A DNA stretch of 64,000 nucleotides from Iphione sp. A-MEVVRFRX5 (taxonomy: Eukaryota): the NCBI GenBank assembly GCA_976226885.1, contig OZ320316.1, positions 78,244,001-78,308,000 on the forward strand, read 5' to 3'. Every line of letters starts with the position of its first letter. Position 1 is the first letter of the stretch. The translations under genes were made by a program, and so were the position numbers. The notes under the pieces were generated by a model. It searched no databases, had not been told where the DNA came from, and saw only the letters and a program-made list of their open reading frames with translations. Shown in pieces: positions 1 to 64,000 of the stretch.

Positions 1-3000
1 ATATACCGCACAATTTCACTCCTACACTCTGTCAAGTTTCTGAAAGCTTCCCCTCTTCCCCTTGCTCTCGTAAAATAAGTCCATACCCCTCTTATTTTTT
101 TTACCTTCAATATTCCCTGTCCCTTTCTTGGCGTTTTAATACATATGTACATATTACATATGTAATAGTAGGCTTACATACCTGCTAGCACTCAACTCCA
201 AACAATCTATCTCTAGACGTCTCGTAGTCCCCAGTATGGGTTACCAATCATAAGTATTCTTGTTACTCTATTGCACACATTACTTAGCATTACTTAACAA
301 AAGCCTTGGTGTTATTCGTCATTACCACTATTATGCCCGAGTCAATTACTGGCAATATGCATTGCCTTTCCTAGTGCTACGCTACCCCTGTCCCAAAATA
401 CCCTTGTAACTCTCCCCTTATAATATAATTTGCCACTTATTTTCTTGTATACTTCCCTGCCATGTTGCTGAAAAGTTAACGTTTGATCTAACTCCTAGAT
501 ATTTATAATGTGCTACATCAGCAATTATTTCATCACCCAAAGGTACCAATGGCAGATTTTTATAGAATAAAGATAGTTGAACCTCATGATAATTGTTTTT
601 GATACACTGGTTTGAATTCTATTGTCTGACAAATTCTTGATTTAATTCAAGTTCTTTTCCATTCTTAGCCATTTCGTATATTGACTTTCTAATGGTAATT
701 ACTATATAATCATCCGCATATATGAAGGCCCTTATAACCTTTTGTGTCCTTTGTGTTCCCGCTGTAAACTTTAAAAAGGTGGAGAATTGCATGTAACCCT
801 AACCCTAGTCCTAAATTCTTTCCCTAAATTTTTGCACAAATGCTATGTCTTTCCTATCCTCTCCTTTTAACACAAATCTATCCTCCTATTTCTGATTAAC
901 TGTATCCCCAGGGAGGTATCCAGTCTCGGGCCAATAGTAAAAATGTGTTTATCATAAATGTATTTACCATATTCTCCTTGGGCACTTCCACACCATCCTT
1001 CTCTGATTCAATGGACCCGTCGATTTTTGAGTTACCACGAGGTATTTTTTGCCCTTTCGGAAGGGGTGTGGTCTGTATCCATAGCAACTTGGGCTCAGCG
1101 CATGCGCACTGAAAGGCCTCCCTCGGCAAACATTGCCACATGGCTTAGCTCACATATTAGAAGAAAGAGGGTGATCTCTCTCAGGTCACCATGATAAAAC
1201 TATGCAAGGTAGGAAGAAATGGTTTGGCATATGTATAGCTAGGGTATTAAAGATCACTTGTTCAAATTATCTAAGAGTTCTGTAGAGAAATAAGTCAGCT
1301 GCAGGAGGTCAAAATTACACATTTTACATAGGATTTGGTAGGGACTGTAAACCCTTGCCGAGGTGTAGCGTATATAGGTCATATTCACTCCTGCCACCTG
1401 GTGTTAATTTTTCTTTATCAATGGGCTCATTGTAGTTTTCTTATTCAGAATCGATCTAGCTCTTAACTTCAGACATCTCCAGAACATTCTTTTATCATTT
1501 TTGTTAGTTTCTAATTCTCTTTTAATCGCCATCTTCTTTTTCCTGTTTATATGGCTAGACACCTCCATATAACATTCCATTGCTAACACCCAGTCTTCTT
1601 CCCATTTGCCCTTTACTGCTTTACAAATAAAATATAATCCTCCTACGTATTGTCCTTAGTGAATTTTGAACGACTATCTATAAATGTTTGTATATGAGAA
1701 TTTATACCTTAATATGATAATTACACAGCTTATGTAACTTAAAAACTGCCAGTTTTAGAGATTTCCATAAGGCTTTAACTGTGTACCCGTTTCCATGGCA
1801 ACTGAGAACTAATCAGCTTGGCACTATATCAGAAAATGTCCGTCTTGTACAGCCCTTCTCACATGCCAAATGGCATGTTGGTTAAAAAATGAGGCTATGC
1901 CGCTGCACTATAACACCAATCAAATCACTTCTCTTTTTCTTAATTGATACTTTAGTCCATGGACATGGTATCGTGTATGCACTGCAAATGATCATCAACA
2001 TAGATTGCCATTTATATTCGATATTGCTCATTTCACAAAAACTATTTAATCTCTTCAATCAGACTCGCAAATTTAGCATTACCATACTTCTTATTTTTTA
2101 AAGTTATCATTATCCTTGTATTGTTTCCAACCATCCTCTTCTCAGTATCACATGTTACCATGTAATCATTATGCATAGTTTATTAACTCAAACTCTTCCA
2201 TATATATTACTTACTACTAGGTCAAATATTGATCCCTTAATGTTTTACTATTCTGGTTTCTTCCTTGACCAACTGGCATCATTATGTATATTCACCCTAT
2301 TGTATGGACTGCATGCGACGGCATTAATCTAGTCTTTATGCTGTGTTCTTATTCTTTGTACCAAGAATAAAGAAGGATCATGTCGTCTGATATCTATCAA
2401 AGAGATAGCATCCCATCCAAGGTACCACCGCATCTATACCTATTTTGTATACGTTTTTAAGTATTATATCATGTTTCCAGGACACTCATACATGGAGTTA
2501 TTTGATGCATACATGATACTAGACATAAGTTTATAAATAAACCACACAAAGCAAAAAAACATCTATAGACATTGCTGAGTTCCAGCACTGGACCTCAGTT
2601 CTGCATACTTGGATCCAGGCACATTGTATAAGCCTAGCTCAATGTCATTGTGAAGTAAATCCCTGCACACGCGTATCCAGGATTTATTTTACAAAATCGG
2701 CTACATGGAATACGGGGCCTTATTGTTCATGTACTTTTGGTGCACTTAAGAACCTTATTATGCCCCCGCAGGTTCTTCAAAGATATAGGTGTGTCAAGAT
2801 GTCGACCAACACGGAGATATCCTCGTACTGTATTTCACTCAACCTGTTCCATAATTGTGCCTACCTATTGACTATTAATCCTAGGGCACTATTTCTTTTT
2901 CTTTGCTACCATCTGTCGCACACCATCAGCATTCAAGTGGCACTCATAAATCACTTTCCCATAATGACTGCGCTTTTCCCTTTTAATAGAATAATGGATT

Positions 3001-4700
3001 ATCCTCGATATCCATAGATTTGGTATGCCGTTTCAATCATTTAAGTCAACGAACCTACGATTGAGGTCATATGTTATATTTTCAACCATGGCCTGACCCT
3101 TCTCAGGCCCTGGTCTTGGTCTCGTAATTTCGTATATTCAATGCACAAATCGTTGGAAAGGCAATCACCGCCTCTTTAAAAATACGCATGAGCTCAAAGA
3201 AGCTTGAATCCTTTTCAGTTCTAATTTGTCGGGTTCTGGCGTTCTGGTGTTCTTAAGTACTTGATCCATGTTATAAAGTCCTGTGAACATCGTCAGAGCC
3301 ACCGCATTAAACGTATCCTTAGTAGCGTCGATCTGATTTCTTGAACTGGTGTCCATTAGGTAATCTGCAAGTCTTGGCCTTTGCATGAACTTCTTATGAT
3401 TGATCTTCTCTATAACCTCGGACTTCTTATTGTCCCTCATCTCGCTTCTCATAGTAATCTCTGAGCTCCTTGTTCGTCTTCACGTTAATGAGAGTATCCG
3501 CTGTATTCTTCTGTCTGACCTCCTCTACAACTGCCTAGCAATTGGCATGTTCGCTATTCATGAAAATCTTATCCCCCCCTTTGAATTGTACATAAATAAA
3601 GGCTACACAGAGAGTTCTCCTCTCCGACAAAAGCTATTACTTCATCTGTTCTTTTCCTGTGACCTTTGATCATGGTATCAATGATCTTTGATTTTGCTAG
3701 TTTAGGAATACCTCTGAGGGTTGGTCTGTTTCTCCTCCGTGTCTCCGCCCAGCTCGTCATTAATCCATATTCCGTGTTTAGGTTACTTTTGTTTTTCATA
3801 ACTTCAACTTTCTTTTCTACTCTGAGTAACGATACAGAGAGCACACGTACTCAATTTTTGTCCTTTCTTGATGTCCTATAGCAGTGGTGCACATCAGAGG
3901 CTATTAAGTTCTTTCTGACTCCTCCCTACTCTATTCTATCGTCTCGCTCGCTGCAGTTTCGCTTGTCATCAGCTCGTTCTTCTCTTCCGATGCTGTAACA
4001 CCATCCTTCAGTTTACTAACCTTATCCTTTGCGCCAATTAGTTGCCGTTCCATCTCAATTGCTTTTTCCTTTAGTCGTAGTGTTCGATCTTTTATGTTTT
4101 GAAGACTTGTGTCTTTTGTCACAATTTCCTTAATCTCTGTGGTATGCGTTACTAGACTTTGCTGCCAGTTCGCATTTTGTAGAACCATAACGTCCAATAT
4201 ATCCTTCAAGGAGACCTTTAAGCCGTGCTATGATATCGTGCAAAGACGGGTGGTTCCTCATCTTAATGTTCAGTCTCTCTCTTACTGGAGTACATTTGTA
4301 CTTGCAATTGGTGAAGCATCTCTCTTACCGTCTATATATGCACCATGTCGTCCTCCGTGTCAGTATCTGTGTAGTCTGTTCTCGGCTCAAATGGAAAGCC
4401 TTGAGTTTTCCTAGTGGACCCTCCTGTGGTTCCGCTTCAGGTATGCTGATTGCTTGCAATCCTCGATAGACTATTACGTTGTAATGCTCCAGTGGCCACT
4501 GCCATTGCCTGCCACGATACTTGACCTACTGAGTTACCAGTAGCACATTGATTCGGCCCCTTTCCTATTTGACCCTTCTTAACCCTCATTCGTCAGTTCT
4601 ACGCCTTGTCATGTGCCTCTTCCATTCTCGGTGGAGTATTTTAAGAACAATCAGAATTTTAAGCCTATCACTTGGCCCAACTCACCACAGAGTCTCGGAT
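1..4700 (-). mobile_element. Decayed Ty3/Gypsy-like LTR retrotransposon relic (gag-like then pol; runs off left edge)
   Basis: Minus-strand translation with stops and frameshifts gives RT-like motifs in Gypsy order: EDRKDIAFV (~870-845), EFRT..CNSPPF, AFIYADDI (~709-729), KTIIMRF..YLG. Coiled-coil gag-like ORF pieces lie upstream (3165-3452, 3569-3844, 3931-4209). No LTR pair is visible; the 5' boundary is approximate. Confidence 0.55.
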
Positions 4701-5902
4701 AATGAAATTCCTCATTTTCTCACCATTCTTTGATCTCATTACTTCTCCTTTATGTTGAAAAGCCTATCAATGCGCCACCGGTATGTGGATGGTTTGATGA
4801 GAGCCGAGAGCATCGTGTACCTCTTTCCGCTATGCTGTTACTTGAACGTTGCCACAACTAGTTAATCTCATTGGAATCTTTTGATCATGATTTCATCTTA
4901 AAGGCATCATAAAGATAACTTTGGCTTTTACCATATCCAAAAAATTATCTTCTCTTCCGAACAGAGAACGACGCCAATGGTTATACGTGTGCGTCGGCTA
5001 TCACTGGAACTTATGTTGGTTCGATGTACTATAGTTCAAGTTCTATTTACATATCTATATAGTTGTCGTTATGTTACCACGTTTGTATTTGTTGCTCCCT
5101 TCTGTGTTTGGAATTATCATATGTAGGGCCTAGTTTCCTTGTATCCTTGCTTTCGCAGCTGTTTTGGGTGCCATGCTCCCATGTTGTTTGGCATCTATGC
5201 ATATCAACTGAAGTGATTCCATGTGCCCGTACATGGCCATACACTGTGGTACTCCATGTGCTCCATGTTTCAGATTGGGACATGTCCCAGTTGACGAGGG
5301 GATAGGGAAACGTAGTGGCCGCCGGGAAAATTGCAGGCGACTGGCAAACACAGAGAAGAAACCATGGTTACTTGCAAGCACTTCTGTCTGTTTTCCCCTC
5401 ACCTCTCTGCACTGGACATGCATAAGGAGTGCAAACATGGTTACATGGAAATTAAGCCTAATATGTGTGATTGTAAAAACAAGCATAAGACTTGATCTTT
5501 TTGGAAATGGTTATCCAACAGGGCTAGGAATTAAAATACCCTAAGATAAAACCTGATAAGAGCTGCTATATAATCAGCTGTACTCTAAAACATCTTTCGG
5601 ACAACCTTCAATGGCAAAGAGGAGCAGGTGCGGGGATATTTAACGAGAATATCATAAATCCATTATTATATCTACGTTTTTCACCCATCATTGCTGATTT
5701 CGTTCCGAGAAGATAAATTTACGTTCCGTTCCACTTAATGTCTGTTTTTACTCACCCTAACTTTGCATTTGTAGCTGTTGTAATTCGTATTTTTGCTGTG
5801 CCTTTCCTCTTTTTTCGCTTCCTTCTCGATCATTCATCTTCATGTAATAAACCTCCGTCCTCTACATCATCCTCTCTTCCAGGGTAGTGCCCTTCATGTT
5901 TC

Positions 5903-5905
<3 letters not shown>

Positions 5906-5950
<45 letters not shown>
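5906..5950. repeat. (CT)n microsatellite
   Basis: Perfect CT run read directly. Confidence 0.98.
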
Positions 5951-5954
<4 letters not shown>

Positions 5955-6443
5955 AGCTTAATGAGTTGATGATGAAAATGATTAACGAAGCTTCAGTATT
6001 CAATTTCACAAGATTCTAAATGCATTATCAGCTGCGGTATCATAACTCCAACAATTCGGTGGCGTGAATAAAAGGACGTTCCTGTGAACCATAATATTGA
6101 TGGTGTTGCACTGATGTATTATGCCCAGCAGCTTACACAAATCGAGTGTAGTGATTGCTGATCAATTAGTGGTAAATTCCGATCTGTTGCATCACCTGAA
6201 TGAATATTATCAAACCACATTGATGATATTCTCTTTACCTGAGACACGCTTTCCAAGAAAAAGGGCATAACCACTTAATGAGAGCTAAAAGTGCAAAGAA
6301 TAAACATCGAGGAGCTAAACTCTGGAAATTAAGAAAATAGCATATAAGTCCATATGTGTTTTTTTCTTAAGGAGACACTGTAATGCTATTTTTTCTATTC
6401 ACCTACGTTTTAATAAAGCAATACTGAGTCAGCGATAAGATAT

Positions 6444-8385
6444 ATGAATACGATAAGTTATACTGTCAATTTTATAATTACTAGCCAATTTGAACATTTA
6501 AATTATGTTTCAAGTTGTATTGAACTGCAAGTATTACAACTGAAACCTGGCAAGTGTAAAACAACTGTCATTATTAAGGTCTATAGACCTCCATCAGGTA
6601 TCGTTAAAGATTTTATTCTTGTATTGGATCATTATTTAAAGGGAATCAATCTAAGTAGGGATGTGTATGTAGTTGGGGATGTCGATGTGAACTTATTAGA
6701 TAGTAAAGGTGCAAATGATCTGGGCCTGGTAAGACTCCTAAAAGGTTATGGTATAAGGATAGCTGCTAATACTGCCACTAGAGTGACAACTCTAAGTAGT
6801 AAACAGATTGATATAATAGCTTCAAAGTGTTATGTTAAGGATGCGGGAATAATTGACTACTGCCTCTCAGATCATCACCTAACTTATTGTATCATTGGGA
6901 AAAATAAAACAAAAATAGAACCAAATTATATTACTATTGCTTTTAGAAAGTTCAACGATGAGATAAAAAGGAGATTAATGGATGCTTTATGTGATGTTCA
7001 TTGGGAATTTTTTTATAATAGTAAAGATAGCAATGAATCCTGGAATATTATGCTAAATATTTTCCAAAAAGTACTTGATCAGATTACACTTGAGATATCA
7101 AACCAAGTTCTGTCTCAGTTGGGTATTGAATGGATTACTTCTGGCTTGATCAAACAAATTAGACTTATATAAAAAAAACGTAGACAAAGGAAAGACACCG
7201 ATACTACACGTCTTGCTAAATACCTGAAAAACCAAGTGAGAAAGTCCGTCCAGGCTCATAAGCAAAATTACATAAGGAATAAACTGGGTAACTATACCTC
7301 AGGTGAGAGAGAATACTGGAATTGATTAAAATCCATGATGGGCATTGAAATAAATAAACACAATGAGATAAATATTGATGTTGGTGGGCAACCAGTATCA
7401 AGAGATGCTATTCCCAATAAGTTCAATAGCTACTATACTGAAATAGTTGACAGGTAAGTACAATCTATTCTAAAAACTAGTGTATCAAACAATCTGCATA
7501 ATTATGGATAATAATGAAACGATCAGGGTTAAATTTAAATGTAAGAATGTAAAACAAGATGATCTAGCAAAAGTTCTTGTGAGTATTAACAATAGTAAGT
7601 CCTCTAATATACCTGGGATATCTACAAAAATATTAATTTTCTTATTTCAATGTATGATTTCACAAGTTACCCATTTAGTTAACAGAATAATGAATTTGAG
7701 CCAAGTGCCACTTCAATGGAAACAGGCGAAAGTGGTTCCAATTTATAAGGGTGCTAATAAAAGAAGAATGGAAAGTTATAGACCAATATCAGTTTTACCA
7801 TGCCCTGCAAAAATATTTGAGAAGTTAATATACATACAGACCTGTGACTATCTTGAAGCAAATTATTTATTTACTATGTCTCAGTATGGGTTTAGAAAAG
7901 AGGAACCATGGAAGCAATAATGGATGCAATGTATAATATTTTTCAAGACTGTAATGACTTTAAGCATATTAACTTGATTTTTTATGATTTATAAAAGGCC
8001 TTTGATATGGTAGATAGAAGTATACTAATTAGTAAATTACAGCAGCAATTTGCCTTCGATAGTACCACCTTGAACTTGATCTTAGTGGGAGAAAACAATA
8101 TACTGTGGTCAATGGTTGAGTTTCGGAAAAATATTTCAATAATTTTGGAGTACCCCAGGGGTCCACTTTAGAACCCCTACTCATTAGTATGAGGTGTGTG
8201 ATCGATTTGATAAATGGTGTGATACAAACAGGATTTTGATTAATGTAGATAAGAAAAAAATAATGTATATCCCCCAAAAAGAAGAAAAGAAATGAATGTT
8301 TAAGTCCTATAACAATAAAGAACCAACAGATAGAACATCTCATTGTACATGGTTTTTCATACAATAAACCTGATAACACCTTACA
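6444..8385 (+). mobile_element. Degenerate CR1/L2-type LINE ORF2 (APE endonuclease + RT)
   Basis: EN motifs VYRPPSG, VVGDVDVNLL, ATRVT..QIDII, LSDHHL (ORF 6444-7172). RT motifs WKQAKVVPIYKG..YRPISVLP..KIFEK, QYGFRK, KAFDMVD, GVPQGS (~8148). Multiple stops/frameshifts; the YADD segment appears deleted after GVPQGSTLEPLL. Confidence 0.9.
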
Positions 8386-8419
8386 GATTGTATGTTATAC
8401 ATGTACATAAAGTATGTGG

Positions 8420-8560
8420 GGTGGGGGTGGCTTTTCGACTCAGTGAGTGTTGGCCAACTGATGCTTATGTTGGTGCAAACCCTTTAATATACCAGCCCTG
8501 AGTTACCCCCTGGTGTAATAAGAGCTCACCATCCAGTGCGCTACCTATCACACACAACAC
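8420..8560 (+). mobile_element. Possible decayed tRNA-derived SINE
   Basis: Loose A-box (tggct..cagtgag) and B-box (ggtgcaaaccc) followed by a 38-bp segment (8508-8545) repeated exactly at 9963-10000, then a CA/ACAAC-type tail. Confidence 0.3.
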
Positions 8561-9038
8561 AACTATATTTACTGTAATCTCCTTGGGTATATTTCTTCCA
8601 AAAGTTGTCCTGCTATGTTAAATCCCCCACTTGAGGGTACTCCAGCTATTTCCTTTGGCTGTACTGCCTTAGTAAATCCTTTGACTGTGGAATACTTAGC
8701 CCCAGTATCCACTCCCAAGGTAATCCAAGTGGGTGTATTCCCTGTATGCTTCCCAGAAGGATAATGTCCACAAGTGAGTCCAATTCCAAACTGATTTTAT
8801 TGGCCACACAGGACCCATAGTTATAGTCATCCTTTGGTCATGTGACAGACTTGCCATGAAACTTTGTAACTGCTTTTAGATGGGAATTGCTACAGTGCTC
8901 CCTTGCAAGTCCTAAAAATAGCTCCTGCCTCAGCCACAAAGTTACAACTGGTTACTAAAAATAGACTGATCAATCAGGGGCCTAAAATTTTAACAAAAAT
9001 GTTTGGGCATAACCAAGTACTACCGCTATCACTGAGTA

Positions 9039-9387
9039 CAGTTATCAATACCAGATGCTTGTGTGTACCCAAGCAAAACAACTACTCCCCAGTACAGGGG
9101 TCACTGAGTACAGCTTATCACAACCAAGTGCTTGGGAGCACCCAAGTATGAGGGAATACAGTCATCAATATACAATGCTTGGGTGTACCCAAGCATAACA
9201 ACTACTCCCCAGTACAGGGGTTACTGAGTACAGCTTATCACAACCAAGTGCTTTGGAGTATCCAAGTATGATGGAATACAGTTATCAATATATGATGCTT
9301 GGGTGTACCCAAACATAACAAGTACTCCCCAGTGCAGGGGTCACTGAGTACAGCTTATCACAACCAAGTGCTTGGGAGCACCCAAGC
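9039..9387. repeat. Tandem repeat, 120-bp unit, ~3 copies
   Basis: Unit starts cagt(t/c)atcaata at 9039, 9159, 9279; sequence lines 9061/9181/9301 align almost base for base. Confidence 0.95.
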
Positions 9388-10759
9388 AATACGATACTGT
9401 GGCATATTCAGAGAGTTTATTTTTTCTCTGTTCTGTGGTCATTTCTAGACCATTATATAGTACATCTCATTGTACAAGATATTTTATACAATAAACCTGA
9501 TAATGCCAAGCCATTTTTATGTAGCAGTCGTAGACTGGGCTGCCTCTTTCAGTATCGAGGCTGCCTTCTTGGAATCCTGTTTTTTTTGTGTATACACAAG
9601 CATAGAGGGAGTGGATTACCAAGTCCCTGTGCCATGATCTGTGTTACTGTTACTCCAGCACCTCCCCTGCAAAAGCTATGCAGGGAGAAGGCCTGGTGAT
9701 CATAGCCTCATTGTTTGTTCATTACAACGAATGTATCCGATATTTGTTTAGTTGTAATTGGCATTACGGTTAGAGGATCTACAAATAAGGGTTCTTACTT
9801 TGACAGGCATGGAAGTACTGACATCATCTCAGTGAGTGCTTTATGGGGGCATGTGGCAGTGTCAGTCTTAGGATGGATAATATTTCTTTTATTGTTTTTC
9901 CCTATTGTTTTTGACCATTTTGCATTCATTTGACCATTACATTCCTCCAGCAATGAGTCACACCCTGGTGTAATAAGAGCTCACCATCCAGTGCGCTACC
10001 AATATAACATATCATTACTAAAAGCCACACTTCAAAATAGTATACAAAAAAGTTGTACTTCCTAAGAGGATGTTAATATTACGAACTTGTAAAGTCAGGA
10101 AAATTAGGAGATTTTAACGTTGTATTGTATTACATCACATTTACAGCCCACAATCTTCATTGTATCCTTCATGCTTATCTATTTATCATGCATGGATGTG
10201 TTGTTGCACATCGGCATATGATAACTAGTGTTTTCATATACAAACTCTTGCACTACAATAAATCAAGAGCTGTAGTACAATGACCCCTTGCTATTCCGAC
10301 CACACTTTGTTCCTAACTGATTTGACGTAACTATAAGTGACCGCATTGCTTAAGAGTTATACATGTGTATCAATTCCTGCTTTTTTATGAAACCGTGGTT
10401 ATAAAGAGTACTCAGCGGCTAAGGAAATGATTCACCTTTTCAAAGCGACCAGACACTAAAGGTTCATACGTGCGAGGAAAGGTACAAGGAAGCAGACTGG
10501 AGAATCATGGTAGGTGCAAGAAACATCGAATGAGAGGCAGCAGAGGCTTTTTAGCAGCATGGGAGGTATAGAAATGTCAGGGTAGCTATGGTAGCGGCAA
10601 ATATTAAGGTAACTGACGTCATGTCCTATAATGGTATACAGCCTGCATATATACAGTGGAGCATCTCTATTGGAAACATGCTGCGCATCCCTATTAGAGA
10701 AGTAAGTTCATCCAGTAGATTAGGTCTTGAGCAGGCTATATTCTACACATACTGTGATT

Positions 10760-11000
10760 TTTGAGGAGTAAACACCTGAGTTATGGTGAGTTGGTGGGTA
10801 AAAACCTGAGTTGCATTGAGTTTGAGGAGTAAAACCTTGAGTTATGGTGAGTTCGAGGAGTAAAAAAGTGATTTATGATACATCTGAGGAGTACAATCCT
10901 GAGTTGCAGTGAGTTTGGGGATTAAAACCCAAATCAAAGTGAGTTTGAGGAGTTAGAACCTGAATTATAGTGAGTCTGAGTGGTAAAACCCTGAGTTTAA
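10760..11000. repeat. Degenerate minisatellite, ~31-bp unit (tttgaggagtaaaacctgagttatggtgag), ~8 copies
   Basis: Periodic gagtaaaa-cctgagtt motifs read directly. Confidence 0.85.
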
Positions 11001-11788
11001 AGCCTCTCCCTCACACCTTTGAGCTGTCCCTTTGTCCTGATGACACTGCCAGCAGTATAAACCTGCTGATTTGCGCTATAAACCCGATGATATGTGGTAT
11101 AAACTGCCAATTTGCAGTTTGAAGCTCCCGATTCGTATTATGAACCCGCCTGTGATGCCCGCAGTGGTCATGCCTCTTTCTCACACTTCTGAGTTGTTCC
11201 TATCGGGGTGCTCCACCCCTGTTGCCTCTCCCTATTAGAGACTCTCCCTTAGCCTCTTAAAGACCACACATAGGAAAGTCTGCCATATTTGGCAGATACT
11301 TTCAAGCGAGAGTCTAGATGACTGATATTTCATGGATTCCTTTCAATTTTTACACAAAGAAAGATCATCTTGTGAGCTACCTGTGGTTTCTTGAAATTCT
11401 GAAAAAAAAAACAGGGTTACCATGTAAAACCAGTCACATGATCAGTCAAGATAGCATAAAATACCTTGGTTATACATATTCCTATATATATTCATGAATA
11501 AAAAAAGCCTTACAAATGAACAAAAGTGACGAAATATAGGGATATGATTGAAATTCATATTTTCTTTCTTGAAAGCTTTATTTCATCTGGTTAAAATCAT
11601 ACAATCAGTTGTATTCGCAACCAGTTCAAAATTGCTTGGGATGGAGACATCGTGACATCTTACATTTATATAATGGATTGAACATCTCATATATAGCATT
11701 TTGTTGCATCATCACATCACCGTTACCTTGTCAATTTTGTTAGGATCACATTCCACTATCAGTTTGTTATATATTTAAGAACTATATT

Positions 11789-13510
11789 CTTTTTTTTTTT
11801 TTTTTTTATTTCACTTAGGTAGTCCATCTAGCTTTACCTTACACCACTCTAATGTGCCTGATGAGATGGATTTCGAAACCAGGATAACATTCTGTGCGGG
11901 CAGGTCACAGGGGAGCCAGATCTTCTTCAACCAATGAGAAAGCCCCCTTGTATATGTGCAGCATGACCTCACCTAGCAACCAGCAGTAAACACACATATA
12001 TACCTGCCCAACACAAGACTGGCTCCACAGAACCTGGTAGCACTTCATGAAGGAATGAAATAGCCCCGTACCCTTCTGAAGAACTACATTCTTTCTTTAC
12101 ATCAGCTCCTTCTGGATATCATCCACTCTGTGATATTAGAACCTTTAAGTTCTCCCACCATCATTGAAGCACTATTTAGTACATTATATTACTACTGTCA
12201 GGATCACATCCACTTAATAGTATTTGGTCGTATTAATATTTAGATCACATCCTTTTAGCCTTGAAGGTATTTAATCATAATTTCGGAATACATACTACCA
12301 ATTAATTTATATTTCAGGGTCACATCCATTTAGGACACTCTAAAATCACTTCTAATTTTCTTGTTGTATCCCATTCTCTTCCACAATAAATTCATACCAG
12401 TATAAGCTTGATAACTCTCTGTTACGGTTAATCCTTGCCAAATCTTTTGAAATCTATATATGGGTGATTTCCTGAAAAATTCTCTTTTAGGCCACTCCAT
12501 GGATATTTCTTGTTTCTGTTTTGACTTTGTCATACACCTATCACTTATCAGGTCATTCACGTTCTCTGTTATACTTAGATATCCAAGTCGTAATATAGTG
12601 GATTCTATATTTCCTCTTAATTCTTCTAATATTTCTTGTCTAGTCGGAGGGGTAAAAGGCCAAAAGGCTGTCTTGTAGTATTGACATCGCAATGTTACTA
12701 ATTTCTCTACCAACCTCCCATCCAGCTTGTCCAAAACAAAGTTACTTTATTCAACTACTGGCATTATTCCTGTGCACATTACTCGAATAGCAAGACCTCT
12801 ATCAATAAACTTTCTGATGTAGTGATAATATTTAAGCTTTGAATATCCCTTTGACAGCAACTCATTAATATACGGAGCCCAGGATAGACAACTATCCAGA
12901 AAAACCCCTAAGTAACGAAAAACCTTTACTTCTTCTATCGTTCTAGTACCTAGCTTAATACAGGAGAATCTTACTTTGCGACCACCACTTGGGTCTGCCC
13001 AAAATGGTCGTAATAGCAAATATGGTCCCAAAGCAATAATTACATGTGGATTCTCTCTGAAACTGAAAGGTGTAAGAGACCATCAAAGACGTCACAGTTG
13101 AAGCCCATGACCACTGCTGGCCGACCCTCTCCAGGGTGAGCAACCATCAAAGACGTCGCAGTTGAAGCCCATGACCACTCCCAGCCGACCTTTGGTCGCA
13201 AAGTAATAGTAAAATATACAGAAAACGACCCTAAGATGAGTGGTCGTGGCCTGAATATGGTCGGAAAGCAATATGGTCGCAAAGTAAGACACTACCATAT
13301 AGGATATGTATTGAGAATATTTCCGTTCTGACCCAAAATGGTCGCAATGGTCCGTTTGGTCGTAAAGTGATGAGGTCGCAAAGTAAGGTTCTCCTGTATT
13401 CATTTTATTATAACTTCATCTCCTTGAAATGCCAAATCTCATTACTTTCGTTTTATTAGCATCTCCCTCGTTCAATGCAAAACATAACATAACACAACAT
13501 TGTAATATGA
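11789..13510 (-). mobile_element. 5'-truncated LINE (RT C-terminal half + 3' end), interrupted by a MITE
   Basis: NKTKVMRF (13400-13470) joins in frame to IKLGTRTIEEVKVFRYLGVFLDSCLSW once the MITE and one TA are removed. ORF pieces continue to 12330. AATAAA plus poly(A) on the minus strand at ~11789-11812 may be its tail. Confidence 0.8.
12961..13396. mobile_element. MITE, Tc1/mariner-type (TA TSD)
   Basis: TIRs caggagaa(t/c)cttactttgcgacc with one mismatch; TA on both sides (12959-60, 13397-98); removal restores the host LINE reading frame. Confidence 0.92.
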
Positions 13511-13914
13511 ACTTTTAATTTGGACAATAGGGAGGGATAACCCCCCCCCCCTTAACTGAGTGAGTACAATGTGTGGCTACATGCTGGAGCACACTTGGCT
13601 CATGACAACTTAGTAACTCAAGCCTACACTCATCATCAACTCACACCACTGGAGGAAATACCATCTCCACAACTTAACAACAAAGTCACAACACCTGACC
13701 ACACAGATTACACTACCTTCACACAGTTAACACAGCACATTAACAGGAGCATGAAAAATTCCTAACCAACAGTATGGGTGGGTGGGAGGGAACAACAACG
13801 ATCTGCGCTCGGCGGCGACAACTAGCTGAATGGTCAAGCGCACTGGTGGCCCACCTGGCGCCCCCTCTACCGGTTCATGCCACTACTAGATGCCTCGTTA
13901 CCGCCAAGCGCAGT

Positions 13915-15240
13915 ACCACACCTATTAATTACTATTCTGTTATTTGTTGCCCAGCACAGGATATTATTCAGGTCATGTTGTAGATTTTATCACTGTCATC
14001 TTGTGTTTTCCCTGTACTGAAAACCGCCACATCATCTGCATAAATTATTACTTCACTATTACAACTAGAAGTCGGTAAGTCATTAATAAAAATAGTAAAC
14101 AAAAGGGGTCCTAGGACAGAACCCTGTGGAACCCCACATTTAATTCCATGCTTCTCCGATTCTACTCCTTTCATTTTTGTAATTTGAAACCTATCTGTTA
14201 AATAACTTGACATCCATGGTACCAAAGGCCCTAGTCCTAACGCAATCATTTAGTATTATTTTATGTGAAACAGAATCGAAGGTCAAAGGAAAAATCAATA
14301 TGACCAACAGAAACATATTGACTATCATTAAGGTTTTGATGAATGTAGTTCAATACGCCATAAATGGCAGTATAGTATAGTGTAGTGGTAATAGACTTAT
14401 TGGTCTAAAATCATTAGGATTGTCCCTTGGTTCCGTCTTATACAACGGGGTAACATATCTTCCATCTTTTAAGGACATAACCGCGTTCATTTTTATTACA
14501 TATTCCAGTTCAGTGTCTAATGTTATCCACACTTCTATCCATATCTTACAATGTATATTGCCCCTAAGACTAGCCTTGTTGTTACAAAGAGCTAAGATCT
14601 GTTTCAGCAAGTCATCTGGAATTATTAATTCCTCGGCATATGCTGGATAATCAGATTTGATTCTAGTAGTAGCAAATTAGCATTAACTTCATTATCCTCA
14701 CTCGCCCAAAAAACAACACCATCAATTTTCTTTTTTTGACCTAGTTCAAATTTTAATTCTCTCTAAAACTTCTGAGGCTTATCCTTTGCATTATCGAGTT
14801 TTTCTGTTATGTATTTCCTCTTCAGACTTAAACCCAGTTTATAGACATCAACCCCAATTTGTTTTGCTACTAATTTATCAACATCACTCCCACTGTTACG
14901 ATATTTCCTAAAAGCTTGATCCTTTTTTCTTACCAACTCTAAAAACTCTCCATTTGTCCAACTCAGTGCATCTTTTCTCATTCTTATTGTTTTCACTTTA
15001 CATATCCTATGTACCGTTTGTATGATTTTATTTAAGATCCATATCTTTCATATCATAAAAACTATCCCAACTTATATTTATTAGAATTCGATTTAGTTCA
15101 AGTAAATCAAGGTTTGCATAGTAATATATTTTCTTTGTTGCATATTCATAGTTCCTTTTAACCTTTAGTATTATTAAAACTTCAAGCAGGTTATGGTCGC
15201 TAACGGCCTCATCTAAGAAAATGAGAGCCATGATGACCTA
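13915..15240 (-). mobile_element. Degenerate CR1/L2-type LINE ORF2 fragment
   Basis: VSDHNLL (EN end), YKTEPRDNPNDFRPISLLP, GVPQGSVLGPLLFTIFINDLP, YADDVAV, then LQHDLNNILCWATNN after a frameshift. Confidence 0.92.
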
Positions 15241-16612
15241 CATTAGGGTACATTTTCATATATGAATGTTATGTATTATTACATAGATATTAAATTTAAT
15301 AGAATATGATAAATGCTGTTCTCTGTTACTTTCATCTATAACAATTCCTAAGAAAATCACAGTTTCTTTCATAAGAAGTCATTTCTGGCTTTGTATTAGT
15401 ATTAATGAAGACATTGCTGATACGCTATTTTAGGGTGATATATATCACATACCAAGCTATGTAAAATATGTTCAGTGCTATGTATCAGAATCAATTAGGT
15501 ACCAAAATGTGGGAAAATACTTGCTCTACACTTTTCTAGTGGGCATTTTCCAATAAAAACAATATTTAACCCTGTTATATTGCATAATTTGGAAAACATT
15601 GTAAATTTGTCAAAATTTTCTCGTGAGATATGGTCTTTTTAACCTCACCTGGTTGCCATGGCAACCATATGGAAACAAAGGGATTCTATTCAGATATAGT
15701 AGAAATTGCCGGCTTTAAAATGATATATGAAATATGTTAATATTCAGAGCAAACCCATGTCCCCCAGCAGAAATCAGTCTTCAGAAATCCCTTATGTATT
15801 GGAAAACCTTAATTTTTCTTAGTCAGATTATATAGGAAATAATCCACTGTAACAATTAGAGGTACGTCCCTGTGTATATTATATATATATATAAAGTTCT
15901 AGGGGTCGTGAGGCACACCTAAAGCTCACTATGAATATCATTCCATTGGTATGACATTCGATGTTTGACATTAAAAGGTCTACAGAATGTGTTGTTAATG
16001 GCAAAGTCAGGAAATCGGACCTTGCATATGCAGCGGACAGTCAGAATACACAAAACCATCTTATTCATGTTCAAGCGATTTTAAAATTATCCTAACTTTG
16101 TTGTCATACAGCTGTATAGGAGTTTCAGTTGAGTATCATAAGCTTCAAGTTTCTGCTTGCAGCATTTCATTGCATGCCTCTAAAGACCAAACTTCCTCAA
16201 AATTCAAAATGACTATGTGGACTTTTAGGCTTGAATTGGTCGATTTCTCCTACTTGGAATATAGCATGTTGCTCAATGATTTATCTCCTCTCCCAACATA
16301 AAATCTAAACTGAACTATTCATGCCAAGCAAGCAGTCGCTTTTGGGTATTCATTTACAAGTTTAAAAAACACCTTCTGTGTAATTTCCTACAATAGCCTA
16401 TTCGCAATTGAAATATACACTCACTGCAAAGAACTACCTATTTCACTACTGGGATAATTGCTGAGTGCCAGTCTACTGCTAGCAGGTCAAAACACGGACA
16501 CGGAAATGAGCACTTCATTTAAATGAAATAGTCCCTCAGATCAGCTATATTTTACTTCTTGTAAAAAAAGGGGAAGCAAATTTCTTCATAAAGATTACAC
16601 TCTGCTGTCCAG

Positions 16613-17008
16613 TCACACACTGGGCTGCAAGGTTGAAAAATTCAAGCAATCTGCAGGTTTCATTCTCGGAAAGACTGTCTCAATCTGTGGGCTAGATATG
16701 TCGAAAGAGCAATTATCTTGAACCTCTCCTGACGGAAGAATCTGCCACCCGCTCCATCCCCCATCGAACACATGGAAGGAAACCCATCCCATCTGCCAGC
16801 GTAGACGAATAATGATAACAGCGTAATTACTCATGGTTGATATATAAACTAGGAAAACATTGATGGCAGTGGCACAAGCAAGTCAATCTGTAACGAAGCT
16901 CCTCTAATATTACCAGCGGTTCAACTGCTTGAGTCTTCCCGCCTATTCGGTCTATCCACTTGTCTCTTGGAAGACACATGTCTGTTTTCAGGTCTGGACC
17001 ATAGTCAC
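16613..17008 (-). CDS. Candidate last two exons (16914-17008, 16613-16792) of an unidentified gene
   Basis: GT-AG 121-nt intron with matching phase 0; joined peptide GDYGPDLKTDMCLPRDKWIDRIGGKTQAVEPL|MGWVSFHVFDGGWSGWQILPSGEVQD...LQPSV*. Not recognised; the opposite strand also offers an exon-like reading. Confidence 0.3.
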
Positions 17009-18802
17009 CTGGTTATCCTTCGTTGTTCTAAATATTGCCTTCTGGTGTATAATTTGAATACAAATTTCCTTTTTAAAATACACTAGAGAGATATAAGAAT
17101 TAAACAATATTCAAGTGTATAATACTCCAACTTTATAATTCATTTATATAGACAAATTATAATGATAGAATGAAGTACACCATTGTTGGAAATTAGATAA
17201 TGTGAGGGAAGACAACAAAACCCAACAACAATTAAAATCAGTTGGCTTTATTCAAATTCCGACTTTCGGAACTGCAGTGGAAACTCTGTTAACGTAAACC
17301 CTGCCCTGGCGCACAACCCGTACTGCAGACAAAAATACACCAGAACCATCCAAGAAGTGTATATTTCATGTTTACTGCCCCCCGGCCACTGCGGACACTC
17401 ACCTACAGTAGACAACCACCTGTAGACACCCCTTTTGGATTACCTAACATTGATTTTGATAAGGTATAGTGGACAGGCTGGGAGAAGTCGGACATCTGCT
17501 CAGACCTTTCCAGAACTCGGGAGGGCCAGCGCGACGATACCGACCATCTCCTCAGACCTCTGTTTATTTGCTCTTCATCAGGGAGTTGCTATAAATTCTT
17601 CATTGGTATTACTAGTTTAGGTAACTGATAGTTTTCCCAAAATTATTGGAAAATGTATTGTTGTGGTAATTAACAACTTTCCTTCTCCAGGCCTGTAAAA
17701 AGTAATTTTCTCTTTATTACCAGTCCTAGTCATCGGGTTCTCACTATTTAATCCCTCTGGAGAGAGACTGAACTCACACACAAACATTCAGTTCTCTCTT
17801 GTAAAGAAAAGATATATGAAAAGTATATTAACGGTGAATATTTATCACTATACGACCCCAATCTGTCAGGAGTAAGGCTTACCTCCAGATACCCGCGCAG
17901 CTGCGTCAACTTGCAGGGAAATGTTACAATACGGAACACAAATATAGATATTTAAGGATACCGTCAGAAAATCCCCAGGCTGGGGACATGCCTTTTACTG
18001 ATTGAAAGTTTCTGCTTTTTGGGGATATCCCCAGTCTTGGATGTTACCATGTGTAACCACAATATAATGTATTATCATGTGTTGTTGTTTCACTCATTCT
18101 ACTGTATCTAGAGCTTAATACACATGTTCAAAACTAAATAAGGACATATGAAACTAAAGGTATCATTAAATCTATTTGCTCCCAGGTGATAAGTAACATC
18201 GGTGAGGATGAGAAACCATCCAAACAAATCTGTGTTCACGCCCTCCCCATGTGGCCAGCCTCTTTGCCGGAGAATACCTTAAATACCACATCACACCAAA
18301 AGTCTCAAATTAAGCTGCACGAAAGTCATCATAAGGCCTAAAATACTGTGTGTAACATGCTGGAAAAGTCTAGGGTCAGTAGCTTGGTGACTGTAATTAT
18401 TGTAATTATTGTAATGTTATTTGCCCTATATGGGTTTTAATGAAAGCTAGTAACCTAAAGAACACAATGGTATATTGTATGAGTCTCTACCTTTATTCAT
18501 TCTCAAGATATTAACAAAGAAAGAAAATATGTTCCAGTTGCACAAGTATCAGGGTAAGTTGGACTACCGGAAACAGATATTTTTTCACTGGGCCTAACTG
18601 ACAGAATCCTTTGAAGAGCATGACAGAAGCTCGTGTATCCTGACTGAAGGGTGTGGGTATCCCCAACAATGTGATTTGTCATACATTTGAAACCCCGTTT
18701 CCGACCGCCACCTAGATCTGAGCTCAAATGATCGGAAGAGCAAGAATGGTTAGGATTAGATATCGGGTTGGGGGAGGGGGTCAGGCATGAAATAAACTCT
18801 CT

Positions 18803-18806
<4 letters not shown>

Positions 18807-18858
<52 letters not shown>
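18807..18858. repeat. (CT)n microsatellite
   Basis: Near-perfect CT run; explains ORFs 18503-18982 and 18768-19064. Confidence 0.97.
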
Positions 18859-18860
<2 letters not shown>

Positions 18861-20899
18861 CCACCACCCAATGTAGCCCAGTGTAGTGTTTTGACTGTAT
18901 ATAGAATAGATAGGAAAAAGGTTAGGTCCTTCCCTGCTGAGGGGGTTCCCCTCTTTGGAGGTGTCCAAGTACGAGGTTTCACTTTACAAATATATTATAC
19001 TATTGCACAAACAGTATACAGTCTATATCATACCAAGCATCCGGGTCTTCACAACTTCAAATAAATAATAAAATTACACAAAATGTATCACTGTTTCGAC
19101 CAAATGTTTTATCCGAAGTTGAAATCCTATTTAATGAATGTCATTGTATGAGTCATTTTTCTGATTTTGGAGCAGCCATAATCAACTGATGCAACGGGGA
19201 AAATGATACCATTTACATTAACTGATGAATTACGTCGCATATATTTGAATTTTTAAGTGGAATAACGTTTCAACTCTCAAAATGTGTAAACCTGCACCCT
19301 TTTCTGCATTTTCTCTGGGCTAGACACGTCCGTGTCTGTAACCAACAGAATCAGATTTCAGATTTCCTCTCCAGCCGTATTGCATTTGGGCTGATTTAAA
19401 TCATTGTAAATGTAACAGAAGTACAGTTGTGACAAGCAGTTGTTTTGATATGTGAAAATGGCATTCAGAATGTCATTAAATTGTGCATGGTGATCCATGA
19501 TGGTGTCATTTGATAAACATGAATAATATTTAAAAGGGATAGAATCCCTTTCCTTTATTATAAGATACATTTGTTTCTATTGCATCTCGCCACAATGCGG
19601 CTAGATGACCCGAACAGGACATAAAGACCTGTACGCCATATTATATGTGTACCTATATTCCAATGGGAAATAAGTTGATTTTGAAGCGTTCATTCATTTC
19701 TTGGAAGACCATCACAATCTAACACTTTTCATGGCATTGTGTTCATAAAATATCGTTTTCGCCGTTAAAACCATGTCGTTTATGTAAAACACAAATTGAC
19801 AAATAGTGACTATTTTACAGCACCACCGGTATTCTGGGTTTTCTCAATATTGTCAGCATTTCAAAAGCAGCAAGGAGTGTACAGGCAAATATATTAGTAC
19901 TTCTTTTATTTTCTGTCTAGAATCTTGGAAGAAAATCTATTTCAAAACTTTATATGGGACAGCTGCAGTGAAATATTCTGCCGGTAAATATCTCTTAGTT
20001 GAGAGGATATGTGTCCAAAATGTCTCGATAGAAGGTAAGATGGTCATATTTGTACAGCATGCCAAAGGCTTCCGAGAAAGGTTACAGTTACGTGTGTAAC
20101 ATGTATGCAACAAATATTGGGAGGGAGCAGCATCCACACCTTTCCATCTTTAGCCATATAACAGTTTGGGCGGTGTCAGCTGCCAATGTGTATGTACGCA
20201 ATAAGTGGATTTAAAATAGGCACCTAATTAAAGCAATCTAATCTAACGGTATGCGAAAAAAATCCTACATGTGCCAAAACGTCCACACCGGGAGGAAATC
20301 GATTTAACCGTCGATTGATCGAAACTTGTTCAGCGGGTTTCTTTTCATGTTGTTATTAGGCGTCTTTAATGCGCTAAATCACGTTTCTGGTGAGTAATTA
20401 AATGGGAGCCTCGCATGATTGAGGCCAGTGTTACTCACCACCAGTCGTCTCTGAGTACGACAAGCAAAGGAAAGCGGCACCTGATGACATAAAGCTGAAT
20501 TTCTATGTGCTCTCCATGCCGCACACTGCTGTCATGGGTGGCCAAGTCACCATGTCCATCTGAGTCATCCATGTTTTCGAATGGGACATGTCTCTTTTTT
20601 CATGGTGGGCAGATCCATGTTTTGCACCATGTGATCACATTGTCATCACAGGTGACTGTCGGAAACCTCTCCACATGTCGTTTGGTGTTTGTTGATGTTC
20701 TTCCTATACTTGGTTAGCATGACAGGTGGCAGGTGCAGCATGCATGTCATGCCGTTGGTATGTCAATGAAACCCTACGACCTGATAGCATGTATATATAT
20801 TTATGTGTAGTGGAATTTGCTGTAGAGTATAACTTCAGTTCTATTCCATTCAAATATTTCTGACATTCTTTTTCAATTTCTCACAATATCTTCAATGAG

Positions 20900-21053
20900 A
20901 TGGTATGCTTAACCTTCATCCAGAATGAACAACTCATCGAATTCTGCTAGAATGTTCATCTGTACGATAAGTCTAGGGAAGATTACAAGTACATAGTCAA
21001 GGGCAATACATGGAATACCACTGCAGAGGCGATCAGGAGAAGTGGAGTCAACG
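20900..21053 (+). pseudogene. MADF/Myb-SANT-like domain relic (possibly PIF/Harbinger accessory gene)
   Basis: MVCLTFIQNEQLIEFC*NVHLYDKSREDYKYIVKGNTWNTTAEAI follows the MADF pattern LIE..P.LYD...YK..K..W..IA; in-frame TAG at 20948-50; GTAAGT donor at 21054. Confidence 0.5.
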
Positions 21054-22145
21054 GTAAGTGTAGCCTATAGTATTAATTTTAGCAAGAAGCAGGTAAGACG
21101 TAAAAGGAAATATAGGGGCATTGTATAAGAAACAGTAGGACAGTAAAATGTCTGTAATAGTCATGAAAAACGGAAAGACATTTAAAACGTTGGCAGAGCT
21201 CAGTAAGACATGTTAAAAGTTGGTGTAGCAAAACTTGGTAAGCCATTAAAAAGAGTCAAGCAAAAATGTTAAGATGTAAAACAGTAAGACATGAAGTCGT
21301 GAAAAAAGTATGAGTATTAGTAACAAATGATAAGGCATGCAAAAATGATTGACTGTATTTGAAAACGTTTTGTACGAATCGGTACAACATTAGTTATATC
21401 GAACAAACTTCTTCCCACACTGTCATCTGAGTAAGGTCGTTGTTTGAAACAATTGAATGCCCTGATGAGAACGTCATCTTTGTATGGTTTGATTGCGTAG
21501 CAACACTTCATTTTATTATTCCTTCCTACATAACCTACTCAACAACAACCTGATGAGACATAGTACTGTAATAAGCGTGTTTGTACTCCCACTTGGTGAC
21601 TCTAACTATGGTATGTCCAATCCTAATTTGCCTAATCCAAGGTAGCTTATGTGTTAATACTCTCACTTGGTAACTCCAGATATGTGTGATATTATCCTGG
21701 CTTTGTTACTCCTTGTGTTCCCAATAAGAGGCTATATGGTAAGTCTTCCCTTAAGGTATTCCAAGTGGGTATGTGTTCCTAACAACTCCCCTGAAGAGAC
21801 AAGTTCCACAACGGTATCCAAGTGCAGACTGGTTAATTGGTCACACAGGACCCATATTTGTAGTAACTCTCAAGGCCAGGTGTTCACTTGTCTTAGCAAC
21901 AACATATAACATGATGGAATAAAATGGTTACAAACTGACTTGTGTTATTACTGTCCACCAATCAGCTCACAGCTGTTTAGCTATAAAGTAGTAATGGCCT
22001 GGATCCCCAGGGTCCAAGGTCACCTGCTAGCTTACCAGGGGTATTTAGTGCGATGTTTAGCCTATAAATCAGTTGTGGTGCCATGAGCAGGCTCCCTGGG
22101 GTCATTCAGTACACCCCAAACTCTCATGGTGCCAGGAACTGTCAT

Positions 22146-22316
22146 AGTACATCAGATACAGTCTTCCTTAGCCCTATGCTGGTGGTACCACGAACCATTA
22201 CAGAGTACATCAGATACAGACTTACTTAGCCTTATGCTGGTGGTACCATGAACCGCTTTAGTACAGAGTACATCAGATACAGACTTACTTAGCCTTATGC
22301 TGGTGGTACCACGAAC
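22146..22316. repeat. Tandem repeat ~57-63 bp, 3 copies (agtacatcagatacagacttacttagccttatgctggtggtacc)
   Basis: Three near-identical copies read directly. Confidence 0.9.
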
Positions 22317-22611
22317 ACTCCTGCACTACTGCAGAAGCTGCTGTCAGTAACCTGCGGCAAAATTGATATCGTCTCATGTGTAATAGACTTACTAACTTTA
22401 CGTGCAGAGTACACATTCTATCCTTATTCACAGTGGTATGACACTTAGCTATCAAAGGTCAGGTTGAGCATTAACTACTGCTTATGCACAGTAACACTAC
22501 CATGCAGGGCATATGCTGACTTCACCTTGAAAAGACATTATGACAGAACTTACTTTATCTCCAATTGAAAATATTCACAGTCATCAGTGTGCCTAACACA
22601 CAACATTACAC

Positions 22612-25564
22612 ATGGCATTCTACAGCCAAATATTAGGGCCAGAACCCCTAGGAGGTCACTTTAACTATGGTTGCAAGTCTCGAATTGCCTCAGCTCTCAC
22701 CAACGTATTAGCAGGGAAAGGCTTGAAGCAAATTGTCCTAGGTGCGACAATGGTCAATGGTAATTCTTGCCTTGACCATGTTTGGACAAGATCGGAGATC
22801 TTCTGTGAGGTGGCCATACTCGACTGGCTACTAAGCGACCACTGGCCGGTCTCCTTCCGCTTAAAGCGAGGAGTCCAGCACAAACCCTCTGAACTAGTGA
22901 CCTACAGGCCTTGGCACCTGGCAAACCTAGAACAACTGATTGATACTGTCCGTCACGAAGGCATTGTAATGACAGACAATCACTCAGACTCCTGGGATCA
23001 CTTCGCAGCGACTTGTAAAGATATGCTGCTGGATATGTGCCTACCTAAACAAAGACGTTTGAGACCTGATCAAAACAACTTTAAACTAGATGCAGTAGTA
23101 ATTGGTCTCATTAGAGACAGACAATACTTCATCAGGAAATGGAAAAATATGGGTTGTTTGGACTCAAAACGGATCATCAAATTCCTCACAAGAAGGATAA
23201 AACAGGCGATTCAAGCCAAAAAAAGACAACATTGGCAGGCCAAAATCAATGCCTCCAAAGGGAACTCAGCTGAGCTTTGGAAGATACTGAATGAGGCCCT
23301 AGGCAGGGGTAGTACTCAAAATGTACTACCTGGACAACGAAACCTGGAGACGGATGATCTAATCAAGCTCTCGAATGATTTTAACACACACTTTGTAGAC
23401 TCGGTTGCATGCCTAGCTAAACCTGCTCAGAGCAGCAGTACTATTAAAAGAGGCACGGCCAATCAGTGTTTCAAGCTGGGTGAGATCACACCTACAACAC
23501 TACGTCCTTTTGTGACCAAACTCAGAACAAACAAAGCATCTGGAATTGATGGGGTACCAAGCCGGCTGTTGAAGCACATCTTGCTAAGCTGCTTGGACTT
23601 CGTAAGCTGGCTTTTCAACAAGATTTGTGCTACTGGAACGTATCCAACAGCATGGAAGGTTGCCAGGGTCACACCTATTCATAAGAAAGGTGACCCTGAC
23701 AACCTTAGCAATTACAGGCCGGTATCCATTTTGCCAGCTCCTGGCAAGATCTGGGAATCATGGCTAGTAGCTTCTATTCACCCGTATCTACTTAAGAAGG
23801 GGGTGATTAGCAACACACAGCATGGCTTCACCCCGGGACGAAGCACTGAAACTGCAATTGCGGCAATAATCAGTCAAACCTGGGAGATGCTGAATGACAA
23901 CAGGTACTGCTGCATTATGACATTTGATCTCAGAAAAGCCTTTGACCTAGATCAACATAAACTGATTGAGTCAAGGCTTCTACAAGCTGGGGTAGGAATG
24001 GAGACACTGAGAATGATCAGAGGATATTTTTCTGACCGGGAACAGTATGTTAAACTGGGCAACTCAGTCTCTAACTTGAAGAAGCTGAAGCAAGGGGTCC
24101 CCCAGGGGTCAGTCTTAGGGCCCCTGGCATTCAACATCGCTGTTGACGAAATAGTGATGATCCTCCCACAATGCACAGTGGGCACACTGTACGCCGATCA
24201 CCTGACAGTCCTCTGCCATGGTCAGGACCTATTACATTTAAGGTCAATAGTGCAACAAACTGCCAACAGTGTCTCAAAGTGGTGCTCTGAAAATGGGTTC
24301 CTACTGAGTGAGGCAAAATGCCTACATATGCCTCTCGGAACAGCGAGTGGTCTTGACTTAGACATCCAGCTGAACAACATCAAGCTCGAAGCCACTACCA
24401 GTATCTCTTTGCTAGGATACCTGGTGGATGCAAGGCTGACCTTCAAGCCAAGCCTTGGCAATCTAAAGAAAAAAATGTGGTCTACGTCTCTCATGATCAG
24501 TAGACAGAAAAAGGTTCTCCCCTTAGGGGCCCGAAAGACGCTCCTTAAAGCGCTAGTCTGGAGCCACTTGCACTACCAGGCGCTGCTCTACTTTAGTGCA
24601 AAGAGCAGCAAGCTGAACAGCCTTCAAATTCACGCCAATAGATGCTGCAGACTAGCCGTACAAACAGGTGAGTTTCTCAGTGCTAGGCGCCTCAGAGAGA
24701 TCCTGTCAGTTAGCAAGGTAGAGGATCTGGTGAGATCCCACAGGATAAGGGCTGTGCATCGCCTTATAAAACTAGGTCACCTGGGCAAGGCACCTGTGAC
24801 CAAGACTCGCTTAGGCAGCGGCACAAAAGGTCCAAGAGGGCTGATCCTGAAACCAAAGAATGCTGCATTCTCAAGATGTCTAAGGCACAAAGGCGTCCTA
24901 GACTGGAATTCCCTTGATCCCTCTCTAAAGAGATCTGAGAAGCCCACCCTTGCTCAAATTCTAGACGCGGTTGCTCGCGCCTAAATACCTTTCCTGACTT
25001 TAGAGGGTCTGGAGGTACCTCACACACTGGGCCTAACTAACGACATATGGCTGGGAATGTATTTCAGCGACAACTGGTGAATGACTCTTGATTTCAAGAT
25101 GTGACATCAGATTATGCAGGGCTAGGGGTGGTACAGAAATTACCCAACATACATCCGCAATGTGCTGTAGCCTCGACGAATATAATGTAGCCAACTAACT
25201 CATGACCGACTGCCACAGATGACATGTTAATCTACTGGCTCCCTACTTGACTGCATACCCGAGCATCAGCTTGAGAACTAATGACAACACTCAGCAATGT
25301 TATAACTGGCTATTAAATCACATGTGTATCATGTTTTACTGCACCCTCTGCATCTGAACTAATGCACCCTGCTGAGAATTCCTGCTGCAATACTCAGGTG
25401 CTGCTAAATCGATGTCTCATCAATGTACACCTATTCGGTTTCTCCAAACTTAGTTTTCTACCTACCGTTCTTATGACATAAATTTGTCCATATATTGTGC
25501 TGTGATAACTCTGGACTTGTATTCGGAGAGGCTCAATAAAGATATTCATTCATTCATTCATTCA
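22612..25564 (+). mobile_element. 5'-truncated CR1/L2-type LINE with uninterrupted 790-codon ORF2, 3'UTR and (TTCA)n tail
   Basis: ORF 22612-24984: LDHVW..LSDHWP (EN end), YRPVSILP..KIWE, QHGF..GRST, FDLRKAFD, GVPQGSVLGP, YADH, LLGYLVD. AATAAA at 25535 followed by (ttca)5 to 25564. Confidence 0.95.
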
Positions 25565-25589
25565 AATTGGTAATTCTGCTGAACTTACA

Positions 25590-25780
25590 TACATTCCACT
25601 GTTTTGGGCCCGATTTGCATGAATTTCACTGTTTTTGTCTACATTTGTATGAATGCACCAGTTTTTGAGCATATTTGCATGAATTTCGCCATTATTTAAA
25701 ATAGAATTTGCATGAATTTTCCTGTTTTCTGGCAGATTTGCATGGATTTCACTATTTTTCTACCAAATTTACATGGATTT
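25590..25780. repeat. Degenerate ~32-bp minisatellite (tttgcatgaatttc..ttttt)
   Basis: About six periodic tttgcatgaattt motifs. Confidence 0.8.
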
Positions 25781-26072
25781 TGTGGTCTAAACCCAACACT
25801 GTGCAGTCTAAGCCCTCTGATTCTAAAGCTGCCAATTTGCAGTCTTAACCAACAAATTTGGGCCATCTTGTGCTAATATTTCAGGTCTGACCTTAGACGA
25901 TGAATGAATAACACCTCAAAATGATCTGTTTAGGGAGGAGTGGTTGTCTTCATACCTCTGGTCTCGAAATTCAAACAGTTGCAAACAGACATGAAAATAC
26001 AAGAGAAACAACTCTAAAATGCATGGTTGCAGGGTGGAAATTGGTCTGGTCACACATTGGTAATTTCACATA

Positions 26073-26250
26073 CAGTGGAGTGTCTATTTCAGACCACCAC
26101 TCTGTTACAAGCTCAAATGGTTGTACTGGTGAATTAGGTCATAAATAGCGTATCAAATATATAGAAATCAATACTTTGGTTCCCAGCTCAGGTGGCCGTA
26201 ATAGCAAGAATGGTCGGAAATCAATGTGGTCGGAAATTAAGACTCCACTG
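26073..26250. mobile_element. MITE (TA TSD, CAGTGGAGT termini)
   Basis: ta-cagtggagtgtctatttcagaccac ... gtggtcggaaattaagactccactg-ta. Confidence 0.88.
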
Positions 26251-27069
26251 TAAATGCAAATACGAAAAATATTTCTGTTCTCTTCTAAAATGGTCATATT
26301 AGCAAATTTAGTGTCAAATTGGTATGGTCACAAATCAGCATTTCATTGTACTTTGATGTTGCACATGTACTTAAGATTATCTGTGATGTGCAATTTCTCA
26401 TGCCAATTGTACTTTTTTGATGCACTTCCCTTTGTCTGCACCTATGTTTCGTACATTGTACCGTGAAAGTTCTGCAAGTTGGAGATGTTCAATAAAGAAA
26501 TTCTTATTTTTATTCTTATCAATTGAAGTTTTGTACCTAATCATGTGTGTGGTTCTTCGATTGTCTTACTCCTAAGCAATTCCTGTGCAATTCCACTACA
26601 TGGCCATTTTGTGCTTTGGGCATTTCACATCTGTTCTAATTTACACCCTGGTTACAATATAAATGGCTATGGAAAAATGAAGTCTTCTTTAATTTAACGG
26701 AATAATGAATAGATAAATATCCTTTGTCAGTTACACTATCACTATTCTTGTTAACGTAATGCCTCCTTAATAATGTTACACTTTGAAAAAGTATTTCTTG
26801 TGCATATTTTGTTATTTTTAAACAGTTTTATTATCGAAACCTGATTTAGTACTAGACATATATGGGAATAATCTGGAGTTACCCAATCAGTGAACATAGA
26901 ACCAAAATTGACTAGAGTTCAAAGCACTACACTCAAAATAATAGACATTACATTTATTTCAGAGAAAAAAATGATGATAATTATGACATGTACTTCGATT
27001 AAAAACATAACAAGAAAAAAATGTAGTTTAATGTGTCATATATGTTAAATGCTTGAGTATAAGTGAATA

Positions 27070-39200: not shown

Positions 39201-42200
39201 TTTTCCTGTATTTAGCTACTCAGATATACGAAATATGCAGAATCCGAATCCGAACGGTGGTATTTCTTTAAAATTAGTTAATATTACACTCGAAATCCAA
39301 ATGCTCTGTCGATCGAGGTGAGAGTCGTTCAAAGGGTAGCGAATTGGAGGGGTACCAAGCTCGCCGCGGTCGACGGGGCCTCTCCGAAGGTGTCGATCGA
39401 GGTGAGAGCACCTCAAAGGGTAGCGAATTGGAGGGGTACCAAGCTCGCCCCCGTCGACGGGGCCTCTCCGACGGTGTCGATCGAGGTGACAGTCGCCCAA
39501 AGGGCTAGCAGGCAGCTCAGCCCAGTCGACGGGGCCTCTCAGAGGCTTCTGCGTCATCAAAGGTTAGCAAATTGGAGGGGTACCAAGCTCGCCGCGGTCC
39601 ATTATTTCAGGTTTAGATTAGATCCCATTCATTATATGATTTATTTAATTTTTATAGATATGCATGGTCAAAAGTCACTTTTTGGTTGTTTTCTCTCCAT
39701 TATTTCAGGTTTAGATTAGATCCCATTCATTATATGATTTATGTCATTCTTGTAGGGCCTGGGGCCCCCCCCTAGCTGTGAGAAATTGAAAGTGGCCTTA
39801 GGCCAGAATTCCAAATACGAATTATCCCAAATCCGAACGATTTTGGCGGAAACGGCGATCGTTCGGTTTTGGAATTCTCTCTGTATTAGCTGAAGATCAT
39901 GATATGGATCCAATTTACATGTGATATGGATAGGTCCAACAAGGTATGCCTGACGTTATTCTCTAATGCTTGTCTTCTTTCCTCAGCGTCAGACTGCAAT
40001 GTAAGACCTATAGGGCCCGAGTCTCTCTTCGGCTACGAGATTGTCAACGGGAAGCCCCACATCGGTCGGCCAGAGAGTGTCTTCCGGCTAGGGGATGGAG
40101 TGAATCCGCTACAGTACATGGGCGATAAGGAAGTGCGTGGTATTGCGTCCAGACAATGGTACTCCTGCGTTTACGATGCAGGATTCCGGGGCACTGCAAA
40201 GATGTATTGGGACTTCTCCAGTACGTAAGGAATAAGTCTTCGTAATATGGCAAAGGTTTCCTAAATAACGCTCGTTAAACAGTCGGTGTTGATCTGAAAT
40301 CCCCTTTCTGTACATGCAGACTGGTTTCAGTATAGTTAATCACCACTATCAGGAGATTCCCTGCCGCAATGCATGATAACCTGCCCCTAATGATTTCCAG
40401 TGGCTTTTTTCCATGTCATTAGATCCATCGAAATCATTCATGGGCCGGTTCAACAACACAGTACCACTCAGGGTTACAACCCAGGGAAAATTCACCAACG
40501 ATGCTGGACGCAGCATTGATTTCAACTTCGAATTTTCATTCGTTGATTTCCGACATGGTGAAGCACCCCCAGTTAGCAGATTCCAGGTGGGTACCACGCC
40601 GGCGAAACTCAAAATGCGGGAAATTGGGAAAATATCGAAAATAACAGAGACGTTAAAACACGTTAAATCATTAAAATTGTCACGTGAACAAAAACGGAGA
40701 ACCAAATCACTCTAATATGATAGAATACTTTTTAAGCCACTGATTCTATGGACAAATAGTATTTGCAATAGTCGTGTTAATTAACCGAGTAAAAGCGACA
40801 TATCACTCAAAGTATGGCTATAATTGAAATGTAAAAGGAAATTATGCTCATTTCCAGGTACCACGCGGTATTTATTGCTCCGGCATGAAAAAAGGAAGGG
40901 ATATACCTATACCACGACAAGCGTTTAGAATGAAACTAGAGACGGTAGAACCAACAGTGAAAGTATCCTCATTCATGAGCGTAAGTAAACTTAGATGGGG
41001 CAACAGTTTTTATTCAGCATTCATGCGGTACATATAGAACGGGTCCGCAACAGTCCGCACATACTATCTGAACACACAAGAAATTACATGTACATGCAAA
41101 TAATTATTCCGCCTTGGGGAAGGGTACGTAACCAGACGTAGGGTCGCCAGGGATCATTTCTACTCTGTCGATATGCATATATATACATGTACATGTATAT
41201 GTCACGTGATGCATGCAATATACCGACAGCTGGAAGGCTCGGGACATTGCCTGACCCTCAACCGTCTTCGATTACTTTCGCCACAAACACTACCATTTTA
41301 TCTGTCATGTGGGTGCACTCCATTCGTTTGCAGCAATGAAATTAAACAATTAAACAAAACTACCTTGTACTTTTCTTTGCAGCAGATAAAGTATAGATTT
41401 TTGTCCCATTTTTATTTGTCCTCCAATTTGTCGACTTTTGAAGAGAATCGCGCAAGTGGTCTGTCAATGCAAGGCTGTAGAAACATAGTGTCATTGATCT
41501 GCAAAGAAAAACAGGGAGCAACAGAAAGGAAACTTTCTTGTTGTTTCCCCTGGCTTTTTCATGCAAAGTACAAATGCACAAATAAAGAGAACAGTATAGA
41601 TGAAATGTGGATAGATTTGTCTTTCACCATGCTCTGTGCGGCTTATACATAGACCCCAAAGTTTAAATGATACACAATATATTAGTTTTGAGCTGTTCGA
41701 TGTCTCGCCTTTCTTCATTGTGCAAAGGTATCAGCAACTCCGTATGCTACTTGAGTTTTCTGTCGGAAGTTTCATCTCCGTAGTGTTGTATCCTAGATCT
41801 TCTTTGTATTAACGATCATTTCTTTATTTTTTGTCCATGTCTCCTGCTTTTCTATCTATTTTTCAGAACTGTTGTTTACACGAATAGCTGCATCCAACCC
41901 TTTTAGGTTTTAAGGCTAAATTTCATCTGGGCATGTTTTAGCAGGTGTGTTGGCATGTTTCTGGCATGTTTTTTGGTAAATATCTAAATACACACGTGTG
42001 TTTCCATTTAAGAATACGCCGTGTTGCATGTTTTCACAGGAATGTAGCTGTGTTTTCAAAATGGAAAATGTTCCATTTTTCATAGTGACGTGCTGCGTGT
42101 TCTATATATTTACAGATAAAGTAAGATTAAAAAATCATGTTACCTGTGATTTATGTAAAAAAAGAATATATTACCACACATTTATAGCAAATTACCACAG

Positions 42201-45200
42201 ATTTAATCACCTAATTCCCCATTTTTGGCCGAATTTTCATGAAATTCGCCATTTTTCAGCTGTTTCCATGTAATTTGACATTTTTCAGCGAAATTTCCAT
42301 GTAATTCACTATTTTGGGCTGAGTTGTGAAATGTGCTGTTTCCCACGGTTCTTTGGCCATGTTTGCCTGATATTTGCCTCATTTCAGTTAAAGTTGCCTG
42401 GCTTTTGGCTTATTTCCACTGAAATACAGTAGATATGCAGCAGACAAACATGGCATGCATGTTACCCTACCACCATGAATGATGCTTATACAGTGGTTAT
42501 CGGATTAACTTCCACGCCTGAGGAAATTTGTCTCATAATAACATAAGCATGTTGGAAATTTAGCCTACAGCAGTATTATTCTTAACTACCAATACAAGGG
42601 ATAGGAGTAGCAGTGGTGTGGGTACAAGTTCTTGTTTGATAATTACAACAAACAGTAGCGACCTGCATAATGGGCAACTTGACTAGAAGGGCAACCCATA
42701 TTTAAGGGCACATTTGCTTGGTCCCAATGATGGTGTCTGTATATTTTAATTTTTCAGAAAAGAGACCACCTCACAGATACAGGCAAATCTGAGGGGTCCC
42801 ACAGGTGGTTGCATTGTCGAGTTGCTACTGTACATGTATATTAAAAGTGTAGGCATTAACAATGTGTGAAATTGCAAGTGACAAATACATGTATACACAT
42901 TAGACTATCTAGAGTATTTTTCAAAAATGAGCATAATATAGCAAATTTGGGTCAGACATTTTATCAAAAATGTTATTTCGTAGCTTTCTAATGAAGTATA
43001 GCATGTCTTCCTACCAAAACTAGGCAAAATATGGTGATGTCACAAAGTTATGCAGTATTGCCTATGCAGTCGGATATTTCTTACTTCTCAATTTTCCTGA
43101 AACTCAACATAGTCTACCTACACTACCTAAACTACAAAATACCAAAGAATCATGCATTTTGAGACAAAATATTTTATCAATGCCAGCCTCTAAAAATGTG
43201 AAAAATCACACCTTGGAATGGCAACTTAACCTAGAAAGGCAAGCACATAGTATCACAGTTCCTCCATCTAGAAGCTTACAAACAGCTGTAGGTTGACCCT
43301 GGTCTTGAAAAATAGTCTGTGTAAGTACTTATGATTATGTTGGGATGATTAAAAGCATAGTATCAGAGGTTATAATAAAATAATGATAATTATGAACTGT
43401 CTTGAACAAAGTCTTTGTACAAATTATGAAACAACTACTTGTGGTTTTTAATCAACATATCTATGGTGTGATTAACATTGTTATTGAATATTCAGTTGTG
43501 ACTTATACATAATAAATTGCTCTATTGATTAAATTTCTATTTAATCAGTTTTGTAATACAGGTGTTTGGAAGAGTACCAAAGGCAATTTCGCAAGACCTT
43601 GGAACATGTTAGATCCTAATGTTCAGAAATGTTTGTAACAGTGACTAACTTTCATCTAGTGGAAAGTCTTCCACTTCCAAGTAAAACATTTATCAAGTAC
43701 ATAAGTTCTTTTGTGAGGGCTCTTGGTGATTTTTGATATACTTTATGTCCTAAAAGCCCTTACTTTTTTAAGACACGTCATCTATGAGTTTAACGATAAT
43801 AAAGACATCAACTGGTCTGGATGGAAGGTTATGTTTGACATTTTGATCAGGTTTCTTCTTTAGTGTGACTGTTTCCAACGTCTTTATAAGTTTTGGGTCT
43901 AAACTTCAGGCACCTTTTCCCTTTTTGTCCATTTCTCTATTTACTGATGAAGAGATATTATATTGTTCGTTTTATTTAGCCCCATTTAATATTGCATTAA
44001 TCAAATGCCAGTATTTCTTTGTGTTAGATTCACATTCCACCAATCTTCTTTTGAAATGCATTTGCTTGCTTTGTTTTAGGGACTTTGTTTGGATAACATG
44101 TTAGCCACAAAGCAGTCGTAGGTAAAAGAATTATTCTTGCAGGCCTCTTTAATAAGCATGGTTTCTCTCCCTGATCTCTTTTCGAATTTCTCTTAGTGAC
44201 CCATTGCACTGTTTTTGTGGGATAGTGGTTTTTGTCTTCAAATAGAGTTGTAGGATATTGATTGGATCGTGGGTTGAGATGATTATCCTGACATCGCTTT
44301 TAATACTGCGGTTTTTACTACATCATTACACCTGATGCGCAGTTTTTTAAACTAGGCTTGTGTTATGTCCAATGGAAGCACTTAGTATATATATACATGT
44401 TATTATTTTTTCATCCTGCATTAATTTGACGGTTGACGATGTATTGTAGTCAATGCTGTACATCACCCAGTCTCACGACTCTACAGGATTGATGCTTTTG
44501 GGACCTTTACTGTTTCTTTAGCCTTTCTCTGATCTGTCTCCAATTTCGTACAAATTAAGAAATCATTAAGATGAAAGCAGATGTTCAAATTAGTATGTGC
44601 AAAATCATAGAAGCAGGCCAGTCTGAATTCTAGCGGAGGTGATCTGGGGCGCCTTTACCTGCTGTAACCACTTATAAGTACTGCTTGCTTTCTGTTATTA
44701 CATCTCAAAACTAAGCTTTTTTTGGAAAGTCATGAGCTATGTAATGCACGCAATTTAAATCTGTCTTTTCCTTGACTTTTCCGGTGTCCTCCATGACGCA
44801 TACTTAAGCCGTTGCAAGTGATGTTTAATGCGCTAGGGTATTGCCTCTGGTTCGGCTGTCTCCTGCCTGCTGTCTACCAAACAGTGCAGTACCTGCAATA
44901 AACACTCATTTTTGTTTCACATGAATTGCTCAACATTGTACTTCCAGTTGTTTTTTTTCAAAGCCTTTTTTCTGCTGCAAAGTTAGTGCATATATTGTGT
45001 AGTTTACGTCCGGAATGTCTGTCAACCAATCCACATGGCTTAAGAATACTTTGAAGAGGTAGCCCCTGACATGGTAGTTGTAGGAGTCAGATGGTAGTGA
45101 GAGATGGTTTTCCGGTCAGTAGGTTTGGTGTTCTGCAGTGACAGGTGCAGAAGGTGCAGTCGGGGAAAGAGTTGGGCTAGAAAATATAAAGGGAAACCAG

Positions 45201-48200
45201 CCTTGCATTTCTTTGATATACTCTTATACAGTCGAAAGCCTATTTGCAACCACATCGATTTGTGACCATTCTCTATTTGTGACAATGAGAGGTGGGTACC
45301 AAAATCCTGATATGTATATATTTGAACCCCTATTTGCAACCAAATCTGCTAATGTGACCACTTGAGCTTGGGTCCCAAGTAATGATCACAAATAAGTTTC
45401 GACTATATAATGTTGTTCACAAATATTGTTTCCCTTTTCAACTGATTCCTGCTGAAGGATTCTACATTGGTAGTGCCTATTCTTGTTATAATTATATCTT
45501 TTTTGTTTTCTCACAACTATACTGGAAATTTATTAACCTAGTTGGTCTATTTTGCACATGATTTTAAACCTTATTTATATAATTCTGTATCTCTTAAATG
45601 GGAAAGATTAATTAACTAGGATATATGTGATGCTTAAATGAACATGGTGAACAGGTTTCTCCTGACAAGGTTTCAGAGGATAGGTACAATGTATTAATGT
45701 TAGTGGATATAAATATGTATACGCATGTACAGTAGCAACTCACCTTGAGGGCAACTCAGCTAAGAGGGCAACTCATGAATAAGGACAATTTTTTGGTCCC
45801 ATAGGTATATTTTATACAATATAACAACTCAGGTAGGAGAGCAACTCGCAGTTAAGGGCAGTTTTGTCTGGTCCCATTGGTGGTCTTAATTCTGAGCTGC
45901 TACTGAAAATATATCGTTGGCTTCCACCAAAGTAAAGACGACTTGGAATACGTTTTGATGGTTGTTTATTGCAAAATGGTAGAAGAGCAATTACAAAAAT
46001 TCTTTGCAACTCACACATATTTATACTGACAGTTCCCACACTCCACTAGTCTAGTTCCCTCCCTCTGCACATAACCCCTCTGATAAATTACCCTCCACTA
46101 TTTCCCTCTGTGGTCCTCTGCCCAACAATATGTATCTATGTGTGTACATGTAAATGTAAGCATATACTGACCCTCGTGGCAATTGACACATCACTGTGTG
46201 ACAGGATGACATGTTTTACAGTCATGATACCTGTCAATCAAAGTGTTCCATAGCCAATGACGTTATGGTATTTTGTCACATGACTTGTGTAACCAATCAA
46301 TGCAGACAACATTTGAGCAACACTGTCACTTGTGTGTGACCGTATTATAATTATGACTGTCACATATTATGTGGTTATGTTAATGTATAGACATTATATC
46401 CATTGAGAACATGCTGAAGCATCTATATAATTTCAAAGTCTATGAGAAAGTGCAGTACACTAATACTATAACTAGAAACCTCTTTTTTTAATATTGTACG
46501 TGACCGTAATGAAAGTATAACTGTCACATTGTGATGAGTGGGCATGGCTACATGACAGTATGGCGATGTGTCGATTGCAAAGTGTTATTTTCACTAATAA
46601 CATTTTCCACCTATGCATTACTTTTAGGAGTGGTACGACTACCAATGGAAACTCGTCCGCTTCGACTATAAACCTGTATTCGGAGGCAAATGGGGTTTTA
46701 ATCCTGTTCGACAGGTGCACGACTTCAATACAGGTGAGACTCTTTAAGAAAACGAATTCGTTTCACCACGCTTTAATGCGACATATCAGACTGCTACTGT
46801 CGTCAGACCCCGCCTGTTACTGTCTTCTCATCTTTGCACTTATAATACAAGAAATTATATTTTGGAATTAGGTGTTGCATATGTGATTGACAAGGAGCTG
46901 GGTAACTGCACGGCCCTTCCCATCAGCCAGTCAAGTACAGATGCTGGAAGGAATGAGAAGGACAGAAATCTCGTCCGGATAAAGACAGTTTCTGAACTTT
47001 TCTTCTTGAACGCCAAGTATACGTACATTGGGCAGGTATGGAATGCTAGGAGAGTAGTAGCATCTATTTAACCTCAGACTAGTCTCCGTTTCATACATCT
47101 ATATCTTATCAGTGTGCCTGCTTCCGCGTAAAACTTCCTTTCGACAAAGCCATTTCTTTGCTAAATCGAGAGAACTTAAATCAAGAGATAACGGTGTTAA
47201 AAGACCTACGCGATTGAATAGTGTAGCGTATGAGGAAGACTGGAAGTCTTCAGCCAGTTGCAGAATACTATTATATATCACACATATCATATCTATTCAT
47301 TAGATAATCACAATGTAGTACATCTGATTCTTTTACATCGACAGTAAATACCATAATAAAACACTTGGTGAGTTATGCATGCTGCAGCAGTATCGAAATA
47401 GCATACTGAAAAAACATATGTGTGTGAGTGATTTGTGGCACCAAGATTTATAGACATGTCTTTGGCCTGTACTGTGTGCAGAAAGCATGGAAGCATTATG
47501 GAAAAGCTGTCGGAAATTGCCTCGGATTCAAACACCCAACAGAAAGGTCAATTGCTGTAGGACAAAAGACGTCCCTTGCAAATGAAAGGAGACCACTCGA
47601 ATCAGATTGGTCGGCATTAAGTAATTTACTGACGTGAAATGATAATTGCCAATTCCAGTCGAAATGTTCTGTCGCCCACTTTTAACCTTGAGATGGTGCG
47701 GGACGAACGCTACGAAACGTACAGTACTGTGTATGTTCCAGAGAATCGTGCGCGGGATCAAATGTGACACTTGGAACGCCCTCATCCGTCGCCCAAAGTA
47801 TAACTCTACTTACATTTATGAATGGCACTTTGCCTCCGTAAGTTTCCAACTGACAGTATTTGTATATGAAATGTCCAAAAGTTTTTACGGTTTTGTGTTT
47901 ATGCTATAAAGTTTTACGCTTTATCTCCTCCCATAAAGTACTTAAAACTGGCTCACTTCAATTCACTTACGATTTTTAAGCCTGTGAAGGCATTGTGCTT
48001 CAAATAGAAAAGAGCCGTCGTTCTGGGCAGGGAGACCATGAAAAAAATGCACTGTAGTTACTCAAGGTTCCAGTCCTTTTAGGATGGCATGTCCCATTCA
48101 GTTTCGTCCTGATATTCATAATTGATTGAATAATTCCACTCGCACTTATGGGGAAGTTTATTTGTTTAAAACGTTTGATTATTTGATAAAACCTACAAAC

Positions 48201-51200
48201 ATAAATCTCCTGGTAAAAGCCACCTCCATGCTGCTTAACTGGATATTTTATGTGTGCTTTCCGCAGTCGGAATGGGCGGACGGCAGCACTGGTGCCAGGA
48301 TTCAGCAGGGAGCACCGGTCATGTTGGAAACGATTATACAAGAGGTGAGTTCGTACTCACCGTTCGCGTGGCTGACAAACATGTGTAAACACTAGGGTAG
48401 CATCAAATCAAGCAGAGAAGGTATCCAGAGAAATGCATACATAACATTTGAAATTGCATTGAGAACATGATCCCTGTCCGTGCTGTTGGGGCGTCAGGGA
48501 ATTTGACCGTAGTAGGAAGGGCTGCACGTTTTTGTCAGAAGATTTTCCCCTGACCCTAATGGAAGCGACAATTCATATCATGACTTTTAGCGAAGTCCAC
48601 GAGTATGAAATTACTTTAGACATGCTGCCATGGATGTTTTTTGCTTTATTTTCATTTGGGTGTGGCGTAGTTTTCTTTGGCAAGAAAAAATTATGCTTTA
48701 TGTGAATTAGTTGAGGTTGTACCCGAGTTCTGCTCCTTAGTTGAGGTTGCACCAGAGTTCTGCTCCAGAAACGTCCTGCTCCACAAGTATCTAAGATAAT
48801 GGTACTGACTGACTATTAAATTATTTTATTTCTAATTCTCTCCAGAATTGTCCATGCACTTTACTGTATTTTTCACTGGTCTGACCATTAGATTTTATTA
48901 ACATGTATCCATTCCTTTCCATGTGTACCTGTAGTATGAATTCCCATCCATCTATCACGTATTTGACTACGTTGAAGAGAGACCTGATTTTGGAGCATAC
49001 CGGATCGGTAAATGCTACGCTAACCTACGCAGAATCGATTATCGATTTGATCTAGCCGGTAAGTCCATGAAGGGTATATTTTTTTCTTTCCTTTCTAAAT
49101 GGAAACCAAATATGCACGTCTTCAGCTGGCGCGATGATAATTTCACGCAACCTCAGCCGGAAAAATTCTAAGCGGTCTCTGACAGTAAGTGTACAGTCTT
49201 TCCCGTATTTCGGCTCCTCAACAACCGGATTCCCTCATTTTCTTGAATAAAAACAATGTGGTCCGAGATCACAAATCAATGTAGTTTCCCTGAACAACCG
49301 GATTCTACAGTGACAGAAAACACCTGTTGATGAGATTTGACTGTCGATGAATAATTGTTATTAATAATTATGTAATCAATAATGTTATTAACCTACTTAC
49401 ATGCGTACACATAACTGTGTGCAAGCACACAATGCATCCATAAATAGACCCCCTGAGGGCTGTACGTTTTTTGCTCAAACGAACTGTTCAGTAACTAAAT
49501 GTTTATGGAAGGACTTTATTGCCACTTTTCAATTATTGTTTCTGCACTACTCTTAGCTGTAGAAGCAAGTAAAATATGAAGCATGACAATGCCTGAAATT
49601 TTCAATGATTTTAAAGTGACTTCGATGTTGTTTCTCAATTGCTCTGTGGGAATTAACCCACCCTCCTGGTTGTCTTTGTTCTGGGGTGGCCCAAACCGAG
49701 GTTTTATTGCAGGCCCGTGACCAGGACGTTTTCTGGGGGGTATCGGATGATACCCCATAGGTGGAACTAATTTTGTTCTTACCTCTATGAAAGCCTGTTG
49801 GCATTACTGTTTTGGGAGGTATCGGATGATACTCTCTATACCCCCTTGGCTACGGGCCTGTATTGTACATCATATTCATCTCTATATCAGTGCATACACA
49901 TAAATATCTAACGCCACAGCTAATTATTGGATCACCAAGTTCCTCAACATACACAGACAGGGACTTGGAAATCGTTTTATCCAAACCAAGTTGGATTAAT
50001 CTTTCAACACCTACGAGCTTGTAGTTATACACATATACGCAGAGCCACCATTTCTTAGCAAAATGGGGCGGTTAAGCATTACAGCAGTTAATCCAATCAG
50101 TCAGCTCTTTACTTGTAGTTCCATTCATCGTGATTTTTCTACATGCTCCTCAGGTCCTTATAGCAGGATAGCAGGACCGAATCCAAATATATTCAAGTAT
50201 GATGTCAGGGCTACAGTTATGAGTAAAGCTGGCGGAATATCACCTCTTCGAGTTAACGATATACAGGTAAGTAACATATTTATAAATGGCGTTAAACACT
50301 AACAGTGATTTCCTATTTACAGCAAACAAATAGTGTGAATAAACTTAAGAATTACGATGTATATTTCACATTGAAACTCATTTTCCTGCTGTTTTCTGAG
50401 ACTTTGTAGTTTACAGGAAACTTCAGTCCATGCGGTATTGTCTACATGAGAGTTGACTGTATTTCCAGGTTTCCTCGGAGAACAGTGGCCAACAAATTAG
50501 AATACAGTTCAATCTACTCGATGTGGCACCTGTGAAGGGCAGTGTAGCCAATGCCGATCCTGAGGTCACTTTAGAAGCTGCCAGTGCATCACTCAATAAT
50601 GCCATCCGCAATAATCAGTTCATCGTTTATTGGAAGCCAGACGATACAACCGTGAGCAATCTCACCAATTCATTAAATATCTTTTCTCGTTGCACTTTGG
50701 ATAAAAGCAATATATATGTAGATGCTAACATTATATGGTTTTATGTACCACGTAACTTTCGTTTCGTTGGTACTAGAAATATTTTTGTAAGGTGCAACCA
50801 ATCATTTAAACCTCCATAAGAGAACTCACTTATTCCAGTGTTTCCTGATATGATCAAACAAAGGATGGCAGTCAGCACTCACCATCATTTAAAAATGTAA
50901 GTTATCAGTGTGAAGCAAGAAACCTCCTTTGCGCTCTTTCGAAATCTTCATTTCAGACGCTCGAATTGCCAGCCATTCCTGGAAGTCTTACTGTATCGGG
51001 AATACAATATGGTCAGATTCCGTCTAAGACAAAGGCAACAGGCTATTCATCAGGTGAGTCTCCGGGTATCCACACAGAACACTCAAGAGGAAAATGTTTC
51101 ACATAAAAGAATGAACAGTGCTATCCTGGCTTGTTTAAGATGTACATGTAAAATACGTAAACAAATGTTTGACACATAGTTGGATAACAGCGCAATAGTT

Positions 51201-52446
51201 ATCAGGACAATATCTCTCCTAGCTCAGGGTAAATATAAATGATAATACAGCAATATTATGTGTGCTCAAAAACCAAATGGTGCATATACTCGTTTCATTA
51301 TTCTTAGTATGATACCATGCATTGATATTGCACGAAAGTAGCCATATGGTACACTCCCCCTCCTGGAACCATTTCTCCTGCGACTATTTTTTCCGGGACC
51401 TTCTTCCAACGCAGTTATATCTACGACCTTGCCGACTGCTAATTAGCATGTTTGGCAGTACGAATCTGGCCCTTTGTTCAGAACTTGATACGTTGGCCAT
51501 TTATTCCTACTGTGTAATTATTTTAACTGAAATTGAATGGTTATTACCAGCGACATTAACCATTTGCATTTATATTGTCATCTGACATCCTTAGCCACCC
51601 ATTTACAAGTATAAATTGGTTGTGACTCTTTTAAATTATATCTTCAAGTCATCCGACATGATTAATCTAATAGTATGTATATATATCGTCGTTATACACA
51701 AACACAAGTTCAGAATATAATCACTAAGCCACACCTACTTGCGCTACTGCATCTAGCGGCACCGTCAGACTCTCATAACTGCATGAGTGTTGTCTTTCAG
51801 TTGGAATTTACCGTTTGTACATACAATCCAAGTGACATGCTGCAAAAGCTCCTTTCAGTAGGCCTATTAGTCCCTGTACTCCTAACGATGCGCGTGACCT
51901 TGTTATAATACATGTAAGAAGGAAGATCCAGTAGACATTAGGAAAGAGGCCTGGTTACCACACAAAGATTGCCCAACGCTTCTGCTCGTTAAATTTGGTT
52001 CATTCCAACTGACTGACTCATGCGCTTATGACAGGTGCGATGGCCGCCCTAGCCCTTGGTATGATCTTGCTTGGCATTCTGTCCGGCACGGGACTGGCGT
52101 ATTGGTTCTTCTTCATAAGGACGTGATCTTTCCATCACAGGTAGGACCGCTAGTGGGGTAAAATATAGCATGAATTACACAGTTAACTGCACTCTGTCAC
52201 TTCTGCGCAGCAGCGCAAGGAGCAGTAGTAGAAAGTCCTTCCCATCAAATGTCATAGTGGCATCCAATTGTTATATTTATCTATTTAATTTCAGGGGCAA
52301 TGGCTGCCGTCGCTATTGCTATGATAATCCTCGGTCTCATCATTGGTGTGGCAGTGGTCTTTGTCATAGGTTTCCTGACTGGTAAGAAGATGCCCATCAT
52401 ACCTGCCAGGGCTTCTCCTGGCTTTGCCCCTCAACGTTTTGATTAG
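33234..52446 (+). CDS. Multi-exon gene: secreted type-I membrane protein with two tandem ependymin/EPDR (LolA-fold)-like repeats, SEA-like segment and alternative TM exons
   Basis: 14 shared exons (1834 nt) plus TM exon A (92 nt) or B (152 nt); all introns GT-AG, all phases match, no internal stops; 641 or 661 aa. EPDR-like motifs YD...VRFDY, HDFNTGVAYVIDKELGNC, YIGQRIVRGIKCDTW, FQVPRGIYC. Confidence 0.88.
33886..33977 (+). CDS. Exon 2 (signal peptide core VLFLSFLAAATA-QWNPQVC)
   Basis: cacag acceptor, G|GTATAG donor, phase 2 to 1; hydrophobic stretch ending in A-T-A. Confidence 0.88.
35368..35571 (+). CDS. Exon 3 (PMPPAVPRSWHSKVEI...YVAFIME)
   Basis: ctcctttag acceptor, A|GTACGT donor, phase 1 to 1. 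Confidence 0.9.
35945..36700. repeat. TG/TA-rich low-complexity degenerate repeat in intron 3
   Basis: Repeating gtgtatagatgt/gtatgtgtc words; explains ORFs 36232-36525 and 36244-36474. Confidence 0.9.
37856..38032. mobile_element. MITE (TA TSD), same family as 26073-26250
   Basis: ta-cagttgagtctctatttatgacc ... ggtcgtaaatagagattccactg-ta. Confidence 0.88.
38750..38774. repeat. (GATA)n microsatellite
   Basis: Six GATA units. Confidence 0.95.
39126..39883. mobile_element. TA-flanked TIR element carrying an 84-bp CpG-rich tandem repeat
   Basis: ta-cagagaagactccaattccgaac ... gttcggttttggaattctctctg-ta; internal units start at 39309, 39393, 39477; 46-bp direct duplication at 39598 and 39696. 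Confidence 0.8.
39987..40220 (+). CDS. Exon 4 (SDCNVRPI...QYMGDKEVRGIASRQW...YWDFS)
   Basis: ttcctcag acceptor, A|GTACGT donor, phase 1 to 1. Confidence 0.92.
40423..40586 (+). CDS. Exon 5 (PSKSF...VPLRV...FSFVDFR...RFQ)
   Basis: ttttttccatgtcattag acceptor, CAG|GTGGGT donor, phase 1 to 0. Confidence 0.88.
40858..40980 (+). CDS. Exon 6 (VPRGIYC...VSSFMS)
   Basis: tttccag acceptor, GTAAGT donor, 123 nt, phase 0 to 0. Confidence 0.9.
42205..42420. repeat. Degenerate ~32-bp minisatellite
   Basis: Periodic atttttggccgaatttt/ccatgtaattt motifs resembling 25590 and 27270. Confidence 0.7.
42653..42830. mobile_element. MITE (CAGTAGC termini); inverted near-copy of 54959-55140
   Basis: cagtagcgacctgcataa ... 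gtcgagttgctactg-ta; its reverse complement aligns end to end with 54959-55140. Confidence 0.9.
45229..45405. mobile_element. MITE (TA TSD, CAGTCGAAA termini)
   Basis: ta-cagtcgaaagcctatttgcaacc ... gatcacaaataagtttcgacta-ta. Confidence 0.75.
45730..45905. mobile_element. MITE (CAGTAGCAACTC termini)
   Basis: ta-cagtagcaactc ... gagctgctactg; internal gggcaactc repeats. Confidence 0.75.
46628..46733 (+). CDS. Exon 7 (EWYDYQWKLVRFDY...HDFNT)
   Basis: ttttag acceptor, G|GTGAGA donor, phase 0 to 1. Confidence 0.92.
46872..47035 (+). CDS. Exon 8 (GVAYVIDKELGNC...YTYIGQ)
   Basis: aattag acceptor, CAG|GTATGG donor, phase 1 to 0. Confidence 0.92.
47742..47837 (+). CDS. Exon 9 (RIVRGIKCDTW...YEWHFAS)
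   Basis: gttccag acceptor, GTAAGT donor, phase 0 to 0. Confidence 0.92.
48267..48344 (+). CDS. Exon 10 (SEWADG...GAPVMLETIIQE)
   Basis: tttccgcag acceptor, GAG|GTGAGT donor, phase 0 to 0. Confidence 0.9.
48935..49058 (+). CDS. Exon 11 (YEFPSIYHVFDY...KCY...FDLA)
   Basis: cctgtag acceptor, G|GTAAGT donor, phase 0 to 1. Confidence 0.88.
49710..49860. mobile_element. Short TIR element (CAGGCCCGT termini) with apparent 5-bp TSD TATTG
   Basis: tattg-caggcccgtgaccagg ... ccttggctacgggcctg-tattg. Confidence 0.75.
50154..50266 (+). CDS. Exon 12 (GPYSRI...GISPLRVNDIQ; SEA-like)
   Basis: ctcctcag acceptor, CAG|GTAAGT donor, phase 1 to 0. Confidence 0.9.
50469..50651 (+). CDS. Exon 13 (VSSE...IQFNLLDVAPVKG...KPDDTT)
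   Basis: atttccag acceptor, GTGAGC donor, phase 0 to 0. Confidence 0.9.
50957..51053 (+). CDS. Exon 14 (TLELPAIPGSL...TGYSS)
   Basis: tcatttcag acceptor, G|GTGAGT donor, phase 0 to 1. Confidence 0.88.
52035..52126 (+). CDS. Alternative TM exon A (GAMAALALGMILLGILSGTGLAYWFFFIRT*)
   Basis: atgacag acceptor, phase 1, hydrophobic helix, TGA at 52124-26; CAG|GTAGGA donor 14 nt after the stop. Confidence 0.78.
52295..52446 (+). CDS. Alternative TM exon B (GAMAAVAIAMIILGLIIGVAVVFVIGFLTGKK...PGFAPQRFD*)
   Basis: tttaatttcag acceptor, phase 1, hydrophobic helix followed by KK, TAG at 52444-46; AATAAA at 52991. Confidence 0.85.
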
Positions 52447-53402
52447 GTAGCTCCACACAATGTTCTTCAGTCAGCAAAGGGCGATGTAGAGGTTTCTTCT
52501 CTACAGCGAATATTGTTAACACAAGTCATCACTGAGTTATTTCAATCGAAGATTTCTTCAGCAAAAACATCTTGAATGATCAGTGAAACAGTTTATGTAT
52601 ATATATATTCAGCTACAATTCATCGGTCACGTTTTTGAGTGGCAGGTGAGTCTAGCCAACCACCGTGCATTCGCTGAAAAGTGTAGGGGTTTGAACCATA
52701 GACAAACAAATCTGTCTAGCATTGGACTCAATGGGAAGTTAAAATTCTGTCTTAGTATTATAGGTTTGTCTTTTGTATGCATAAAAGGACATATTGATAA
52801 TAATTCAAATCAACTTTGGTATTTTTCCAATTCATAGTTCTCAAGTTACAAGGGCTCAAAGTTTAGTGTTTTAGCATTGCAAAGGCCTAGGGAGGCTGCA
52901 GGATGTCAATGCCGAAAGCACGTCAGAGACTCTCCTGCGTGGGAGGAGTTATCTGCCCCAAAGCAATCGGTGAATTAGAATTACTTGTGCAATAAAAGCT
53001 TTTGGTTTTTAACCAAGAGTTGAATTAAATCCTCGCTAAAATGTGCAATGTTAGAAAGTAATTCACATAATCGTGCATTGAAATATTTATCATAGTATTT
53101 CGCCGTGTGGCTGCTGCCATGATCCGTTTGTGTCATTGTAAGAGATGTACACTTTAGCAGGCATTATTTCGATCTATTTCTAAGATCAGAAATAAATTAT
53201 AGCCATCGAATATCTAGTGGCGCAAACACTTGCCAAAAAATACGTTTATCTCGATTATATTGTCATCACTGTCGTGTTTAATCAATGTATGCCGAAAATG
53301 TACAGGTAAGCAGCCATCATTGTTAATAGGTACTGCTTTTGCTGCATTCAATAAATTTATATTTCAAATAATACTAGTGGAATTTAAGTTATTTATGGAA
53401 AA

Positions 53403-53738
53403 TCACAAACTTGCTGAGAGCCGACGTGTGAGTGACTGCTGCCTATTATATTCCTTTAAGAAGCTGAAAGCATTAGTCATCTCGACGGAAACAGGATAAC
53501 TCGATTTGTCTGAACCATCATCATGTAGTGTCAGAGAGACGAGGTAAATCAGCCTTATGGCAATGTGACGAATCCAGCATGCATGATGCCGTACATAGCA
53601 CACTTTCGTAGTCCCATTAGAAAAGACGGATTTCGTAATTAGACAACACCTCTTAAATTAATCCTGGCGCCTAGGAAATGCCATATCCTTTTCTGGTATT
53701 AGATCACTTACCATCAGGTTTCGATGTATCTGGCAGTT
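53403..53738 (-). CDS. Candidate last two exons (53712-53738, 53403-53509) of an unidentified convergent gene
   Basis: G|GTAAGT donor and ttcag acceptor with matching phase 1; peptide ELPDTSKPDDKSSYPVSVEMTNAFSFLKEYNRQQSLTRRLSASL*. No homology recognised. Confidence 0.3.
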
Positions 53739-54310
53739 CTACATATATTACATATATCAAGGGAAAGCTATTCTAGTGAAACGCTGAGTCTGCAGCAGAA
53801 TTTCTCAGTGAAGAAAGTAACACGCTCGTACTTGAATATCAATAAAGTTAGAATAGCTACCAAAGAGACCTTCTCTGTTTACACCGTCAGGAAACGGTTG
53901 CTTAGCAAAATTACGATGGGAGGGGGGGGGACGCCTTTGAAAGAGATATTGGAGTGGCCACGTTCCATATTTCGATGCAAAAGAGAAGCATGCGAGCAGT
54001 TAAGAAGCCGTCCTTATAACAGCGAGCAATTTTGATCAGTAATCCTTTTTGTTCAAGTGTGGCAGACTCATACATATTTAATGTGATAGTTACTGGACTA
54101 CATAGCCTGCAGTAACAATGGCTCTGGGGCAAGTTTGGCTGACTGAAGGACACGAAAACCACGCTACAACAGAAACACACTCGGTCTTCTTTGCACAATC
54201 TGTTCTGTTGTCGAGTGTCAAACTGTGTGCTTTTTAGAATTAGTTTTGCGCGTTGGAAGTTTACACCAAGTAATGAACAGATACCCAGTCATACAGACTA
54301 GAATTTATTA

Positions 54311-54932
54311 CAGTCCACTCTCTCAATTCCGGACACCCTTCGTTCTACTTCAAACCGTCCGCATTTGAGATGCGTCCGCATTGGAGATCAGACCAGGTGG
54401 GGTCAATTTTGTAGGGGGTCTGAGATGGAAGCAATATCCCTTTCTCCCTCTCTCTCTAGTAACATGTGTATACTCTCTAAATCGTCCAAAAGTGCTGAAT
54501 TTGATGACACTAAGTCCAAAAAGTGCTGAATTTGATGACTTAAAGTCTGAAAAGTGCTGAATTTGATGACTAAAAGAGGTGTAAGATACAGTCCCTCCAG
54601 GGTGTGAGAGACATCAGAGAGGTCGCCCTTGACACTCCATACCTGTCAATTTGGTTAGGGTTGCACGACAGTAGCTAAATCAAAGCAACAGCTACTCTTT
54701 GATGGGTGTCGGGGGGTTCGCAGGCCCCCGTATGCTGTAATTTAGTGTCAAGGTGAGAAAAATTTGGTACTGACTGCCGTCCGCAGGTAGGCGTCCCCAG
54801 AATTTTGCTGTCCGCATTCAAGACGTTAGCTTATAATGGTTAACTATAGGAACTCAGTCGGTTCTGCGTCAAATTGTCTGCATTGTAGACATGTCCGCTT
54901 CCGAGACACATCCGCAGGCAGGTAGTGTACTG
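54311..54932. mobile_element. TA-flanked TIR element with internal ~31-bp triplication
   Basis: ta-cagtccactc ... tagtgtactg-ta; repeated gtccgca words near both ends; aaaagtgctgaatttgatgac three times at ~54486-54570. Confidence 0.7.
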
Positions 54933-54958
54933 TATTATCTTAGAGAATCAACATTATA

Positions 54959-55140
54959 CAGTAGCAACTCGACAATGCAACCACTTGTGGGACCCCTCAG
55001 ATTTGCCTACATCTGAGAGGTGGTCTCTTTTCTGAACAATTAAAATATACAGACACCATCATTGGGACCAAGCAAATATGCCCTTTAATATGCATGGGTT
55101 GCCCATCTAGTCAAGTTGCCCGTTATGCAGGTCGCTACTG
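54959..55140. mobile_element. MITE (TA TSD, CAGTAGC termini)
   Basis: ta-cagtagcaactcgac ... gcaggtcgctactg-ta; inverted copy at 42653-42830. Confidence 0.92.
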
Positions 55141-55669
55141 TAGTTCAAATGTATACATATATACAGTGTCTTGCAGTGCGTGATATTGCTTGTTGTCTGT
55201 AACTTTGCAGTCTTGATATGTGTCCTGTATACTCCATTTTTGCTGTGTGTCTTTTCCCATTCCAAATTATGTGCCTTAATCGTATAATGTGTGATCATCC
55301 ATCATATGACATTGCTTCAAATCATTGTGTCCATCTGTCACTTTTGGGCTTTGTACTCTTAATTAAGCACTACCTCCATGTATGCAAACCTTCCGCGTCC
55401 GCCACTCTGTGTGTGGACAACAGAAGGACCACTCCCAGCCGTTAAAATACAATTATCCCCATGTGCACAGACAACCCATACCCGCCACCTCATCTGTGTG
55501 GTCTGATTGCTCATGGTCAAGTTCACCTGTACCCTGCCACCTTGTGCGGGCTGGGATAGGCCTGTAGCCAAGTAGTTACTTCCAAGATTTCTACATATAT
55601 ATACATACATTTACATATACATATACTTCCAAGATTTCTACATGTACACATGAATAGAGATAGTCACCA

Positions 55670-55812
55670 CATTTGGACGAAAAATGGCAAAACTGAAGCA
55701 AATCTGGTCGAAAAACAGCAAAAACTGAGGCAAATCGGCCAAAAAGTGGCAAAAACCTAGGCAAATTTGGCCAAAAAACAGCAAATCTGAGGCAAATCTG
55801 GCTGAAAAATGC
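55670..55812. repeat. Degenerate ~32-bp minisatellite
   Basis: Periodic gcaaaaactgaggcaaat(c/t)(t)ggcc; reverse complement resembles the 27270-27430 array. Confidence 0.8.
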
Positions 55813-56599
55813 CAATACAAACAGTGTGTAGAACCCATGTACATGGGGATAAGCCGTGTGTCAGGTGGTGGGAGGTCTGGGCAGGCTGCAACACATAGGT
55901 AGCCAACGTATAGTTCACATGCATGAGAATAATGCTTTAATTAGCCACCTGCCTTTTCTTTCAGCCACAGGGCATGTGTCTACCCGTCAACCATTGCCCA
56001 TGTGCCTATACTCCTATGTCAATTGCCATACTCAAACTCTTCTGTCAAAGTTTATGAACATACCCCTCAACCATTGGCCATGGTAAATGATCCTGGTTAA
56101 AGCCTACTCTTCAGCTATTAGCCATGTGCCTATCCTTATCTACTGACTTCATCTAAACTACAGAGTTTCTGGCCATCTGTCGAGCCCGTATCTGTAATAA
56201 GGACACAAATTACTGAGTCATGAGGCAATTCTGTGGTGATATGACATCATTATGACTTGGTATCATGAAAGGAAACTTATTTGGGGCATCTGTACTGATT
56301 GCATATGTTTTCCAATGGAATAAGATGATTTTAACTACCAGCTTTTAATATTTGAATTTTGAATTTTATTGGGCAAATAATATCATCTCAGAATTGAATG
56401 TTTTTAATCGATCACCTTTGATTTTCAGGAAAAAGTATTTCTTTAATTCGTGACTCATGCTTAGCCCAGAATTATCTGCTTAATTTTCTGCTTAAAGTGA
56501 GGCTTCTTCAATGTTCTTGCTATAGCGCTGAGAGAATTCATCTTGCAAGCACCTCGATAGTGATAACCACGTCGATACATGCTACAGGTTGACTTCGTT

Positions 56600-57450
56600 C
56601 GTTCGAAATATGGAGCCGTGCCTTCCCAAATGACACTTCATCATCTCGATCTGAATGATTCCAGAGAAGACAAATCATGCATACATAAAATATAGTTGGT
56701 TATCCATTAATCCGGTAGGAGTAGGCCTCATCGTATCTTCGTGCATCGCATGGCTACCCAACTAGGCATTTCTAGCTGATCTAATGAAGCACTTACACAA
56801 TTTCTAGCAGACATTTATTGGCTTCTCCCTCGAAAACTAGATCATAGTATGTGCATGATAGAACACAAGCATTCAAAACCAACAGGCAAGAGTTTAAATC
56901 TAGGCAGTTTTCGCCCTGTTTAACAGAAATACAATGGCATTAATCTTCCTGATTTTTTTCTCAATTGACTGGCTGAACAACAGTTTTTCAACTAGAGTAA
57001 AACAGAGGAACTTAAATGCAGTCATCTTTTCAGTTGGTAAGTGATCCATCTCCAGATCCAAAGCAAACGGAACGTTAGTGAGAATGTCGCTAAAATACAA
57101 AGTTTCGATCGGAACTCAACAAAACCAATGTCATTTATTAATATCAAAAAGAACCCGGGCCCCAAAATGGAGCCCCTGTGGAACCCTGTAGTACACCGCT
57201 CGTAATCCAGAGGTTGCTCCATTACATCGTACTGCTTGCTTCCTATTTGAAAAATATATGCTCTAGTCATTCTAACACCACACTGCAGAACTCTAGCTGC
57301 TTTAATTTAATCAACAATAGGGAGTGATCTACCAAATCAAATGCTTTGGACATACAAGGATCAAGGAAGGCACAAGCTACGTACCTTCCTTGATTGATGT
57401 CCACGTACAACTCCTTTAGTAAAGAATCACAGGCCGAGGACAAAGACCTG
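56600..57450 (-). mobile_element. Degenerate LINE RT fragment
   Basis: ACAFLD..SKAFDLVDHSLLLIKL, AYFSNRKQ, RGSILGP.FLILINDI with stops and frameshifts. Confidence 0.85.
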
Positions 57451-57479
57451 AGACATCGAAGCCTTGGTCGTCATCACAA

Positions 57480-57820
57480 TACCTTTCAGTTCCTCCGTTA
57501 AGGACTGACTAGAAGCCCACTGTCGCGATGCTCAACAAACGACTCATCTGCAAGTGTGGAGAGGTTTAAATCCACAGTGGCTAAGGCGCTATCCCCGTGT
57601 ACCCAGGTTGTGCCGACCTGGACTTGGGAGAGTGGACACCAGGTAGACAGCACCAGTGTATTTAAATGTGACTGTCATCATGGACCTGACTTACAAGGAC
57701 CCACATGAGGGCCCATGGTGCAGATCGGATGATGGTCCAGTCTGTCTGCATGCAGAACTGGATTATGATGTGTGTATTGCTGAGAACTGAATAGAATAGA
57801 ATAGAACAGCATAGAATAGA
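57480..57820 (+). mobile_element. Short LINE 3' end with (GAATA)n tail
   Basis: ORF2-end-like SSVKD(W)..ASVERFKSTV, a 3'UTR and gaatagaatagaatagaa at ~57786-57820. Confidence 0.6.
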
Positions 57821-58029
57821 ATTTTGTTGAAAGTGAGGCATATTAGTAGAAATTGTGTCGATTTGTTGAAAGTGAGGCATATCAGTGGAAATTCTGCATT
57901 TTTATGCAAATGATATGCAAATTTTAGACAATTAATTTTATAGAATCTAACATATATTAGGTGTTCTTCTATTCATATATAGTGTGCATAACCCACGCAC
58001 ATAGGAGATAGACACCTGTTGCGTTTGAG

Positions 58030-58120
58030 TATGGACTTCCCAGAGTCCGGCCCTGGATGTGGGTTTTAACCCACGTATATGGACATACTGCCTTACCCTT
58101 CACTCAACAGTCTTACCACT
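58030..58120 (-). mobile_element. Possible decayed tRNA-derived SINE head
   Basis: Minus strand shows A-box-like tgagtgaagggtaaggc and B-box-like gtgggttaaaacccac. Confidence 0.25.
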
Positions 58121-58879
58121 GTTTGGAATAACATCCCAATCAGTCGAGTTCATTATTTGAGCTCGATTTTGACACTGAGTCAATCTCATGGTGCCTTGGT
58201 TCATTGGCCTGCTCACCGTCGATAACAGGGGTAACTGCGTAGTAGTATCGCGTTCACCCCTATTCGAGCATAGATTCCTCTCCCCTGCCTTTCAAAAATG
58301 GCATTCCTTTGTAGGAATAAGTTCCAACAGTGTTGATTTACTTTGCCTGGTCGTCATCTTCGAGGCAGTCGCCTTATTTCGTGAAGGTGGCCCCATTTTT
58401 AATCAATTTTCCATTACGCGCTCCTTTCATATATCCGCTCTACTCGGTAGACATGTACAGTTCCCATTTATAATTCTTAGGAACACATTTGTGGTTTACA
58501 CTGGGGGCTGATCAAAAATGTAGTCAACTGTTTACCACAATATTTCACATTAGCCACCACACATTTATCTATATAGTATGTGCATGTGTGTATACTTCGA
58601 CAAAAGTAATGCTGACAGGATGAAGAATGGTTAGCCAGGCGGATTGCTGTCGCGACAGCTTTGGGTCGGCTGTGGTGGGCGTGAATTCTGAAACATCACA
58701 TTGGAATGTGTGGTATTTATTATTGATGAGAAAGTATGTAGGTGAAAGGGTGACAGATTTCTGTCTGGTATAGTCTGCGTGAGTGCTAAGACTTCACAGT
58801 TGAGTGTGCGGTATGTGCATATATCCAGGTGAAAGGCTAGGCACGAAATATAGGAGCACATTGGCGAAATTCTTCCTTC

Positions 58880-59830
58880 ATATAGCAATGGCCTAACTGA
58901 ACAAAAATGCATTATACATGGGGCGCAACGTAAAACTCTGAAGGACGATCTATTGCTGCAACTGGATGGTGCGAAACATCACCAATCTTCCTTTACAGTG
59001 GACTGCACTTGGTACATAATATTGAGAAGTAAGGTGGACATGTGACATGCGATCTCTACGACCAGTTGGGAACTGCAGGCGGCTCTGGATTTATTGCTTT
59101 CACATAACCTGCAGATGTCTTAGTCAGCTTACAAATAAATATTGGACAGCGACAGCTGGAATGAGCTGCAAAGCAAGGACTGCCACAGGAGCCCTGCCCA
59201 AGCGCTCCCCAAACTGAAGTCTACTTGCCTATTGAATCCCGATTATGTGTACAACGTTTGCGCGGTGATACACACCAAATACCAGGATGCAGTAATGCTA
59301 ACTCCAACAATAACACGTCACAATACAACCAATTCGCTAAATTTTAGACGCCTGCCCAGCTAAATTTCATCACCGCTTATCAATGGAATTAATTCATTTT
59401 TCGCAACAGCTGGTTCAGTGCAAGTCCCATGACCGAGTCCTATTTCAATGAGATAGATCAAGGAATAAAGATGTTATAAGGGTATCAATATGATGGACCT
59501 TTAGCCTGGAAGGTGAGATTCTGAGTCTGTTGTGGTATTGAAAATCCATCTAGGACAAGTCCACTGTGATAAGTACATTTTGCAAACATGATACTGGCCC
59601 TTTGGTGTCTTGCGCCATAAAAACGTCCAACTCTCACCATCCCTGACTCGCACCGCTACTGATTTTAACCATAATTGGCCTTAAGAGAAAATAGGCCTTT
59701 CCAATGATTGATTATGGACAGACACATTTACTTCATACAAGATGGTATAACCGGTTGCTTACCTGTGTAAAAAGGTAAAGGAGCCCATATCTACTCACTT
59801 AAAGATATCAGCCTGTTACATATCCACCCA
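58880..59830 (+). mobile_element. Heavily decayed LINE ORF2 (EN to early RT)
   Basis: Faint collinear motifs CIIHG..RK, LDSDSWNEL, INSFFATAG, LPV*KGKG..YQPVT. Confidence 0.4.
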
Positions 59831-61773
59831 ACCTGCTGGTTTCCAGAATAATGACATTTCAGCACTTAAACTATTGACCAATTTGAAACTTACGAGCTAT
59901 GCACTTACATTGCATACTCTCATATTACAGACATCATTTCAATCCATGTTTTAGGCATGTCTTTCTAAGGCTTAATTTCCATGTAACCATATTTTCTGCA
60001 TGTATTTTTCATATATGGTTTTTATATTATTGCTACATATGGTCAACAGCTGCACCGTTTCTATATAGGTGTACCGTATACATTTGATATGATGCGGATC
60101 CATATTTCAGATCAGAACATAATTATCTCAATTTACACAAGGACAGGTAAAGTATTGTAGGGGAGTAAGAGGACAGGGTACATTTTGGTTGCACCACTAT
60201 ACCAGTAAGGGGTCATTGGCTACATTCCAGTGGCCCCACTGTACAGAACTAGGGTCACTGAATGCACTCTGGTGATACTGGTAGGACTGGTGTGATACCT
60301 GGCAGTAGCTATAGGGTCATCCACTGCAGTTCATTGAGACTGCCATTTTAGGTACCTATGTATCACAGCTGGGGGTCATTAAGTGTAGACTGGTGGGACC
60401 ACTGAAGTTACTTATACTTGGGGGGCTACCATATTAGGAGGTGCACTACTATAATAAGAGATGTTTGAGTATCCAGCAGTACCACATAAAATCACTTGAT
60501 ATGTGGGGGATATTTTGTATTATGCTGTTTTATCCTAATTGGTTAAGAACATTGTATCTGACTTTAATGGGGTAACTTTGTAACAGAAAGGTTCCATGGC
60601 TGTTTATAATTGGTTACACCTGCATTTGGTCACCATGTTCTCCTATTTTTAGCACTATGTGGGAATAAAACAGACTTGAAGCGGAACTCAGAGTTGATAG
60701 TTCTTTATTGAAGCCAAGCACGTATTACAGTATTGACAAGGTAGTAGTGTTCTGGTATGATAGTTTATTTGAACTTACATGAAAAAAGGACAGTTTATGC
60801 AAAAATTACACAAACAGCTCCACATATTGGCAGGTAATATACATGTACAAATAAGTGGAAATCGGACCTGACCCCCCCCCTCCTTCAAAAGAATCTGTTT
60901 CTGATAACATAAGGAAATATGAATAGGTTAGTAGGTCGGTGGGTTTCAGAAAAGCTAGAAAATACTTTACAATCCTGGCACCGTCATCTTAATGAGTTAT
61001 ATCATATGAAAGCTATCGATCGAAAGAACAAAATGGTGCATTGTGTAAGTCTCTAGCATCATTTGTTCTAAAGATATTTACAAAACAATAAACAATTACA
61101 AATTTCCATGGAGACAAAACTCACTGTCGATCGGGTTACCAGAAAGACAGATATTACTTGGGCCTTAACAGCACAGCTTCGGTACCCAGTGAAAGTGTCC
61201 CTATTTACGGAGTGTCCCCAATTCTAAGTGATAAATACACTATATGCTTGAAGTCAAATCTGCTCTACTTAAGGGGTAGCCCTTGTTATGATGTGGCTCT
61301 ATATCAAGATTGCACTGTATGTGGGTAAGGCCAGGTTTCCGTGTGTCCAGGTTTCAATTATGGCCCACATATATGTGTGACTGGAAAAAATGACATAAAA
61401 AGTACAAGGCCTATTCCATGAGTAGGGGTTTGCGGTCTTGCACGTGGAAGTCTCCATAGTTTGAAAATGAGCAATTTTTATTTTTCTCCAGACTCTGAAC
61501 CTACACAGATGAGTAGAATAGAGAAATGAGGGTCAGAAACACTGTCTTACATATTTCGGATGATGTCAAATATCTAATTTGCATATAATTTGAATAAAAA
61601 ATGCGGTTTCCACCAATATTCTTCAATTTCCACAAATATCCACACATTCTCCACTAATATGCTTCATATACTGTGAACTGTTCCTCAGATTGGCGCATAA
61701 AAAATACGGTAAAGCGTTCTAGAACATGAGTTTATATAATAAAATAAGGTCTGAAGTTAATGAAAGCATACAC

Positions 61774-62241
61774 CTTTCGAGGAAGCTTGTGCAAATTCGT
61801 GATGTTAAGTGCCTTCGGCATACACCTGAGCATTTTCTATATGAAAAAAGAGAATTGGAACATACATGCACACATTCACTTTGTTTGTGTGTGTCTGTGT
61901 TATTCTCTGGAATGATTTAAACACAAACATAAGCGCACTTACTTTTACATATGCTAAAATGAAAGTACTTTATCAGAAATATGGACGGACGTTTCAGGTA
62001 ACACACAGACAGGTACGGCTCCACACCTACTGTCCTGTGTGACGGTTATTATTAACGACAGCGTTGCGTGCGAGTCCCGAAAAGCCTCGACAGATGCAGG
62101 TGCGAGTCCTGACGAGCCTCCATGAGTGGAAATGGAGCACTCGGGATGCGTGTGAAACGGACTGTTACCTAAATGATATTCGTTGTCCTTTCACTCCGAG
62201 TTCGGTACACTCACCTTCTTAAAGCAACTGCTGGCATACAT
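61774..62241 (-). CDS. Candidate first two coding exons (62215-62241, 61774-61836) of an unidentified gene
   Basis: ATG..AAG|GTGAGT (MYASSCFKK) and ctcttttttcatatag|KMLRCMPKALNITNLHKLPRK|gtgtat; both phase 0; CpG-richer surroundings. Confidence 0.25.
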
Positions 62242-63199
62242 TACATCTTGGCAGTGACGGAGTTATGGGTATGAACGGAGGATGGATAAGAGGAAGAAAG
62301 TAGTCAGAGTTGGCGTATCATGATGATACTATTTCTTTAACTTAAGAAGTTGGCGTTGTACATATTGATCGCAACCGTTTTTCTTTCATTTCGAAAGAGT
62401 TCTGCTCAAATGGAATTTTACAATGATATTGTAACGTGTTGGTCGTTGTCAGGTCGGATGGCTTTGCGAAATAAAGAACTTCCACACAGAATATGTGTTC
62501 GTTGTGCTCAATTCCAAGTCCGGATGAGAACTGTCTTAATTCAGAGAATCAGTGCCCTTATATACAGAGTCTGGCTCTAAAATTAGCCAAGGTACAACCT
62601 TAAAAATAGTAACACCCTCCCCCAGAGATCTTTCTGGAGGGGTGCTTCTAGAACCTTCTACTGCACATACTACCTTTCTCTCTAAGATGCCTCTGGAGAG
62701 ATCCTTTCTAGAACCTTCCGAGCTATGCTCAGTACACACGTACTGCCGTCTAGGGGAGTTTCTAGAATGTTCTTCCCACCCCATGCCACCGGTGGCTATT
62801 TCGGAGGATTATCCTCCGAGAACCCTTTCGGAGGAAACACTCTCAATGCGCATTTTGTTCATACCAAACACCGAAACGCTACACTTCCCCCACCTTAAGA
62901 GGGAAAACAGGGTTTTCACTCACCTATACTTACCGACTTTCCTCGGAAAACTTTTCGGAATTTCTGGACTTATACCTTTTTCACAAGAGATTTTCAACAG
63001 CAACCTATTCCTAACCTTCATTCTTAATACCTAAGACATGGTTAAAAGGGTTTTTTTGTAATTTTTGTTCTTTTATTGTTTTTTTTTCTGGTTTTAAGCT
63101 CACAGAGGTCATAAGTCTTTTTTTTTTTTTCAACACGGAGAGGGGGTCATCAGTTCAAAGTCTTTGAAATCAGTTGGAGGAGAGGGAATCTAGAGTCGT

Positions 63200-64000
63200 C
63201 TAGAGGGTATCCATAGTTAGCATCTCGATTCGGGGATCAGCGTTCTTCCGGAGTTGCGAGTGTAGCAAGCCCTTCTGTTTTGCTGCTAAATCGTCGACCA
63301 TCATCTGGAGGACCTCAAGTTCTGTATCCGAAATCGGGTCGTCACCGTGTTGTTCCACTAATGTGACTAGATGTTGCACCGCAGCATTGTGACATTCTAC
63401 CTCGTAGTTGTTGTTAGCTTCATGTAGGCCCCAATCACCGAGTTTGCCGGGCCGATGGGCCCCCGGGAGTAGCAGCCACGGGCGGTCTCTCAGGGGCTTG
63501 AGAGGATCTCCGATAACTAGGGGCCCCTCACTCGTCGCAGTGGTAGTGGCCATGGAGAGAGAGACAGCATACTTCTGCTCTGGAGAAAACCATTCCCAGC
63601 CCTCGGGTGGCCAGGTAACGTTCGGTGACACTGACACAGCCTGGGAGGGTATCCTTCTGACGACGCCGCAGAAGGGTCGCACCAGACCATCCGCCGTGGC
63701 CCCTACCCACTTACGGAATGCTGGGGACACTTGCTGTCCCATTCCAGCCTCGGATGGTACAGGTCGGGGCGATATGTCTTCACTCTGGTGATGCTGTGTC
63801 CCACTGACTGAAAGTTCGGTTGACTCAGGCGCTTTCGGAGGAGGTGTGCTATCCTTCTTCTGGGACAACGATAGCATCACTTCCTCTTTATCCTTTCCAG
63901 GCTGAGATGCTGGTGGCTGTTTTGGAGGACTTTGCCCGTTTGCCACGCTCACCGTTTCATCGTTCAAGGGTGATCCCCTCGGAGGAGAGGTCGGTACTTC
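63200..64000 (-). CDS. Intronless GC-rich ORF of unknown function, N-terminus beyond window edge
   Basis: Frame is open from 64000 to the stop at 63200 (the track's start at 63967 is a TTG); Pro/Ser-rich N-part followed by a globular-looking part with VTWPPEGWEWFSPEQK and WLLLPG. Confidence 0.55.
   Translation of the reverse strand, partial: EVPTSPPRGSPLNDETVSVANGQSPPKQPPASQPGKDKEEVMLSLSQKKDSTPPPKAPESTELSVSGTQHHQSEDISPRPVPSEAGMGQQVSPAFRKWVGATADGLVRPFCGVVRRIPSQAVSVSPNVTWPPEGWEWFSPEQKYAVSLSMATTTATSEGPLVIGDPLKPLRDRPWLLLPGAHRPGKLGDWGLHEANNNYEVECHNAAVQHLVTLVEQHGDDPISDTELEVLQMMVDDLAAKQKGLLHSQLRKNADPRIEMLTMDTL

What the first reader, a model, noticed from the sequence alone, without database searches (positions are those of the whole stretch)
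52035..52446. Duplicated transmembrane exons acting as a cytoplasmic-tail switch on an EPDR-like protein
Seen: two tandem phase-1 exons each encode a full TM helix. 10 of the first 15 residues are identical (GAMAAxAxxMIxLG), yet 7 of the 8 identical non-Met residues use different third-position codons, the pattern expected if both copies are under purifying selection. Exon A ends with a 2-residue tail (RT*); exon B has a ~22-residue tail ending PGFAPQRFD*. A donor sits 14 nt after A's stop, so A could splice onto B as 3'UTR; by the established ~50-nt rule that would escape NMD. Inference: one ectodomain is shipped with either a tail-less anchor or a tail carrying a possible sorting signal (aromatic motifs at the extreme C-terminus as in lysosomal/endosomal membrane proteins), giving splice-controlled localisation. 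I am not aware of this being described for this family.
Basis: partly seen in the sequence, partly recalled or inferred. Interest (0 to 1): 0.72.

Follow-up and report, generated by a model that had tools for sequence, protein, structure and literature searches.

The report
Ancient twin membrane-anchor exons, worm gene
A worm gene for a surface protein with two lipid-pocket (ependymin-like) domains has two copies of its membrane-anchor exon, one with almost no inner tail and one with a 20-residue tail; both have been kept by selection since before annelids and ribbon worms split, but what the choice does in the cell is untested.

Summary
Exon A (52035-52126) and exon B (52295-46) follow AG acceptors in the same phase. 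Both map to the same positions of the family profile. They are more alike than chance allows (10 of 15 anchored residues, shuffle p = 5e-6).

Comparative evidence supports the idea that both are used. A related genome (L028/L029) has both exons intact, with dN/dS of 0.09 (A) and 0.14 (B) while the flanking introns are randomised. Two ribbon worms have the same A-then-B layout. Tubulanus is annotated with both isoforms.

The ectodomain is ependymin-like in fold only (Foldseek E 4e-8 to EPDR1). By sequence it belongs to an uncharacterised metazoan family (PF25898 + PF25899).

Three things were not shown:
- Use of either exon in this species, because no RNA run was listed.
- Escape from nonsense-mediated decay.
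- Any effect on localisation. The B tail has a conserved GF-x-P-x-R motif but no canonical sorting signal.

This is a new member of a known kind: tandem-duplicated alternative exons, as in Dscam1 exon 17.

The parts
33902..33973 (+). Possible first coding exon (signal-peptide region). Weak evidence.
   Evidence: Weak match to family profile positions 8-31 (iE 1.5). Boundaries not resolved.
35368..35571 (+). Exon, start of the first LolA/EPDR-like domain
   Evidence: AG acceptor and GT donor, phase 1 in and out. Profile positions 37-103.
39987..40220 (+). Exon, core of the first LolA/EPDR-like domain
   Evidence: Profile positions 104-184, iE 5.5e-21. This was the query that retrieved the family.
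40423..40586 (+). Exon, end of the first domain
   Evidence: Phase-compatible acceptor at 40423 and donor CAG|GTGGGT at 40586. Profile positions 179-239.
40846..40977 (+). Linker exon between the two domains (approximate bounds)
   Evidence: Profile positions 235-278, iE 9e-8. tblastn of homologues also hits it.
46628..47035 (+). Two exons (46628-46733 and 46872-47035) at the start of the second LolA/EPDR-like domain
   Evidence: Splice sites and phases read. Profile positions 280-370.
47739..49072 (+). Three further exons of the second domain (about 47739-47837, 48225-48344 and 48947-49058)
   Evidence: Profile matches and strong donors at 47837, 48344 and 49058. Acceptors not all resolved.
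50154..50651 (+). Two exons (50154-50266 and 50469-50651) of the juxtamembrane DUF7959 domain
   Evidence: Splice sites read. Profile positions 462-572, iE 1.9e-13 for the second exon.
50957..51053 (+). Last common exon (stalk ending G-Y-S-S-G); its donor leaves one spare base
   Evidence: The stalk motif is shared with Lottia, Tubulanus and Lineus.
52035..52140 (+). Exon A: a 106-nt cassette exon encoding a membrane helix plus a two-residue tail. Stop at 52124-52126, donor GT at 52141.
   Evidence: dN/dS is 0.09 against the relative L028. It has the A-type hallmark, an aromatic cluster followed by a basic residue, shared with nemertean and mollusc exons.
52141..52294 (+). Intron between A and B, with no AATAAA or ATTAAA
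   Evidence: Identity to the relative is at shuffle level.
52295..52446 (+). Exon B coding part: a membrane helix plus a 20-residue tail ending PGFAPQRFD. It is 3'UTR when A is included.
   Evidence: dN/dS is 0.14 against L028. The tail motif is shared with Lottia and partly with Tubulanus.
52447..53010 (+). Likely 3'UTR up to the first AATAAA (52991-52996)
   Evidence: Sequence read. This is an inference; no transcript data.

Best explanation
The window holds one roughly 19-kb gene, from about 33.9k to 53.0k on the + strand. It encodes a type I membrane protein with two tandem LolA/ependymin-like lipid-pocket domains, a juxtamembrane DUF7959 domain, a short stalk and one membrane helix. The exon for the helix was duplicated in tandem before annelids and nemerteans diverged. 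The upstream copy (A) lost its tail and ends in a stop codon that sits just before its own donor site. The downstream copy (B) keeps a 20-residue cytoplasmic tail. If the 106-nt exon A is included, translation stops in A and B becomes 3'UTR, giving an anchor-only protein. If A is skipped, B is read and the protein carries the tail. So a single cassette-exon decision yields two proteins with the same ectodomain but different helices and tails. Shown here: homology of the exons, purifying selection on both, the same layout in other phyla, and both mRNA forms in other species. Inferred: that this species uses both exons, that the A-included mRNA escapes decay, and that the tail changes trafficking or partner binding.
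For: Homologues align colinearly from 39.9k to 52.1k, and the family profile maps exons in order from position 8 to 624. A and B are homologous (p = 5e-6) and occupy the same profile positions. A related genome (ENA assembly ERZ25767047, L028/L029) has both exons intact, 2.4 kb apart. For A, dN is 0.13, dS 1.38 and omega 0.09. For B, dN is 0.25, dS 1.78 and omega 0.14. Flanking introns are 0.60 identical against 0.57 for shuffled sequence. In Tubulanus polymorphus, isoforms X2 and X1 differ only by A-type versus B-type ends, and the exons lie A then B, 70 nt apart. Lineus longissimus is annotated with B and has an intact, unannotated A-type exon in its last intron. The spliced contig L027 has a 642-codon frame ending in an A-type exon, and a B-type exon starts about 6 nt after the stop. 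A GT donor lies -1 to +14 nt from A's stop in all four genomes with the pair, and none has AATAAA between A and B. The profile scan finds exactly two copies in these loci and one in the mollusc and echinoderm loci.
Against: There is no transcript evidence for this species: no RNA run was listed and no transcript contig carries its exon B. The Tubulanus isoforms are database predictions whose read support I could not inspect. Many molluscs keep only the A type (oyster, Haliotis, Babylonia; the scallop protein also ends in an A-type exon, but its locus was not scanned). Lottia and the echinoderms keep only a tailed exon, so either form can suffice alone. Assigning A-to-A and B-to-B orthology from the helix core alone is weak: mean identities are 9.5 and 9.7 against 7.6 of 22 positions. 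The assignment rests mainly on the C-terminal hallmarks and the shared exon order.
Confidence: 0.8

Rival explanations
1. Exon B is the only functional anchor, and exon A is an unused, decaying duplicate in the last intron.
For: Lineus is annotated with B only. A's acceptor has the weaker pyrimidine tract, 12 against 14 of 20. An open frame of 30 codons is not significant by itself.
Against: A has omega 0.09 against the relative while the introns are randomised. A keeps the aromatic-cluster-plus-basic hallmark shared with molluscs and nemerteans. A-type ends are the expressed form in L027 and in Tubulanus X2.
Confidence: 0.05
2. Exon A is constitutive, and exon B is only 3'UTR sequence that still looks like an exon.
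For: The L027 mRNA carries B as 3'UTR. Many molluscs manage with A alone.
Against: B has omega 0.14, with saturated synonymous sites and an intact 50-codon frame in both species. Its tail motif is shared with Lottia, where it is coding. Tubulanus X1 and the Lineus protein read B.
Confidence: 0.05
3. A and B are alternative last exons with separate polyadenylation sites, rather than a cassette exon followed by a common terminal exon.
For: The relative has a 2.4-kb A-B interval containing one ATTAAA.
Against: There is no AATAAA or ATTAAA in the 168-nt interval of the window, nor in Tubulanus or Lineus. A donor next to A's stop is conserved in all four genomes. The L027 mRNA joins A to B.
Confidence: 0.08
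4. The likeness of A and B is a chance resemblance between two hydrophobic helices.
For: Membrane helices share a biased composition.
Against: The anchored, composition-preserving shuffle gives p = 5e-6. The exons share phase and profile positions, and the same pair is present in other phyla.
Confidence: 0.01

Closest known systems
Dscam1 exon 17 cluster of insects (two alternative transmembrane exons)
   Same: Both have two tandem, homologous exons that each encode the whole membrane helix of a type I surface protein, chosen by splicing and conserved across many species (PMC8042237). From my own knowledge, not checked here: the two Dscam1 forms are sorted to dendrites or axons.
   Different: In Dscam1 the exons are strictly mutually exclusive and are followed by common cytoplasmic exons. 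Here both exons can sit in one mRNA, exclusivity comes from a stop codon in the upstream copy, and the copies also decide whether there is a tail at all. The protein family is unrelated.
Tandem duplicated exon substitution events (surveyed in human genes)
   Same: They are rare, mostly ancient duplicated exons whose alternative use gives isoforms that differ only in a homologous segment (PMC9741552 and PMC8373072, abstracts seen).
   Different: Those events swap exons of equal frame inside the coding region. Here the upstream copy is 106 nt, terminates translation, and turns the downstream copy into 3'UTR.
Cassette exon with a stop codon that selects between two cytoplasmic tails (CD46 CYT-1/CYT-2; from my own knowledge, not checked here)
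   Same: Inclusion of a short exon carrying a stop gives one tail, and skipping it lets the next exon supply the other tail.
   Different: In CD46 only the tail differs and the two exons are not duplicates. Here the membrane helix itself is swapped.
Ependymin-related proteins (EPDR1/MERP)
   Same: They share the LolA-like fold with a hydrophobic pocket (PMC6363788 and PMC6608618). The family model's best structural matches are EPDR1 crystal structures.
   Different: EPDR proteins are single-domain, soluble, secreted or lysosomal proteins of about 200 residues that match Pfam PF00811. This family has two such domains plus DUF7959 and a membrane anchor, and it does not match PF00811. The same genome has four ordinary intronless EPDR genes elsewhere.

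Membership tests
Ependymin (Pfam PF00811) | Sequence match to the Ependymin model above its cut-off | tested here: not met
   A six-frame search of the whole genome finds four good matches on other contigs and none in this window at E <= 10. No Pfam hit on single exons or on eight full-length homologues. The profile search of PDB sequences finds no EPDR1.
Ependymin (Pfam PF00811) | LolA-like fold | tested here: met
   Tested on a homologue, not on the window protein. The AlphaFold model of Haliotis P0014 has pLDDT 77. The top Foldseek matches are EPDR1 structures 6jl9 and 6e8n (E 4e-8 to 9e-8, TM about 0.6 by target), followed by LolA, RseB and VioE.
Ependymin (Pfam PF00811) | Soluble single-domain protein of about 200 residues | tested here: not met
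   The protein has two domains plus DUF7959 and a membrane helix.
Metazoan LolA_2nd_metazoa + DUF7959 family (PF25898, PF25899) | Colinear match to a profile of proteins that carry these two Pfam labels | tested here: met
   A profile of 17 such proteins matches the window exons in order from position 8 to 624, with the best exon at iE 5.5e-21. The Pfam labels are precomputed ones shown.
Metazoan LolA_2nd_metazoa + DUF7959 family (PF25898, PF25899) | Direct score against the Pfam models themselves | not testable with these tools
   Both accessions are missing from the local Pfam copy.
Tandem-duplicated alternative exons | Adjacent exons that are homologous and share the same phase | tested here: met
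Tandem-duplicated alternative exons | Both copies kept by purifying selection | tested here: met
   Omega is 0.09 and 0.14 against L028, with randomised introns. The same pair is present in two nemerteans.
Tandem-duplicated alternative exons | Transcripts of this species that use each copy | not testable with these tools
   No RNA run was listed, so read laying could not be used.
Tandem-duplicated alternative exons | Strict mutual exclusion within one mRNA | tested here: not met
   The L027 mRNA carries both copies. Exclusion acts at the protein level through A's stop codon.

The most novel reading that the evidence does not exclude
The A/B choice is an ancient switch, more than 500 million years old. 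It turns a lipid-binding, ependymin-like surface receptor either into an anchor-only form or into a form whose conserved GF-x-P-x-R-F tail recruits a still unknown cytoplasmic adaptor for uptake or signalling. The stop-next-to-donor design would be kept to protect the A mRNA from decay.
Probability: 0.2. Interest if true: 0.6.

Novelty: new member of a known kind. Interest (0 to 1): 0.45.

Why it matters
The finding gives a clean, deeply conserved example of how a duplicated exon can switch both the membrane helix and the presence of a cytoplasmic tail with a single splicing decision. It does so in a widespread invertebrate protein family on which I found no paper. The conserved helix (Gly at fixed spacing) and the conserved tail motif are concrete handles for finding partners of these two-domain ependymin-like receptors. 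The unannotated A exon in Lineus, and the pair found here, show that current annotations miss the second isoform.

Tried and rejected
- An exact look-up of the exon-B mini-frame found no contig.
- Pfam on single exons and on homologues gave nothing.
- PF25898 and PF25899 are not in the local library.
- The profile search of PDB sequences gave only insignificant hits of the helix to the DAP12 helix (E 0.5).
- tblastx between the two halves of the gene did not show the two domains as repeats. Their kinship shows only through the family profile.
- No B-type exon lies within 8 kb downstream in Haliotis, Babylonia or oyster. No A-type exon lies in the Lottia, Strongylocentrotus or Patiria loci.
- The second metatranscriptome family member (L030-L032) has no second helix copy in its 3'UTR.
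- Paper searches for the family's identifiers found nothing.
Exons were searched singly by reference, and the fold was made on the Haliotis homologue.
- I built no tree of the ectodomains, so which mollusc or nemertean gene is the strict orthologue of this one is not settled.

Full report
**What is in the sequence**

The last common exon, 50957-51053, ends CAG|GTGAGT and leaves one spare base. Two exons follow, each after an AG acceptor.

- Exon A starts at 52035 and encodes 30 residues: a membrane helix plus I-R-T. Its stop is at 52124-52126.
- Exon B starts at 52295 and encodes 50 residues: a helix, two lysines and an 18-residue remainder ending PGFAPQRFD. Its stop is at 52444-52446.

Ten of the first 15 residues agree, and 7 of the 8 identical non-Met residues use different codons. 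A GT donor lies 14 nt after A's stop. With the alignment anchored at the exon start and composition kept, shuffling gives p = 5e-6 for this identity. The stretch is single copy in the 1.18-Gb genome.

**The gene**

One exon (39989-40219) was searched against 1.84 billion proteins. It retrieved a family of 570-660-residue proteins from sea urchins, a starfish, gastropods, bivalves and nemerteans. Their precomputed Pfam labels are PF25898 (LolA_2nd_metazoa) and PF25899 (DUF7959). These models are not in the local Pfam copy.

The homologues align colinearly with the window from 39.9k to 52.1k. A profile of 17 members maps the window's exons in order from profile position 8 to 624. Exons A and B both fall on positions 596-624. 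This is therefore one gene of about 19 kb.

An AlphaFold model was made of the Haliotis homologue instead (pLDDT 77). Its best structural matches are EPDR1 crystal structures, followed by LolA, RseB and VioE.

"EPDR-like" thus holds for the fold. By sequence the gene does not match the Ependymin model, whereas four ordinary intronless EPDR genes elsewhere in this genome do.

**Are both exons kept by selection?**

A search with the exon-B frame found a 67-residue product, 69% identical, on two contigs of ENA assembly ERZ25767047. These loci (L028/L029) hold both exons intact, 2.4 kb apart instead of 168 nt. Nei-Gojobori estimates against the window are as follows.

| Exon | dN | dS | omega |
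|---|---|---|---|
| A | 0.13 | 1.38 | 0.09 |
| B | 0.25 | 1.78 | 0.14 |

The 150-nt flanks are 0.59-0.61 identical, against 0.57 for shuffled sequence.

**Other phyla**

- *Tubulanus polymorphus* is annotated with two isoforms that differ only at the end. X2 has an A-type helix and no tail. X1 has a B-type helix and a tail. In its locus the exons lie A then B, 70 nt apart, and a GT follows A's stop directly.
- *Lineus longissimus* is annotated with B only. An intact A-type exon, with acceptor, stop and an adjacent donor, lies in its last intron.
- A-type exons share an aromatic cluster followed by one basic residue at the very end. This is also the only form in oyster, three Haliotis genes and Babylonia, where no B copy lies within 8 kb. 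The scallop protein also ends in an A-type exon, but its locus was not fetched.
- Lottia has a single exon with the B-type tail motif, nearly the same as in the window.
- Sea urchin and starfish have a single tailed exon with a different motif.
- Two paralogues in this genome (C10 near 77.19 Mb and C2 near 69.29 Mb) each have a single tailed exon.
- A profile scan finds exactly two helix copies in the window, Tubulanus, Lineus and L028/L029, and exactly one in the mollusc and echinoderm loci.

Earlier notes of this scan call the genome an annelid. I did not test that. If it is right, the duplication predates the annelid-nemertean split, and one copy was later lost in several mollusc genes.

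**How the switch works**

Contig L027 from a JGI sample carries an uninterrupted 642-codon frame of this family, whose genes elsewhere have a dozen introns. It is therefore a spliced mRNA or derived from one. Its frame ends in an A-type exon. About 6 nt after the stop a complete B-type exon begins, out of frame, as 3'UTR.

In all four genomes with the pair, a GT donor lies between -1 and +14 nt from A's stop. None has AATAAA between A and B. A is therefore a cassette exon of 106 nt in the window. Including it ends translation in A. Skipping it lets B be read. The two outcomes exclude each other at the protein level, not in the mRNA.

**What is not shown**

- No RNA run could be listed for this species, so its use of either exon is inferred.
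- Escape from nonsense-mediated decay rests on a vertebrate rule.
- The B tail has a conserved motif (GF, any residue, P, Q/K/S, R) but none of the canonical sorting signals. A role in localisation is one possibility among others, such as partner binding through the helix, whose glycines at fixed spacing are conserved family-wide.

**Comparison and verdict**

The closest known case is the pair of alternative transmembrane exons of insect Dscam1. More broadly it resembles ancient tandem-duplicated exon substitutions. The twist here is a stop codon in the upstream copy and reuse of the downstream copy as 3'UTR. It is a real, deeply conserved feature and a new member of a known kind. Interest is moderate.

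Noticed in passing
window 22597-24981 (+): An intact 795-codon open frame with a reverse-transcriptase domain (PF00078, E 2e-26), probably a non-LTR retrotransposon lying upstream of the gene. Further long frames at 6417-7917 gave no Pfam hit.
   Followed up: partly
window 28780-29630, with an N run at 29161-29292: A purine-rich simple repeat that reads as Arg/Glu/Gly-rich or Ser/Leu/Pro-rich frames on the two strands, interrupted by a 132-base run of N. The N run was left as it is.
   Followed up: no
G000:C10:77193100-77206500 (-) and G000:C2:69265900-69292100 (+); loci L019-L026: Two paralogues of the same family in this genome. Each has a single tailed membrane exon. The C2 copy has the echinoderm-like P-Y-x-V-Q tail.
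   Followed up: partly
L014:11574-11656 (Lineus longissimus): An intact A-type membrane exon that the GenBank annotation of LOC135498987 does not use.
   Followed up: yes
P0019 (Strongylocentrotus purpuratus LOC580499 isoform X2): An annotated 553-residue isoform ends before the membrane helix. Sea urchins may therefore also make a soluble form of this family by alternative splicing.
   Followed up: no
Family profile positions 589-616 (the membrane helix): The only PDB sequence hits of the family profile are to the DAP12/TYROBP membrane helix, at E 0.5, which is not significant.
   Followed up: no
window 63203-64000 (-): A 266-codon open frame runs off the window's end. It has no Pfam match and is probably an exon of a neighbouring gene.
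   Followed up: partly
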